The position numbers and the translations under genes were made by a program. This document shows, in pieces, positions 1 to 64,000 of a stretch of DNA of 64,000 bases. Below the pieces are notes generated by a model that made no database searches, was not told where the DNA came from, and saw only the letters and a list, made by a program, of their open reading frames with translations. The stretch's first letter is position 1, and the number at the start of each line of letters is the position of its first letter. The DNA is taken from positions 128,001 to 192,000 of the forward strand of contig CAWDRG010000011.1 of the NCBI GenBank assembly GCA_963804645.1, given 5' to 3'. Source of the DNA: an uncultured Bacillota bacterium. Its GTDB lineage: Bacteria; Sysuimicrobiota; Sysuimicrobiia; Sysuimicrobiales; Segetimicrobiaceae.

Positions 1-430
1 ACAGACCGCGGTCCGCCGGCCGCCAGTCCTCGACCAAGAGGTGCAGGACCTCATTCGCTCGCAGGCCGCTGTCGGCGAGCACGAGTAACAGGGTGCGGTT
101 GCGCGCACCCTCCAGCGTCTCCGGGCAAACGGCGAGCACGGTCCGCAGCTCGTCTTCGGTGGGAACGTCCGGCAGCGTCTTCGGGGTGCGCATCGTAAAC
201 CCACGCAGCGGTGTCTCAGCAAGGGCGCCCGTCTCGACACACCAGCGAAAGAACGTCTTGAGCGTGCGATACGCTTGGTGCTGGTGAGACGCGCTGCGCT
301 GCTGCAGGCCCACGAAGAACGTGCGCAACCCAAGCGGCGTCACCTCGGGGACCTCGGCCGTGAGGCGCCTAACCCACCATCCGTAAATCCGCATCGTCGC
401 GGCCGTGCAGCCAGCGACACGCTTGGTCAC
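1..430 (-). CDS. Tyrosine recombinase/integrase (XerC/D-like), 5' part; runs off the left window edge; start uncertain (first in-frame GTG at 430, frame open to ~570)
   Basis: Manual minus-strand translation (not in ORF track): ...LADAAEAFLVTKRVAGCTAATMRIY...YRTLKTFFRWCVETG...PKTLPDVPTEDEL...RNRTLLLVLADSGLRANEVLHL. This gives a SAM-like N-domain plus the box I GLRxxE catalytic Arg motif, positioned downstream of a tRNA 3' end. Confidence 0.85.
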   Translation of the reverse strand, partial: MTKRVAGCTAATMRIYGWWVRRLTAEVPEVTPLGLRTFFVGLQQRSASHQHQAYRTLKTFFRWCVETGALAETPLRGFTMRTPKTLPDVPTEDELRTVLAVCPETLEGARNRTLLLVLADSGLRANEVLHLLVEDWRPADRGL

Positions 431-541
431 TAGGAACGCCTCCGCAGCGTCCGCGAGCGGGTGAGCATTGGCTTTTCGGCGGGTTCCAACGAGGTCGAAG
501 CGTCGGAAACGCTTGCTACACGCCCCGTCCTCCAGCCTGAG

Positions 542-1352
542 GTCGGGTAGCAGGGTGGCGCGCCGGTCAGGTTACCGTTAAGGAGCCTGACCACGGTTCC
601 ACCCCGCCCCCTATCAACCGGATAGCGGGTTTTCCCCAATCCGGCTGGAAGAGCACGCGCTCAGTTGCAGCGTTCCCGATCCTTCCCAGCCTGTACCTGG
701 GGAGCGATTGGTTTGCTGCAGCCTACAGCGTCGGTCCGGATCTTGGCGGTAGCCCGAGCGCGTTATCAGCACCCGCACCCTCTCCTTCTCCAACGCTGGC
801 CTGCTCCCAGAGGCCCTTTGCTCCCGCTCCTTGTTATCGGAGCGATCATCGCTCCTACGGCCTCATGCGCCAGACTCTCCCCCACCAGTGAACTTCCCGA
901 GTGAAGTCGGTTATATCACTGGCCTCACGGGTGAGAGCCCTTCCCCGCTTTGACCATCCACCCTTTGGATGTTGCCGCCACCCCTACGCCGGAGGGCTGG
1001 TTGCGTGCACACGCCCAGCTTCTTCCGCAACCACACTGGCCTTCGTCCCCTATGTAGAAACTTGGCACCCTCATTCCCACTGTGGCGCTGAGCACTCCGT
1101 TACCGGAGCTCTGAGTGGGCCTGAATAACGACGCTGCAGTGTTCACTTCATGTTGCGGCCCCATCCATCGCTCGTCTCCTGGGCCACCGACCTCGGCCTT
1201 TATATCTCTGCCGGGCCGCCGAGACTTGTACGTCCGGGCTTCCGTCTCGCGAGTCACCTCCTTCGAGACGCCGGACAACACTACCGCGGCAAGTTGGGCG
1301 ACTCCGCGGGTCGGACTCTCACCGACTGAGTGTATGGCTTTACGGGCTGCAC
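542..1352 (-). ncRNA. Group II intron RNA without an intron-encoded protein (~811 nt; resembles bacterial class E/F introns)
   Basis: 5' end GTGCAGCCCG. Domain V at 646-616 (AGCCGGAT-TGGGGAAAACCCGCT-ATCCGGTT) with the AGC triad. Domain VI GCGGGGTGG/CCACCCTGC with a bulged A at 548, 7 nt from the 3' end ...TACCCGAC. Domain III-like GGCCGTAGGAGCGATGATCG...GCAAAGGGCC. EBS1 ACATAGG (1055-1049) pairs with the 5' exon end CCTATGT. Short domain IV with no RT ORF. Confidence 0.88.
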
Positions 1353-1416
1353 ACATAGGTAACAGGTTGTACCGGACACATGGGTAACACTTCCTCCCCT
1401 AAAGGGGGGGACGCGG

Positions 1417-2368
1417 ATGCCCTGGAGGGAGTGTTCGGTGATGGACGAACGAATGCAGTTTGTCGCGCGGCGACTCGCCGGTGAGTCGATGGCGGAACTG
1501 TGCCGAGAGTTTGGGATTTCCCGCAAGACCGGTTACAAGCTCTTCGATCGGTATCAGGAATGCGGCATCCACGGGCTCACGGACCGCAGCCGGCGTCCGT
1601 ATCGCTACGCCAACCAACTGCCCGTTCAAGTCGAGAACTACATCCTCACTGTGAAGCGCGAACACGCCAGCTGGGGGGCGCGGAAGATCCGCGAGCGCTT
1701 GACGCGCCGGTTCGCAGGGATTCCCATCCCCGCGAAGAGCACGATCCATGCGGTGCTGGATCGCCACGGCCTGGTGGAGCGTCGGCCTCCCGGCCAACAT
1801 CCGCAGCGACAACGGCGTCCCGTTCGCGTCCGCGCACGCCCTCTTCAACTTGAGCCGACTGGCGGTCTGGTGGGTACGCCTCGGCATTGGCATCGAACGC
1901 ATCCAGCCCGGCCATCCCCAGCAGAACGGCCGTCATGAACGGATGCACCTCACGTTGAAGAAAGAAGCCACCAAGCCCGCCGCGGCCAATCTCCTGCAGC
2001 AGCAGGCCCGGTTTGACAAATTTATCGACACCTTCAACAACGAACGCCCGCACGAAGCCCTGGACATGCAGTGTCCGGCGCAAGTCTACCGCCCTTCCCC
2101 ACGTCCCTACACGGGCTTGCCGGAGATCGATTATCCGCTCCACGACAAGACCGTCGTGGTCACGCAGTGCGGTCGCATCTGTCTAGGCAACCATAAGATC
2201 AACTTCAGCCAAGTCTTCGCGGGACAAGCCGTCGGCATCAAAGAAGTGTATGATGACATCTGGCTGGTCAGCTTTATGGATGATGACTTGGGGTACTTTG
2301 ATCTGGAGACACGAGTGCTCGAACCGCTCGAAAATCCGTTCGGCCCGAAAGTGTTACCCATGTCTTAG
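1417..2368 (+). pseudogene. IS481-family transposase, internally deleted and frameshifted near 1780
   Basis: The N-terminal HTH part (MPWRECSVMDERMQFVARR...FGISRKTGYK...WGARKI...RHGLVERR) joins out of frame to the C-terminal core (GLPANIRSDNG...PQQNGRHERMHLTLK...FNNERPHEAL). The segment that should carry the first catalytic Asp is missing. Confidence 0.88.
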
Positions 2369-2371
2369 GTA

Positions 2372-3863
2372 CAGCGCCACTAAGATAATTTGACATGGAC
2401 GTCGAATAGGCCCCTCGCACGGGTTCGATCGCAGCCATCGTCGCAGCAACAATCGCAGCAGCGAGGTGAGCTTCCATGGCCGCAGCGTCCGCCACGCCGC
2501 CCGCCGTGCCCTCGGTCAATCTGGCTCAAATCATCAAGCTCCTGCACACGCATCTCACGGCAGCCTTATGTAACACGGTGTTCCAGCGGGTCCGGAATCG
2601 GGAACGCCAACGCCGCTGGTCTTTGGCCGCCCTGGCTCAGTTTTGGCTCACCGTGCTCCTCACGGGCCCCCGTTCGCTGACCCAGGCGTTGCGAGAAACG
2701 GGCATCATGTTCCCCCACCTGGGGCCGGCGGCGCGCACCTCTCCGGAGGCCTTTTTCCAACGCGCCGAGCGGCTGCGGCCCGACTTCTTCCGCGTCCTTT
2801 ACGACGAGTATGTCGCGCACCTGGTGCCGGAGGCCCGCACGACCTACGCCGCCGCCGTGGCGGGGGTGCGCGAGCGCTTCTCCGAGGTCTGGATCCTGGA
2901 CGGCACGCGCCTGGATGCGGTGGCCCATCGGCTCAAGCTCACCTGGGATGTCCGCTCGCCGTTGTTGCCGGGGTGCCTGCTGGTGTGCTACGACCTGTTC
3001 CGCGGCTTCCCCCGGCGCCTCTCGTTCTGCGCCGATGCCGGCCGGAGCGAACTGCAACACGCGCTCGAGCAGCTCCCCACCATTCCCCAAGAGACGCTGC
3101 TCATTGCGGATCGACTGTTTGCCTCGGTCAAGCTGGTGGCGGCACTCACGCACGGGAAGGGATGGCTCCTCTGCCGCCGGAATCGTCGGCTCACCCTGCG
3201 CCATCAGCGCTGGCTGCGCCGCGGCCAGTTCAAGGGCGGCACGCTGATGGAGCGCCTCGTCCTCGTCGGGTCGGGGCAAGGCACCCCGCCCCAGCTGATG
3301 CGGCAGATCCGCTATACCCAACATCGACTGACCATTGATCTCTTGACGTCGGTGCTGGACCCTCGGCGCCTCCCCGCAAAAGACGCGCTGGCATGTTACC
3401 GATTGCGCTGGCAAGTGGAACGGCTGTTTTCGGATCTCAAGGGCGTGCTGGATCTCCATCACTTCTACCTCGCCAGCCCGCGCGGGGTGGCCCAACAAGT
3501 CTATGTCGCGGCCATGGTGTATGCCGCGATGCGCGTGGCGCAAGCCCGCATTGCCGGGGAGCATGACCTGACGCCGGAGGAGTTGTCGCCCACCAAGCTC
3601 TTCCCGCGCCTTGCCCGGGCCTCGCTCACCTTCGTGCTCGGGGACCTGCATTTTGAGGCGACGCAACAGGTGAATCCCCGCGTGCGTTTAATCAAGCCGG
3701 ATTGGTCGGAGCTCCCTCCCATGCAGGTCGCGCTGCCGGATCTCCTCGTCGAACCTCGTCGCGGCAAACGCCGCAAGCGTCGGTTCTGCGCGAGCCGGCA
3801 CCGGTGGAAATCGTTCGCGCATGTGCGCGGCGCACGTAAGTTCGAATTATGTTAGCGGCGATG
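2372..3863 (+). mobile_element. IS4-family insertion sequence, 1492 bp, apparently intact
   Basis: TIRs CAGCGCCACTAAGATAATTTGA (2372-2393) and reverse-complement CATCGCCGCTAACATAATTCGA (3863-3842), 18/22 match. Perfect 11-bp flanking direct repeat TGTCTTAGGTA at 2361-2371 and 3864-3874. Confidence 0.93.
2476..3855 (+). CDS. IS4-family DDE transposase
   Basis: WILDGT, LIADR and YRLRWQVERLFSDLK (Y-x2-R-x3-E-x6-K 'YREK' signature). The stop codon lies inside the right TIR. Confidence 0.92.
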   Translation: MAAASATPPAVPSVNLAQIIKLLHTHLTAALCNTVFQRVRNRERQRRWSLAALAQFWLTVLLTGPRSLTQALRETGIMFPHLGPAARTSPEAFFQRAERLRPDFFRVLYDEYVAHLVPEARTTYAAAVAGVRERFSEVWILDGTRLDAVAHRLKLTWDVRSPLLPGCLLVCYDLFRGFPRRLSFCADAGRSELQHALEQLPTIPQETLLIADRLFASVKLVAALTHGKGWLLCRRNRRLTLRHQRWLRRGQFKGGTLMERLVLVGSGQGTPPQLMRQIRYTQHRLTIDLLTSVLDPRRLPAKDALACYRLRWQVERLFSDLKGVLDLHHFYLASPRGVAQQVYVAAMVYAAMRVAQARIAGEHDLTPEELSPTKLFPRLARASLTFVLGDLHFEATQQVNPRVRLIKPDWSELPPMQVALPDLLVEPRRGKRRKRRFCASRHRWKSFAHVRGARKFELC

Positions 3864-3914
3864 TGTCTTAGGTACGAACTGTCACCTATGTCTCCGGGTT
3901 GGACCCGTAAGGAC

Positions 3915-3990
3915 TGGCGCGCCCGGAAGGATTTGAACCTCCGACCCGCTGCTTCGAAGGCAGCTGCTCTATCCCCTGAGCTACGGGCGC
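3915..3990 (-). tRNA. tRNA-Arg (anticodon TCG), CCA encoded
   Basis: GCGCCCGTAGCTCAGGGGATAGAGCAGCTGC-CTTCGAA-GCAGCGGGTCGGAGGTTCAAATCCTTCCGGGCGCGCCA: 76-nt cloverleaf with anticodon loop CT-TCG-AA and T loop GTTCAAATC. Confidence 0.96.
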
Positions 3991-4001
3991 CCGACGTCGA
4001 G

Positions 4002-4030
4002 AGCGTAACACGGGACCTTAATTGAAACAA
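4002..4030 (-). promoter_or_regulatory. Putative sigma70 promoter of tRNA-Arg
   Basis: Minus strand TTGTTT-17 bp-TACGCT with an extended -10 TGn, 11 bp upstream of the tRNA. Confidence 0.55.
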
Positions 4031-4299
4031 GGCCGAACGAAGCGCCCCGGCGGTGCGCCGCCAAGATCACCGTGTCACGGCGGATGAGCTACTCTCAGGG
4101 TTCACCGCTCCATGCCCGAATCTCGATCCAATGTCTGAGCGCTCACGGCACGCCGGACTCGGGCCGACGCACCCGCACCGGTCGCCGCCGCGCGTCGGGC
4201 ATGCGTCGTCCGGGATGGCGATCCGGAGGCGCATCGCAGGATTCTCAGTAACGTTGGTGTATGTTCCGCGGGGAAACTTGTCAGCGACGGGGTGAAACC

Positions 4300-5583
4300 A
4301 TGATGAGAACAGTGATGAAGTTCGGTGCCGCGGCGACGGCACTCGTGATGGCGCTCACCTGCGGCACGGGCGTGGCGCAAACGCTGGGATCAGACGTAAA
4401 CCTGACCGTCAAGTACGGCGTGCTCGTCTCCCTGACGGGCACGAGCGGGGCATCGGGGCAGCTCTGGAATCAGGCCACAATCGTGGGCGTCGCCTACATC
4501 AACAAGACCCTGGCGCAGATGGGGCTGGGAAGCCACATCAACGCCCAGTTGGTCGACTCCCAGGACAGCCAGAGCGACGCGGCCTCGGGCGTGGAAGCGG
4601 CTCGGAAGCTCGTGTCCATCGATAACGTCAACGTGGTCATGGGGGACATCCTGAGCTCCGTGACAGCCGCCGTGGCGACGTCGGTCACCATCCCCGACCA
4701 TGTCGTGGAGTTCACGGGGGGCACCGCGACCTCGCTGCCCCAGATTAACCCGAAGGGGATCCCTCCCCTGCTCTATCAGCCGCCGGCTTCCAACGCTTTA
4801 GAGGGCGCCGTCCTCTCGCAGATCATCGCCGCCGCGCTCGGTAGGAAAGCGGCCATCAACGTGGCCGCGGAAAACGACGCCTACGGCGCGGGGTTGGCCG
4901 CCGACTTCAAGACCGCGTGGACGGCGGGCGGCGGAACCATTCCCGAATACGTTCTGTACAACGAGAACCAGCCGACCCTGGATACCGCCGCGCAGCAACT
5001 GGTGCAGGGCTCCCCCACTGGGTGGCTGATCATTGACTTTTGTACCAACCTGCCCAAGCTGACCGATCCCCTGCAGCGGACCGGCCAGTGGAACCCGCAG
5101 AAGACGTTCGGTGGTGACACCCTGTCCGACTGCAAATCGCAGGGCCAACGGGCGATCCCGGGCATGCGCGTGGCGAAGCCGTACGTCGGCGGCGGCAGCA
5201 CCCTGCCTCAATACCAGGCGTACTACCAGCAGACAGCCAAGGGCGGCGGCACATTCCAAGGGTGGACCGCGGAGGCGTTCGACAGCGTGATCGTGTCGTT
5301 TCTTGCCGCGCTCGAGGCGAGGTCCTCGGACCCCGCCAAGTTCGCACAGTACATTGTCCCGCTGACCAATGCCCCCGGCACCAAGTACACGTTCGTCCAG
5401 CTCGATAAGGCAATCACGGCGATTTTGAAGGGCGAGAAAGTACAGTACGAAGGGGTGTCGGGCCCGCTGAACTTCCTCAGCAACGGGGCCACGGGCGCGC
5501 CCGCATTTCAGATTTTCGAGATTCAGCCTGACGGCACCAGCCGCGTCGTCAAGGAGATGATCGTCAAGGCCCCGGCACCCTAG
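4300..5583 (+). CDS. Branched-chain amino acid-type (LivJ/K-like) ABC substrate-binding protein
   Basis: Signal peptide; KYGVLVSLTG, DSQSD...GVEAARKLV, ENDAYG and YEGVSGPLNF motifs. Confidence 0.85.
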   Translation: MMRTVMKFGAAATALVMALTCGTGVAQTLGSDVNLTVKYGVLVSLTGTSGASGQLWNQATIVGVAYINKTLAQMGLGSHINAQLVDSQDSQSDAASGVEAARKLVSIDNVNVVMGDILSSVTAAVATSVTIPDHVVEFTGGTATSLPQINPKGIPPLLYQPPASNALEGAVLSQIIAAALGRKAAINVAAENDAYGAGLAADFKTAWTAGGGTIPEYVLYNENQPTLDTAAQQLVQGSPTGWLIIDFCTNLPKLTDPLQRTGQWNPQKTFGGDTLSDCKSQGQRAIPGMRVAKPYVGGGSTLPQYQAYYQQTAKGGGTFQGWTAEAFDSVIVSFLAALEARSSDPAKFAQYIVPLTNAPGTKYTFVQLDKAITAILKGEKVQYEGVSGPLNFLSNGATGAPAFQIFEIQPDGTSRVVKEMIVKAPAP

Positions 5584-5602
5584 GTTCCGAGGCCGAGCCA
5601 CT

Positions 5603-7498
5603 ATGCAGCCGGGGCCAGTCGACAATACACACAGCCGGTTTGCGACGCTCACGACCCTACCGTTCGGCTCGGCGGTCCTGACCGACGGCGTGCTGTCCCG
5701 CCGGCAGGAGGTGAGCCGTGAGCGGTCGCTGTGGCATGGCCTGCGCATGCTCCACGCGGCCGGCAACTTTGAGAACCTCCGATACGCGGCCGCCGGCGGC
5801 GGCACCTACCGCGGCCCGTATTTCATGGACTCGGACGTGTACAAGTGGCTGGAAGCCGTCGGCTGGGAGCTCGGCCGGCGCCCCAACCCTGATCTGGAGC
5901 GCGAGGCGGAGCACGCGATTACGATCGTGGCGGCGGCCCAGCAGCCTGACGGATATCTCGACTCCTACTATCAGGTCGCGGAACCGGGTCGGCGCTGGAC
6001 GGACCTGACCCAGGGCCACGAACTCTACTGCCTCGGACACATGGCGCAGGCCGCGGTCGCGCTCTCCCGGGCGTGCGGTAACAACCGGCTGCTCGAGGTG
6101 ACCGAGCGGGCCTTCGCCCACGTCGACGCCGTCTTCGGCGAGGACAAGCGCATCGGTCTCGACGGCCATGCGGAGGTCGAGACGGCGCTCGTCGAGCTGT
6201 ACCGCCACACACGCAAGCCGGAATACCTGCGGCTCGCCGCGTTCTTCCTGAACCATCGTGGAGAGGGACTGCTCGGCGGCGGACGGCTGAGAGATCCCGG
6301 CTACTATCAGGACCGGGTCCCGATTCGGGAGGCCGAGATCATCGAGGGGCACGCCGTGCGCGGCACGTACCTGCTGTCGGGCATCGTCGACGCGTACCTG
6401 GAAACGGGGGATCCAGCGCTGCTCGCGTCGTCGCGCCGCCAGTGGCACGACATGGTGGAGCACAAGCAGTATCTGACCGGCGGCATCGGCTCGCGGCGCT
6501 ACAGCGAGGGATTCGGCAAGGCCTACGAACTGCCGGCGGACGCGGGGTACGCCGAGACCTGCGCCGGCATTGGCTCCTTCTTCTGGAACTGGCGGATGCT
6601 GCTCGCGACCGGGGACGGGAGCTACGCGGATCTCATGGAGCTGACGCTCTACAACGGGATCCTCTCCGGCATGGGGCTCGACGGCACCCACTACTTCTAC
6701 GAAAACCCGCTGTCGAGCGACGGCACGCACGTGCGCCAGGAATGGTACCGCGTCGCGTGCTGTCCGCCGAATCTCATGCGGCTGCTGGCGTCGATCGGCC
6801 ACTACCTGGCAACCGCCACCTCCCAGGGCATCCAGCTCCACCTCTACGACTCCTACCGGGTGGCCGCGCCAATCGCGGGCGGCCAGGTCGACCTGGAAGT
6901 TAGGTCGAACTATCCCTGGCAGGGCGAGGTCCTCGTTCGCGTCGCCGGCACGCCGGATCGGCCCTGGGAACTCGCCCTCCGTCTGCCGCAGTGGTGTCGA
7001 ACGCCGAGCCTCCGCATGAACGGGCGGGAGTTGCCGCACACCGTGCGCGACGGCTATGCGACCGTCTCGCGGACGTGGAAGCCCGACGACGTCGTCGCGC
7101 TCGACCTGCCTATGACGCCCACCCTCGTCGCAGCCCATCCGTACGTCGAGTCGGCGCGCCACGCGGCGGCGATCACGCGCGGGCCGCTCGTCTACTGCGT
7201 CGAGCGGTGCGATCAAGACGCCGGCGTCGATCCCAAGGCGGTCGCGATCGACGTGACCGGCGCGCTTCGAAGCGAGTGGGACCCCGCGCTCTTGGGCGGC
7301 GTGGTGACGATTACGGCGCCGGGCTCGGCGTCGGACGTCACCGGCTGGACTCAGCTGTACCGCCGGTTGGACGACGTGCCGGCGACTCCGCGGCCGGCGC
7401 AGCTGACGGCCGTCCCGTACTGCCTCTGGGGGAACCGAGACCCCGGAGGCATGTCCGTGTGGTTACCCGTCCAGCAGGGGCCGGGCCGCGGACGATAG
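5603..7498 (+). CDS. GH127 beta-L-arabinofuranosidase (HypBA1-like)
   Basis: FMDSDVYKWLEA, HELYCLGH, EGHAVR, YLTGGIGS...EGFG, YAETCA, FYENPL and ACCPPN. The Zn/Cys catalytic set is present. No signal peptide. Confidence 0.92.
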   Translation: MQPGPVDNTHSRFATLTTLPFGSAVLTDGVLSRRQEVSRERSLWHGLRMLHAAGNFENLRYAAAGGGTYRGPYFMDSDVYKWLEAVGWELGRRPNPDLEREAEHAITIVAAAQQPDGYLDSYYQVAEPGRRWTDLTQGHELYCLGHMAQAAVALSRACGNNRLLEVTERAFAHVDAVFGEDKRIGLDGHAEVETALVELYRHTRKPEYLRLAAFFLNHRGEGLLGGGRLRDPGYYQDRVPIREAEIIEGHAVRGTYLLSGIVDAYLETGDPALLASSRRQWHDMVEHKQYLTGGIGSRRYSEGFGKAYELPADAGYAETCAGIGSFFWNWRMLLATGDGSYADLMELTLYNGILSGMGLDGTHYFYENPLSSDGTHVRQEWYRVACCPPNLMRLLASIGHYLATATSQGIQLHLYDSYRVAAPIAGGQVDLEVRSNYPWQGEVLVRVAGTPDRPWELALRLPQWCRTPSLRMNGRELPHTVRDGYATVSRTWKPDDVVALDLPMTPTLVAAHPYVESARHAAAITRGPLVYCVERCDQDAGVDPKAVAIDVTGALRSEWDPALLGGVVTITAPGSASDVTGWTQLYRRLDDVPATPRPAQLTAVPYCLWGNRDPGGMSVWLPVQQGPGRGR

Positions 7499-7513
7499 TC
7501 CGCGCGCATCCCC

Positions 7514-8971
7514 GTGACCACGCCGTTCGAATCAGTGCGCACCGAAGTCCTGGTGGTCGGGGGTGGTCCGGCGGGGATGGCCGCGGCGCTCGCGGCCTCT
7601 CAGGCAGGGGCCCGCGTGACCCTGGTCGACGAACGCCCCACCCTCGGGGGGCAGGTCTACAAACAGAGCAGTCCCGCGTTCGGGCTGACCCACGCGGCGC
7701 GCCGCGGCGCGCACTACCGTCGCGGCCAGCAGCTCATCGCCGCCGTCGCGGCCAGTCCCATCGACACGCTCACGGACACGGTGGTGTGGGCGATTTGGGG
7801 CCGCGACGCGTTCGTGTGCCGCCAGGACCGCGAGGTGCGCCGCATCGCGGCGGAGGCGATCATCATCGCGACGGGCGCGTACGACCGGCCCGTGCCGTTT
7901 CCCGGCTGGACGCTGCCGGGCGTGATCACGGCCGGCGGCGCGCACTCACTCGTGAAGGTGTTCCGGGTCTCTCCCGGGCGCCGCATTCTCATGGCGGGAT
8001 CCGGACCGCTGTCGCTGTCGTTCGCCGCCGAGCTTCGGCAATACGGGGCTAATGTCGTCATGCTGACGGAAGCCTGCCCGCGTCCGACGGCGGCCGCGGC
8101 CCTTCGCCTGCTGGGCGCCGCGCCCGGCAACACGTCGAGCCTCGCGGAGGGGCTCAGGTACCTCTGGAGTCTCCGCCGTCAGCGAGTCCCGGTGCGCTGG
8201 TCGACCATGATCAGCCGGGCCGAGGGTGACGACCGCGTCGAGCGCGCGGTGATCACGCGGGTCGACCGGGATTGGCGGCCGCTTCCCGGGTCCGAGGAGG
8301 TCCTGGACGTGGACGCGATCTGCCTCGGATACGGCTTGCTGCCGTCGAACGAGCTGACGAGACTGTGCGGCTGCGCGCATGACTACGATGAGCAGCGGGG
8401 CGGCATGATCGCGAGGCATGACGCGTGGATGCGGTCGTCCGTACCGGGCATCCTCGTCGCCGGAGACGGCGCGGGCGTCTCGGGGGCGGCGACGGCGATT
8501 GAACAAGGGCGCGTGGCCGGTCTGGCGGCCGCCGTCGACACCGGCCACCTGAGCGCCGCGCAGGCCGCCGCCTTGGCGACGCGCGCCCGTGCGCGGCTCC
8601 GGCGGCAGCGTCGATTCCGCGAGGCGCTCGACCGGATGTACCCCGTGGGCCCCGGCGTGTACGAGCTCGCGAACGACCGCACCATCGTCTGCCGCTGCGA
8701 AGAGGTCACGCTGGGCGACATCAGGGCCGCGCTCGGCAGGTGTCCGGCGGACCCCCAAGGCGTCAAGGACTTCACCCGGGCCGGCATGGGCCTCTGCCAG
8801 GGCAGGATGTGCGGCCGCCAAGTCGCCGCCGAGGTCGCGCGCGCGACCGGCGTGTCGATCGGGGACGTCGACCCGGCCTCCGTCAGGCCGCCGGTGAAGC
8901 CGATCCCGATCGCGGCGGTGGCCGCGGAGATGCCCGAACGGCGGCGTCCGATCGTGGAGCTCAAGTCCTGA
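7514..8971 (+). CDS. FAD/NAD(P)-binding oxidoreductase with C-terminal BFD-like [2Fe-2S] domain (HcnB/OoxA/D-hydroxyproline dehydrogenase alpha-like)
   Basis: VVGGGPAG, LGGQ, IIATGAYDRPVPFPGWTLPGV, VCRCEEV...TRAGMGLCQGRMC, VRPPVKP. Confidence 0.88.
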   Translation: MTTPFESVRTEVLVVGGGPAGMAAALAASQAGARVTLVDERPTLGGQVYKQSSPAFGLTHAARRGAHYRRGQQLIAAVAASPIDTLTDTVVWAIWGRDAFVCRQDREVRRIAAEAIIIATGAYDRPVPFPGWTLPGVITAGGAHSLVKVFRVSPGRRILMAGSGPLSLSFAAELRQYGANVVMLTEACPRPTAAAALRLLGAAPGNTSSLAEGLRYLWSLRRQRVPVRWSTMISRAEGDDRVERAVITRVDRDWRPLPGSEEVLDVDAICLGYGLLPSNELTRLCGCAHDYDEQRGGMIARHDAWMRSSVPGILVAGDGAGVSGAATAIEQGRVAGLAAAVDTGHLSAAQAAALATRARARLRRQRRFREALDRMYPVGPGVYELANDRTIVCRCEEVTLGDIRAALGRCPADPQGVKDFTRAGMGLCQGRMCGRQVAAEVARATGVSIGDVDPASVRPPVKPIPIAAVAAEMPERRRPIVELKS

Positions 8972-10150
8972 ATGCACACGAACAGCCCGCCGGCGCCCGC
9001 GGACACCGACGTGGCCATCATCGGCGGCGGCCTCCTCGGCTGCGCGCTCGCCTTCCACCTCGCGAGGGCCGGCGTCGAGACCATGATGTTGGAGCGCGGC
9101 GAACTCAACCGGGAAGCCTCGGGCACGAACGCGGGCAGCCTGCACATTCAACTGCTGCGACCGCCGGGCATGGATGAAACGTGGTTCGAGCACTTCAGAC
9201 CGCTGGTGCGGCTGCACGCGGAATCCGCCAGCGCCTGGCGGCGGCTCGAGCGGGAGGCGGAGATCGACGCCGGACTCCGGATGCACGGAGGGCTGCTCGT
9301 CGCCGAAACCTCCGACCAGCTGCGGATGCTCGAGCATAAGGTGGCGCTTGAGCGGGCCGAAGGCCTGGATACGGAGCTGATCAGCGGGGCCGAAGCGCGC
9401 GCGATGTGCCCGCTGCTCTCGGAGTCGGTGATCGGCGCCGACTACTGCGCCGACGACGGCGCGGCGAACTCCCTGCTCGTCGCGCCGGCGCTCGCGGGCC
9501 GGGCGGCCGAACGCGGGGCGCGTATCGCCACGCACCATGAGGTGCTCCGCATCGACGTCGCGGGATCCAGAGATTTCGTCTTGGCGACACCGGGCGGTCC
9601 CATCCGCGCGCGGCGGGTGGTGGTGGCGGCGGGCCCCTGGACCGGGCGGGTCGCCGAGATGGTGGGCGTCCACCTCCCGATCGGTCCCAACGTCCTCAGC
9701 ATGAACGTGACGGAGGCGCAGCCGCCCGAGCTGAAGCTCCTGATTCAGCACGCCGGACACCGTCTCACGCTCAAGCAGACCCGCAGCGGCACGTACATCA
9801 TCGGCGGCGGCTGGCCGGGCGAGTACGTCACGTCCGAAAACCGCAAGCTCACGTCGTTCGACAGTCTGGCGGGCAACATGTGGGTCGCGGTGTCGGTCGT
9901 CCCGCGGCTCGCACGTCTTCGCGTGATCAGAACCTGGGCGGGCCTGGGCTCCAACACCCCCGACTGGCAACCGATCATCGGCGAATGCCCGCAGGTGCCC
10001 GGCTTCCACGTCCTGTTCGCCGGCCTGGGGTTCACGCTCGGCCTGGTCTGCGCGCAGATGATGGCGGACCTGCTGTCCGAGCGCACGGCGGCGGGCAGCG
10101 CGCTCGACGCGTTTGCGCCGAGTCGATACGCTGGGGCCGCGACTTCATAG
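8972..10150 (+). CDS. FAD-dependent DAO-family oxidoreductase (HcnC/OoxB/D-hydroxyproline dehydrogenase beta-like)
   Basis: IIGGGLLG, EASGTNAGSLH, RTWAGL...TPDWQPIIG, GFTLG; starts immediately after the previous stop. Confidence 0.85.
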   Translation: MHTNSPPAPADTDVAIIGGGLLGCALAFHLARAGVETMMLERGELNREASGTNAGSLHIQLLRPPGMDETWFEHFRPLVRLHAESASAWRRLEREAEIDAGLRMHGGLLVAETSDQLRMLEHKVALERAEGLDTELISGAEARAMCPLLSESVIGADYCADDGAANSLLVAPALAGRAAERGARIATHHEVLRIDVAGSRDFVLATPGGPIRARRVVVAAGPWTGRVAEMVGVHLPIGPNVLSMNVTEAQPPELKLLIQHAGHRLTLKQTRSGTYIIGGGWPGEYVTSENRKLTSFDSLAGNMWVAVSVVPRLARLRVIRTWAGLGSNTPDWQPIIGECPQVPGFHVLFAGLGFTLGLVCAQMMADLLSERTAAGSALDAFAPSRYAGAATS

Positions 10151-10173
10151 GCACGCAGGGGGGATCGCACGGC

Positions 10174-11061
10174 ATGGCGAGTCTGCTCCTCCAACTCATC
10201 TACAACGGTCTGGTCGTCGGGGCGATTCTGGCGCTGGCCGGCCTCGGCGCGACCCTCGTGTTCGGGATCCAGCGGGTCGCCAATTTCGCGCACGGCGATT
10301 ACATGACGGTCGGAGCCTACGCCGCCCTGCTGCTCGACGTCACGTGGTCCACCAACCTCGTCGTCGCCGCCGTCGGCGCGATCGTCGCCACGGCCGCGCT
10401 CGCGGTGGGACTCCATCTGGTGCTGCTCCGGCCGCTGCGCGGCCGCGGGCTGGTCGCGCTGTCGCTCATCACGGTGGGCCTCGGCCTCGTGCTGCGCGAC
10501 GCGCTGTTCCTCATCGAAGGGTCGCAGGCGCGCCAGTACGCGTTCAATCAGGCGGCGGTGCTCAACCTCGGCTTCGTCCGCATCGCCCCCGGCGAGCTGT
10601 GGGCCGGCGCCGCGGCGGTCGTGGTGGTCCCTGCGGTCGCAGCGATGCTGGCGTGGACGTCGATCGGGAAGTCCATGCGGGCGGTGGCCGACAACCGCGA
10701 TCTGGCAGAGATCTCGGGCATCGACACCGATCGGATCGGCCTGTATGTGTGGCTCGTGGCGGGCGCCCTCGCCGGGCTCGGCGGGACCATGCTGGGCCTC
10801 GTGCAGGGCGTGTTCGATCCCAACCTCGGATTCAACGTGCTGTTCCTGGTGCTGACCGTCGTGGTCCTCGGCGGCATCGGCAACGCGTTCGGCGCCCTGC
10901 TCGCCGGGTTTGCCCTCGGGCTGGTCATGGAAGTATCGACGTGGCCGCTGTTCTTTGGCGGCGTCCCAACCCAGTACCAGCCGGTCGTGGGGTTCATCGT
11001 CCTCATCCTGCTTCTGATGTTCAGGCCCCAGGGACTGCTCGGGAAGGCGCAAGTGCTGTGA
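10174..11061 (+). CDS. livH: Branched-chain amino acid ABC permease (LivH-like)
   Basis: NGLVVGAILAL...ANFAHGD, GKSMRAVADN, VVLGGIG; hydrophobic. Confidence 0.88.
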   Translation: MASLLLQLIYNGLVVGAILALAGLGATLVFGIQRVANFAHGDYMTVGAYAALLLDVTWSTNLVVAAVGAIVATAALAVGLHLVLLRPLRGRGLVALSLITVGLGLVLRDALFLIEGSQARQYAFNQAAVLNLGFVRIAPGELWAGAAAVVVVPAVAAMLAWTSIGKSMRAVADNRDLAEISGIDTDRIGLYVWLVAGALAGLGGTMLGLVQGVFDPNLGFNVLFLVLTVVVLGGIGNAFGALLAGFALGLVMEVSTWPLFFGGVPTQYQPVVGFIVLILLLMFRPQGLLGKAQVL

Positions 11062-11068
11062 GGGGGCG

Positions 11069-12049
11069 ATGATGCATCTCCTGAACCCGCAGTTCTGGAC
11101 GTTCGTCGGGGTGGTCGCCGGAATCTACGGGCTGCTCGCGCTTGCGCTCTACGTGCAGTTCTCGATGGCGGGACTCCCGAACTTCGGCCACGTCGCGTTT
11201 ATGGCCGTGGCGGCCTACACGATGGCGCTGCTCGTGATCCGCGCGCACGTGGCGCTCGGGTGGGCCAGCCTGGCGGGCATCGCCGCCGCGGTGGCGCTGG
11301 GGTTCGTGCTGGGGATCCCCTCTCTGCGGCTGCGGGCGAACTATCTCGCGATTGTCACGGTCGCGGGCAGCGAGATGATCCGGTACCTGGCGACCAACCT
11401 CAGCGTCACCGGCGGCCCGGTCGGCTCCATGGGCATGTTGGGCCCGACGCAGTTCGCGACCTACACCACGTCCTGGCAGCCCTTCATCAACGGCGTCACG
11501 GCGACGCTGTCGCGATGGGTGGGCGGGGTCGCGACCAACGACTTCAGCATGCTGTGTCTCGTGTGGACGCTGCTGGCGCTGCTGCTGCTGCTCTTCCGAC
11601 GGCTGGAGAAGTCGCCGTGGGGCCGGGTGATGAAGTCGATTCGCGAGGACGAAGAGGCGGCCGCCTCCCTCGGCAAAAACGTCTACGCGTTCAAGCTGCA
11701 GGCGCTGACCCTCGGGGGCATCCTGGCGGGCGTGGCCGGCATCCTCTGGGCCCTCGAGATCGGGGTGTTCGCCCCCGATGATTTTCAACCGACCCTCACG
11801 TTCTACGCGTACCTGATCTTGATCCTCGGCGGCATGAATCGCGTCTGGGCAATTCCGGCGGGTGCCGTGCTGTTCGGCGCGCTGTACTCGGGTACGCGGT
11901 TTCTCAACTTCTACCCGCTCTCGCTCGTGGACTCCGGCGACCGCGCGTACCTCCGCCTCCTGATCGTCGGCGTCGTCCTGGTCCTGCTGATGGCCGTGCG
12001 GCCGGAGGGGCTGTTCGGCAAGCGCCAGGAGCTCCTCCTCGAAAAATGA
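11069..12049 (+). CDS. livM: Branched-chain amino acid ABC permease (LivM-like)
   Basis: GLPNFGHVAF, LRLRANYLAIVT, SPWGRVMKSIREDE, RPEGLFG. Confidence 0.88.
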   Translation: MMHLLNPQFWTFVGVVAGIYGLLALALYVQFSMAGLPNFGHVAFMAVAAYTMALLVIRAHVALGWASLAGIAAAVALGFVLGIPSLRLRANYLAIVTVAGSEMIRYLATNLSVTGGPVGSMGMLGPTQFATYTTSWQPFINGVTATLSRWVGGVATNDFSMLCLVWTLLALLLLLFRRLEKSPWGRVMKSIREDEEAAASLGKNVYAFKLQALTLGGILAGVAGILWALEIGVFAPDDFQPTLTFYAYLILILGGMNRVWAIPAGAVLFGALYSGTRFLNFYPLSLVDSGDRAYLRLLIVGVVLVLLMAVRPEGLFGKRQELLLEK

Positions 12050-12858
12050 CGGGCGCCCTCTTGGTCGTCACCGAGGTCTCGCGCCGCTTCGGAGGGGTGC
12101 GCGCCGTCGACGGCGCCAGCTTCACGGTGCAGCCGGGATCGATCACCGCCCTGATCGGCCCGAACGGCGCGGGGAAAACCACGCTGTTCAACATCGTCTC
12201 CGGGTTCCTCCGCGCCGACGCCGGCGCCGTGACCTTCGGCGGCCGCCGGCTCGAGAGACTGCCGGCGCACCGGGTGGCTCGAGCCGGCCTCGTGCGCACG
12301 TTCCAGGCGCCCCGCATTCTGACGCGGATGTCCGTCCTCGAGAACCTCATGCTCGGCAGTCTGGATCAGCCGGGAGAGCATCTGGGACGCGCCTGGCTCC
12401 ACGGACCCACGTCGAGCCGCGAACGTGAAGTGCGGGCGGAGGCGATGGCGACGCTCGAGCTGCTGCGCCTCACCCCGCTCGTCCACGCGTATGCCGGGAC
12501 GCTCTCCGGGGGGCAGCGCAAACTGCTCGAGCTGGGGCGCGCCCTAATGGCGACCCCCCGGCTGCTCCTGCTCGACGAACCTCTGGCGGGCGTCGCGCCG
12601 GCGCTCGCCGCCCAACTGCTCGATCACATCACCACTCTCCGCCGCGACCGCGGCATGACCTTTCTGATCATCGAACATGATATGGAGTCGGTGATGTCGA
12701 TCTGCGACTGGGTCGTCGCGATGGACCGGGGGCAGGTGCTCGCGGCCGGGACGCCCGCGGAGATTCAAGCGAACGAGAGCGTGATCGAGTCGTACCTCGG
12801 ACGCGTCCAGTCCGACGACGGCGCGCCCCACGCGCCCCGGCAGTCGGAGGACCGCTGA
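12046..12858 (+). CDS. livG: Branched-chain amino acid ABC ATPase (LivG-like)
   Basis: GPNGAGKTT, RTFQ, LSGGQRK, LLLDEP, IIEHDM. Confidence 0.9.
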   Translation: MTGALLVVTEVSRRFGGVRAVDGASFTVQPGSITALIGPNGAGKTTLFNIVSGFLRADAGAVTFGGRRLERLPAHRVARAGLVRTFQAPRILTRMSVLENLMLGSLDQPGEHLGRAWLHGPTSSREREVRAEAMATLELLRLTPLVHAYAGTLSGGQRKLLELGRALMATPRLLLLDEPLAGVAPALAAQLLDHITTLRRDRGMTFLIIEHDMESVMSICDWVVAMDRGQVLAAGTPAEIQANESVIESYLGRVQSDDGAPHAPRQSEDR

Positions 12859-12860
12859 GG

Positions 12861-13610
12861 GTGGCGGACTACATTCTCAGCGTCTCCGACCTCACGGCCC
12901 GCTACGGGGACGAGGACATCCTGAAGGGCGTCTCCATCACCGTCCCGCGGGGGTCGATCGTCGCGCTGCTCGGGCCCAACGGATCGGGAAAATCCACCCT
13001 CCTCAAGGCGATCTACGGACTCGTCGTCAAGCGCACCGGCACCGTCCACTTCCATTCGAGGACCGGCCAGACCGTCGATCTGATGCGCCTGAAGCCGAAC
13101 GAGGTCACCGCTCACGGCGTCAACATGGTGCCCCAGCTCGCCAATGTCTTCCCGGAGCTGTCGGTGTACGAGAACCTGGAGATCGGCGTCATTCGGGAAC
13201 GGACGCGGACCGCGGAGCGCATGGAGCGCGTCCTCGGCGCGCTGCCGCTGCTCCGCGCCCTGCTGCGGCGCCGGGCGGCCACCCTGTCCGGCGGCCAACG
13301 GCAGGCCCTGGGCATCGCCCGCGCGCTGATGTCCAATCCTGAACTTCTGATCCTCGACGAACCGTCCGCCGGACTGGCGCCGCAGGTCGTGGACGAGGTG
13401 TTCCAGCAGGTGCGCGCGATCAATCAGAACGGCGTGAGCATCCTCGTCGTCGAGCAGAAGGCCCGCCAATGTCTGGCGGTCGCCGACTACGGCTACGTGC
13501 TCGACCAGGGCCGCAATCAGATCGATGGTCCGAGCGCCCAATTGCTGGCCGACCCCGAGATGGTGCGCCTGTACTTGGGCGCCCGGCGCCGCCGGACGGA
13601 CGCCACGTGA
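12861..13610 (+). CDS. livF: Branched-chain amino acid ABC ATPase (LivF-like)
   Basis: GPNGSGKST, LSGGQRQ, ILDEPSAGLAP, VVEQ. Confidence 0.9.
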   Translation: MADYILSVSDLTARYGDEDILKGVSITVPRGSIVALLGPNGSGKSTLLKAIYGLVVKRTGTVHFHSRTGQTVDLMRLKPNEVTAHGVNMVPQLANVFPELSVYENLEIGVIRERTRTAERMERVLGALPLLRALLRRRAATLSGGQRQALGIARALMSNPELLILDEPSAGLAPQVVDEVFQQVRAINQNGVSILVVEQKARQCLAVADYGYVLDQGRNQIDGPSAQLLADPEMVRLYLGARRRRTDAT

Positions 13611-13647
13611 TGCACGGGGCGCGCGCGACGACCTGCGGAGGACGCGT

Positions 13648-13992
13648 GTGACGCCTTCCAACGAGACCGCGGCGCCCTTGCGCCTGGAGGGGGACGTCCG
13701 ACGCGGTCGGAAAATCACCATCACGGTGAACGATCGGCCCGTGACCGCCTATCTGGGTGAGTCGGTGGCGGCCGCGCTCATCGCGGAAGGATGCCGCGCG
13801 TTTCGGCGGACGGCGCGGACTGGCGAGCCCCGGGGCCTATTCTGCGGCATGGGAGTCTGTTACGACTGCCTCGTGGTGATCGACGGCCTCCCGGGCCGCA
13901 GGGCGTGCATGACCGACGTGCGCGACGGCATGCGGGTGGCGCTCCAGGAAGGCTGGGGCGAGCCCGAACTCGGCCCAAGTTCGAACCGGTAG
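13648..13992 (+). CDS. [2Fe-2S]-binding small subunit (HcnA/opine oxidase C/D-hydroxyproline dehydrogenase gamma-like)
   Basis: GESVAAAL...RGLFCGMGVCYDCLV...RACMT; GGAGG RBS before GTG 13648. Confidence 0.87.
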   Translation: MTPSNETAAPLRLEGDVRRGRKITITVNDRPVTAYLGESVAAALIAEGCRAFRRTARTGEPRGLFCGMGVCYDCLVVIDGLPGRRACMTDVRDGMRVALQEGWGEPELGPSSNR

Positions 13993-14110
13993 CCTGCGCG
14001 AAGACCACCCGCCCTCGACCGCTGTCCGCCGCCCTCACGCCGGCGCCGGGACGCGGGGGCGGCCGGGGCACTCCCCGACCGCCGCCGCGCCGCGCGCGTC
14101 CCGCGCCATT

Positions 14111-15097
14111 CTAGGAGCGTGCGACCGACTGCAGCATCGGCTGCGGCACGCCCGCCGCCCGAAGCAGCCGGAACACCTCGTCGTGCTCCTCCGCGCTCAA
14201 GTTCTTGAACGGCGGCCTGACCGTACCGCCCGTCAGCCCCACGTACTCGAGAGCGGTCTTCATCACGGTGATCGCCGAAAACGCCTCGTTCGAGCCGGGA
14301 TCCGACCCGTGGTGGAACCGTTCGACGAACGGGAAGAGACGGCCGTGATGACGCTCCGCCTCAAGGTATTTCCCGGCCTGAAGGAGATCCCAGTACTCCA
14401 ACTCATACTCCGGCCACCACGGGGCGATGCCGCTGATGAACCCCGCCGCGCCGTGCATGTGCGCCGTCGTCGCGGCGTAGCCGGCGGAACTGTCGATGTA
14501 GGCGATGCGGTCGTGATACCGGTCGAGAATCGTGTACTCGTCGATCAGCCGCACCAAACCGCTGTGCTTCATCGACACCACGTTCCGGATCTCGACCAAC
14601 CGGCTCATGCAGTGCGTCGTGATGCATGAGTTGACGAACTGGCCGCGCCACGCCTGATCGTACACCATAATGCCGATGTCGACGGTGCGTGCCAGACGCG
14701 TGTACCAATCGACGATCGCGTCCTCGTTGAGCGGATAGTAGAAGGGCGGCGGGCACATCGTGGCGATCGCGCCGGCGGCGCGGGCGTTCTCGGCCAGCAG
14801 CGCGGCGACCCGATAGTCGTTCGTGGCGATGCCTGCCACGACCGGGACGGCGCCGTCCGACCCGCGCACCACCGCTTTCACGACTTCCAGGTGCTCCTCC
14901 GGCGACAGGGCCACGTACTCGCCGTCACCGCACGGCGCGATCAGAAACCCGGACCGCTTCCCGATGCCGCGCTCCACCATGAAGCGCACGTTGCGCTCGA
15001 TCGTGGCCGCATTCAGGGAGTAGTCGTCGCGGAAGGTCGATGCCACGAGCGCGGCGGGACCGCGCAGTTTGGACCGTACCTCGTTCATATCCAGCAT
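14111..15097 (-). CDS. DHDPS/NAL (DapA-like) family class I aldolase/lyase
   Basis: APCGDGEY (GxxGE equivalent), VPVVAG, PPFYY, IMVY, Schiff-base Lys in SMKHS, VRPP. Confidence 0.85.
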   Translation of the reverse strand: MLDMNEVRSKLRGPAALVASTFRDDYSLNAATIERNVRFMVERGIGKRSGFLIAPCGDGEYVALSPEEHLEVVKAVVRGSDGAVPVVAGIATNDYRVAALLAENARAAGAIATMCPPPFYYPLNEDAIVDWYTRLARTVDIGIMVYDQAWRGQFVNSCITTHCMSRLVEIRNVVSMKHSGLVRLIDEYTILDRYHDRIAYIDSSAGYAATTAHMHGAAGFISGIAPWWPEYELEYWDLLQAGKYLEAERHHGRLFPFVERFHHGSDPGSNEAFSAITVMKTALEYVGLTGGTVRPPFKNLSAEEHDEVFRLLRAAGVPQPMLQSVARS

Positions 15098-15415
15098 GTC
15101 GTCCGTCCTTTCCGGAGAGGAAATACACCGCTGGGGACATCCATCCGATCACGATGCAGCGCCCCGACACCAGCGCCGCAAGCGATTTAGACTTTGGAGT
15201 CCGGAAACCCTCCCGCGCGACGCCATCGGATGCGCGGTCACGCGGAGGAGCGGGCAGACCTCTCGAGGAATAGCAGGCGTCGCGCGGATCATGATGGGGA
15301 TCGTTGCGACCGCCCCGATCGCGGCCGCCCGCCGTGACCGTCACGCCGCCCGTCCCGAACGGACGCCCTGTTCCATCAGCACCGGCACAGCCAGCATGGG
15401 TCTCGAGGAGGATGC

Positions 15416-17746
15416 ATGCCCCGCGGCAGCGAGAGGTGGGTGGCAGATCGCGACGGCCCGACGCGTACGCTCTCCGCGTCCCCCGTGGCCGTCAGCGTCA
15501 CCCTCTGCACGGCGCGCATCGTGCGCGTGCGGATCGGCCGGCACGAGCCGCACACGAACGCCTCGTACGTGCCCGCCCGGACGTGGCCCGGCGCGGCGTG
15601 CACCGAGACGTCCGGGCCCTCGGCCTCCATCGATACCGGCGCGCTCGTGGTGCGTGTCACCGCGGATCCGGCGAGTGTGACCTTCTGCGATGGGGTCGGC
15701 CGCGCACGCCTCAGCCTGCCGCTCACCGACCTGCGCGGAGCACCGAGCCCGCGGGTGCGGCTCGAGCTGGCAAGTGTCCAGCATTTCTACGGACTCGGTG
15801 GGGGCGGGCAGCAGTTCGACCGGCTCGGGACCACGAGACGCTTCTGGACGAACCACGCGAACCACGGCCACGGGGCGGACGTCCCGATCCCGCTCCTGCT
15901 GTCGCACCTCGGATACGGGCTGTTCTTCGACCACGCGGGCCCCGCCGACATCACCGTGGGCGGGGCCGAGGCGGGCCGGTGGGTCGAGTATCGCAGCGCG
16001 CAGGCACCGCTCGACCTCTACTACCTTGGCGGGAGCGATCTGCGCGAGGTACTGGGCGAGGTCGCAACGCTGCTGGGACCGGCACCGATGCCCCCCCGCT
16101 GGGCGCTCGGCTATCTGCAGTCGACGCGCCACTTCGAGAACCCCGAGGAGTGGCAGCGGCTCCCGGCCACGATGCGCGACAAGCGGCTCCCGTGCGACGG
16201 TCTCATCTTTCTATCCACGTACGGTGACTTCTTGGGCTGGAACCGGGGGGTCGGGCATTTGGAGTGTGACCTGCGATCGCTGCCCGAGCCGGCCGCGTAC
16301 TTCGCGCAGCTGCACGCGCAGCACTTTCACGTCGTGACGCACGAGTATCCGGTGCTGCACTCCGCGTCGCCCCTCTACGCGGAAGCCTCCGCGCGGGGGT
16401 ATCTGCTCGACGCAGGGTATCCGCACGCGGCCGCCCTCGAGCGCCCGACGGACAACTACCGTGAAGGCCAGCGCTATCTTGATTTCTCCAATCCGGAAGT
16501 CCGGGCATGGTGGTGGCAGCAGCACCGCCCGCTCGCCGAACTGGGGGTGGACGGGTGGTGGCTCGACGGCGGCGAAGGGCCCGCCGCGGACACCCGGCTC
16601 TACGCTGGAACCGGTGCCGACGTCCACAACCGGTACGACCTAATGCGGCAAGAGGGGTTCGCCGACGGCGAGGCGGCGGACCGCCCGGATCGTCGCGTCT
16701 TTCTCCTCTGCCGATCCGGGGGCGCCGGCATGCAGCGCTTCGGCGCGACCTGCTGGTCGGGCGACATCGACGCGACGTTCTCCACGCTCGAGGAGCAGCC
16801 GGCCATCGGCTTGAACGTTGGACTGTCGGGCGTGCCGTATTGGGGCACCGACGTCGGTGGATTCTATCAAGTGGGCCCGGACCGCGCGGAACTGTACGTC
16901 CGGTGGTTCCAATTCGGGGTGTTTACGCCGATCTTGCGCGCACATGGGCGCGTGTGGCGCGACCACGTGCCCTGGGCGCACGGCCCCGAAGTGGAAGCCA
17001 TCTGCCGGCGGTATCTCGAACTGCGCTACCGGCTCCTCCCGTACACGTACAGCCTCGCCTGGCAGGCGCACCGCCACGGGCTCCCGCTGATGCGGCCCCT
17101 GATCCTGAACTATCCCGATGATGTCCGGGTGTGGAATCGAGCCACCGAATACCTCTGGGGTGACGATCTGCTCGTCGCCCCCGTGACGCGCGCGGGCGCG
17201 ACGCACTGGCCCGTCTACCTGCCGGCTGGCACGTGGTACGACTTCTGGACGCACGAGCGGTACGAAGGGCCGGGCGGCATCACCGTCGCGGCGCCGCTTG
17301 ACCGGCTGCCGCTCTTCGTGCGCGCCGGCGCGATCCTGCCGCTCGGACCAATCGTGCAGTATCACGACGAACGGCCGCTGACCGACATCGACTTGCTCGT
17401 CTACGGCGGACGGAACGGTGCGTTCACGCTGTATGAAGACGACGGCACCACGACAGCGTACCGTCGGGACCGATACGCGCTTACCACATTCGAGAGCGCC
17501 TCCACCGAACGGACGCTGACCGTACGCATCGCCGGCCCCGCGGGGGAAGCCGGGCTCATCCCGGCGGACCGCGCCTACTCGGTGCGCATGTGCGCGCCCG
17601 TGAGGCCGCGCCGCGTCCGGCTCTCCGGGTTCGGCGAACTCCCCGAACGGCCTCACGCGGGCGCTCCGGGATGGTGGTATGAAGACGGACGATTTGTCTG
17701 TGTTCGCGTGCCGTCTCACCCGGCCGTCGTCGACCTCGACTGGTAA
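15416..17746 (+). CDS. GH31 alpha-glycosidase (alpha-glucosidase/xylosidase-like)
   Basis: PMPPRWALGY, DFSNPE, WWLDGGE (nucleophile), WSGD (acid/base), GTDVGGF, RWFQFG, VYLPAGTWYDFW, LYEDDG. Confidence 0.92.
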   Translation: MPRGSERWVADRDGPTRTLSASPVAVSVTLCTARIVRVRIGRHEPHTNASYVPARTWPGAACTETSGPSASIDTGALVVRVTADPASVTFCDGVGRARLSLPLTDLRGAPSPRVRLELASVQHFYGLGGGGQQFDRLGTTRRFWTNHANHGHGADVPIPLLLSHLGYGLFFDHAGPADITVGGAEAGRWVEYRSAQAPLDLYYLGGSDLREVLGEVATLLGPAPMPPRWALGYLQSTRHFENPEEWQRLPATMRDKRLPCDGLIFLSTYGDFLGWNRGVGHLECDLRSLPEPAAYFAQLHAQHFHVVTHEYPVLHSASPLYAEASARGYLLDAGYPHAAALERPTDNYREGQRYLDFSNPEVRAWWWQQHRPLAELGVDGWWLDGGEGPAADTRLYAGTGADVHNRYDLMRQEGFADGEAADRPDRRVFLLCRSGGAGMQRFGATCWSGDIDATFSTLEEQPAIGLNVGLSGVPYWGTDVGGFYQVGPDRAELYVRWFQFGVFTPILRAHGRVWRDHVPWAHGPEVEAICRRYLELRYRLLPYTYSLAWQAHRHGLPLMRPLILNYPDDVRVWNRATEYLWGDDLLVAPVTRAGATHWPVYLPAGTWYDFWTHERYEGPGGITVAAPLDRLPLFVRAGAILPLGPIVQYHDERPLTDIDLLVYGGRNGAFTLYEDDGTTTAYRRDRYALTTFESASTERTLTVRIAGPAGEAGLIPADRAYSVRMCAPVRPRRVRLSGFGELPERPHAGAPGWWYEDGRFVCVRVPSHPAVVDLDW

Positions 17747-18382
17747 CGAGCCGCACACGTCCACGAGAGGCGCGCTCGCAGGGGCCACGTGAAACCTTGC
17801 GCGCACCCGCGGGGGCCGAGCGACCGCGGGCGCCCGCCGACCGGCACGCCGGGCGGGGCGGCGCTCAGCCGCCGAACTGCGGATTGCCCTGGTCGCCCTC
17901 CACGGGCGCCCCGGCCCGAAACCTGCAATTCGCCCGCCCTTTTGAGACGTCCGACGAGTTCGTCTCGCGTTGGAGCCACGCTCCCTCCGCTTCGCCGCAG
18001 ATAAGACGTCGAATCATCCGACATGCTGCCCGCCGCCAGATGCACGCCGCGCCGGGGACACGGGCGGTCATCGCGTACCGGAAACACTTCATTTCGGCGG
18101 TTCGTGTTTAAATTAACGTGAAATTTCCAGTTTGGCGCCTGCGCTCCTCCCTCCGTGGAACCGCTACTATCAGGCTAGCGATGCGCATCACGAACCGCAT
18201 CTATCCACGGTAGCGCCCAGGGATCGATCTTGTCTCTCGCCGAAGGCCTCGCCGCGGCTCCCCCTACTGGTGGGCGCGTTGGGCGCCCCCGTGCCGATAT
18301 GGTATTAAGGATACGGGACCATGATATGGCGCGGGGTACGAAGGCAGACCGCGGCCGGGGGTCGTGGCGTTCGGGAGGGGAC

Positions 18383-19027
18383 ATGACGGAACTCTTTATG
18401 AGGGCGAAGACTTGGCTGGCGGCGGCACTGGTGGCGGTCCCGCTGCTCGCGCTCCCCGCAGCGGCGGCACCCTCCGCGTCCGAGATCCTCGCGCGCGTGG
18501 CGGCGGCGAACGGGTCGCCCCCAAACATGACGGCGGACGTGCTCTTCAAACTGTGGAAAGGCAAGCCGGTGGGCGACCCCTACTGCGTATTTGCCGGCAC
18601 GATGGCGGTGCAGGACGGTCACCCCGCGATACAGATGTCGCGCGGCGGCACCAGCCTGCTCTGCGGGGCCATGGACCACTATGTCGTCGGCAGGCTGTTC
18701 GACGCGAGTGAGCCGATGGCGTCGTTTCTCAACCGCTTCGATTTCACCGTCGCAGGCGAGAAACAGGTGGGACCCGATACCTATTACGACATCGAGGGCG
18801 TATCCCGCGACCCCAAAAACAACCCTCACGGCATGGGCGCGTGGGTCGATTACAATACCGGCCTCATCACGGACGGCACCCTCCGGTACGATTGGGGAAC
18901 CGTAAACATTCAGCAGCAGTATACGAACCTGAATAACGTCTGGGTGATGACGATGCAAGATGTGCGGTCCAGCAAGTACGCCGCGACGCTTCAGGTCGTC
19001 TACAGCAACTTCCGCGTGTCTCCCTAA
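18383..19027 (+). CDS. Secreted hypothetical protein, possibly LolA/outer-membrane-sorting-like beta fold
   Basis: GGAGGG RBS, signal peptide (KTWLAAALVAVPLLALPAAA), SASEILARV helix, beta-rich C-terminus ending YSNFRVSP; coding-like composition. Confidence 0.7.
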   Translation: MTELFMRAKTWLAAALVAVPLLALPAAAAPSASEILARVAAANGSPPNMTADVLFKLWKGKPVGDPYCVFAGTMAVQDGHPAIQMSRGGTSLLCGAMDHYVVGRLFDASEPMASFLNRFDFTVAGEKQVGPDTYYDIEGVSRDPKNNPHGMGAWVDYNTGLITDGTLRYDWGTVNIQQQYTNLNNVWVMTMQDVRSSKYAATLQVVYSNFRVSP

Positions 19028-19154
19028 CGGCGCGCTGGGAATACCGGCCGCCGCGGCTTGCCGCCATCCGGGCCTCCCGATCCTGATCGGCGCGACCGCC
19101 TTCACGCGCGTGGGTGGCGGAGTGGAGGATCGCCCGACAGGGTCTAGGCGTCGG

Positions 19155-19730
19155 CTATGTCGGCGCCGGCGGGCTCGAGGGACGCGAGCCTCCACCCCGG
19201 GAGACGTCCTCCAGGTCGACCGCGAGCGGCCCGATGAGGGCCGCGCAGAAATGATACCAGGCCACCGTAACGGCGAGATCGATCACGCTTTGCGGCGAGA
19301 GGTGCCGGAGCAGAGTGGACATCGTCGCGTCGTCGATCGTCCGGGAGCGCGCGACCTGGTCGGCGTACGCCATCGCGGCGCGTTCCGCGGGCGTATAGGC
19401 GTCGCTGCCGCGCCACGCCCCGATCTCCGCGAGTTTCGTTTCCGAGACGCCGGCCTTGCGGGCCGCGGCGCGATGATGCACCCGCTCATACTCCACGTTC
19501 AGGACGTCGGCCGTGACCAGGATCGCGAGTTCGCGCAGCTGCGGAGGCAACGAGCTGTCTTCTCGGATGTACCGCGACATAGACATGAACGCGCGCAGCG
19601 CCGGTGGCTGGTTCGCCAAGATCCGGTAGAGGTTGACGAGTCCTCCCCGCAGCTGGATGATCTCGTCGTAAATCGCTCGGGCGTCTCCCGCCGCTCCCTC
19701 CGACTCCATCACATACTCGAGCCGCGCCAT
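19155..19730 (-). CDS. Carboxymuconolactone decarboxylase/AhpD-like family protein
   Basis: NLYRILANQP, LPPQLRELAIL, YERVHH, AERAAMAYAD. Confidence 0.82.
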   Translation of the reverse strand: MARLEYVMESEGAAGDARAIYDEIIQLRGGLVNLYRILANQPPALRAFMSMSRYIREDSSLPPQLRELAILVTADVLNVEYERVHHRAAARKAGVSETKLAEIGAWRGSDAYTPAERAAMAYADQVARSRTIDDATMSTLLRHLSPQSVIDLAVTVAWYHFCAALIGPLAVDLEDVSRGGGSRPSSPPAPT

Positions 19731-19846
19731 CCGCATCCTCCCTCTCTGCGCACTCATGATCCCGCTCCGGTCGGTCGGCGTCGGCCGCCAGACTCTGATC
19801 GAGCACCTGGAGCGCAGGGCACGTCAGACAAGCACGGACCGTGGCG

Positions 19847-21073
19847 TCAGGCGAGGACGCTGTTGGCGAGGTCGACGCCCGTGAAGTCGTCGAGCTCGCG
19901 CGCGGCCACCCGCAGCTGCCTCGCGAGATCTTGGATTTCGGCAGCGTACCCGGGCTGACCGCCCTGCCCATCGCCCGCGCTCTGGTATAGATTGTGCTGC
20001 TCCTCGGGGTCCGCGGTCAGATGATACAGCGAGTTCGGCCCGCCGCGGCTCAGGATCAGCTTCCACTCGTCGGTCCGCACGCATCGCTGCACGTACTCGC
20101 TGCGGTCCGTGACGGTCTCGATGTAGTACGCGTCCCGCCACGCCGGGGCCTGCCCCTCGAACCAGGGGCGGATACTGCGTCCCTGCGCATACGCCGGGAC
20201 GGGGCCACCCGCCCAATCGAGGACGGTCGGCAGCACGTCCTGCAGCCCGACGACGGCGTCGACCGTGAGCCCGGTCCGGATCCGCCCCGGACACCGCGCG
20301 ATCATCGGAATGCGGATCGCCTCGTCGAAACAGACCGCGTTGTGCCCGCCTTCCTCGCGGGAGAAGAACGTGTCCCCGTGGTCGGTGAAATACATGATCA
20401 CGGTATTCTCGGCCAGTCCGAGATCGTCGATCGCCTCTACGATACGGCCGGTGTTGAAGTCGATGTTGCTCACAGCCGCATAGTATCCGGGAAACGGCAC
20501 GCCGCGCCCCCGGTACGGCGCGTAGAAAGGCTCGGGCGCGGTGTACGGATCGTGGGGCGGATAGTACCCCTGCACCATCACGAACGGCTGCCGGCCGCGT
20601 GCGGCCCCCCGAAGAAACTCGAGGCAGTGATCCGTCTGCACGTCCGGCTTGTAGCGGCGGTCCGCCCCGACCTGGACCCAGTGGCCCCCGCGCGAGTTGA
20701 AAGCGTCCCACACGTCGAAACTGCCGGGGTTGCGGTGGCCGAGGCCCCACTTGCCGAAGTACGCGGTGAGGTAGCCGGCCGCCTTGAGGAGATCAAACAC
20801 GGTCGTCGACACCTGTGCCACCGAGTGCAGCGCGTCGTCGACGCGGGGCACGTTCTTCGTGATGCCGTGCGCGTGCGGGTAGACCCCGGTCCACATCGTC
20901 GCGCGCGACGGCGAGCACACCGGCCAGGGGGTGAACCCGGCCGTGCACCGCGCGCCCTCGGCCGCGAGCCGATCGAGGCAGGGGGTCTCGACGAAGCGGT
21001 TGCCGTTGCACCCGAGGGAGTCGTAGCGCTGCTGATCGGACACGATCAGCACGAAGTTCGGTCGAGACGCCAC
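19847..21073 (-). CDS. Formylglycine-dependent (Cys-type) sulfatase
   Basis: [18 protein letters not shown] (CxPxR), [26 protein letters not shown]. Confidence 0.9.
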
Positions 21074-21100
21074 GCCGCACCCCCGAGCGTCGACACGCAT

Positions 21101-21133
21101 TTGGCGTGCCCGACGACGTTTGATACCATTATA
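21101..21133. promoter_or_regulatory. Putative overlapping divergent promoters (typA / sulfatase)
   Basis: Plus strand TTGGCG-17 bp-TACCAT with TGn (21101-21129). Minus strand perfect TATAAT at 21133-21128 without a clear -35. Confidence 0.4.
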
Positions 21134-21164
21134 CGGTTCCCCAACCGGACAAGGGAGCGTGGCA

Positions 21165-22964
21165 TTGTCCACCGCATTTCGCAACATTGCGATCATCGCG
21201 CACGTCGACCACGGCAAGACGACGCTGGTCGACGGCATGCTGCGGCAGAGCGGCACGTTTCGTGCGAACGAAGCGGTCGTCGACCGCGTCATGGATTCGA
21301 ATGAGTTGGAGCGGGAGCGCGGCATCACCATCCTCGCGAAGAACACCGCGATCTTCTATCGCGACACCAAGATCAACATCGTGGACACCCCCGGCCACAG
21401 CGACTTCGGCGGCGAGGTCGAGCGCGCGCTGACGATGGTGGACGGGGTGATGCTGCTCGTGGACGCGAGCGAAGGCCCCCTGCCCCAGACCCGGTACGTG
21501 CTCAGCAAAGCGCTGGAGCGCGGCCTGCCGCCGATCGTGGTCATCAACAAGATCGACCGCGGCGACGCGCGCCCGGCGCAGGTGCTCAACGAGATTTACG
21601 ACCTGTTTATCGATCTGGACGCGAAGGAGGACCAACTCGAGTTCCCGGTCCTGTACACGAACGCCAAAACCGGCACCGCCTCGCCCGCCGCGGACGTGCC
21701 GGGCACCGACCTCCAGCCCCTGTTCGACGCGATCGTCGCCACGGTGCCCCCGCCGGCGGGGCGGGCCGACGCGCCGCTGCAGGTGCTGGTGGCCAACCTC
21801 GACTACAGCGATTTTCTCGGGCGCATCGCCATCGCGCGCGTCTTCAACGGCACGCTGGTGGCCGGCAAGGACGTGGGGATCGCGAAACTCGACGGCTCGC
21901 TCGTGAAGACGCGCATCACCAAACTGTTCACGTTCAGCGGGCTCCGGCGCACCGAGGTGGCGGCCGCGGAGGTGGGCGACATCATCGCCGTCGCCGGGGT
22001 CGAGGGCATTACGATCGGCGAGACGATCACGGACGCGGAGACGCCGGCGCCGCTGCGGCGCATCGCGGTCGACGAACCGACGATCGCCATGCAGTTCAAT
22101 GTCAACACGTCCCCCCTCGCGGGCCGCGAGGGGGACTACGTGACGTCCCGCAACCTGCGCGAGCGCCTCGAGAAGGAGCTGCTGACCAACGTCTCGCTGC
22201 GCGTCGAGCCGACGGGCACCGCCGACGCGTTCAAGGTGATGGGGCGGGGCGCCCTGCAGCTCGCGATCCTCGTCGAGACGATGCGCCGGGAAGGGTACGA
22301 GCTCATGGTCGGCAAGCCCGAGATCGTGACCAAGACGGTCGACGGCACGGTGATGGAGCCGATGGAACAGCTGACGATCGACGTCCCCGAGAATTTTGTC
22401 GGGGTCGTCGTCGAGAAGCTGGGCCCCCGCAAGGGGCAGATGACCAACATGCACAATCACGGCTTCGGCCGGGTGCGCCTCGAGTTCCGGATCCCAAGCC
22501 GCGGCCTCATCGGGCTCCGCAGCGAGCTGCTCACCGACACCCGCGGGACCGTCGTCATGAACGCGCTGTTCGACGGCTACACCGAATGGGCCGGGGAGAT
22601 CCCGCGGCGTCCGACCGGGGCGCTCGTCGCCGACCGACCCGGGATGACGACCTCGTACGCCCTCTACAACCTGCAGGAGCGCGGCGAGCTGTTTGTGGGG
22701 CCCGGCACCGAGGTATACGAGGGCATGCTGATCGGCGAGAACGCGCGCGACAACGATCTCGATGTGAACGCGGTGCGCGAGAAGAAATTGACGAACATGC
22801 GCGCGTCGACGGCAGACCTGGCGATCCGGTTGGTCCCCCACCGCGTCCTGAACTTGGAGCAGGCGATCGAGTTTATCGCGGACGACGAATTCGTCGAGGT
22901 CACCCCGGGGTCACTGCGGCTCAGAAAGCGAGTCCTGCCGGCCGTGCGCCGGCACAACAGGTAG
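21165..22964 (+). CDS. typA: Translational GTPase TypA/BipA
   Basis: [51 protein letters not shown]. Confidence 0.97.
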
Positions 22965-23126
22965 CCGCGGCGACCCGCCGAGCGTCCGGACCCCGTCCGG
23001 TCCACCTCCGCACGACTCCGCGCGCTGCAGCGAGAAAGGGCCGCGTCCGCGCTGCGCGGAAGCACACTTAGCGCCCCACCGCCAGCATCCCCGGACCGCC
23101 GTGTCCGCGATACGAGGAGGACCGCG

Positions 23127-24005
23127 ATGCCCAGCCCGGCCCGTGACGCCGTTGCCCGCGAGTACCGCTACGAGCTGCTGACCTGGCCCGAGATCAACGA
23201 AGCCGTCGCCCTCAACAAGGTGGTCATCCTGCCCGTCGGGTCGACCGAACAGCACGGCCCCCACCTGCCCCTCGACGTCGACGCGAAGCTCAGTTCGGCG
23301 GTGGTCTACGAGGCCGCGCGCCGCGCGCCGACAGAAATGTTGGTGCTGCCCCCCGTCGCCTACGGCTACTGCCATCACGTGATGGACTACCCCGGGACGA
23401 TCAACATCGAGCCGACGACGTTCGTGAAGTTCCTGCTCGACATCACACGCTCGGTCGCGTACCACGGCTTCAAGCGCCTCGTCATCGTCAACGGCCACGG
23501 CTCGAACCACCCGCTCGTGGAGGAGGTCGGCCGGCAGACCACCCTCCAGACGGACGCCCTGTGCGTCACCCTCAGCTGGTGGCAGCTCATCGGGCAGTTT
23601 TGGAACGCGGAGCTGCGCACCTCGGTCATCCCGGGCGGGTGCTCGCACGCGTGCGAACTGGAGACGTCGATGTATCTGACCGTGGACCGGCCGCACGTCC
23701 GGGAGGCCCTGATCGAGAGCCACCTGCCCGAGTTTCAGAAGATCCCGGGTGAAATGGAATGGCACTTCACGGACCTGGCGGGACCCAGCAGCCCCGCGAC
23801 GCTCGTCGAGTGGACGTCGTCCTTCTCACCGACCGGGGTCATCGGCGAGGCGGCCAAAGCCACGGAGGAAAAAGGCCGCCGGGTGTTCGATCAGGCCGCG
23901 TTCCGCCTCGTCGAGATGGTCCGGTGGCTGCGCGCCCGGCCCGCCCCACCCCGCAGGGATCATCACGAGGTGCCGCCGACCTTCGCGCTGCCGTTCGGGT
24001 GGTAG
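23127..24005 (+). CDS. Creatininase-family amidohydrolase
   Basis: LPVGSTEQHGPHLPLDVD, NGHGSN, HACELETS, GVIG...AT.EKG. Confidence 0.9.
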   Translation: MPSPARDAVAREYRYELLTWPEINEAVALNKVVILPVGSTEQHGPHLPLDVDAKLSSAVVYEAARRAPTEMLVLPPVAYGYCHHVMDYPGTINIEPTTFVKFLLDITRSVAYHGFKRLVIVNGHGSNHPLVEEVGRQTTLQTDALCVTLSWWQLIGQFWNAELRTSVIPGGCSHACELETSMYLTVDRPHVREALIESHLPEFQKIPGEMEWHFTDLAGPSSPATLVEWTSSFSPTGVIGEAAKATEEKGRRVFDQAAFRLVEMVRWLRARPAPPRRDHHEVPPTFALPFGW

Positions 24006-24045
24006 GCACGCGCCGAGGCGGGGCGGTCGTCGGCGCGCGGTCTCG

Positions 24046-24903
24046 CTAGGTCTTCGCGATCCAGAGCGGCTGCGTCGGCGCCACCTGGTGCGGCACGCGC
24101 GCCTTGATCGGCCGGGCCCGGAGCTCGCGGCAGATCTCCACCAGCTCACGGCCGCCGGCCTCGATGACATGCTGACCTTTGGCCTTGGTGGCCTTGGTCG
24201 GATCGCCCTTGACGCCGTTGCGCGTGTCCATGCTCCAGTACTCGGTCATCGAGACCGGGTTCTTGAAGGACGGGTCGGGCTTGCGCCCGGCGAGATCGCC
24301 CCAGAAATGCGGCGACATCTGATAGGTGGCGTCCGGCGCCGCGCGGTCCATCTTCACGCGCGCCTCGTCGACCGCGAGGTACACCGACGTCTCGATCTCG
24401 CAGGCGTGCGAGGTGATATTGGACTCCCGCTCGGCATTGAACACCTGGCGCACGTCGTGCAGGTCCCACCACGACGTGAACGCGCAGTGCACGTCGGGCC
24501 GCTCGACGACGGTCAGGCGCGCCGCCATCTCCAGCACGGGACGGTTGCTCCCGTGGCCGTTCACGATCAGAATCTTGCGAAAGCCGTGGTGGGCGAGGCT
24601 GCGGGTGATGTCCAGCACGTACTCGACGAACGTGGACCAGCGGATCGTGAGCGTCCCGGGGAAATCGATGTGATGCGGGCTGTAGCCGATCCGCACGCAC
24701 GGCAGGAGCGTGATCTCCTCGGGCGCCAGCTGCGCGGCCCGCTCGCAGATCGCCGAGGCGATCACGATGTCGGTATCCACGGGCAGGTGCGGCCCGTGGT
24801 CCTCGATCGTGGCGGCCGGGATCATGGCCACCCGGCCGGCGCGGACCGCGTCGTTGATGTCTTCCCACGTCATGTGCTCGTACAGGTACGGCAGTTTCGC
24901 CAT
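24046..24903 (-). CDS. Creatininase-family amidohydrolase
   Basis: [41 protein letters not shown]. Confidence 0.9.
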
Positions 24904-24934
24904 AGTGCCCCCCCTCGATGTCTCGATCGTGCCG

Positions 24935-25825
24935 TTACAGGATGCGGATGCGCGGATCCAGCAGGTCGCGGAGGCCGTCTCCGAGCAGGTTGAACCCCAG
25001 CACCGTTACCGCGATCGCGCAGCCCGGCAGCACGGCGATCCACGGGTCGATGAGCATATACTGCCGGGCGTCGCTCAGCATCAGCCCCCACGACGGGGTC
25101 GGCGGCTGCGTGCCCAGCCCGAGGAAGCTCAGCGCGGCCTCGGTCAGGATCGCCGTGGACAGCGACACCGTCGTCTGCACGAGGAGCGGCGCGGACACGT
25201 TCGGCACCACGTGGCGCAGCACGATCGCGGGGGTCGAAGCGCCGATCGCCCGCGCCGCCTCGATATACGGCAGGCGGACGACCGCGAGCGTCGGCCCGCG
25301 GGCGATCCGGGCGAAGGTCGGCGCGTACACGATTCCGATCGCGAGCATCACGTTCGTGAGGCTGGGGCCGAGGATGGCGGTGATCGCGATCGCGAGCACC
25401 AGCGCGGGCAGCGAGAATAGCACGTCCATCACGCGCATCGCCACGTTATCCAGCCAGCCCCCGAAGAATCCGGCGGCGACGCCGGTGGTCCCGCCGATGC
25501 CCAGCGCGACCGCCACCGCGAGCACGCCGACGTACAGGGACACGCGGGCGCCGAAAATCAGCCGGTTCAGCTCGTCGCGGCCCAGCTGGTCGGTGCCGGC
25601 GATGAAGGTCTTGCCGGGCGACAGGAGCGGCGTCGCGATCTGCGCGCTCGGCCCGACGGGCGCGAGCACGGGGGCCAGCAGCGCGATCAGCACGATGCAC
25701 GCGATCGTGACGGCGCCGATCAGGGCGACCGGGGTGCGGCGAAGCGCCCGCAGCCACCGCGCCGCGGCCCGGCGCCGGCCCGCGGCGCCGGGCGACGGCG
25801 CGACGATCGGGAGTGGCTCGCTCAT
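24935..25825 (-). CDS. Peptide/nickel ABC permease (OppC/DppC-like)
   Basis: [47 protein letters not shown]. Confidence 0.9.
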
Positions 25826-25826
25826 G

Positions 25827-26774
25827 TCACTCGTACCGGATCCTGGGGTCGAGGTAGGTGTACGCGAGATCGACCGCGAGGTTCACGACCACAAACGTGG
25901 CCGCAAACAGCATGACCGTGCCCTGGACCACCGGGTAGTCGCGCTGGTACACGCCGTTGAGCAGCATCCAGCCCAGCCCGGGCAGCCCGAAAATCTGCTC
26001 CGTGATCACGACCCCGCCGAGCAGGTAGCCGACCTGGAGCCCGAGCACGGTGATGATGGGGATCAGGGCGTTTCTGAGGGCGTGGCGCAGCAGCACCCCG
26101 AAGGGAGGGACGCCCTTGGCCTGGGCGACCTTCACGAACTCCTGGCTCAGCACCTCGAGCATCGACGACCGCGTCATCCGGACGACGACGGCGACGAGGC
26201 CTAAGCTGAGCGACAGCACCGGCAGAAACATCTGCTGCAGGTTCACCCACGGCTGCGACCACACCGGGACGTAGATCAGCGCCGGCAGCCAATGAAACTG
26301 GTAGGAGGCAAAGATGATCAGCAGCACGGCGATCCAGAAGTTCGGCACGGACAGGCCGAGCAGCCCGACGATCTGGACCAGCGTTTTCACCCGCACGCTG
26401 CGCGATACGCTCGCCAGGATGCCGAGCGGGATGCCGACGATCGCGACGCCCACGACGCACAGGAGCGCCAGCTCGATCGTGATCGGCAGCCGAGACACGA
26501 GCAGATCGCCGACCGGCTGGCCCGATCGAAACGACACACCGAAGTTGCCGTGCGCCATGCTCACCAGCCAAAGCCCGTACTGCACGGGCACCGGCCGGTC
26601 GAGGCCGAACTCGTGCATCACCGCCGCCTTTTGGTCGGCGCTCAACTGGCCCTCGGTACCGGTGAGGATGTCGACGATCGTCCCCGGGAGCAGGCGGACG
26701 AGGACGAAGATCAGCACCGAGACGCCGAGTAGCGCGGCGATCGTCCAGAGGGAGCGTCGGACCAGATAGCGCAT
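25827..26774 (-). CDS. Peptide/nickel ABC permease (OppB/DppB-like)
   Basis: GLDRP, RMTRSSMLE, AKG, HALRNA, EQIFGLPG, RDYPVVQG. Confidence 0.9.
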   Translation of the reverse strand: MRYLVRRSLWTIAALLGVSVLIFVLVRLLPGTIVDILTGTEGQLSADQKAAVMHEFGLDRPVPVQYGLWLVSMAHGNFGVSFRSGQPVGDLLVSRLPITIELALLCVVGVAIVGIPLGILASVSRSVRVKTLVQIVGLLGLSVPNFWIAVLLIIFASYQFHWLPALIYVPVWSQPWVNLQQMFLPVLSLSLGLVAVVVRMTRSSMLEVLSQEFVKVAQAKGVPPFGVLLRHALRNALIPIITVLGLQVGYLLGGVVITEQIFGLPGLGWMLLNGVYQRDYPVVQGTVMLFAATFVVVNLAVDLAYTYLDPRIRYE

Positions 26775-27011
26775 GCGGTGGGGTGTCGCCCGGCCTCAGG
26801 CCTCGGTCCGGGGCGCGGCCCGCGGAACCGTGCGCGCCCCGCCGCGCCCTTCCCGACGGGGACAGGGCACGACCCGGGGGCGCGCGCGCACCACCCACCA
26901 GCCCGACCGTGCCATGCGTCACCCCCGGGACGTCGCCTCGCGTGCGGTGTTCATTCCATGCAGGGCGGCGAACCCCCTGTGTGCACCGCGAGACGGCGCG
27001 CGGTCGACCGC

Positions 27012-27902
27012 CTAGGAGTAGCGGAGCCGGGGATCCAGAAAGTCGCGCAGCCCGTCCCCGAGCAGGTTCAGGCTGAGCACGCTCAGGATGATCGCGGCGC
27101 CCGGAAAGATGCTGATCCAGGGCGCCTGTCGCAGATACTCCTGCCCCCCGCTGATAATGCCGCCCCACGTGGGGATCGTGGGAGGAATGCCGACGCCGAG
27201 AAAACTCAGCGCTGCCTCCCCGAGCATGGCGTACGCGGTGATGAACGTCGCCTGCACGATCACCGGCGACGCGCAGTTGACCAAGATATGCCGCACGAGG
27301 ATGCGCGCCCGGCGGGCCCCGATCGCGTGCGCCGCGTCGATGTACTCGAGGGACGCGATCACCAGCACGGACCCGCGCACCACCCGCGCGACGCGCGGGG
27401 TGTAGACAAAGCTCAACGCCAGCACGACGTTCCGGGCGCTCGGTCCCAGCGAGGCCATCAGCGCGATCGCGAGCAGAATGTCGGGAAACGCCATCACGCC
27501 GTCCATGATGCGCATCAGAATCTTGTCAGCGCCGCGATTCGTGCCGGCGATCAGCCCCACGACGATCCCCGCGGCGGTCGACAGCAGCGTGACGACCAGC
27601 CCGACGGTCAGGGAGAGCCGCGCTCCGTACAGCGTCCGGCTGAGGATGTCCCGGCCGTATTCGTCCGTCCCGAACGGGTGCGCCGCTTCCGGCGCGTGGA
27701 GACGCGCCGGCACGTCGATCGTGTTCGGATTGGTGGGCGCGAGCAGCGGCGCCGCCACCGCGGCGGCGGCCACCGCGAGGAGGATCAGGACGCCGATGCC
27801 GATGATGCGGCGCCGGCGCACCATCTTCCACAGCGTCGAGACGATCCCGGGCCGGCCCGGCACCCTCGCGGGAACGCGCACGGCCGCCGCCTGCTGGACC
27901 AC
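27012..27902 (-). CDS. Peptide/nickel ABC permease (OppC/DppC-like)
   Basis: [43 protein letters not shown] before GTG 27902. Confidence 0.9.
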   Translation of the reverse strand: MVQQAAAVRVPARVPGRPGIVSTLWKMVRRRRIIGIGVLILLAVAAAAVAAPLLAPTNPNTIDVPARLHAPEAAHPFGTDEYGRDILSRTLYGARLSLTVGLVVTLLSTAAGIVVGLIAGTNRGADKILMRIMDGVMAFPDILLAIALMASLGPSARNVVLALSFVYTPRVARVVRGSVLVIASLEYIDAAHAIGARRARILVRHILVNCASPVIVQATFITAYAMLGEAALSFLGVGIPPTIPTWGGIISGGQEYLRQAPWISIFPGAAIILSVLSLNLLGDGLRDFLDPRLRYS

Positions 27903-27904
27903 GA

Positions 27905-28846
27905 TCAGTACCTCACGCGGGGATCCACCGCGAAGTACAGCAGGTCCACAACCAGGTTGATGATGACGTAGGCGGTCGCGACCGTCAGCGTCACGCCCTG
28001 GATCACCGGGTAATCCCGACGCAGCACCGAGGACACCACCAGCTGGCCGATGCCCGGCAGGCTGAAGACCGTCTCGGTCACGACCGCCCCGCCCATCAGC
28101 GCGGCAAACGTCAGGCCGACCACAGTCAGGATCGGCACGAGCGCATTGCGCAGCGCGTGCCGGAAGATGACGGCGCGCCCACGCAGTCCCTTGGCCCGCG
28201 CGGTCCGGATGTAGTCGTTGCCCAGCACGTCGAGCAGGCTGCTGCGCGTAAACCGGATGATCAGCGACGAATTCGGGACGCCGAGCGCCAGCGCGGGCAG
28301 CACGAGGTACTGCAGGCTCTGCCGCAGGCCGTTGCTCGGCGACTGATATCCGGACGAGGGCAGCCATCCGAAATCCACCGCAAACAGGACGATCAGCGAC
28401 AGCCCGAGCCAGAAGCTCGGCACCGCGGCGCCGAGCAGGGCGAGCCCCAGGCTCGCCTGATCGAGCCAGGAGTTCCGGAACACCGCGGACACGATGCCGA
28501 CGGGGATGCCGATCACGAGGGCCACCGTCATCCCGAGCGCCGAGAGCGTCGCGGTGGGGCCGAGGTGCAGCGCGATGTCCCGGCTCACCGGGATGTGCAG
28601 AAACAGCGATTCGCCAAGGTCGCCGCGCAGCGCGCGCCCGATCCACAGCACGAACTGCACCGGAAGCGGCCGGTCGAGCCCGAGGTCGTGGCGCAGGGTC
28701 GCGACCTGCGCCTCCGTGGCATCCTCCCCCAGCATCACGCGCGCCGGATCGCCGGGCGTCACGTGCACCACCATGAAGACGACGACTGCCACGACCGCCA
28801 GCACGGGCAGCAGCGCGAACAGTCGTCCGGTCAGGTAAGACAGCAC
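27905..28846 (-). CDS. Peptide/nickel ABC permease (OppB/DppB-like)
   Basis: PGDPA, GLDRP, YIRTARAKG, HALRNA, ETVFSLPG, RDYPVIQG. Confidence 0.9.
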   Translation of the reverse strand: MLSYLTGRLFALLPVLAVVAVVVFMVVHVTPGDPARVMLGEDATEAQVATLRHDLGLDRPLPVQFVLWIGRALRGDLGESLFLHIPVSRDIALHLGPTATLSALGMTVALVIGIPVGIVSAVFRNSWLDQASLGLALLGAAVPSFWLGLSLIVLFAVDFGWLPSSGYQSPSNGLRQSLQYLVLPALALGVPNSSLIIRFTRSSLLDVLGNDYIRTARAKGLRGRAVIFRHALRNALVPILTVVGLTFAALMGGAVVTETVFSLPGIGQLVVSSVLRRDYPVIQGVTLTVATAYVIINLVVDLLYFAVDPRVRY

Positions 28847-29109
28847 TCGATCGCCAGTCTCCCGTGAGCGGCTACGTGACGGCCTGCGCGTTCCGGGGCC
28901 CGGTGCCGGCTGGCGCGACGCCCCGCCGGTGTGGCCGCCGCATCGATGCGGAGCCGCGCATCGTCAACCGTCCCGACCTCGCCCGCCCGCGTCCATCCGC
29001 GACCTCCGCCATCCGATTGTCCGCGTGATTCCGCGCCGCGCCGCCGGGTCCCTCTCCCGGCGCGGCACCAAGGACGATCCGCCCGAATCGCCGCAGCCCC
29101 ATGGTCCCG

Positions 29110-30705
29110 CTAGCGCACGGCTTCGACGTTCCACACGACCATGCCGAGCCTCGGCGTGAACCCCGGCAGGTTCTTGCGGCTCAACATCAAGCTGAACGCC
29201 GTCCCGGGCCGCACGATCGGGACCTCCTCGTACATCAACGCCTGCAGCTTTCCCCATAACTCAACGCGCTTGCGCGGGTCGGGCTCGGCGTTGAACTGCG
29301 CGAACAGCGCATCCTTGGTCGGTGTGTCCCACCACCCCGGGTACGCCGAGCTGAAGGGCAGCGCCAGCGCGGGGTCGGGCACAAACCCGAACGTCGTCAC
29401 AAACACGTCCCAGTCGGCCGGCCGGGCGCGATGGTCGAGCACCGTTGCCCAATCCAAGACCTGCATGTCGACCTGAAATCCGGCCAGCCGGAGCTGCGAC
29501 GCCGCCACAACCGTGCTCTTGAACGCCCAATCGTACTGCTGCGTCGTGAGCCACCGGATCGGCTGCCCGCCATACCCCGCCGACTGGGCGAGCTCCCGCG
29601 CGCGGTCGACGTTGTGAACATCGTACAGGCTGGCGCCGACAGTGGTGTACCAGGGCGTGCCCTTCGGGAACAGACTGGGATCGAGCGCGTACAGGTCGGG
29701 GTTGCCGTAGGTCGCGCGCAGGATCGACTCCATATCGAGCGCGGCGGCGACCGCCTGGCGCAGCTTCTGGTTCGTCATCAGACCCTGCTTCTCGTTGAAG
29801 AAGAATGCGAGGAACGATCCGGGACGGATCAGCCCGACGTCGACCCGCGGATCCGCCTTCAACGCGCTGTAGGCGTCCTGGTTGATCTGATCGGCGATGT
29901 CGTAGTCACCGCTCTGCACGCCCGCGATCCGCGCCTCGACCTGCGCCACCGGGTAGTAGTAGATATCGGTGGCGAGCGCGTCTTTGCGCCCCGCGTAGCC
30001 GCTCGGCGGCTCCGTCCTGGGCGGATACTGATCAAAGCGCGTCAGGTGCACGTACCGGTCCGGCGCCCACTCCACGAAGCGGTACGGTCCCGTCCCGACG
30101 AACTGCCGGAGCGGCTGCGTCCCGGCAGCGTCGGCGATCTCCTTCGGCATGATCACCGCGGGACCGCTCGACAGCGCCAGGAACGCCAGCAGGGGGGCGA
30201 CCGGCGTCTTGAGCTTCATGACCACTGTGTCCGTCCCGGTGGCGCTCACGGATTCCACGTTCCGGTAGACCGACGGGCCGTACGCGCTCACCTTGCCCCA
30301 GCGGTTGAGCGAGGCCACCACGTCGTCGGCGCCCATCGTCGCGCCATTGTGAAACGGCACGTTGCCCCGCAGTGTAAACGTGTACGTCAGACTGTCCCGG
30401 CTCACGGTGTACGCGGACACGAGGACCGGCTGAATCCGCCAGCGGTCGTCAAAGGCGAACAGCCCCTCGTAGACCGGCAGCATGATCGTCGAGGTCAGCC
30501 CCGCGGTCGTCGCCACGGTGTCGAGCGTCAGCGGCTCGCCGACCTCGGCGATCCGGAGCGTGCCACCCCGCCGCGCCGGCGCCGCGAACGCGGCGGGCAG
30601 GGACGCCGCCCCGATCCCGCACGCGCCCGCGGCGGCCGAGAGCCCGCCCGCCGCGGCGGTCGTGAGGAACCCACGCCGGGTGATCCGGCGGCCGGCGGCC
30701 ATCAT
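29110..30705 (-). CDS. Family 5 (DppA/OppA-like) ABC substrate-binding protein with Tat signal
   Basis: ITRRGFL twin-arginine motif; GGTLRIA, YTFTLR...FHNG, GTGPYRF, LRQAV. Confidence 0.9.
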   Translation of the reverse strand: MMAAGRRITRRGFLTTAAAGGLSAAAGACGIGAASLPAAFAAPARRGGTLRIAEVGEPLTLDTVATTAGLTSTIMLPVYEGLFAFDDRWRIQPVLVSAYTVSRDSLTYTFTLRGNVPFHNGATMGADDVVASLNRWGKVSAYGPSVYRNVESVSATGTDTVVMKLKTPVAPLLAFLALSSGPAVIMPKEIADAAGTQPLRQFVGTGPYRFVEWAPDRYVHLTRFDQYPPRTEPPSGYAGRKDALATDIYYYPVAQVEARIAGVQSGDYDIADQINQDAYSALKADPRVDVGLIRPGSFLAFFFNEKQGLMTNQKLRQAVAAALDMESILRATYGNPDLYALDPSLFPKGTPWYTTVGASLYDVHNVDRARELAQSAGYGGQPIRWLTTQQYDWAFKSTVVAASQLRLAGFQVDMQVLDWATVLDHRARPADWDVFVTTFGFVPDPALALPFSSAYPGWWDTPTKDALFAQFNAEPDPRKRVELWGKLQALMYEEVPIVRPGTAFSLMLSRKNLPGFTPRLGMVVWNVEAVR

Positions 30706-31697
30706 GGGCGCCTCCTCAGCCCGCCTCCGGCTCGCCGCGCGCCGCCACGGCGCAGATCGAGTTCGCCGGCACGGACGGTCCGGAGATGGCGCATTACCCA
30801 CACCGTTCCCGCGTGGGGCGCGGCGACGACCGCGGCCGTGTCGCCGAACTGGGTGAGCACGCGCACGAGCGGCTCGCCGGAGGTGACCTCGTCGCCGAGA
30901 TCGTGCAACGGCTGGGCGAACCCGTCCGCCGGCGCGTTGAGCTCGGTGATGCGCCGGAACGGTCCCGCGATCTCCGGGGCCGGCCGGTCCCGGAGCACCC
31001 GGAGCCAGCGCAGCAGGTTCAGGACGCCCGCGTGATCCGCCGCGATATCGGCCTCCAGCGCGCCGCCCGCACCGGTCATTTCCACGCCGACCGTCGGGAT
31101 GCCGAGGCGCGCGGTCTCGGCGTTGAACGTCCCCCGGTGATCCTTGAGCTCCCACAGCGTCGACAGACCGAACGCGCGGGCCGCCGCCCGCGAGCGCGCC
31201 TCATCCCCCAACCCCCGTCGGACGCCGACGACCGGATGATACCGCGCGCGGGTGCTGCCGCTGTGCAGATCCAGAAACAGCGCCGGCCGGAGCCGGACGA
31301 TGCACGCCAGCAGCGCTGCGGCGAGGCGCTGCGTCGGCGTCCCGTCCGCGTCCCCCGGAAAGGTTCGGGCCAGGTTGACGCCGTCGATCGCCTCGGGGGT
31401 CTCACGGATCCCCGCCGCGGCCGCCCACGGGTTGCAGATCGGCATCGCGACGAGGGTCCCGTGCATCTCGTCGGGGCGCAGGTCCGCGATCGCGCGCCAC
31501 AGCGCCTGAGGGCCCTCGTATTCGTCCCCGTGCACCCCCGCCACCGCGATGAACACGGGCCCGGGATGCCGACCCACCACCGCCACGATCGGAAGATCCG
31601 CGACCGGGTCGTCCACCGCCCGCGCGAGAATCCGCGTGGTCCCCGGACCGCAGCGCCCCGGGTCGAACTCCGCGAGCGTCATCCGCTGCTCCGGCAT
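30702..31697 (-). CDS. Succinylglutamate desuccinylase/aspartoacylase (M14) family protein
   Basis: AGVHGDEYEG, NP, NLARTFPG, DLHSG, VEM.G. Confidence 0.87.
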   Translation of the reverse strand: MPEQRMTLAEFDPGRCGPGTTRILARAVDDPVADLPIVAVVGRHPGPVFIAVAGVHGDEYEGPQALWRAIADLRPDEMHGTLVAMPICNPWAAAAGIRETPEAIDGVNLARTFPGDADGTPTQRLAAALLACIVRLRPALFLDLHSGSTRARYHPVVGVRRGLGDEARSRAAARAFGLSTLWELKDHRGTFNAETARLGIPTVGVEMTGAGGALEADIAADHAGVLNLLRWLRVLRDRPAPEIAGPFRRITELNAPADGFAQPLHDLGDEVTSGEPLVRVLTQFGDTAAVVAAPHAGTVWVMRHLRTVRAGELDLRRGGARRAGGGLRRRP

Positions 31698-31898
31698 ACC
31701 GCCTCCCCCAACGCAAGATCGCGGCATCTGCGTTCCCCTGGGCCCCGGCGCATTCCTGCGCCGGGGGCGCGCCGCCCGCGCGCGGCCGGAAACGCGGCGG
31801 TAGCCGCCGGAATCGGTGCCGATCGTCATCAAATTCTTATACAATTGCCATACCCTAGGGACCAAACGACCGCGAACGATGGGGGTGGCAGGCTACCA

Positions 31899-32618
31899 AT
31901 GCGCACCGTGGCGGCGCCAGAACAGACGACCGTGCTGCTCGTCGACGATGATCATAAGATCATCTCGTTGGTCCGCATGTATCTGGAGCGCGAAGGGTTC
32001 CGCGTGATCGCCGCCTATGACGGCGCGCAGGCGCTCGAGCTGTTCGAGCGCCACCAGCCGGGCTTTGTCGTCCTCGACGTCATGCTCCCCCGTGTCGACG
32101 GCGTCACCGTCTGCCGGCGGCTGCGCGAGGGATCCGCGGTCCCGATCCTGATGCTGACCGCGCGGGTCGAGGAATCGGACACGCTGGCGGGACTCTCCGT
32201 CGGCGCGGACGACTACGTCACCAAGCCGTTCAGCCCCCGCGAGCTCGTCGCCCGGGTCCAGGCGATTCTGCGCCGCACGGTCTCGCACGGCCGTGCCACG
32301 TCCCGGCTCGTCCGCGGGGATCTCGTCATGGACGTGGACCGGCACGAGGTCACGATCGGCGGCCGGGGCGTCCACCTCACGCCCAACGAGTACAAGCTCC
32401 TGCACGCGCTGATGGAGTTCCCCGGACGCGTGTTCACGCGCGAGCAGCTGCTGACCCACGTCTACGCGTTCGACGAGGCGGTGGTGGTCGACCGGACGAT
32501 CGATGTCCGGATCGGCAAGCTGCGCGAGAAGCTCGGGGACAATCCCGCCCAGCCGCGCTACGTGGAGACCGTCCGCGGCGTGGGCTACAAGCTCGTGGAG
32601 CCCAAGCGTGCGCGATAG
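31899..32618 (+). CDS. OmpR-family response regulator
   Basis: LLVDDD, LDVMLP, LTAR, GADDYVTKPFS, LTPNEY, RTIDV, ETVRGVGY. Confidence 0.93.
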   Translation: MRTVAAPEQTTVLLVDDDHKIISLVRMYLEREGFRVIAAYDGAQALELFERHQPGFVVLDVMLPRVDGVTVCRRLREGSAVPILMLTARVEESDTLAGLSVGADDYVTKPFSPRELVARVQAILRRTVSHGRATSRLVRGDLVMDVDRHEVTIGGRGVHLTPNEYKLLHALMEFPGRVFTREQLLTHVYAFDEAVVVDRTIDVRIGKLREKLGDNPAQPRYVETVRGVGYKLVEPKRAR

Positions 32619-33675
32619 GCTCCTCTGGCGGCTGCTCGGGGCCCAGCTCCTCGTCATCGCGATCGCGGTGGCGATCTCCGACACCATGATTACGAATCTC
32701 GCGTCACAGTCATTCATGCAGATCATGCAGCGCTACCACATCGACCCCACGTCGGTCGAGCACGACTTTCTCGCCACGGTCCACCACGTGCTGCTGGTCA
32801 GCAGCATCGCGGCGGCGGCGGCCGCGATGCTGCTCGGGTGGGTGCTGGTACGTCGGCTGGTCCAGCCGATCGGCGAGATGATGGTCCTGTCCGAACGCAT
32901 CGCCGAGGGGGATTACGCGCGGCGCATCACCCCCCGGGGCCCCGATGAGCTGGTCCGCCTCGCTGAATCGCTGAACCGCATGGCGGCCGCGCTCCAGCGG
33001 GTCGAGGCCCTGCGCCGCGACCTCGTCGCGAACATCGCCCACGAGCTGCGCACGCCCCTCAGCACGCTGCAGGGCTATCTCGAGGCGCTGCGTGACGGCG
33101 TGACGCCGGCCACCCCCGCGACGCTGGCGTCCCTGCACGAAGAGGTGATGCGCCTCGTGCGCCTCGTGAACGCGCTGCATCAGCTGAGCCAGTTCGACGC
33201 GCGCATGTCCCGGCTGCGGCGGACCGAGGTCGACGTGCCGGTCCTCGCGCGCGGGGTGGTCGCCGCATACGCGCCGGAGTTTCAACGCCGCGGGTTCGTC
33301 GTCCACGAAACCTACGATCCGGCCGGGCAGCACGCGCACGCCGACGCGGATCTGCTGGGGCAGGCGCTCCGGACGCTGGTCGACAACGTGCTGCAGTACG
33401 CGCCGGACGGCGCCACGGTGACCGTGCGGACCACCCACACCGACCACGCCGTCCGGATCGCGGTGGAGAACACGGGCGAGGAGATCGCCGCGGAGGATCT
33501 CCCCCACATCTTCGAGCGCTTCTACCGAGGAGAAAAATCGCGATCGCGGGCCACCGGCGGCGCGGGGATCGGGCTGTCGCTCGTCCAGGAGATCGCGCGC
33601 GCCCACGGCGGGGACACCGGCGCCACGAGCGCGGACGACCTGACTGTCGTGTGGCTTACGGTCGCCGCCCGGTGA
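32608..33675 (+). CDS. HAMP sensor histidine kinase (BaeS-like)
   Basis: Two TM segments, HAMP, AHELRTPL, NTG, IFERFYRG, GAGIGL. Confidence 0.92.
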   Translation: MRDRLLWRLLGAQLLVIAIAVAISDTMITNLASQSFMQIMQRYHIDPTSVEHDFLATVHHVLLVSSIAAAAAAMLLGWVLVRRLVQPIGEMMVLSERIAEGDYARRITPRGPDELVRLAESLNRMAAALQRVEALRRDLVANIAHELRTPLSTLQGYLEALRDGVTPATPATLASLHEEVMRLVRLVNALHQLSQFDARMSRLRRTEVDVPVLARGVVAAYAPEFQRRGFVVHETYDPAGQHAHADADLLGQALRTLVDNVLQYAPDGATVTVRTTHTDHAVRIAVENTGEEIAAEDLPHIFERFYRGEKSRSRATGGAGIGLSLVQEIARAHGGDTGATSADDLTVVWLTVAAR

Positions 33676-33682
33676 CGCCGGC

Positions 33683-35344
33683 CTACCCCCGGTAGCCCGG
33701 CCGAATCACCGTCCGAAGATTCTTGACCTCCCCGATCGGCACCTCGATCAGCGCGGGCCGGTCGTGCGCGAGCGCCCCGGCGAGCGCCGTGCGCAGCGCC
33801 GCCGGCGTCTCCGCGCGCGCGCCGTCGATGCCGAACGTCTCCGCGAGACGCACGAACTCCGGGTTGAGCAGGTCGGACGCGATGGTGCGCCCGCCGAACG
33901 CCTCGCGCTGGGTGCGCAGCACGTTGCCAAACGCGCCGTCGTTGAAGACGATCGCCACGACGTTGAGGCGGTGGCGGGCCATCGTCGAGAGTTCCTGCAC
34001 GTTGTACATGAACCCGCCGTCGCCGTTGATCGACACGACCTTGCGCCCCGGCGCGCCGGCCTGGGCGCCGATCGCGTTCGCGAGCCCGTGCCCGAGCGTG
34101 CCCTGGTACCCCGATGTCAGGAACGTGCGCGGCGCGTACACGGGGAACCCGGCGTTGGCCCAGTAGCCGACCTGGGTCATCTCCGACACGAGGATGCCGT
34201 CGTCGGGTAGGACGTCGCGAATCGCGGCCCCGTAGGCCGCCTGCGGCTGCAGCGTCTCGAGCAGCGCCTGCGCCGCGGCCCGGGCGGAGGCGAGTTCCTC
34301 GCGGCGCGACGCCCGCGTCCGGTTGTGGCGACCGACCGCGGCGACGAGCGCCTCCAGCCCTGCCCGTGCGTCGCTCTGGATTCCGATCGTCACCGGACAG
34401 TTGCGGCCGATCTCTTCGCGGTCGACGTCGAGCTGGATGACCGTCTGGCCGGACCGCGGGCCCCAATCGGACCGCGCCGGCTGGTAAAATCGGGTGCCGA
34501 CGGCGAGCGCGACGTCCGACGTCGGGGTCAGTTCGGACGCGGCGACCATGGGCAGCGCGAGAGGGTGTCGGGCCGACACGGCGCCCTTGCCGTTGTCCGT
34601 CATGCACACCGGCGCTTCGAGCAGCTCCGCCAGCTGCCTGAGCGGCTCCCACGCCGCGGCCCGGAGGACCCCGCCGCCCGCGAAGATGATCGGCCGCACC
34701 GCGGCACCCAGCGCCCTGGCCGCCTGCTCGATCACCTCGGGATCTGGGGCGAGCAGCTCCCCTTCGACCCGCCCAACCGGCGAAACTTCGGCGGTCTCCT
34801 GCAGCGCGTCGGGCGGGATCTCGATCGCCACCGGGCGCGGACGCCCGGTCAGCAGCCGCCGAAACGCCTCGCGCACCACCTCCGGCACGTCGGCCGGCCG
34901 CGCCGCGCGCGCCGTCCATTTCGTGATAGAGCGGATCGCGCCCATCTGATCGCCGATCTCGTGCAGGAGCCCGCGGCCCATCCCGATGTCTCGGGAGGGG
35001 ATCTGCCCGGTAATGCACAGGACCGGCGAGGAGCACGCGTACGCGGTCGCCAGCCCCGCCGACGCGTTCAGCAGACCCGGCCCCGGCACCATGATGCAGA
35101 CGCCGACCCGGCCGGTCGTCCGGGCATAGCCGTCCGCCATGTACGAGACGGCCTGCTCGTGCCGCGTGTGGACGACGCGGAGCGCGTGGCGCTCCGCGTA
35201 GAGCGCGTCGAACGCCCAGTCGAGCTGGATGCCCGGCAGCCCGAACACGAGGTCGACCCCCTGCGCCCGGAGCGCCTGCACCAGTGCCTGCCCGCCGGTC
35301 AGCCGCGTCACCGTGCGGGACGTCCCGCCGGGACCCATCGCCAT
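33683..35344 (-). CDS. ThDP-dependent enzyme (acetolactate synthase-like family)
   Basis: FGLPG, RHEQ...MADGYAR, PGPG, GDGGF...N ThDP motif. Confidence 0.9.
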   Translation of the reverse strand: MAMGPGGTSRTVTRLTGGQALVQALRAQGVDLVFGLPGIQLDWAFDALYAERHALRVVHTRHEQAVSYMADGYARTTGRVGVCIMVPGPGLLNASAGLATAYACSSPVLCITGQIPSRDIGMGRGLLHEIGDQMGAIRSITKWTARAARPADVPEVVREAFRRLLTGRPRPVAIEIPPDALQETAEVSPVGRVEGELLAPDPEVIEQAARALGAAVRPIIFAGGGVLRAAAWEPLRQLAELLEAPVCMTDNGKGAVSARHPLALPMVAASELTPTSDVALAVGTRFYQPARSDWGPRSGQTVIQLDVDREEIGRNCPVTIGIQSDARAGLEALVAAVGRHNRTRASRREELASARAAAQALLETLQPQAAYGAAIRDVLPDDGILVSEMTQVGYWANAGFPVYAPRTFLTSGYQGTLGHGLANAIGAQAGAPGRKVVSINGDGGFMYNVQELSTMARHRLNVVAIVFNDGAFGNVLRTQREAFGGRTIASDLLNPEFVRLAETFGIDGARAETPAALRTALAGALAHDRPALIEVPIGEVKNLRTVIRPGYRG

Positions 35345-35444
35345 GCTCTTCCCTCCCCGCGCACGCGCGCCTGAGTTTGCTTGTTTGTAGAACTGGCTCG
35401 TCGCCAACTGCTGCGTGTCGTGGTTCGCCGTCGGAGCGGTTGGC

Positions 35445-36545
35445 TCAAAAGTACACGACCTGCAGCGACGGGGGCGAGAATTTCGTGAGACAGGTGTTTG
35501 TCGCGTTCGGCACGAGGTAGTTATTTTGCGGCGCGTTCCCAGGCGTGTCGGGACTCATGAGAATGATTCCGTAGGGCAGGTCATAGGCTTCCGCCACCGA
35601 GGTCACGTCGATCGTACCCGTCGCTGGCCGGGACACGACCTTCACCTCCCCCTTCGTCGAGCCGAACAGGTTTCCACTAGGTCCGTCCCACCATGGGTCA
35701 ATCGCAGCCCGGACCCAAATCGAGCACCACCCACCCTTCGAGAGCGTGAAGTTTCCCGATGCCCCGCTGACCGTTTGCATCGCAGTGAGCGTCAGGTTGG
35801 CCGAGTATATCCGGACACCGCGGAGCCAGCCCGTATCGAATGCGACGCCCGCGAACGCGTTCATCCAGACCGACACCGACGCAACGCTTGAATTTTGACA
35901 CGATTGGGTCTCAACCGGCACGTGCGGCGCCGCCGCGTTGCCGACGTACGTACCGCTCTGCGTGTGTTTGCCCTGGCCCATATACGGGAGCCAGGGGAAC
36001 AGCACAGTCACGCCGGGGAGGCGCGGAGAATAGGATGCTCCGGATTGAGACGAGTTGGGGGGACAATTCAAGACGACAAGGTAGGGGACGACCGTTGCCG
36101 TACGACTGGGCTGAAGCGAACGCGTCGTCGCCGTCGCGCCCGGAGCATAGCAGTACCGCTGACTCACCGGAGAGGTGGCGCTGCCGACGTATGCCGCCAC
36201 CGCAAAGCACAGGTTGGCGTAGCCCGCCGCTGACCTTTTAATCACGTAGTAACGCGCCGGCGCCGTGCCCAAGAAATGTTCGCCGCGGCCGCCGTATTGA
36301 TACACCTTGTACCCGGAGATCGTTTTGTCCGACTCGTCCCAGATCAGTTGCAGGTCACCGGCTCTCACGGCTGCGTCACAGATGACGGCGAGCAGGCTGA
36401 GGGCCGACACACAATCCGCTTTGCTCTGCACCGGGCGTAGGTCCGTCGGCTGCGCAATCGCCGCGCCGGCGGAACGCGGGGCTCCTAGGGTCGTCAGAAC
36501 AACAACCAGGACCACCACGGCCGGCACGATCGGCAACTGCCTCAT
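35445..36545 (-). CDS. Secreted Cys-containing hypothetical protein (FN3-like plus DNRLRE-like domains)
   Basis: GGGAG RBS, signal peptide, 8 Cys; LQLIWD..ISGYKVY; AFD...SANLTL...DVT...YGIIL...PSLQVVY. Confidence 0.7.
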   Translation of the reverse strand: MRQLPIVPAVVVLVVVLTTLGAPRSAGAAIAQPTDLRPVQSKADCVSALSLLAVICDAAVRAGDLQLIWDESDKTISGYKVYQYGGRGEHFLGTAPARYYVIKRSAAGYANLCFAVAAYVGSATSPVSQRYCYAPGATATTRSLQPSRTATVVPYLVVLNCPPNSSQSGASYSPRLPGVTVLFPWLPYMGQGKHTQSGTYVGNAAAPHVPVETQSCQNSSVASVSVWMNAFAGVAFDTGWLRGVRIYSANLTLTAMQTVSGASGNFTLSKGGWCSIWVRAAIDPWWDGPSGNLFGSTKGEVKVVSRPATGTIDVTSVAEAYDLPYGIILMSPDTPGNAPQNNYLVPNATNTCLTKFSPPSLQVVYF

Positions 36546-36718
36546 GTCTTCTCCCGCGGTGCCGCGATTGACTAGGCTGAGACAGCCTCCGCACGCCAAC
36601 CTCGCTCCGCCCGATGGTCGGAGTTCGGCGGGCCGGAAGCGCGGACCTTCGGGGCCCCAACGAGGGGCGATTGAGCAACCGTCCGACGAACAAACGGAAC
36701 GCTCGCGGCCCGCGCCAA

Positions 36719-37423
36719 TCACGCGGGCGGAAGCGATTGCGCCGCCGCCCGGTCGGCGACCACGACGGCCGCGTCCGGACGCACCCGTCCCGCCGGGATC
36801 GATGCATCTCCACGAATCAGGCGCGCGAGCATCTCGGCCTTGTCCCCGCCCGTGACCACCCACAGGATGCTCCGCGCGCGGTTGAGGATCGGGTAGGTCA
36901 GCGTCATGCGGCGCCGGCCCTGGTATACGCCTGTCAGGGCGACGTCCACGTCGACGACGTCAAGCACGGGGTCGCCGGGCACGAGCGACGCCGTATGGCC
37001 GTCCGGCCCGAGCCCCAGGTGCACGAGGTCGAGCACGGGTGGGGAGCCTGCGATCTCGCGCAGCGTGTCAGCGTAGCGCCCCGCGGCGGCGTCCAGGTCC
37101 GGCGCCTCCACCGGCATGGCGTGGATCTGCTCGGGGCGCAGCGGCGCGCGCGCGAGCAGCGTGTCGCGGAGATGGGTCAGATTGCGGTCCGGGTCGTCGG
37201 CCGGAGCCACGCGCTCGTCCACCTGCGCGACGTGGACCCGATCCCACGGCAACCGGAGAGCAGCCAGCGCGCGCAGCATCAGCCACGGGGTGCGGCCGCC
37301 GCTGAGCGCACCGACGAACCGGCCGCGCGCGGCCGCCGCCGCGGTCGCCTCCTCGGCGATGATCGCGGCCGCCCGCTGCGCGACGGCGTCCACGTCCGCA
37401 CACACGTCAATCCGCACGAGCAC
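36719..37423 (-). CDS. pgl: 6-phosphogluconolactonase
   Basis: ALSGGRTP, VDER, LGLGPDGHTASL, RMTLT, TGGDKA. Confidence 0.9.
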   Translation of the reverse strand: MLVRIDVCADVDAVAQRAAAIIAEEATAAAAARGRFVGALSGGRTPWLMLRALAALRLPWDRVHVAQVDERVAPADDPDRNLTHLRDTLLARAPLRPEQIHAMPVEAPDLDAAAGRYADTLREIAGSPPVLDLVHLGLGPDGHTASLVPGDPVLDVVDVDVALTGVYQGRRRMTLTYPILNRARSILWVVTGGDKAEMLARLIRGDASIPAGRVRPDAAVVVADRAAAQSLPPA

Positions 37424-37486
37424 CGCCCCCCGGCGCACCGCCCGGCCCCGCGGCCGAGCGCCCGCGCGGCGTCACACGCGCCGCGA

Positions 37487-38503
37487 TCATTTCGCGCGCT
37501 TCTCCATGTGACCGCCGAACTGGAACCGCATCGCCGACAGCAGCTTGTCCTGAAAATCGGACGCGCCGCGCGACGTGAAGCGCTGGTACAGCGCGGCCGA
37601 CAAGACGGGCACCGGCGTCCCTTCGTCGATCGCGGCCTTGATCGTCCACCGGCCTTCTCCGGAGTCCGAGACATGCCCCGTGAAATCGGACAGTTCGGCG
37701 TCCTGCGCCAGAGCGGTCGCCGTCAGATCGAGCAGCCACGAGGCGATCACGCTTCCGCGCCGCCAGAGCTCCGTGATGTCGGGGATGTTGAACTCGTACT
37801 GGTAGTACTCCGGGCGCCGCAGCGGTGTGGTCTCGGCGTCCGCCGCGTGGCGGGCCAGGCCGACGTTGGCGTCGCGCAGCACGCCCAGCCCCTCCGCGTA
37901 CGCCGCCATCAGGCCGTACTCGATCCCGTTGTGAACCATCTTCACGAAGTGGCCGGCCCCGTTCGCGCCGCAGTGGAGGTAGCCCTCCTCGGCGGTGCCG
38001 CCGAGCCGCTCGCGCCCCGGGGTCCGCGGCAGATCGCCCCGACCGGGGGCCAGCCGCTTGAAGATTGGATCGAGGTGCTGCACCACGTCCGGCTCGCCGC
38101 CGATCATCATGCAGTAGCCGCGCTCCAAGCCCCAGACGCCGCCGCTCGTCCCCACGTCGACGTAGTGGATCCCATTGAGCCGCAGCTCCCTGGAGCGCCG
38201 GATGTCGTCAACGTAGTAGGAGTTCCCGCCGTCGATCACGATGTCGCCCGCGGACAGATGCGGGACAAGGTCGCCCAGGGTCCGGTCCACGACCGCCGCC
38301 GGGACCATGATCCAGACCGCCCGCGGCGGCTCGAGGCGCGCGACCAGATCCGCGAGCGAGGAGGCGCCGACCGCGTGCTCCTGCGCGAGGGTGCTCACCG
38401 CCTGCGGCGACACATCGAACACCACGCACTCGTGGCCTCCCCCGAGCAGCCGCCGCACCATATTCGCGCCCATGCGCCCGAGCCCGACCATGCCGAGTTG
38501 CAT
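37487..38503 (-). CDS. gnd: 6-phosphogluconate dehydrogenase (decarboxylating, short form)
   Basis: [47 protein letters not shown]. Confidence 0.95.
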
Positions 38504-38630
38504 CGCCCGCTCCTCTCCTCACCTCTGCGATCGGTGCCCGCTCCGCCGGGGGCGCGCAGGAGCGCCCCCGGGTCGTGCCCCGACGGCGTGCGCACCGTCG
38601 ACCCGCCCACTCAGCGGCGCGGCGGACGCG

Positions 38631-40304
38631 TCAGGACGAGGGGGCCCTGGCCGCGCGGTAGCGGCGGATCAAGTGGTTCGTCGAACTGTCGTGGCGCAGC
38701 GCGGGTTCCGCAGCGTCCTCCAGCTCCGGGACGATCCGCTGGGCGAGCACCTTGCCGAGCTCCACGCCCCACTGATCGAACGAATCGATCCCCCAGATCA
38801 CGCCCTGGGTGAAGACCACGTGCTCGTACAGCGCCACGAGAGTCCCGAGAGTCGCCGGCGTGAGCCGCTCAGCGAGGATGGTGTTCGAGGGGCGGTTGCC
38901 TTCGAACACCCGATGGGGCACGAGCCACGCCGGCACCCCTTCGGCCGCGACCTCCCGCGGGGTCTTGCCGAACGCGAGCGCCTCCGTCTGCGCGAACACG
39001 TTGGCGAGCAGCAGGTCGTGATGCCGGCCGATAGGGTTGAGCGTCCGCTCGAACGCGATGAAATCGCACGGAATCAGCCGGGTCCCCTGATGAATCAGCT
39101 GGTAGAAAGAGTGCTGGCCGTTGGTCCCCGGTTCGCCCCAGTAGATCGGGCCGGTGTCGTAGGTCACCCGCGTCCCGTCGAGCGTCACGTGCTTGCCGTT
39201 GCTCTCCATCGTCAGCTGCTGCAGGTAGGCCGGGAACCGCTTCAGGTACTGTTCGTACGGCAGCACCGCCACGGTCTGCGCCCCGAAAAAATCGTTGTAC
39301 CAGACGCCCAACAGGCCCATCAGCACCGGCAGGTTGCGCGCGAACGGGGCGGTGCGAAAGTGCTCGTCCATCCGGTGGAAGCCGGCCAGCATCGCGCGGA
39401 ACGATTCCGGCCCGATCGCCAGCATCGTGGTGAGGCCGATCGCCGAGTCCATCGAGTAGCGCCCGCCGACCCAGTCCCAGAACTCGAACATATTGGCGGG
39501 ATCGATGCCGAACTTCGCCACCTCCGCCGCGTTCGTCGACACCGCCACGAAATGTCTCGCGACCGCGCCGACGTCGCCGCCCAGCCCGCCGAGCGACCAA
39601 GCGCGCGCGGTGTGCGCGTTGGTCATCGTCTCGAGCGTCGTGAACGTCTTCGAGGAAATGACGAACAGGGTCTCCGCCGGGTCGAGATCCCGCACCGCTT
39701 CGGCGAAGTCGGTCCCATCGACGTTGGAGACGAACCGAAACGTCATCGCGCGATCGCTGTAGTACCGCAGCGCCTCGTACGCCATCACCGGGCCGAGGTC
39801 GGAGCCCCCGATGCCGATGTTGATCACGTTGCGGATGCGCCGGCCGGTGTGCCCGGTCCACGCCCCGCTCCGCACCCGGTCGCAGAACGCGGACATCTTG
39901 TCGAGCACGGCGTGCACGAGCGGTACCACGTTCTGCCCATCAACTTCGATCGAGGTGCCCCGCGGGGCGCGCAGCGCGACGTGCAGCACCGCGCGGTCCT
40001 CGGTGACGTTGATCTTCTCCCCGCGAAACATCGCGGTGATCCGTCCGCGGAGGCCCGACTCGTCGGCCAGCCGAAGCAGCAGCCTGAGGGTGTCCGTCGT
40101 CGCGCGGTGCTTCGAATAGTCGAGGAACAGCCCCGCCGCCTCGACCGTCATGCGCGCACCGCGCTTCGGGTCGCGGGCGAACAGCTCCCGGAGATGCACC
40201 CGCCGGATCGCCCGATAGTGGGCCCGCAGCGCTTTCCACGCCGCTCGCTTGGGAAGCGGGGTGCTCGTCCGGCGCGTGGGACGCCGTGCGGGGCGCGTAG
40301 TCAT
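38631..40304 (-). CDS. pgi: Glucose-6-phosphate isomerase
   Basis: [39 protein letters not shown]. Confidence 0.96.
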
Positions 40305-40360
40305 CGACGGGCTCCTCTCGCGTCGTCGTCGGCTGCCAACACCGCGGAGACGATTGCCGG

Positions 40361-41437
40361 CTACCTCAGCGCCGCGGCCTTGGACGTCATCACATCCATG
40401 AGCCCGTTCCACGACTTGACGAACGCCTTGGCGCCCTCGTCCTGCAGCCGCGCCGCGAGCGCATCGATGTCCACGCCGGCCTTCGCGAACCGCGCCAGCA
40501 CCTCGTCGCTGTCCCCGCCGTCCGCCGGCAGCATCCCGCCGAGCTCGCCGTGCTCGGCGAGGGCCTTCAAGGTCGCCTCCGGCATCGTGTTGATCGTAAA
40601 CGGCGCCGCGAGCGCCTTGATGTAGAGGACGTCCGAAGCCGTGGGATCCTTGGTGCCCGTGCTCGCCCACAGCAGTCGCTGCGGACGCGCGCCGGCGTTG
40701 TAGGCGCGCAGCCAGCGGGGGGCCGTCAGTAGCTCGCGGGCCGCCTTGTACGTCCGCTTCGCGACGGCGATCCCGAGATGGTTGCGCAGGGCGTCGGGCA
40801 CGCTGCCGGCGACCGCGACGTCCCACCGACTGATAAACAGCGACGCCACCGACGCGACGTCCGGATTCAGGCCGGCGTCGATGCGCCGCTCGATGCCGCG
40901 CAGGTACGCGTCGGCCGCCGCCAGATACTGTTCGCGGGAGAACAGGAGCGTGACGTTAATCGGCACCCCCGCGAAGATCGCCTCCTCGATCGCCGGCACC
41001 CCCTCCGGCGTGCCGGGGATCTTGATGAAGAGGTTCGGGCGCCCCGCCCGTGCGTGGAGCCGCTTGGCCGCGGCCAAGGTGCTCGCGGTGTCGTGCGCCA
41101 AGAGCGGCGACACCTCCAGCGACACCCAGCCGTCCACGCCTTCGGTCCGGTCGTGGATCGGCCGGAACAGGTCCGCGGCTTGGGCGAGATCTTCGATGGC
41201 CAGCTCGAAGAACAGATCCTCGCCGGATTTTCCCGCGGCGCGCTTCTCCCGGATCCCCGCGTCGTACGCCGTGCTCTTGGTGATCGCCTGGTCGAAGATC
41301 GTGGGGTTCGACGTCAGCCCCGTGACCGAGAACTCCTCGACATAGCGGCGGAGCGTCCCGCTCCCCAGAAGATCGCGCGTGATGTTGTCGAGCCAGATGC
41401 TCTGTCCCAGATCGTGTAGCCGTTGCGTCGCGTTCAT
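40361..41437 (-). CDS. tal: Transaldolase
   Basis: GQSIWLD, TSNPTIF, SLEVSP, IKIP, NVTLLFS, LWASTG. Confidence 0.95.
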
Positions 41438-41562
41438 CGCCTCACCTCGGCAGTGGGTCACATCGCATCCTCTGTGCCCCGTATTTGGCGACCCGTCACG
41501 GACCGGCCTGCTTGTCCCCGAATCCCGTCGGAGGACCGGCGGCCGGACGCGACCCCCTCAGC

Positions 41563-43257
41563 CTACCCTGGTCCCGAGACGGCGCCGCGTAGCGCATTGT
41601 TAACGATCTCCGCGGCCTCGCGCACAATTGCGTGCAGGTGGGCCTGGTCCCGGAAGCTCTCGGCGTAGATCTTATAGACGTCCTCGGTGCCGGACGGTCG
41701 TGCCGCAAACCACCCGTTTGCCGCCACCACCTTGAGGCCGCCGATGGGGGCTTGGTTTCCGGGCGCGCGGGTCAGCGTGGCCGTGATGGCTTCGCCGCCC
41801 AACGTGGCGTCGGTGACGGCCTCGGGGCGCAGCGCCGCGAGCGCGGCCTTCTGCTCGCGGGTCGCCGGCGCGTCGATGCGCGTATAGTACGCGGGGCCGA
41901 ACTCCGCCGTCAGCTCCCGGTAGTGCTCCCCCGGGTCCTGGTCCGTCCGGGCGGTCATCTCGGCCGCCAGGAGGTCCATGATCAGGCCGTCCTTGTCTGT
42001 GGTCCACACGGTCCCATCGCGCCGCACAAAACTCGCGCCGGCGCTCTCCTCCCCGCCGAAACAGCACGACCCGTCGAACAGGCCGGGCGCAAACCACTTG
42101 AAGCCGACCGGCACCTCGTTCAGCCGCCGGCCGAGCCGGCGCACCACCCGGTCGATCATCCCGCTGCTGACCACCGTCTTCCCGACCGCGGCCTGCGCGG
42201 GCCACGCGGGACGGTGGGTGAGCAGGTAGCGGATCGAGACCGCGAGATAATCGTTCGGGTTCAAGAGGCCCGCGGATGGTGTAACGATCCCGTGCCGGTC
42301 TGCGTCGGGGTCGTTCGCGAACGCCACCCGATAGCGGGCTTTGAGGCCGACGAGGCCGGCCATCGCGTACGGACTCGAGCAGTCCATCCGGATCACGCCG
42401 TCGTGATCGACGGGCATGAACGAAAACGTCGGGTCGATCACCGGATTCACGACCGCGACGTTCAGCCCATACAGGGCGTTGATCGGCTCCCAGTAGTATC
42501 GGGACGCGCCGCCGAGCGGATCGACGCCGAGCGTGAGGCCGGCATCGCGGATCGCGGCCATGTCGACGACGCTCGCAAGATCGCGGACGTACGGCAGGAC
42601 CAGGTCGTCCGGATGGGTCGTGGCCGCGTGCAGCGCCGCCGGCGTCCGCCTGACCGCAGCGCTCCCCGCCCGCAGCAGCTCGTTGGCGCGTCGTTCGACC
42701 CACCCCGTGACGTCGGTGTCGGCCGGGCCGCCGTTCGTCGGGTTGTACTTGAAGCCGCCGTCCTCGGGCGGATTGTGCGACGGCGTGATCACGATCCCGT
42801 CCGCGAGATGATGCGCGCGCCCGCGGTTGTAGACCAGGATCGCCCGGGAGATCACCGGCGTGGGCGTGAACCCGTCGTCCCGCTGAATGATCGTCTCCAC
42901 CTCGTTGGCGGCCAGGACCTCCAACGCCGTGCGCTGGGCCGGTCCCGACAGGGCGTGCGTGTCCTTGCCCATGTACAGCGGGCCGTCGACGGCCTGCGCG
43001 CGCCGGTAGTCGCAGATCGCCTGGGTAATCGCGAGAATGTGCGCCTCGGTGAACGTGCCGCGAAACGGTGAGCCCCGGTGCCCGCTGGTCCCAAAGCTCA
43101 CCAGCTGAGCGGGGTCCTGCAGATCGGGCCGGCGGTCGTAGTACTCGCGTTCAAGCCGGGCGAGATCGACGCGCATCTCCGCGGGCGCCGTCCGCCCGGC
43201 GAGCGGCGACACCGCGCGGTCGAGTCCCGCGTCCTCCGTCTCTAGAGGACCGGGCAT
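41563..43257 (-). CDS. pgm: Phosphoglucomutase
   Basis: [39 protein letters not shown]. Confidence 0.95.
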
Positions 43258-43469
43258 CGCCCCTCGGCGCGGCCGGCAGCCGCCGCCCGGTGAGTCGATC
43301 GGTTCTCCGCGCCGGCGATGGTCACGATCATCCTCCGCGCCCGGGCGGTGAGCCCGCGCCTCGCCCGGGCGCTGTGGTGCGTATCGTGCGGCGCCGGTCG
43401 GTAGTTCGATTCCCCGCCACCCTGCTCCTCCAGTGCCTCGCGCGAGGCGCGGGATCGGGCTCGTTCATA

Positions 43470-44249
43470 TCAGAGCGCGAGCTGGCCGCCGTCGACGATC
43501 ACGTTGGCCCCGACCATGAAGCTGCCCTCGTCGGACGCGAGCAGCACCGCCGCTCCGGCGACCTCGTCCGGCTGCCCGACTCGGGCGAGCGGCACCGGAT
43601 CGGTCCTCGACGCGCGAAACACCGGGTCTTGAAGGCGCTCCCGATTGATGTCGGTCTCGAACGCGCCGGGCGAGATCGCGTTCACCCGAATCCCGAGCGG
43701 CGCCAGCTCGACCGCCATGCACCGCGTGAGGGCGATCACGCCGCCTTTGAGCGCGCAGTAGTGGGCCTGGTTCGGCGTCGCGACGACCCCGCTGATCGAT
43801 GCGATGTTGATGATGGCCCCTCGGGCCCCGCGGCGTACCATCTCCCTCGCCACCCACCGGCTCGTCACGAAGTACCCGCGCAGGTTCACCCGGTAGAGCC
43901 GGTCCCAATCGTCCAGCGACAGCTCGAGCACCGGACCCCGCGCGAGCACCGCGGCCGCGTTCACCAGCACGTCAATCGGCCCGAGGGTCGCGGCGAGACG
44001 CTCGAGCGCCGCCGCGGTGCCGTTGGGATCGGCAACGTCCGCCTCCACGCCCGCCCCGCGCCGGCCCAGGCTGGTGACGGCCGCGACGGTGTCATCGGAG
44101 GCGCGGATGTCGAGCACGCCCACATCCGCGCCCTCGCGCGCGAACGCGAGGGCGATCGCCCGGCCGAGGCCGTTCCGTGCGGCCCCCGTGATCGCGGCCA
44201 CCTTGCCGGACAATCGCATCGTTCCCATCCCGGTCTCCCCCGGCGGCAT
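43470..44249 (-). CDS. Short-chain dehydrogenase/reductase
   Basis: TGAARNGLG, NAA, YCALK (YxxxK), IRVNAISPG, VDGG. Confidence 0.9.
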   Translation of the reverse strand: MPPGETGMGTMRLSGKVAAITGAARNGLGRAIALAFAREGADVGVLDIRASDDTVAAVTSLGRRGAGVEADVADPNGTAAALERLAATLGPIDVLVNAAAVLARGPVLELSLDDWDRLYRVNLRGYFVTSRWVAREMVRRGARGAIINIASISGVVATPNQAHYCALKGGVIALTRCMAVELAPLGIRVNAISPGAFETDINRERLQDPVFRASRTDPVPLARVGQPDEVAGAAVLLASDEGSFMVGANVIVDGGQLAL

Positions 44250-44268
44250 GCGTGCCGACCCGTCGGTC

Positions 44269-45708
44269 CTAGTGCGGACTGGCCGCCCACGGCGCCACGA
44301 GGTCGGGCGGCGCCCACGGCGGGACCGACGGCTCGCGGTCGCCCTTCGCCGCCGGCAGCGGTGCCGGCGCGCGTCCGGCCAGGTTCGCCGCCCGGCCGGA
44401 CGTGAACGCCGCGATCCTCGGCAGCGCGGCGCGCACCAACGAGTAGTGTTCCAGCGGACCGAGGTCCACCTGCTCGGTGAACCGGTCGGTCAGCTCCGGG
44501 ACCCCGGCGCCGCCGTTGATGGGTTCACCCAGCATGCTGGCCGTCAAGTTGATCCCGTCCCCCATGCCGTACGAGAACGCGGCCTCCGGCAGTCGTCCGG
44601 TCACCCCGGCCTGCGTGCCCGGGCTCTCCCGCGTCGGCCGGCGGGATCCGTAGAAGGCGTAGACGCGGATGCCCGGGGGGAGCGGCTGCGCGTTCAAGCG
44701 CTCGAGTTCCACGTTCTCGGCGCCCTTGGGGATCTCCCACGGCGCGCCGGGCGCCGGGCGCCAAAACGGGAAGGTCGGGAGGAAGCTGCGCGCCGCGGGG
44801 GTCCGCGCCAGCTTCGCCACCGGATACCAGGCGTAGATGTACGACATCACGGATCCTTCGTTCGGGACCGCGATCAGAAACAGGGCGTTGGTGATGCGCT
44901 TCCAACTCGGATCGAAGGCGGCGTCCCAGCGGGCAGGCAGCCCGCCGGCGCTGTACCCGACCACGTTGAAGCGGGACGCGTAGGCCGTCGGGAGCACCAC
45001 GTCGCGGACGTAGGCCGCCAGCAGGTGCGCGGTGTCCTCAAGGCCGAGGCGCCGGGACGCGTACGTGAACCAAAACAAGTTCGGTGACGGTCCGGTGTCG
45101 GTGTAGCCCCATCGCCGGAAAATGCTCAGCACGTGCTGCTGCTTCCCCCAGATTTCGTTGAGATAGCCGGGCACGAGCACGGTCGGCAGCAGGAGCAGTC
45201 CGGTCTGTCGAGCCGCGGCGGTCTCGGCACCCTGCCGGACCATAATCTCGAGCGTCACCGGGGTATTTTCGCCGGGAGGGGGAATCGGGGGAAAGTCCGC
45301 CGTGACCACGCCGCCGATGCGGCTCTGCCCGCCCGCGAGGTCGAGCACGACCGAAAAATGGTCCATGGGGCCGGCAAACGCGGTCGTCGGCTGCTCGATG
45401 GTCGCCCCGTCCACCGCGGCGGTCGCGCCGATCGTCTCCGGGAGGCCGGGCTGGAGCCCGGCGATCGACACGCCGAAGGAGACGCGGCCGGGGCCGATCC
45501 GCTCGAGACTGGCAATGTGGACGGCGAGGGGGATGGTCGCCTGTCCGGACGATGCTAGGAGCGACGCGAACAGCGCCGCGCAGGCTGCGGCGGCTCCGAT
45601 CTTCCACGCCGTCCGGCGTGCCGATCGACGGGCGCATGCCCGCGCACCCCGCGCCGCGCCGTCGGCGCTGCGCCGATACCAGATCGTATTCTCGTCGCCC
45701 CCGCTCAT
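44269..45708 (-). CDS. Probable secreted lipase/esterase-like alpha/beta hydrolase with N-terminal beta domain; start uncertain
   Basis: VLVPGY, VVGYSAGG (GxSxG), AVPNEGS, GDG, late EH; signal-like AAAACAALFASLL segment. Confidence 0.7.
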   Translation of the reverse strand: MSGGDENTIWYRRSADGAARGARACARRSARRTAWKIGAAAACAALFASLLASSGQATIPLAVHIASLERIGPGRVSFGVSIAGLQPGLPETIGATAAVDGATIEQPTTAFAGPMDHFSVVLDLAGGQSRIGGVVTADFPPIPPPGENTPVTLEIMVRQGAETAAARQTGLLLLPTVLVPGYLNEIWGKQQHVLSIFRRWGYTDTGPSPNLFWFTYASRRLGLEDTAHLLAAYVRDVVLPTAYASRFNVVGYSAGGLPARWDAAFDPSWKRITNALFLIAVPNEGSVMSYIYAWYPVAKLARTPAARSFLPTFPFWRPAPGAPWEIPKGAENVELERLNAQPLPPGIRVYAFYGSRRPTRESPGTQAGVTGRLPEAAFSYGMGDGINLTASMLGEPINGGAGVPELTDRFTEQVDLGPLEHYSLVRAALPRIAAFTSGRAANLAGRAPAPLPAAKGDREPSVPPWAPPDLVAPWAASPH

Positions 45709-45963
45709 CCGCACGCTGACGTCTCCAGATACGGCGGCGGCCGCTGCGCGATGCCGCGCGGTCATCCGCCCAAGAAAATCTTTGCCCATCTCGCGGGGCC
45801 GTCACACCACCCCATCGTCCCGCGGCGTCCCGTCTCCACCCCATTGTAGTCCGCGCGACGCCGCCACCTCAAGCCTCGGGCCGGCCCGCCCGTGCGGTCA
45901 CGCGCGGGAGCCGCGCTCCAGAGCAGGACGCCTCCACGTGGTGCGTCGAACCAACGGAGCCAC

Positions 45964-46905
45964 ATGCGTTCCTACCTCCTGCGCCGGACGCTCCTGATCG
46001 TCCCGCTCATCTGGGGTGTCGTCACGCTCGTGTTCATCGTTGTCCATCTGCTGCCCGGCGACCCCGCAGCCGTGCTGCTCGGCCCGTTTGCGACCAGCGA
46101 TCGTGAGGTCGGACTGCGGCACATGTGGGGGCTCGATCAGCCCCTGATCACGCAGTACGTGCGCTACATGGAGAACGTCATCCAGGGCCAGTTCGGCACG
46201 TCGTTCCTGACGGGGGTGCCGGCCTCGACGCAGATCGCCGGCCTGCTGCCGTACACGATCGTGCTCGGCCTCGCCGCGCTCGTGATCGCGATCGGCGTGG
46301 GGATTCCGCTCGGGGTCGTCGCCGCGGTCCGGAACAACACCCCGAGCGACCACATGTCGTTGATCCTCTCGCTGGTGCTCGTCTCCGCGCCCAACTTCCT
46401 GGTCGGGATCGTGCTCCTGCTCGTCTTCTCCGGCCGGCTCGGCTGGCTGCCGCCGATCGGGGGCGGGACGTTCACACAGCCCGTGACGATCCTCACCCAT
46501 ACCATCCTGCCCTCGGTCGCGCTCGCGGCCGGGCTGCTCGCCTACCTCACCCGCATCACCCGGACGAGCCTCCTGTCGGCGCTGCGCGATGACTTCGTGC
46601 GGACCGCCCGCGCGAAGGGACTCGGCCGGAACGCGGTCGTCTTCCGGCACGCCTTCCGGAACGCGCTGCTGCCGATCCTGAGCATCCTCGGCCTCGCCGC
46701 CGGCGAGCTGGTCGGCGGCGCCGTGGTCATCGAGACCGTCTTCGCGCGGCCCGGCATCGGCAGCCTGCTCGTCAACTCTGTCACCGGCCGCGACTACGTG
46801 CAGGTGCAGGCCTGCGTGATCGTGCTGGCCGTCTCCTTCGTCCTGATGAATTTGGTCACCGACCTCTGCTACGCAGCGGTCGATCCCCGGATCCAGTACC
46901 GTTAG
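45964..46905 (+). CDS. Peptide/nickel ABC permease (OppB/DppB-like)
   Basis: PGDPA, GLDQP, FVRTARAKG, HAFRNA, ETVFARPG. Confidence 0.9.
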   Translation: MRSYLLRRTLLIVPLIWGVVTLVFIVVHLLPGDPAAVLLGPFATSDREVGLRHMWGLDQPLITQYVRYMENVIQGQFGTSFLTGVPASTQIAGLLPYTIVLGLAALVIAIGVGIPLGVVAAVRNNTPSDHMSLILSLVLVSAPNFLVGIVLLLVFSGRLGWLPPIGGGTFTQPVTILTHTILPSVALAAGLLAYLTRITRTSLLSALRDDFVRTARAKGLGRNAVVFRHAFRNALLPILSILGLAAGELVGGAVVIETVFARPGIGSLLVNSVTGRDYVQVQACVIVLAVSFVLMNLVTDLCYAAVDPRIQYR

Positions 46906-46916
46906 AGGCCGGTGAC

Positions 46917-47819
46917 ATGGCGCACGCGCACGCTCCCGTCGCTGCCGGCAGGCCCGCGGGGATCGCCCGGCCCCGCTGGCGCGGCTTCGCTCGGGTGCTC
47001 CGGCGCAACCTCCCGGCGCTGCTGTCGTTCGGATTCATCACCCTCCTGTTCATCGTCGCGGCCTTCGCGCCGCTGATCGCCCCGTACAACCCGTCCGTGG
47101 TCTCCGCCGCGGCGTCGTTCACCCCGCCGAACTGGCACCACCCGTTTGGCACGGATCTGTTCGGCCGGGACATCTTTTCCCGGGTCATCTACGGCACCCG
47201 GCTCTCCCTGCTGGTCGGCGTCGTCGCGGTCGCCATCGGCGCCACCGGCGGCTCGCTGCTGGGAATGCTGGCCGGCGTGAGCGCGCGCGGGATCGAACAG
47301 ACGATCATGCGGGCGATCGACGTGGCGCTGGCCTTTCCGCTGATCCTGCTGGCGATCTTGATTCTGGGGTTTTTTGGGTCGGGCGTCCAAAACGTGATGG
47401 TCGCGGTCGGCATCGCCTATCTGCCCCGCTTCGCGCGCATCACGCACGCGTCGACCTTGTCCCTGCGGGAGATGGAGTACGTGGACGCGGCCCGGGCGAG
47501 CGGCGCCGACACCGGACGCGTGATCCTCCGGCACATCCTGCCCAATCTGCTGCAGGTGCTCGCGGTCTACGTCACGTTTTCCATCCCGGTCGCGATCTTG
47601 ATCGAGGCCGGGCTCGACTATCTGGGGGTCGGCGTCCTGCCGCCGACCCCCACGTGGGGCGCGATCATCAACGAGGGGCGCCAGTCGCTCCTGCTGGCGC
47701 CGTGGGAGTCGGTGCTCCCCGGGCTCGTGATCATGTGCGCCGTGCTGGCCTTCAACCTCTTCGGCGAAGCGGTCGCGAACTTCCTCGACCCGAAGGCGAC
47801 GATCGGCCTCAACGGCTGA
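46917..47819 (+). CDS. Peptide/nickel ABC permease (OppC/DppC-like)
   Basis: HPFGTDLFGRD, GTRLSL, YVDAARASGA, PTWG. Confidence 0.9.
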   Translation: MAHAHAPVAAGRPAGIARPRWRGFARVLRRNLPALLSFGFITLLFIVAAFAPLIAPYNPSVVSAAASFTPPNWHHPFGTDLFGRDIFSRVIYGTRLSLLVGVVAVAIGATGGSLLGMLAGVSARGIEQTIMRAIDVALAFPLILLAILILGFFGSGVQNVMVAVGIAYLPRFARITHASTLSLREMEYVDAARASGADTGRVILRHILPNLLQVLAVYVTFSIPVAILIEAGLDYLGVGVLPPTPTWGAIINEGRQSLLLAPWESVLPGLVIMCAVLAFNLFGEAVANFLDPKATIGLNG

Positions 47820-47837
47820 CCGGAGCCCCCGGCGCGG

Positions 47838-49406
47838 CTACTTGGAGAAGGTCACCTGCGAGAGCGGGTCGCCGCCGAACAGCACGAACGGCTCGTAGTT
47901 CTGGACCCGCGGGCTGACGAGCCACGTTTCCTTCAACACGTAGTACTCGACCGCCGGCACGTCGGCGGTAAGCCGCTGCTGAATCTGCTTCAACACCTGG
48001 TCCCGCGCCGCCGGGGTCGCCGCTGAGCGCTGCGCGTCGTAGAGCTTGTCGATTCCGGTGTACCGCGCGATGTTGAGCCCGGCCGGCGGATTCCCGGCGC
48101 CGATGAACGTGAGCGAGAACAGTCCGTCCGGGTCCGGAGACACCGCCGTCCCGATGACCGACGCGGGCGTCGTCGCCTTGATCCGCTCCTGGACGAGCGT
48201 GCCGCGCTCGAGCGGCCTCGGCTCCATGTTGATGCCGAACTGGGCGAGGTTGGCCGCGAGGAACTGCGCGGCGTTGATGTCGAGCGTATCATTGTACGTG
48301 GTGAAGAAGCCGTTGATCGGCAGCTTCACGCCCGATTCGCGGAGGAGCTGCCGCGCCTTCGCCGGATCGTAGGTGTTCTGCACGTTCACCGACGGGTCGA
48401 ACCCGGTCATCCCCGGCATCATGATGCCGGAGTACCCGGCGGTGCCGTAGCCGCGGAGGACCGCGGACACGAGGCCCGGATAGTCGATCGCGTACAGCAT
48501 CGCCTGGCGGACCTTGACGTTGTCGAACGGCTTGACGGTCGTGTTGATCTCAAGATAGTCCGTCCGCAGCGCGGTCTTCGCGATCACGACCACCCCGGGG
48601 GTGTTCTGATACTCGATCGCGATGATCGGGTCATTCGTGTTGACGATGTCGACCGCCCCCGCCTTGACGGCCAGCGCGGCCGTCTGGCTGTCGGCGATCA
48701 CCTTGAAATCGATCTGATCGATCGCCGGCTTGGACCCCCAGTAATCGGGGCTTCGGGCGAGCACGACGTCCTGGGTTGGCGTCAGCGACTTCAGCATGTA
48801 CGGGCCGCTGCCGATCGGGGTCTTCTCGTAGCCCGCTCGGCCGAGCTTGTCCCAGGCCGCCTTCGACATCACCCAGCCGGTCGAGGGCTCGACGTTTGCG
48901 ACGTTCCAGATGAACCCCAAGAACGGCGTCGCGAGGTGGAAGACCGCGGTGTAGGGATCCGGACACGAGACGCTGTCGACCGCCGCGGCCTGCGTCTTCC
49001 AGAACGATCCGTTGGCGGGATTCTTGTTGAAATCCCATGTGAAGGCGACGTCGGCGCACGTCAACTCGCCGTAGCCCCCCTGCCACTTCACGCCCTTGTG
49101 CAGCACGAACGTCCAGGTCTTGCCGTCGGGGCTAACCGTCCACGACGTGGCGAGGGCGGGACCGATCTTCCACGACTTGGCGTCCGCCTGCACCAGGGAG
49201 TCGTAGATCGAGTTCATGATGTTCGTATCTTCCCCGGTGGTCGTAAACGCCGGGATCTTGCTGGTCCCGGTCGAGATCTGCGCGTAGACCAGCGTGTTGG
49301 GGTCGGCGGCTCCCGCCGGCACCCCCGCCAGGACGGTCGCCACGAGACACGCGAGCGCGAGCACCAGCAGGGTCGAGCGGAACGCGGTCGCCGGGTGACG
49401 TCGCAT
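47838..49406 (-). CDS. Family 5 ABC substrate-binding protein
   Basis: Signal peptide; IYDSLV, LATSW...DGKTWTF, PIGSGPY, PFDNVKVRQA. Confidence 0.9.
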   Translation of the reverse strand: MRRHPATAFRSTLLVLALACLVATVLAGVPAGAADPNTLVYAQISTGTSKIPAFTTTGEDTNIMNSIYDSLVQADAKSWKIGPALATSWTVSPDGKTWTFVLHKGVKWQGGYGELTCADVAFTWDFNKNPANGSFWKTQAAAVDSVSCPDPYTAVFHLATPFLGFIWNVANVEPSTGWVMSKAAWDKLGRAGYEKTPIGSGPYMLKSLTPTQDVVLARSPDYWGSKPAIDQIDFKVIADSQTAALAVKAGAVDIVNTNDPIIAIEYQNTPGVVVIAKTALRTDYLEINTTVKPFDNVKVRQAMLYAIDYPGLVSAVLRGYGTAGYSGIMMPGMTGFDPSVNVQNTYDPAKARQLLRESGVKLPINGFFTTYNDTLDINAAQFLAANLAQFGINMEPRPLERGTLVQERIKATTPASVIGTAVSPDPDGLFSLTFIGAGNPPAGLNIARYTGIDKLYDAQRSAATPAARDQVLKQIQQRLTADVPAVEYYVLKETWLVSPRVQNYEPFVLFGGDPLSQVTFSK

Positions 49407-49517
49407 CGTTGCTCTGCCTCCCTTTCCGGATTGACGCATCGAGATCATCGTGGACCACTCACGCCGAGTTGGCCGATCCGCGTCCGCGCGGCCTCGCGCA
49501 GACGCGGCTTGCCCTCC

Positions 49518-49545
49518 AGTATACCTGCGCCGGTACGCCTTTCAA
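49518..49545 (-). promoter_or_regulatory. Putative sigma70 promoter for the SBP gene
   Basis: Minus strand TTGAAA-16 bp-TATACT. Confidence 0.45.
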
Positions 49546-49641
49546 AGGGCAAACGCCGGCGGCCGCCCGGAGCGGAACCAGCCGGCGCGGCGGTCCGCTC
49601 CGGCTGGTCGGCGATCTGTCGGGCGCGGTGGGCCGGCACCC

Positions 49642-51072
49642 TTAGGACACGTCCCGGTCCGACTTCCCGCCGAGATCGAGGCGGGACGACACGCTGCCCG
49701 GCGGGAGCTGCGCGGCCAGGACGTCCGGGCTCTGGATCGCACGGGGGATCTCGTCCACCGGGTCCAACTCGGCGATCGCCTCCGTGTCGAACGCCCCCAA
49801 CTCCGAGAACCGTCGGGCCGTGACGAGCACGCGGTTCTCGAGCGCGCCGATCACGCCGTTGTACGTGTGGACGGTGCTGCGCAGCTCGTGCCCCAGCCGG
49901 TTGATGTGTCCCGCGAGCTTCGCGATGCGGTCGTGGAGCTCACGGCCCAAGGCGCTGATACGCCGGGCGTTGTCCGCGACCTGCTCCTGCTGCCACCCAT
50001 GCGCGACCGCCTTGAGGAGCACGATCAGGGTCGCGGGGCTGGCGAGAAACACCCCGGACTGGGCCGCATCTTCCACCAGCGAGGGGTCCAGCCGCAGCGC
50101 CGTGAGATAGAGCGGCTCCGGGAGGAACATGACGACCAGCTCGGGCGTCTGCGCGAACTGCTCCCAGTAGCTCTTCGCGCTGAGCATGCGCATGTGCTCC
50201 CGCACCTCGCGCGCGCTCTCCTGGAGCTGCAGCTCTCGGGCGGCGTCGTCCTCGATCACCATCGCCTGCAGGTACGACGTCAGCGGGGCCTTGCCGTCGA
50301 TCGCGACGTACCGCTCCCCGGGGAGGCGCACGACGACGTCCGGCCGGAAGCGCTCTCTCGGCGTGCCGCCGAGGGTCGGCTGCACTTGGAAGTCCGAGTA
50401 TTCCAGCATGCCGGCGAGCTCGATGACGCGCCGCAGCTGGAGCTCGCCCCACTGCCCCTGCACCGGCGTCGCGCGGAACGCACCGGCCAGCTTCGCCGTT
50501 TCGCGCCGCAGGCCGTCCTGGCTTTCGAGCAGCCCGCGCACCTGATCGCTCAGGTCGTGATACGCGCCCGCGCGTGCCTCTTCGATCGCACGCACCGCCT
50601 CGTTGAACGACTGCAGAGTCTGCTGGATGGGCTGGACGAGCTGCTCGACCGCGGCCTGCTTCGCCTCCAAATCGGACGAGCCGTGCGCCTGCACTTCGCC
50701 CAGCTTCGCCGTGGCCAGCTCGAGGAACGCCGTCTGATTCTGCCGCAGCGCGTCCGCGGACAGGGCCTTGAACGCCTCCCCCAACTGCGTCTGCGCCTGC
50801 TCGAGGAGCGCGGTCTTGCCCTGGGTGAGGAGCGCCAGCTTCTCTTCGACGCTCCGGTGTTCGTGTTCCAGCGCCGTCTTCAGCGATGCCATCTCGACGT
50901 CGCGCTGCGTGAGCGCGATCGACTTGGCACGCATCTCCGTCTGTTCCTGTTCCAGCATCGATTGGGTGCGCGCGACCTGCTCCTTGAGCGCCATCAGCTG
51001 AGTCCGCTGCAGATACCACATCCCTCCGGCTCCCACACCGAGCCCGATCAGCGCGGCCAAGATGATAAACAC
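49642..51072 (-). CDS. rmuC: DNA recombination protein RmuC
   Basis: N-terminal TM and coiled coil; GQWGELQL, RPDVVVRLP, IDGKAPL, VVMFLPE, SPATLIVLLK. Confidence 0.92.
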   Translation of the reverse strand: MFIILAALIGLGVGAGGMWYLQRTQLMALKEQVARTQSMLEQEQTEMRAKSIALTQRDVEMASLKTALEHEHRSVEEKLALLTQGKTALLEQAQTQLGEAFKALSADALRQNQTAFLELATAKLGEVQAHGSSDLEAKQAAVEQLVQPIQQTLQSFNEAVRAIEEARAGAYHDLSDQVRGLLESQDGLRRETAKLAGAFRATPVQGQWGELQLRRVIELAGMLEYSDFQVQPTLGGTPRERFRPDVVVRLPGERYVAIDGKAPLTSYLQAMVIEDDAARELQLQESAREVREHMRMLSAKSYWEQFAQTPELVVMFLPEPLYLTALRLDPSLVEDAAQSGVFLASPATLIVLLKAVAHGWQQEQVADNARRISALGRELHDRIAKLAGHINRLGHELRSTVHTYNGVIGALENRVLVTARRFSELGAFDTEAIAELDPVDEIPRAIQSPDVLAAQLPPGSVSSRLDLGGKSDRDVS

Positions 51073-51355
51073 ACGTCACCCCCCCTGTGTTGACTCCGTC
51101 ACGCGGCCCGTTCGGTTCGGCCGTTCGCCCCCGACCCGGCCTCAACCCCGGTCGGGGGGACCCAGAACTTCCCCATTGCCCCCGCCGCTCCCTGTCTCGT
51201 CGAGGCGCCCGAGGACGCCCCTCCGGGGCCGGGGGGCGGGTGCACGAGGGCCCCACGCGGGGGGCTCGGGGAACGGCGAAGCTAGGGCAACCGGGACCGG
51301 ATCCGCGGCGCCCACCGCCCGCGCGATGCGCGCGGGGGACGCTGGCACAGCCGTG

Positions 51356-52576
51356 TCATCCGGCGACCGGATCGGCGAGCAGGGCGTCGGCCCGCTCGAG
51401 CAGCTCCGCGGTCCGCGACCCGAGCCGTGCCGCAGCGCTTCCCGCGTGCGCGCGCGCCTGGTCCAGCAGGTCGGCCTCCCAGGCCGCCCAGTGCCGGCGC
51501 ACCACGACGCTGCGCGCCTCGGGCTGCGCCTCCACCCACTCTTCCATGCGCTTCAGCCGCCACCACGCGGACGCGGCCGCGTAGTGCCCTTCCCCTATGG
51601 TCAGCGGTGCCGGCAGCGGCACGCCGACCGGAATCGGAAGAAACGCGGTCGTACACGGCGTCGTCATGGCGCACCACGCGATCACGGGGTCGCCGGAACA
51701 CGCGTTCAGCTCCACCACCATGCTCGCCGCCGTCGCGGTCGGATTTTGGCCGGGATGGATGCACACCGAGGGCCGTCCGGCTCCGTTCGGGTGGGGAATG
51801 CGCCCCGTCGCGATGTGGTCACGCAGATGCCGCATCGCTCCCGAGACATCCACGGCGACGGTCCGGTCGAGGTACCGGCAGCTCTGCGCGAAACGGCCCT
51901 CGGCGCCCGCCCGGCGGGCCGGATCCTCGAACGCGGCGCGGAAATCGAGCTTCGTGCCCACGGGCGCGGTCCACCACCCGCGGTCCCTGGCGTACGCCTC
52001 GATGCCGTCGGAGCACTCGTCCCAGTCGTCCCCGATCGTGGCGAGGTTGGAGATCGCCGCGGCGCGGGCCATCCGCTTCGCCACCCAGTGGCGCCGTGAG
52101 GTCTCGAGCACCCAGGCGCCGGCGCGGTCGACGATCATGAAGCTGTTGTGGTAGCGCCGGTCCTGATCCACGGCCGCGCTCCCGCCCTGCCCGTGCTCGT
52201 CGAGCAGGGCCGTCATCACGTCCTTGGCGGTCGCCGCGTCCCGTGCCCGCTCCAGCGCGAGCCGGACGAGGTCCATGCCGAGCAGACCGGTCGCGTCGAC
52301 GTCGTCGCGCGTGAAGAGCGCCGTGTTGCCGATGGCGACGCCGGCTTCGTTCACCCCGTGCTCGAACCCCCACAGCCACCACGGGCGGCTGCCGAGGACC
52401 GCCAGGGTGTGCGGCGCCTGATCGATCTCGAGGTACTGACACCGCACGGTCGACCCCGGATCGTAGGACCGGTGCGGCGCATGATACAGCGGCTGGCACT
52501 CAAAGGCGGGGCGGTCGCTGTTCTTGGCGAAAATCGTCCCGCGCTCGTTCCGAGCGGCTATCACGTCACAGCCCAT
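51356..52576 (-). CDS. Peptidase C69/secernin-like Ntn hydrolase
   Basis: MGCD (N-terminal Cys), FAKNSDR, EHGVNEAGVAIGN, GMDLVRLALER. Confidence 0.87.
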   Translation of the reverse strand: MGCDVIAARNERGTIFAKNSDRPAFECQPLYHAPHRSYDPGSTVRCQYLEIDQAPHTLAVLGSRPWWLWGFEHGVNEAGVAIGNTALFTRDDVDATGLLGMDLVRLALERARDAATAKDVMTALLDEHGQGGSAAVDQDRRYHNSFMIVDRAGAWVLETSRRHWVAKRMARAAAISNLATIGDDWDECSDGIEAYARDRGWWTAPVGTKLDFRAAFEDPARRAGAEGRFAQSCRYLDRTVAVDVSGAMRHLRDHIATGRIPHPNGAGRPSVCIHPGQNPTATAASMVVELNACSGDPVIAWCAMTTPCTTAFLPIPVGVPLPAPLTIGEGHYAAASAWWRLKRMEEWVEAQPEARSVVVRRHWAAWEADLLDQARAHAGSAAARLGSRTAELLERADALLADPVAG

Positions 52577-52705
52577 CGACGCTCCCCCGATCCACGCTGT
52601 CCCGGTCCCGCCGGGGCCGGGCGCGGTCTCTGGTGACGCCGCTCTTCCCCGACACGGACCCGCTCCCCTGCCGCCGCGCCCCAGCGCACGAGCACGGCGC
52701 GCGGG

Positions 52706-53881
52706 TCACACGTACGGGACCACACCCCGTCCGGCACCCGTCGAGAATCGCGTCGGGGCAAACAGCGCGATGTCGTGCCGCGTCTCCCCGGACATCGCGA
52801 GGTCCGCCAAGATCTCCCCGACGACGCTCGCGAACTTGAACCCGTGCCCCGAGAATCCGGCGGCCACGGCGCATTGGGGCGCAGCCGGATGCGTCCCGAT
52901 CACAAAATTGAGGTCAGGGGTGTTCGTGTACAGGCAGGTCTTCGCGGCGATGCAGGGCCCGGCGAGCGTCGGCAGGCACTGCGCGAGATGCGCCCGCATC
53001 TGCTCGATCTCGGCGTCACCCACGCGCCGGTCGATCGTCTCGGGTGTGCACGGGCTCATCACCAGCGAGAACGCGACTTTCGCGCCGCCGCGCGGGCCGT
53101 CGTGGGCGGGAAATCCGTAGAAGCGTTCGCCGCCGTGAGGAATGCACACGTGGATCGGGAAGCGGTCCGGGAGAAACGGCGTCGTGCCCCCGACCGGGTC
53201 AAACCAAAACATCACCACGCGCGCGATCGCGAACGGGAGCTCCAACCGGGCCGCGGCGCCGAGGACCCAGGCGCCGGGCGTGAGGACGAGGCGCGCGGCC
53301 TCGTAGACGCCCGCCGGGGTCACGACGCGGACGCGATCGCCGGACGGCAGCGCCTCCCACCGCAGGACAGGCTCGTTGAACCGAAGGTCCGCCCCGTGCC
53401 GGGCGGCCTGACCGAGGGACGCGCGGACCGCCGCTTCGGGATGGAGGAACCCCGCGCCCGGCTCGTAGACCCCGACCATGTCGGGGGTCGGCGCGAACGG
53501 CGGAAACCGGCGGCGGATCTCACCGGGATCCAGCTGCTCGTGCGCGATGCCAAACTCCTCGGCGCTGCGCAGCCCGCCCTCGATGACGCTGTGGTCCGGG
53601 CGCCCCATCGCCAGCCCGCCGGTGATGGTCAGCAGCGACTCTCCGCTCTGGCGTTCAAGCTGCCGCCACAGCTCAAACGCGCGGTGCAGGAGCCGCACGT
53701 ACCCCCGTTCTTTGTACAGCGTCATCCGGATGATGCGCGATCCGCCGTGGCTCGATCCGCGGTCGTGGGCCTCGGTGTACTGTTCGAGCCCCAAGACGCG
53801 CTGGCCCCGCGCCGCGAGCTGGTGCGCGGCGGCGCTGCCCATCGCGCCGAGCCCGGCGACGATCACATCGAACGTGGCCAT
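52706..53881 (-). CDS. solA: Monomeric sarcosine oxidase / N-methyltryptophan oxidase family
   Basis: GLGAMGS, GSSHGGSRIIR, KTCLYT (covalent FAD Cys), SGHGFKF. Confidence 0.87.
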   Translation of the reverse strand: MATFDVIVAGLGAMGSAAAHQLAARGQRVLGLEQYTEAHDRGSSHGGSRIIRMTLYKERGYVRLLHRAFELWRQLERQSGESLLTITGGLAMGRPDHSVIEGGLRSAEEFGIAHEQLDPGEIRRRFPPFAPTPDMVGVYEPGAGFLHPEAAVRASLGQAARHGADLRFNEPVLRWEALPSGDRVRVVTPAGVYEAARLVLTPGAWVLGAAARLELPFAIARVVMFWFDPVGGTTPFLPDRFPIHVCIPHGGERFYGFPAHDGPRGGAKVAFSLVMSPCTPETIDRRVGDAEIEQMRAHLAQCLPTLAGPCIAAKTCLYTNTPDLNFVIGTHPAAPQCAVAAGFSGHGFKFASVVGEILADLAMSGETRHDIALFAPTRFSTGAGRGVVPYV

Positions 53882-53915
53882 CCGCATCCCTCCATGCCGC
53901 GCCGCGCGGCGCCCC

Positions 53916-54971
53916 TCAGGCACCGACGACGGCGGCGATCACGGCCAGCGCGTTGTCACGATAGATCTTGCGGAGATCTCCCTCGGACAGCCCGCGCCGC
54001 CGCAGCTCCGCGGTGAGCCCGGGCAGGTCCTCCGAGTTCTCCATGCCCGCAAACGTCGAGCGCACTCTGCCCGGCTTCGGCTGGCCGTCGAGGTCCGCGA
54101 TGCCCTGCGCGGCCGCGATGACGCGCTGATACCGGTAGAAGTCGGCGCCGATGCTGACGTGGTCGACGCCGGCCACCTCGATAAGGTGCTCGATGTGGTC
54201 GACCCACAGCGCGATCGTCGGGTCCTGCTCCGAGATGAAGCTGGCGACGGCCACCGCGCCGACGACCCCGCCGGACGCCGCGATCGCCCGAATCACGTCA
54301 TCGGTGAGGTTGCGCGGATGGCGCTGCAGGGCCCGGGCGTTCGCGTGGCTGGCGATCACCGGCTTCGTGGACACCTCAAGGATGTCGCGGGTCGTCTCGT
54401 CAGACCCGTGGGACACGTCCACGACGATGCCGAGACGGTTCATCTCCGCGACCGCGCGCCGGCCGATCGCGGTCAGACCGCCGCGATCCTCGTGCTCCCA
54501 ATCCCCGACGCCGAACATCGTCCGGCGCGCCCACGTGACCGAGACCATGCGCAGCCCGAGGCGGTGCAGCAGGCGGAGCGTCGACAGATCCTGCCCGAGG
54601 GGCTCGGCGCCCTCCAGCGCCAGCAGCACGGCGACCTTGCCCGCCCGGTTGATGCGTTCGATGTCGGCGGTCGAGCGCGCGACTTCGATGTCGTCCCGGT
54701 TGTCGTCGATCTCCGTGAGCAGGCCGTCGAGCGACCAGACCGCGTGGCGGAGCGCCGCTTCCGGGACATAGACCGATGGGGTGAAGATCGCCGCCACCAC
54801 GGTGCCGACGCCGCCCGCGCGAAACCGGGGCAGCCAGTAGGTCCTGAGCGAGTCGTAGACCCCGTCGAATCGCTGCTTGAGGATGGCGACGGGAAAATCG
54901 TCGTGCAGGTTCACGATCCCGATCTTCCGCGTGAGTGCCGCGTCCGCCTCGGTGAAGTACTCGCTGCTCAT
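53916..54971 (-). CDS. Membrane dipeptidase (M19) family
   Basis: LHDD, LEG, EMNRLGIVVDVSH, ASHAN, IGADF. Confidence 0.88.
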   Translation of the reverse strand: MSSEYFTEADAALTRKIGIVNLHDDFPVAILKQRFDGVYDSLRTYWLPRFRAGGVGTVVAAIFTPSVYVPEAALRHAVWSLDGLLTEIDDNRDDIEVARSTADIERINRAGKVAVLLALEGAEPLGQDLSTLRLLHRLGLRMVSVTWARRTMFGVGDWEHEDRGGLTAIGRRAVAEMNRLGIVVDVSHGSDETTRDILEVSTKPVIASHANARALQRHPRNLTDDVIRAIAASGGVVGAVAVASFISEQDPTIALWVDHIEHLIEVAGVDHVSIGADFYRYQRVIAAAQGIADLDGQPKPGRVRSTFAGMENSEDLPGLTAELRRRGLSEGDLRKIYRDNALAVIAAVVGA

Positions 54972-55042
54972 CGTTCCTCCCCCATCGTCACGTCCCGCGT
55001 CGAACCGACGAACACCCCGCCGCCCCGGCCGGTCGCGGCGGC

Positions 55043-56050
55043 TCACTCGGTCGCGACGGTCACGACCGCGCCGCCGCGCTCGATGCTCGCATACGCCGCG
55101 TCGAGCACCGCGACGCTGTGAAACGCGTCCGCGGCCGTCACCGGCGGCGGACCGTGGCCGAGGCACGCGTCGATGAACGCGCGGTCCTCGTCCACGTAGC
55201 CCCACCGATCGAGCTCGCCCGCCGACGGCAGCTGCTGCCATGGGGCGTGCGGCTGCTCGCGCGTCGTCACCCGCACGCGATCCAGATCCTCGGACACGGC
55301 GAGCGCGTGGTCCCCGTACAGCTCGACGCGCTCCTGGGGCGCGGCCCACGACGCGTGCCCGCACGTGGTGAACGCCACCGGACGTCCCCCGGGACACCGC
55401 AGCAGCATCGCAATGTCGTCGTAGTCAGGGTAGCAGCTCCGCCGACCGAGCGCGGACACGCTCTCCACCGGACCGATCAGCCACGCCACCATGTCGACGA
55501 GGTGGATCGCCGTGTCGTACATGAAGCCCCCGCAGACCGCCACATTCGTGTACCAGCTCGGGGTCAGCATGTCGCCGTCGTTCATCTTCACGTTCGCCGA
55601 CATGGGGACGAACCCCGCGTCGATCTGCCGCTTGAGAAACCGGTACGCGGGCGACCATCGTCGATTGAACCCCATCTGGTAGACGCGTCCGCTGCCCTTC
55701 GCGCGCGCCGCGACCCTCCGGGCGTCTGCGAGGGTGATCGCCATCGGCTTCTCGGAAAAAACGTGCAGCCCCCGGTCGAACGCCTCACACACCAGCGCCG
55801 CGTGATACACGTTCGGCAGCGTGATAAACACGGCGTCGATGCCCAGCTCCGCCAATGCTGCGAGCGTGGCACACGGGCGCGCCCCGACCGACTCGGCGGC
55901 CTCCCGGGCCACCGCAGCGGCCCCATCGGCGACGCCCGCGATCGTGACGCGCGGATCGGCCGCGAGCACGCTGAGGTGCCGTCTGCCCATCGTGCCCGCG
56001 CCGACCAGCCCCACCCGGATCACCACAGACCGATCACTCCCTTCCTGCAC
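55043..56050 (-). CDS. Gfo/Idh/MocA-family oxidoreductase
   Basis: VGAGTMG, EKPMA, GFNRR, DTAIH. Confidence 0.88.
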   Translation of the reverse strand: MQEGSDRSVVIRVGLVGAGTMGRRHLSVLAADPRVTIAGVADGAAAVAREAAESVGARPCATLAALAELGIDAVFITLPNVYHAALVCEAFDRGLHVFSEKPMAITLADARRVAARAKGSGRVYQMGFNRRWSPAYRFLKRQIDAGFVPMSANVKMNDGDMLTPSWYTNVAVCGGFMYDTAIHLVDMVAWLIGPVESVSALGRRSCYPDYDDIAMLLRCPGGRPVAFTTCGHASWAAPQERVELYGDHALAVSEDLDRVRVTTREQPHAPWQQLPSAGELDRWGYVDEDRAFIDACLGHGPPPVTAADAFHSVAVLDAAYASIERGGAVVTVATE

Positions 56051-56106
56051 GCCGCCGCGGTGATCCGAACGCCCCGCGTGTCTCGTGCCGTCGCACGCAC
56101 GGACGG

Positions 56107-57264
56107 CTACCGTCCCGGCGCGACCGGCAAGGGATCGACGCCGGACCCGACGGAGACCCGCCGTCCGGTCTCGGCCGCGAGCAGGAGCGCGTCGCAGACC
56201 CGCGCGCTTGCCGCTCCATCCTCGAACGTGGCGCCGACCTGCTCGCCGCCGGCCTCGACGGCTCGGCGGACGAATTCGTCAAATTGGTGGACGAAGGTGT
56301 GCTCCCACCCGATGATATGGCCCGGCGGCCACCAGCGCCCGCCGAACGGGTGGTCCCGTTCGGTCACGAGCACGTCGGCGAGCCCGCGCGCGGGACCGTC
56401 GCCGTGGTAGACGCGCAGCTCGTTGAGGCGCTCCAGATCGAATACCAGCGTGCCGCGCTCCCCGTTGATCTCGAACCACAGGTGATTCTTGCGGCCCGGA
56501 CACATCCCGCTCGCCTCCAGCGTCCCCACGGCGCCGGCGTGAAACTCCAGCGTCGCGACGACGGCGTCGTCCACGGTGACCGGCCGATCGGCCCCCCCGT
56601 CCGGTCGCTGCGCCGTATACGTGCGCGTGGACGCCGTGACGGCCGCGATCGGGCCGGCGAGGAAATGCGCGACATCGATCGCGTGCGATGCGAGATCTCC
56701 GATGACACCGCTGCCTGCCGCGTCGCGGTCGTGACGCCAGGTGAACGGCGCGGTCGGATCGAGCAGGGAGTCGTCGCTGTACCGGCTCCGAAAGTGGTAC
56801 AGGCGTCCGAGGCTCCCGTCAAGGAGCAGGCGACGGGCGAGCAGGACGGCGGGGACAAACCGGTAGTTGAAGCCGGTCATCGCCGCACGCCCCGACTCAC
56901 GGGCCGCCCGCGTCATCGCGGCGGCCTCTCCGCCCGTGCGGGCCAGCGGCTTCTCGCACAGGACGGCCTTGCCGGCCCGCAGGGCGGCGATGCTCGGTTC
57001 GGCGTGAAGGCTGGTGGGCCCGACATTGATCACCGCGTCGATCGCCGGGTCGTCGATGGTCGCATGCCAGTCCGTCGTCCCGCGCTCGGCGCCGAGACGC
57101 GCCGCCGCGGCCGCGGCACTCGCCGCGGTCCGACCCACGACGGCGACGATCCGGCCGGTCGCGGGCGCTTCGGGAAAGGCGTCGGCGTGCCGGCGGACCG
57201 CCGACACGTGCGCACGTGCGATGCCGCCGTGGCCGAGCACGGCGATCCCGAGGATGCGCGTCAT
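56107..57264 (-). CDS. Gfo/Idh/MocA-family oxidoreductase
   Basis: LGHGGIA, CEKPL, GFNYRFVPA, DLASH, WWPPGHIIGWEHTF. Confidence 0.88.
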   Translation of the reverse strand: MTRILGIAVLGHGGIARAHVSAVRRHADAFPEAPATGRIVAVVGRTAASAAAAAARLGAERGTTDWHATIDDPAIDAVINVGPTSLHAEPSIAALRAGKAVLCEKPLARTGGEAAAMTRAARESGRAAMTGFNYRFVPAVLLARRLLLDGSLGRLYHFRSRYSDDSLLDPTAPFTWRHDRDAAGSGVIGDLASHAIDVAHFLAGPIAAVTASTRTYTAQRPDGGADRPVTVDDAVVATLEFHAGAVGTLEASGMCPGRKNHLWFEINGERGTLVFDLERLNELRVYHGDGPARGLADVLVTERDHPFGGRWWPPGHIIGWEHTFVHQFDEFVRRAVEAGGEQVGATFEDGAASARVCDALLLAAETGRRVSVGSGVDPLPVAPGR

Positions 57265-57450
57265 CGACCGCATCCCGGCCGCGGCCGATCGACCGCGCCG
57301 GGCCGCGCCGAGTCGATGGCAGCGGCGGACGGACGCGCGGTGCGCCGCGCCCGTGCGGTCTCTCGCATGCCCCATGCCTGGTTCACACGCTCACCTCCAA
57401 CGAGATCCCCGTGTGCCGAAGCGTTGCCTCTCGCGTCGCACGCGCGATCG

Positions 57451-57858
57451 TCATCGACGAGTGGGAGAGTCGGGACGGACGGCGAACCTGCTCGCCCGAA
57501 CGCCCGCGCCGCACCATGCCGCCAGGGCCCCGTGAAAGACCACCGCGGGCCACAGCGCCCACCCGCGCAGGCCCACGAGACCGGCGTAGATGAGCAGGAC
57601 AGCGACAGCCGCGTTGTAGATCCACATCGCCGCCAACAAGCCGGTGGCGGCATGACTCCCCGCGTCGTTGCGCACCAGCCAGCAGGCCGCGCCCAACGAG
57701 CAGAGCGCGATCCCGGCGAGACGGGCCACGACCAGCGCGAGCGGCGTGTCGAGCGGTGCGCCGAGCAGGACCATGCTCACGACAGACGGGACCACGAGCA
57801 GCGCCAGCCCGGCCAGCATCTCGGCCACCGCCATCACGACGAGCAGCGTTCTCGTCAC
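57451..57858 (-). CDS. Small hypothetical membrane protein (about 4 TM)
   Basis: GGGGAGGG RBS; four hydrophobic segments; LWPAVVFH. Confidence 0.7.
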   Translation of the reverse strand: MTRTLLVVMAVAEMLAGLALLVVPSVVSMVLLGAPLDTPLALVVARLAGIALCSLGAACWLVRNDAGSHAATGLLAAMWIYNAAVAVLLIYAGLVGLRGWALWPAVVFHGALAAWCGAGVRASRFAVRPDSPTRR

Positions 57859-58260
57859 TGTGCCCTCCCCGCTTCGTTGGACGACGTGCCCGTCTGCGCC
57901 GACCCGGCAGCGCGCGTGCCCCCCGGGATCGAACGTACCTGGCTCCAGTTCGGCGGCGGCGGGGTCTCACCCCGTTTCCGCCGAACGCCGCGTGCCCCGC
58001 CCCGGTCGATTCCGAACCTGGCCGCAGTGAGGATTCAGCCCGGTCGACGTGATTCCATTTCGCGATGGGCACGAATGAGGGCGCCCCGGGCTTGCCCCCG
58101 CCGTGACACCGTCACGATGTCTTCCTTAAGAAGAAGCTGCGGAGGCGGTCCGCTCGGCGCCGTAGACCCGCGGCACGAGTGCGGCGCCGCGCCGCCAACT
58201 CCGGGCGCACCGGGCACCTCCGTGTTCGTGCGTGGCTGGGAGGACCCCGAACGAGGCGCC

Positions 58261-59625
58261 ATGAACTCGTCATCACCGCCGCGGGCGCCGCGTCCTCGCC
58301 CGCCATCTCGGTCAGGGACCTCCGACACGACTCGCACAACCGAGATCCGCCTGGTGTACCTCGCCGGCCTCATCCAAGGGCTGGCCTTGGTGACATTTCC
58401 GGCCGCGAGTTCCATCCTCACCAGCCCGCGGGTGTACGGCCTCAGTGAGACCCAGTACGGGGCGATGTTCCTCCCGCAGGTTGCCCTGGCCATCGTGGCA
58501 TCGGCCGCAGCCCCGGCGCTGGCGCGCCGGTGGGGGCTCAAGCGGGTGTTTCTATTGGGACTCGGCGCCAACCTGGCGTCGATGATGCTCTTGGCGGGAA
58601 GCCGACTGCTCGTGTCCTCGCCGGCCGTGGCGTACGGCGCGCTGCTGGTGGCCACCGGGGTGCTTGGAGGAGGGTTCGGCGTCACCGTCATGACGCTGAA
58701 CACCTTCGCGCAGGAGTACTTTCCCGCCGCAGCCGACCGCGCGGTGCTGGCGATGAACGTCCTGCTCGGAGTTGGCACGACGCTCGGTCCGGCCCTCGTC
58801 GCCGTGTTTCTCGCGTTGGGCGCCTGGTGGCTGCTGCCGATTCTCACGGCGGCCGCGCTGCTCTGCCTCTTGGACATCAGCCTGCAGGCGTCGCTCACGC
58901 CCCACCCGCGGCCGACCGCCGACGCCGGAGGCCCCGCGCGATCTCCGGAGCGGCGTGCCGGCCGTCTCCCACGGCGGTTCTGGCTCTACGCCGGCGCCGT
59001 CCTGCTCTACGGCGTGATCGAGACGCTCTGCGGCAATTGGTCCACGCTGTACCTGATCCGTGAGCGACACGTGCCGACGCCGTCGGCATCACTCGCGCTA
59101 ACGATCTTTTGGGCGATGATGACCCTGGGACGGGTCGGCGCCGCGTTCCTGTCGACCAGAATCGCCGCACGGTGGATCTATCTCGTCCATCCCGTCGTGA
59201 TGCTGGTCGCGCTCCTGGTCGTGTCCCGCGCCACGACGACGGCCGGCGGCATCGCGGCGTTCGGTCTGGCGGGGCTCGCGTGCTCGGCCTTTCTCCCGTT
59301 GAGCATCAGCCTCGGAGGACAAGCGTTCTCGGATCTGACGGCGGTCGTATCGGGACAGCTGATCGCGTTCTATCAGATCGGCTACGGGATCGCGGCGTTC
59401 GGCGTGGGACCGCTGCGGATGGCGACCGGCGCCTCCCTCTCGACGATCTATGCCGGCGCCGCGGCGGCGGCCGCCGCGCTGGCCGTGCTCGCCGTGCGCA
59501 TCACCGTTCGGCCGCCAGACGGCCGCTGGCGACGGCGGCCGTCGCCGATCGTCCGACACCCCCAAACATCTGACCGTCGCGACGCAGCGTCCAACGCGCC
59601 CGACCCGCCTCGACGTCCCGCGTAA
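58261..59625 (+). CDS. MFS transporter
   Basis: About 12 hydrophobic segments with LARRWGLKR motif-A-like loop; only the 3' part of the 1113-aa track ORF looks coding. Confidence 0.85.
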   Translation: MNSSSPPRAPRPRPPSRSGTSDTTRTTEIRLVYLAGLIQGLALVTFPAASSILTSPRVYGLSETQYGAMFLPQVALAIVASAAAPALARRWGLKRVFLLGLGANLASMMLLAGSRLLVSSPAVAYGALLVATGVLGGGFGVTVMTLNTFAQEYFPAAADRAVLAMNVLLGVGTTLGPALVAVFLALGAWWLLPILTAAALLCLLDISLQASLTPHPRPTADAGGPARSPERRAGRLPRRFWLYAGAVLLYGVIETLCGNWSTLYLIRERHVPTPSASLALTIFWAMMTLGRVGAAFLSTRIAARWIYLVHPVVMLVALLVVSRATTTAGGIAAFGLAGLACSAFLPLSISLGGQAFSDLTAVVSGQLIAFYQIGYGIAAFGVGPLRMATGASLSTIYAGAAAAAAALAVLAVRITVRPPDGRWRRRPSPIVRHPQTSDRRDAASNAPDPPRRPA

Positions 59626-59739
59626 GAATCGCCCCCGGCACCGGGTTCCTCCCCGGCATCCCAAATTACTATCCCGACCCTATAGGCATGCCAGGCCCGG
59701 ATGGGTACGCTGATTGGAAATCGACACGCCGGAGACTGC

Positions 59740-60393
59740 ATGCCCACAGTTCAGAACTGCATGATTGCCCGGGCCGTGGTGTTGCCCGCCGACGCCACCG
59801 TGGGCGACGCGGTCGCGCACATGCGCGCTGAGGCGGTCGGGCGTCTCTGCGTCGTCGATCACGACCGGCTGGTCGGGATTGTGACGCGGTCGGATCTGAT
59901 GGGTGTCCTGCCGAGCGCGCCGACGGCCGATGCCGCGGAGGCGCAGGCGTTCTGGATGACCCCGGTGACGGCTGTGATGACGCCTCGTCCGATCGTCGTG
60001 GGGCCGGCCACCTCGGTCGCCACGGCCGCCAGACTCCTGCAGCGGCACCGCATCCAGGCGCTGCCCGTCGTGGATCGTGGCGCGCTGGTGGGCATCATCA
60101 CCACGCAGGACATCGTCGACGCCCTCGGTCACCATGTCGGCAGCGATATCCGCGGGGCGCAGATGTCGGTGGCACTCCCCAACGACCTGGCGGACCTGCA
60201 TCGGCTCACGGACGCCCTGGTCGCCTTGAAGGACGTGCTGTTCCCGCTGGCGCTGACGGTGCGGCTCAGCAAACACGAACGGCTCGCCCGGCTGATCGTC
60301 GGGACTGCCGAACCGCTCCGGGTCGCGGAGGAGCTCGCCGCGGCGGGCTTCAAGGTGTCCGGGCTCCGCGCCGACCCGGGGGCCTCCGCCTAG
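59740..60393 (+). CDS. CBS-pair domain protein (AcuB-like)
   Basis: Two CBS repeats (LVGIVTRSDL, LVGIITTQDI) plus an ACT-like tail. Confidence 0.8.
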   Translation: MPTVQNCMIARAVVLPADATVGDAVAHMRAEAVGRLCVVDHDRLVGIVTRSDLMGVLPSAPTADAAEAQAFWMTPVTAVMTPRPIVVGPATSVATAARLLQRHRIQALPVVDRGALVGIITTQDIVDALGHHVGSDIRGAQMSVALPNDLADLHRLTDALVALKDVLFPLALTVRLSKHERLARLIVGTAEPLRVAEELAAAGFKVSGLRADPGASA

Positions 60394-60473
60394 CGACTCC
60401 GACGACGGCGAACGGCCGCGCGTCGACGGTCCCCCAAGGAATCCCGGCGCGGCCGCTCGAACCGATCAGGATC

Positions 60474-61151
60474 ATGACGCCCCCCGCGACTCGCAAGCCG
60501 GCCAAAATCTCGGTCCTGCTCGCCGACGATCACGCGATCGTGCGCCAGGGAGTCAAGATGATCCTCACCGCGGAGCCGGACATCGAGGTCGTCGGAGAAG
60601 CCGAGGACGGCCTCCAGGCGATCGAAATGGCCCGAGAGTTAAAGCCGAACGTCGCGGTCCTCGACGTCAGCATGCCCCGGCTCAACGGCATCGAAGCCAT
60701 GCGGCAGATCCGCGCGGCGCTGCCCCAGACGCAGGTCCTCGCGCTCACGATGCACGCGGACGATACGTACGTGTTCCAGTGCCTGAAGGCCGGCGCCTCG
60801 GGGTACGTGCTCAAGCGCGCCGCGGCGACCGATCTCGTCCAGGCTATCCGGGCCGCCCGCCGCGGCGAAGCGTTCCTCTATCCGGCCGTCGCGACGGCGG
60901 TCGTGGCCGACTATCTGAAGCGGCTGGAATCGGGCGAGGGACGGGAAGCCTACGACGGGCTCACCGAGCGGGAACGTGAGATCCTGACGCTCGTCGCCGA
61001 GGGCGTGACCAATCAGGACATCGCGCAGAAGCTGTACATCAGCATCAAGACGGTGCAGACGCACCGGGCGCACATCATGGAAAAACTCGGCCTCCACGAC
61101 CGCACCCAGCTCGTCCGCTACGCGATCCGCAAGGGGCTCATCGAAGCCTGA
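60474..61151 (+). CDS. NarL/LuxR-family response regulator
   Basis: LADDH, LDVSMP, LTMH, GYVLK, LTEREREIL...KTVQTHR. Confidence 0.93.
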   Translation: MTPPATRKPAKISVLLADDHAIVRQGVKMILTAEPDIEVVGEAEDGLQAIEMARELKPNVAVLDVSMPRLNGIEAMRQIRAALPQTQVLALTMHADDTYVFQCLKAGASGYVLKRAAATDLVQAIRAARRGEAFLYPAVATAVVADYLKRLESGEGREAYDGLTEREREILTLVAEGVTNQDIAQKLYISIKTVQTHRAHIMEKLGLHDRTQLVRYAIRKGLIEA

Positions 61152-61231
61152 CCCGTACACGCGCGCGCGCCGTGCCGCCGGGCTCCCCCAGCCCGACGGC
61201 ACGGACGTCGTCGTCGATCCGCCTGCGTGCG

Positions 61232-63715
61232 CTACGCCCCGGTGATCGGCGCCCAGTCGTTGGGGCCGGCGCCGCCGATGTACTTCTCGATCTGCACCAA
61301 TCCGGTGTGGCAGACCGGCCCCTGCGCCAGCTGCGACGTGCCGCGCTGGGCGGTGAGGTTATTGGCGCAGCCGCCCCGGTCCAGGCTGCCGATCGCCCCG
61401 GGCGTCTCCGGACGGTACCAGGCGCCTTCGTGGAGGATCACCACCTGCGGCCGCAGCCGCGGGGTCACCACCGCGCCGGCCAGCGCCTGCCCGCGGTCGT
61501 TGAACACGCGCACCACGTCGCCGGTCTGAATCGCGCGCGCAGCCGCGTCGGCCGGATTGATCCACACCGGCTCGTATCCGTTGACCTTGCTGAACTGATG
61601 CAGGGTGTCCACGTTGTCGTAGGACGAGTGCCGGCGAAACTGCGGGTGCTTGGTGATCAGGGCCAGCGGATACTGCTTCGCCTTCGCGCTGCCGAGCCAC
61701 TCGAACGGCTCCATCCACTGGGGCGTCGGCGGGCAGTCCGCGTAGCCGTACTTGGCGATCGCTTCGGAGTAGATCTCGATCTTCCCGGACGGCGTGTTGA
61801 GCGGGTTCGCGCCCGGATCCTTCCGGAACGCCGCGAATGCCACGTACGCCGCGCCTTCCTCGTCCACCGGCAGCTTGTAGTAGCCCACCTGCTTGAACCG
61901 GTCGTAGCTCATCGGGACCTTCCCGGCCGCGTAGAGCTTGCGCAGCCACGCGTCCTCGGTGTCCATCCCCAACGTGAACTTGTCCTTGAACCCGAGGCGC
62001 GCGGATAGCTCGGTGAACACCTCGAAGTCCGACTTCGACTCCCCGAGCGACGCGATGATCTGGTGCTGGTAGACGACGTACCGCCAGAACTGCGTGATGT
62101 CGTTGCGTTCGAACACGGTGTTGATCGGCAGCACGATATCGGCCATGCGCGCCGTCGGAGTCCACCAGCTGTCCTGGACAATGATCGTGTCGACCGTCTG
62201 GAGCGCGCGCAGGTTTTCGTTGATCTGATCGTGCTGATTCAGCACCGCGCCGCCCACCCAGTAGGCCAGCTTGACCGTCGACTTCCCGGGCATCGGATAC
62301 GGATACGTGCTGCCGTTGTGATGCACGGTGACCGGCGCGTTGAGCAGCGAGTATGCGAACTGCTGGTCCAAGAGCACCTGCTTGACCGGGTTCGCAACCC
62401 CCGGGAACAGGCCCGGCCCGGGCAGCGTCACGTGCGCGTCGCCCGCGCCGGCAAAGCCGGGGATCTCGAACGACAGCCCGCCGCCGGGCAGGCCGAACTC
62501 TCCCTTCATCGCCGCCAGCGTGATCAGCATCCGGACCTGCTGCTCCCCGTGATCGTTGCGCTGGATCCCGCGCGCGCAGGAGATCTTGACGCGCGGCGTC
62601 TGCGCGTACTCGCGCGCGAACGCGCGGATCCGGTCCGCCGGGATGTCCGTCAGCCCCGCGGCCCACTCCGGCGTCTTCGGCTGCTTGTCCGTCTCTCCCA
62701 TCACGTACTGCCGGAACGGTTCAAACCCGTACGTGTACGTGTCGATGAACGACTTGCTGTAGAGGTTCTCGGTGATCATCACGTAGGCCATCGCGGCCAT
62801 GAGCGCGCTGTCGCCGCCCGGGCGGATCGGCATCCAGACGTCGGCCATCTCGGCGGTCTGCGTGAACAGCGGATCGATCACGATCATCTTGATGCCCCGC
62901 TGCTTCATCGCCGCGAGCCAGTTCCGCACGCGCATGTACGACGGCCCGCGCACCTTCCAGTTGTCCACCGGGTCGGAGGCCCAGAAGATGAACGTCTTGG
63001 TGTTCTCGAGCGTGTCGGCCATCGAGTCGTCGGGATACATCTGCCCCCACGAGTACGGCGCCGCCCACTGCCAGCACGCGTAGCTCTTGTTGCCGATCAG
63101 GGTGGTGCAGCCCCCGTAGAGGTTGAGAAACCGCCCGACCTGTCCGAGTTTGGTGTTGAGGTTTCCGGCGGACTGCCAGCCGCCGATCACGCTGCCGAGG
63201 ATCGCCTCGTTCCCGTACCGCGTCTTGACGCGCTTGAGCTCCCCGGCGACCAGGTCGTAGGCCTCGTTCCAGGTGACGCGCCGGTACTTCGGCACGCCCC
63301 GCGTCGCCCGGTTGCCGCCGCCGCCCGGCTTCCAGTCCGCCCGCACCATCGGATAGAGGATGCGGTCCGAGGCGTAGACCCGATGGTGCCAGTTGAGCCC
63401 CATCGGCGACGCCTCGTTGTCGGGATAGTCGAGGCTGCCGAGCCGGACGATCCGCCCGTCCTTCACGTACACGTTCAGCAGCCCTTCGCTGTCGGCCGTC
63501 GTGAGCACCCGCTCCGTGCGGGCCGTCGGATCGAGCGGCGCATCGGGCATCGCCGCCGCGGGGGCCGAGGCCGCCGCCGCCCGCATGATCTCGGGTCCGG
63601 TCAGCAGCGCGGTTCCCGCCGTCGCCGCCCCCAGACCGAGGTGCTGCAAAAATCGCCGGCGGCTCACACCCGCCGGTCCGGCTGCCGTACGATCCACGTC
63701 ACTCGTCCCGCTCAT
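61232..63715 (-). CDS. Tat-exported bis-MGD molybdoenzyme, DMSO/TMAO/biotin-sulfoxide reductase-like
   Basis: SRRRFL, RILYPMVR, IRPGGD.ALM, PKTPEWA, DIVLP, TPSGKIE, VRVFNDRG, HEGAWY, GTSQLAQG; no N-terminal Cys cluster motif. Confidence 0.9.
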   Translation of the reverse strand: MSGTSDVDRTAAGPAGVSRRRFLQHLGLGAATAGTALLTGPEIMRAAAASAPAAAMPDAPLDPTARTERVLTTADSEGLLNVYVKDGRIVRLGSLDYPDNEASPMGLNWHHRVYASDRILYPMVRADWKPGGGGNRATRGVPKYRRVTWNEAYDLVAGELKRVKTRYGNEAILGSVIGGWQSAGNLNTKLGQVGRFLNLYGGCTTLIGNKSYACWQWAAPYSWGQMYPDDSMADTLENTKTFIFWASDPVDNWKVRGPSYMRVRNWLAAMKQRGIKMIVIDPLFTQTAEMADVWMPIRPGGDSALMAAMAYVMITENLYSKSFIDTYTYGFEPFRQYVMGETDKQPKTPEWAAGLTDIPADRIRAFAREYAQTPRVKISCARGIQRNDHGEQQVRMLITLAAMKGEFGLPGGGLSFEIPGFAGAGDAHVTLPGPGLFPGVANPVKQVLLDQQFAYSLLNAPVTVHHNGSTYPYPMPGKSTVKLAYWVGGAVLNQHDQINENLRALQTVDTIIVQDSWWTPTARMADIVLPINTVFERNDITQFWRYVVYQHQIIASLGESKSDFEVFTELSARLGFKDKFTLGMDTEDAWLRKLYAAGKVPMSYDRFKQVGYYKLPVDEEGAAYVAFAAFRKDPGANPLNTPSGKIEIYSEAIAKYGYADCPPTPQWMEPFEWLGSAKAKQYPLALITKHPQFRRHSSYDNVDTLHQFSKVNGYEPVWINPADAAARAIQTGDVVRVFNDRGQALAGAVVTPRLRPQVVILHEGAWYRPETPGAIGSLDRGGCANNLTAQRGTSQLAQGPVCHTGLVQIEKYIGGAGPNDWAPITGA

Positions 63716-64000
63716 CCACGCACCCCCTGGCGCATCCGCCGGTCAGCGGCATGCACACACCAATCGCCTCGGGGTACCACCCGCACCCAATTCGGCCCAC
63801 GCGTGCCGCGCCGTCGCCCTGGTTCATCACTTCGACGATAGCAACGGCGCCGCGCTCCGCCTATCCGTCCGCGGCCCGATTCCTCGCCGGGACGCAATGC
63901 CCCGGACCCGCGCGGGCGCGCGGGTCCGGGGAGACATCGCACGGCGTCAGAACGCGGCGCGCCGGGGGACGTGCATGGCGTGCCGCAGCCAGGCCTCGTC

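Follow-up and report, generated by a model that had tools for sequence, protein, structure and literature searches.

The 811-nt segment at 542-1352 of the window, the whole 64,000-nt stretch of DNA analysed here, is very probably a non-autonomous group II intron without an ORF, which has an IIB-type architecture and inserts by reverse splicing into IS481-type elements, at a point within their left inverted repeat. To its host, the intron is an ordinary selfish element within non-coding DNA. The fold, the EBS1 loop, the absence of an RT, the rebuilt repeat and the second unoccupied site described in the original prediction are all present in the window at the predicted positions. The coordinates of the features are listed in Table 1.

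Table 1. Positions of the intron, its guide and target sequences, and the host IS in the window.
Feature	Position	Strand	Description
Group II intron, no ORF	542-1352	minus	811 nt, 5' GUGCAG ... CCCGAC 3'; five genome copies, covarying fold
Domain I part	1148-1328	minus	RF02003 match
EBS1 ACATAGG	1049-1055	minus	Terminal loop of domain I; 7/7 complement of IBS1
EBS2 CAGG	1120-1123	minus	Just 4 bp in the window copy; loop covaries with exon -8 to -18
EBS3 G	984	minus	Intron position 369; pairs with first 3' exon base
Domain V	615-647	minus	9-bp lower helix with AGC triad, 2-nt bulge, 4-bp upper helix, 5-nt loop
Domain VI	545-611	minus	Inserted hairpin of ~40 nt; bulged branch A at 548
5' exon target in IS left repeat	1353-1366	minus	IBS1 CCTATGT 1359-1353; IBS2 CCTG 1366-1363
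IBS3	541		Base of the outer left-repeat segment
Left inverted repeat, outer 13 bp	529-541	plus	Severed from the remainder by the intron; flanks of three IS copies diverge here
Target duplication CGT, 3 bp	526-528 and 3906-3908		
IS481-type element body	1353-3905	plus	Degraded copy; right repeat ends at 3905
Unoccupied look-alike site in right repeat	3885-3892	plus	IBS1 and IBS3 identical, IBS2 3/4

Identity and Boundaries of the Intron

Part of domain I scored 58.4 bits with the Rfam model RF02003 (group-II-D1D4-4), which has a gathering score of 49 (E = 2.9e-10). The consensus fold of D1-D6, calculated with RNAalifold over 13 lineages, forms a central wheel with six helical domains supported by covariation, in which 111 of the 215 predicted pairs show compensatory change. 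The longest ORF on the same strand of the intron has 143 aa and overlaps D1, and D4, with a length of ~185 nt, holds no RT/maturase ORF. No RT remnant was found in the intron by blastx against the 11 RT ORFs of the genome, where the best E of 2.9 is at the level of noise. The earlier reading of the segment as a group II intron without an ORF is borne out by the model match, the fold and the absence of an RT ORF or its remnants.

Excision of 542-1352 restores the junction GAG-ACATAGG, as had been predicted, and the result equals the right repeat at 3880-3894. The junction is fixed at this point because it is the same in all intron copies, in the right repeat and in the 13 empty left ends of sister genomes. 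The 5' end of the window intron is GUGCA and not the GUGYG consensus. An alternative 5' boundary at 1354, which would give the canonical GUGUG, was ruled out by the same junction.

Target Site in the IS481-Type Elements

The transposase of the host element has its best NCBIfam match in IS481 (NF033577), with an E of 3.3e-64 over the full profile and 217.1 bits against a cut-off of 224. In Pfam, it matched LZ_Tnp_IS481 with 31.4 against a cut-off of 22.2, and rve_3 as well. The inverted repeats are imperfect and ~50 bp long, and each of the three complete copies is flanked by a 3-bp duplication (CGT, TGA and ATC). The copy in the window has a 222-bp internal deletion near 1780 relative to an intact copy (C19:54674-55959), and an IS4-family element is inserted in it at ~2373-3863.

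As predicted, the terminal repeat of the IS481-type element is the target of the intron; in all five genome copies and one metagenome copy (L081), the insertion point is the same, 13 nt in from the outer end of the left inverted repeat. Related left ends in nine sister genomes of the family were empty in 13/13 cases. Every one of them carries the predicted junction in the form GAG-A(C/G)ATAGG, and the IBS1 is identical in 6/13. An empty left end was also found in a metagenome DNA run (X1).

The second CCTATGT that had been reported as unoccupied lies at 3885-3891 in the right repeat. The left repeat is occupied in 5/5 cases and the right repeat in 0/3. Since IBS1 and IBS3 are identical at three right-repeat sites that are nevertheless empty, RNA pairing alone does not account for the choice of the site. 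Within the reverse-splicing reading, it is conceivable, with chances that we put somewhat below even, that the left repeat is chosen by a replication-strand bias of an endonuclease-less RT and not by discrimination of the sequence. The right repeat also keeps three of the four IBS2 bases, the representatives of all five resident RT families have no endonuclease domain, and the two repeats of an IS are described as sites on opposite replication strands (PMC4615759). In addition, the sense strand of the intron is the G-rich strand at 5/6 copies (the sixth being ambiguous), an orientation that fits insertion into the lagging-strand template. Against such a bias, one copy lies at a skew switch, and the skew itself is small (mean absolute GC skew of 0.034 per 50 kb). 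The informative IS copies number just three to four, and the two repeats differ at -9, -14, -16 and +4, where an RT could discriminate between them.

Recognition of the Exons

The predicted complementarity between EBS1 and the end of the 5' exon holds at all seven positions in the window copy. Over the family, the EBS1 columns match the 5' exon at 7/7 positions in 12 of the 13 lineages and at 6/7 in the remaining one, whereas mismatched combinations of intron and exon reach a mean complementarity of 3.05/7. The EBS2 helix has a mean length of 5.9 bp with its own exon versus 3.9 bp with the exons of other lineages, and it reaches at least 5 bp in 9/13 lineages. The EBS3 base complements exon position +1 in 13/13 lineages, and it is the sole intron column that reaches at least 12/13. 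Over the 13 lineages, all three guide sequences change in step with the exon bases that they pair with. The T directly 5' of EBS1 cannot pair with exon +1, which is C. The exon recognition is of the IIB type, with EBS1/IBS1 and EBS2/IBS2 pairings, an EBS3 in domain I that pairs with exon +1, and no delta base.

Reverse splicing at the left repeat would be guided by the pairings EBS1/IBS1 (7 bp), EBS2/IBS2 (4 bp) and EBS3/IBS3 (1 bp), which would place the insertion point 13 nt inside the repeat.

Copies and Mobility of the Intron

The genome contains five near-identical copies of the intron, each exactly 811 nt long, which share 99.6-100% identity and are 0-3 substitutions apart. The occupied elements belong to two IS subfamilies, which share just 91% identity and differ in their outer tips. 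Because both subfamilies at this level of identity are occupied, the intron moved on its own, independently of the IS.

Alternatively, the copies could be passengers, which arose from one insertion in one IS481 element, after which the IS was transposed or duplicated together with an intron that is no longer mobile. This is improbable for the set as a whole, although it could apply to part of it. Among the three IS-A copies, identity is 99.4-100%, each element is enclosed together with its intron by its own 3-bp duplication, and intron and IS have diverged to a similar degree; these three could have gained the intron by transposition of the IS. The search of the genome gave no cognate RT, and introns without an IEP have generally lost retromobility according to a review (PMC4424553). 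Such a history does not account for an intron that is at least 99.6% identical across IS copies at 91% identity, nor for the substitutions A160C and T736A, which are shared across the IS subfamilies. Furthermore, the 811-bp insertion splits the outer 13 bp from the remainder of the repeat, which should hinder the transposase, and the presence of 13 lineages with their own matched EBS and IBS requires repeated retargeted insertion. Independent movement of the intron by reverse splicing is thus preferred. As had been suggested, the intron may ride on its host IS or immobilise it.

The intron RNA is presumably spliced. In the metatranscriptome assemblies X15-X17, in which contaminating DNA is possible, no contig carried the spliced joint 541/1353 of the window IS variant, and contigs that cover parts of 634-1398 cross the 5' junction unspliced. 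Joins of a GAG-type tip to ACATAGG in X17 were considered as proof of splicing and rejected; they belong to other IS variants, with 4 differences per 40 nt, and are empty sites or other copies. A promoter scan of 400-2000 gave no sigma-70-like site.

Domains V and VI

Domain V of group II introns is ~34 nt long, with a triad that reads AGC (or CGC) and a bulge of 2 nt. Domain V of the window copy has 33 nt, with the bulge CU and a loop of 5 nt without a GNRA tetraloop. The canonical AGC with its G-U pair is present and the bulge is intact. The bulged branch A in domain VI is the seventh base from the 3' end of the intron, which terminates in CCCGAC.

In an alignment of 13 relatives, the D5/D6 pairs are kept in 96.8% of the cells, and the two helices of domain VI in 98.8% and 97.7%. 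Compensatory change was found at 10 pairs, compared to 0-1 when the partners were slid, and the shuffled controls were likewise exceeded; four of the 13 pairs of the domain V helix show such change. The core also departs from the canonical form. AAC replaces AGC in 9/13 lineages, the 5' end is GUGCA in 8/13 and UUGCA in 5/13 lineages, and one subclade starts with UUGCAG, where U as the first nucleotide covaries with the penultimate base. The base of D5 is disturbed in the 75% copy on C4 and in the G011 copy.

The covariance-model check proposed with the original prediction gave a divided result, with the RF02003 match in domain I and no match of the D5/D6 model RF00029 at 542-650. In a search of 300-1600, RF00029 gave no match at E ≤ 10, with matches listed down to 13 bits, and none of its five genome-wide matches lies at an intron copy. 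The lack of a covariance-model hit at 542-650 had been named beforehand as evidence against the intron; formally this is what was found, yet the covariation still supports D5/D6 and indicates that the two domains are real but non-canonical. The odd features of D5 are conserved across separately retargeted lineages, and they are therefore compatible with reverse splicing.

That the segment is a decaying relic, a structured repeat left by an extinct RT-encoding intron, unable to splice and with no present activity, is highly improbable, since the missing ORF and RF00029 match, the GUGCA start, the AAC triads, the two disturbed D5 bases and the lack of a spliced junction in the X15-X17 contigs, which may include DNA, are set against a window copy in which the AGC with its G-U is canonical, the bulge intact and the branch A present, against the pairing kept in 96.8% of the D5/D6 cells across lineages, against five copies at most 3 substitutions apart, and against odd D5 features that are conserved in separately retargeted lineages.

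Candidate Sources of the Reverse Transcriptase

Because the reverse-splicing intron encodes no protein, an RT must be supplied in trans. It is a plausible inference that the intron is non-autonomous and borrows RT activity in this way, and probably help with folding too. The likely source would be one of the endonuclease-less RT/maturases that other group II introns, of the same structural class, encode in the same cell. For RTs of this kind, priming of cDNA synthesis would be expected at replication forks, and the insertion would then be coupled to replication.

The host is an uncultured soil bacterium, and its genome contains 11 intact ORFs for group II RT/maturases, which form five families. 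The five RT types have lengths of 419, 442, 446, 460 and, in spliced form, 406 aa. Representatives of all five families have RVT_1 and GIIM domains, and no HNH domain was found in them at E ≤ 0.01. Two of the RTs were scanned against NCBIfam, and both pass TIGR04416. The inserted D6 hairpin is common to three of the resident types of RT intron.

The location of seven metagenome relatives provides a circumstantial hint of the helper. Four of these relatives are nested inside RT ORFs (L106, L057, L090 and L156), and three lie just upstream, at a distance of 80-190 nt (L110, L126 and L122). The RT ORFs inside or downstream of which these seven lie are 74-93% identical to the 442-aa and 406-aa RT types of the genome. 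A blastn search of the genome (word size 9, E ≤ 1) gave matches to ORF-less relatives only and no ORF-bearing relative of the ribozyme, and none turned up in 94 genomes of the class or at the 113 loci of the collection scans. Local alignment of D4 with the flanks of five RT ORFs gave a best z of ~3 in 10 comparisons, where none stood out. Because neither an ORF-bearing relative nor a similarity of D4 that stood out was found, any naming of the helper is a guess. The assembly is 96.8% complete, and a cognate RT intron could therefore be missing from it.

The ORF-less Family

In total, 16 full-length relatives with 68-99% identity were found, all of them ORF-less and each lineage retargeted. Between the 13 lineages of the family, identity is 68-82%; every lineage has an EBS1, EBS2 and EBS3 matched to its own target, and the family is spread over many metagenomes; a two-block motif scan of the genome-contig collection gave a single record, the G011 contig. 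The matched EBS and IBS of the 13 lineages imply repeated retargeted insertion. The intron lineage is diverged and apparently ORF-less throughout. A wider reading, for which we regard the chances as evenly balanced, is that these introns form an old and purely non-autonomous "SINE-like" lineage, which has long been retargeting without an RT of its own, lives on the RTs of distant introns, tolerates a non-canonical core, and is specialised on IS termini and intron RT genes.

RF00029 is the anchor of large surveys (PMC8919778). Surveys based on RF00029 and those based on the RT both miss the present family, and ORF-less introns of bacteria would be under-counted if this reading is true. A review states that non-mobile derivatives fail to persist (PMC4424553); if the SINE-like reading is true, the view of such derivatives as rare, immobile and short-lived needs revision. 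If the intron is active, it would provide a natural system for the recruitment of a non-cognate RT/maturase by a ribozyme, a step thought to lead to a common splicing apparatus (PMC2882425). An active intron would also show how much variation is tolerated in the first nucleotide and in the catalytic triad, and, from its position 13 bp inside the end, whether such an insertion silences the IS. Neither an ORF-less intron located in the end of an IS481 element nor a non-autonomous bacterial lineage was reported in the literature that was searched.

Comparison with Known Systems

Among the closest known systems is the intron RmInt2 from Sinorhizobium meliloti GR4, whose homing sites are the inverted repeats of ISRm17 (PMC4615759). 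For this pair, the literature already describes IS inverted repeats as landing sites that exist in many copies. The natural targets of both introns are IS inverted repeats, which offer a multicopy non-coding landing site, and the guidance is by EBS1, EBS2 and EBS3. The RT of RmInt2 is described as lacking the endonuclease domain, as do the resident candidate RTs here. In contrast to the window intron, which has no ORF and occupies the left repeat only, RmInt2 encodes its own RT, and both repeats are given as putative sites. The hosts and elements also differ, with ISRm17 in S. meliloti on the one side and an IS481-type element in another host on the other.

The ORF-less TeI3 introns of Thermosynechococcus elongatus are reported to be mobilised in trans by "driver" IEPs (PMC2882425). 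As in the present family, their ORF-less copies spread to sites with good EBS/IBS pairing, the targets diverged, and some copies have landed within or next to the RT ORFs of other introns. TeI3 is described with ORF remnants and with the related ORF-bearing TeI4 in the same genome, whereas neither was detected for the window intron. The divergence is far deeper here, with 68-82% among the lineages, and extends across many metagenomes. Several near-identical copies at matched sites, as in the Thermosynechococcus type, are seen here too, with five ORF-less copies that are at least 99.6% identical and have a 7/7 EBS1.

Nested ORF-less and RT-encoding introns in Methanosarcina were reportedly described by Dai and Zimmerly in 2003. 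The four relatives inside RT ORFs and the three upstream of them resemble this arrangement. The Methanosarcina introns are archaeal and target introns, whereas the window copy targets an IS end.

C.te.I1 of Clostridium tetani is described as the "sole known" independent ORF-less intron of bacteria (PMC4424553). Both C.te.I1 and the window intron are ORF-less bacterial introns without a closely related IEP. C.te.I1 is reported as a single copy within a gene of a genome without an IEP, whereas the window intron is multicopy and lies in mobile DNA of a genome with 11 RT ORFs. New relative to these systems are a retargeted lineage in which all 16 full-length members found are ORF-less, a non-canonical domain V that is invisible to RF00029, and the UUGCAG subclade.

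Structure of the ORF-less intron

The element at the left end of the IS481-type element is a complete ORF-less group II intron, because it has the domain fold of such introns, a small D4 and neither an RT ORF nor a remnant of one. As shown in the table, it is read on the minus strand. The Rfam D1 model RF02003 matches it at 1148-1328(-) with 58.4 bits relative to a gathering score of 49, which is the sole non-tRNA Rfam match within the 64-kb window. The Rfam D5/D6 model RF00029 gave no match at the intron at E<=10, with matches listed down to 13 bits, and none of its five matches genome-wide lies at a copy of the intron.

In the lower helix of domain V, the window intron carries AGC with a G-U pair, and the bulged A of domain VI is the seventh base counted from the intron end. 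Across 13 diverged relatives, the D5/D6 pairs are kept in 96.8% of cells, and 10 pairs changed on both sides, compared with 0-1 when the 3' partners were slid by 1-3 columns; the observed two-sided changes were matched in 0 of 500 shuffles. The full-length alignment was folded by RNAalifold into the classical wheel, in which D1 occupies columns 7-418, D2 419-494, D3 496-555, D4 556-743, D5 746-779 and D6 783-850, with compensatory change in 111 of the 215 predicted pairs. D4 is only ~185 nt long, the longest same-strand ORF (143 aa) overlaps D1, and a blastx search for an RT remnant against the 11 RT ORFs of the genome returned noise only (best E 2.9).

Features of the intron, its relatives and its surroundings (window positions unless a contig or locus is named; G000, host genome; C, contig; L, scanned locus; A2/A3, alignments of the intron with its relatives; G011, related genome)
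Feature	Position	Strand	Description
ORF-less group II intron	542-1352	(-)	5' GUGCAG, 3' CCCGAC, read from 1352 to 542
Domain V	647-615	(-)	by eye: 9-bp lower helix, 2-nt bulge, 4-bp upper helix, 5-nt loop
Domain VI	611-545	(-)	inserted hairpin of ~40 nt; bulged A at 548
EBS1 ACATAGG	1055-1049	(-)	pairs 7/7 with last seven 5' exon bases
EBS2 loop	intron ~225-235	(-)	helices with own exon at -8 to -18
EBS3	intron position 369 = window 984	(-)	complementary to first 3' exon base in 13/13 lineages
IS left tip	529-541		13 bp beyond intron; point of flank divergence among copies
IS right tip	ends 3905		point of flank divergence among copies
Domain V alignment	A2/A3; window 615-647		with L006, L046, L052/L056, L070, L100, L101, L106, L110, L122
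UUGCAG lineages	L070, L056/L052, L114, L101, L046 (=G011:C144)		
D6-insertion RT introns	G000 C10:188320-188650, C15:192800-193130, C15:388145-388475, C20:3020-3350		
Nested-intron candidates	G000 C5:193000-197000, C15:384000-389000		L017-L022; present twice in genome

Copies and guide pairings

The host genome (5.3 Mb, 22 contigs, 96.8% complete) contains five copies of the intron, each exactly 811 nt long and 99.6-100% identical, together with one copy of 796 nt at 75% identity and one 240-nt fragment. All five stand between a 5' exon ending in ...ACCTATGT and a 3' exon starting with CTCAGG. The 75% copy is preceded by the exon ACTCTAA and has TTAGAGT in the EBS1 alignment columns. When the metagenome relatives are included and five near-duplicates (L081, L079, L048, L052, L057) are left out, EBS1 and IBS1 pair at 7/7 positions in 12 of 13 lineages, with G-U allowed, and at 6/7 in the other; mismatched intron-exon combinations reach a mean of 3.05 of 7, and 6 of 156 reach 6.

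Position 369 is the only intron column with at least 12/13 complementarity to the first 3' exon base. Since this complementarity extends to all lineages, position 369 is, on this comparison of sequences, EBS3, and the recognition is hence of the IIB type. The EBS2 helices average 5.9 bp with the own exon versus 3.9 bp for cross pairs, and helices of at least 5 bp are formed with 9 of 13 own exons versus 43 of 156 cross pairs; in the window copy, the EBS2/IBS2 pairing consists only of CAGG/CCTG.

The host IS481-type element

The 5' exon of the intron is the inner part of the IS left inverted repeat. The transposase has HTH_32, HTH_28 and LZ_Tnp_IS481 domains at the N-terminus and rve_3 at the C-terminus, and the best NCBIfam match of the intact 393-aa protein is IS481 (E 3.3e-64, 217.1 bits, slightly below the 224-bit cut-off). 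The three complete near-identical IS copies are surrounded by the 3-bp duplications CGT, TGA and ATC. The window IS copy is degraded by a 222-bp internal deletion and by an IS4-family element at 2373-3863 (459-aa DDE transposase, NF033592, 128.6 bits versus a cut-off of 115), which lies in the right inverted repeat with a duplication of ~12 bp. One copy on contig C19 has an intact transposase, and the intron is nonetheless present.

At a distance of 42-89 bp from the left end, other IS481 copies have different insertions, and the ends of these IS elements seem to be preferred places of insertion for several mobile elements. A tRNA gene (3918-3990(-), 68.2 bits, anticodon loop UCG) ends 12 bp from the IS right tip. 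A tyrosine recombinase, of which the window contains the N-terminal part at 2-430(-), begins 112 bp downstream of the intron, on the intron's strand, and extends beyond the window edge. Its Phage_int_SAM_4 and Phage_integrase matches are weak and fall short of the cut-off. Because it was found at this one copy only, it probably neighbors the intron by chance.

Empty sites and movement of the intron

The original prediction of an ORF-less group II intron targeting the terminal repeat of an IS481-type element is confirmed as an observation and supported in its interpretation by the fold and by the five intron-bearing sites, all of which are left IS ends. The junction it expected in empty ends was found at 13 of 13 left ends read in nine related genomes, all empty, and in a metagenome DNA run that has both the occupied form and an empty end, visible as a loose end that adjoins 1353. 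Related IS copies, 86-93% identical, occur without the intron in other genomes of the bacterial family. In the empty left ends, ...CCTGAG, CCCGAG or CTGTGAG runs straight into A(C/G)ATAGGTAACAG, and IBS1 is the same as in the window in six of the 13. Within the host genome, the search for IS ends found no empty left end.

It is very probable that the ORF-less intron reverse-splices into the left repeats of IS481-type elements with an RT supplied in trans. Its restriction to left ends has two possible explanations. At three right IS ends, the site has the same IBS1 and IBS3 and three of the four IBS2 bases and holds no intron; IBS1 is mismatched at a fourth. The first explanation is that positions -9, -14, -16 and +4 are discriminated at the protein level. 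The second is a replication-strand bias: the intron sense strand is the G-rich strand at five of six copies and ambiguous at one, and the corresponding sites in the right repeats of these IS copies would then fall on the unfavored strand. The sample is too small for a choice between the two.

Pure hitch-hiking of the intron with the IS is hard to reconcile with the sequences, because the introns in the two IS subfamilies, IS-A (the window copy and two C19 copies) and IS-B (C11:12445 and a stub on C15), differ by at most three substitutions, with variants A160C and T736A common to one copy of each, while the IS bodies are 91% identical and the outer tips different. When only the three IS-A copies are considered, no distinction between hitch-hiking and repeated homing is possible.

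Six RNA runs contain part of the stretch. In the three examined, contigs cover 806-1365, 736-1336 and 634-1398, lying inside the intron and crossing the 5' junction unspliced, and no 541/1353 joint was seen in the contigs of these metatranscriptome runs; because they are assembled from metatranscriptomes, they show neither transcription nor its absence.

The wider ORF-less family

A scan of metagenome contigs with the 3'-end motif gave 112 stretches, which together with a single genome_contigs record made 113 screened loci. Similarity to the ORF-less intron was found at 42 of them, 16 with full-length relatives (68-99% identical), and the 13 measured lineages are 793-829 nt long. Among 94 genomes of the class, full-length copies occur in two, the host and G011, with a patchy distribution in species genomes, and a third has only a 53-nt remnant; three 25-nt matches were regarded as noise. 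The remnant (L044, G006:C46:11639-11691) is an isolated intron 3' end, 94% identical, behind an unrelated gene in another genus of the bacterial family. The targets of the relatives are mostly mobile DNA, including RT genes of other introns, an end adjoining an IS256/Mutator transposase (L101) and a site ~165 nt behind an IS110-type transposase (copy on C4); some, e.g., L070 and L046, lie in ordinary intergenic DNA. Metagenome contig L129 has copies head to tail, the 3' end of one abutting the 5' end of the next, and L142 and L158 have duplicated D5-D6 pieces.

Domain V has a 5-nt loop family-wide. The triad is AAC instead of the expected catalytic AGC in 9 of 13 lineages; its middle pair is standard in only three of 13, and only three of 13 keep the G-U pair. 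The strand opposite AAC shows C in L110 (giving an A-C pair), A in L106, or else an additional GA. Five lineages start with UUGCAG and end with CCCGGU instead of GUGCAG...CCCGAC; the change at the first intron base is accompanied by one at the penultimate base, with EBS1/IBS1 still matched. Because each lineage has its own matched EBS/IBS, the AAC triad and UUGCAG variants were, judging from these pairings, present while the introns were inserting.

Candidate helper RTs

In the host genome, 11 ORFs contain GIIM and fall into five families, of 419, 442, 460, 446 and 406 aa. The representatives of all five families have RVT_1 and GIIM, none has an endonuclease domain at E<=0.01, and both representatives scanned against NCBIfam pass TIGR04416. 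No DNA-level relationship was found between the ORF-less ribozyme and the RT introns of the host genome. All host RT introns are of the D1D4-4 type, and the 442, 446 and 460 types have in common with the ORF-less intron an unusual long D6 insertion with a similar base; the RT introns and the ORF-less intron belong to the same structural class. The insertion is ~130 nt in these RT-bearing introns, and its base, GGAAACGTG ... CGGCGCGC, resembles the base of the 40-nt hairpin that the ORF-less family carries; the insertion could be a signature of the class or a site where a protein binds.

An RT match is present at 8 of the 113 loci, at none of them upstream of the 3' motif, where an intron-encoded ORF would lie. 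At seven, the ORF-less intron lies inside the RT ORF or 80-190 nt upstream, and these RTs, confirmed by Pfam, are 74-93% identical to the host 442-aa or 406-aa type. Because of this placement, the two types are nominated as putative helpers on circumstantial grounds. The 406-aa RT ORF breaks off inside the maturase domain (GIIM positions 3-38 of 80), at the very point where an intron of the 460-aa type starts; apparently, one intron is nested in another intron's RT gene.

Comparison with known systems

An IS inverted repeat as homing site, as here, has already been published: all copies of RmInt2 lie in ISRm17 repeats, and its authors argue that such homing raises the intron's chance of survival (PMC4615759). 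In Thermosynechococcus (PMC2882425), ORF-less introns with matched EBS/IBS have multiplied, are nested in RT ORFs and owe their mobility to 'driver' RTs. A review (PMC4424553) describes bacterial ORF-less introns as rare and short-lived, with related ORF-bearing introns alongside them, and cautions that further ones could have gone unseen only if they had an atypical domain V. A survey pipeline (PMC8919778) is anchored on RF00029, which does not detect the present family. In the literature searched, neither an ORF-less intron in an IS481 end nor a diverged bacterial lineage made up wholly of ORF-less introns was reported; publications beyond it may describe one. Homing to IS ends and ORF-less proliferation are both of known kinds, and the window intron is a variant of them, no new kind. 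Of greater interest than the IS target is the evidence that a lineage without an RT, and with a non-canonical core, has lasted long and kept retargeting.
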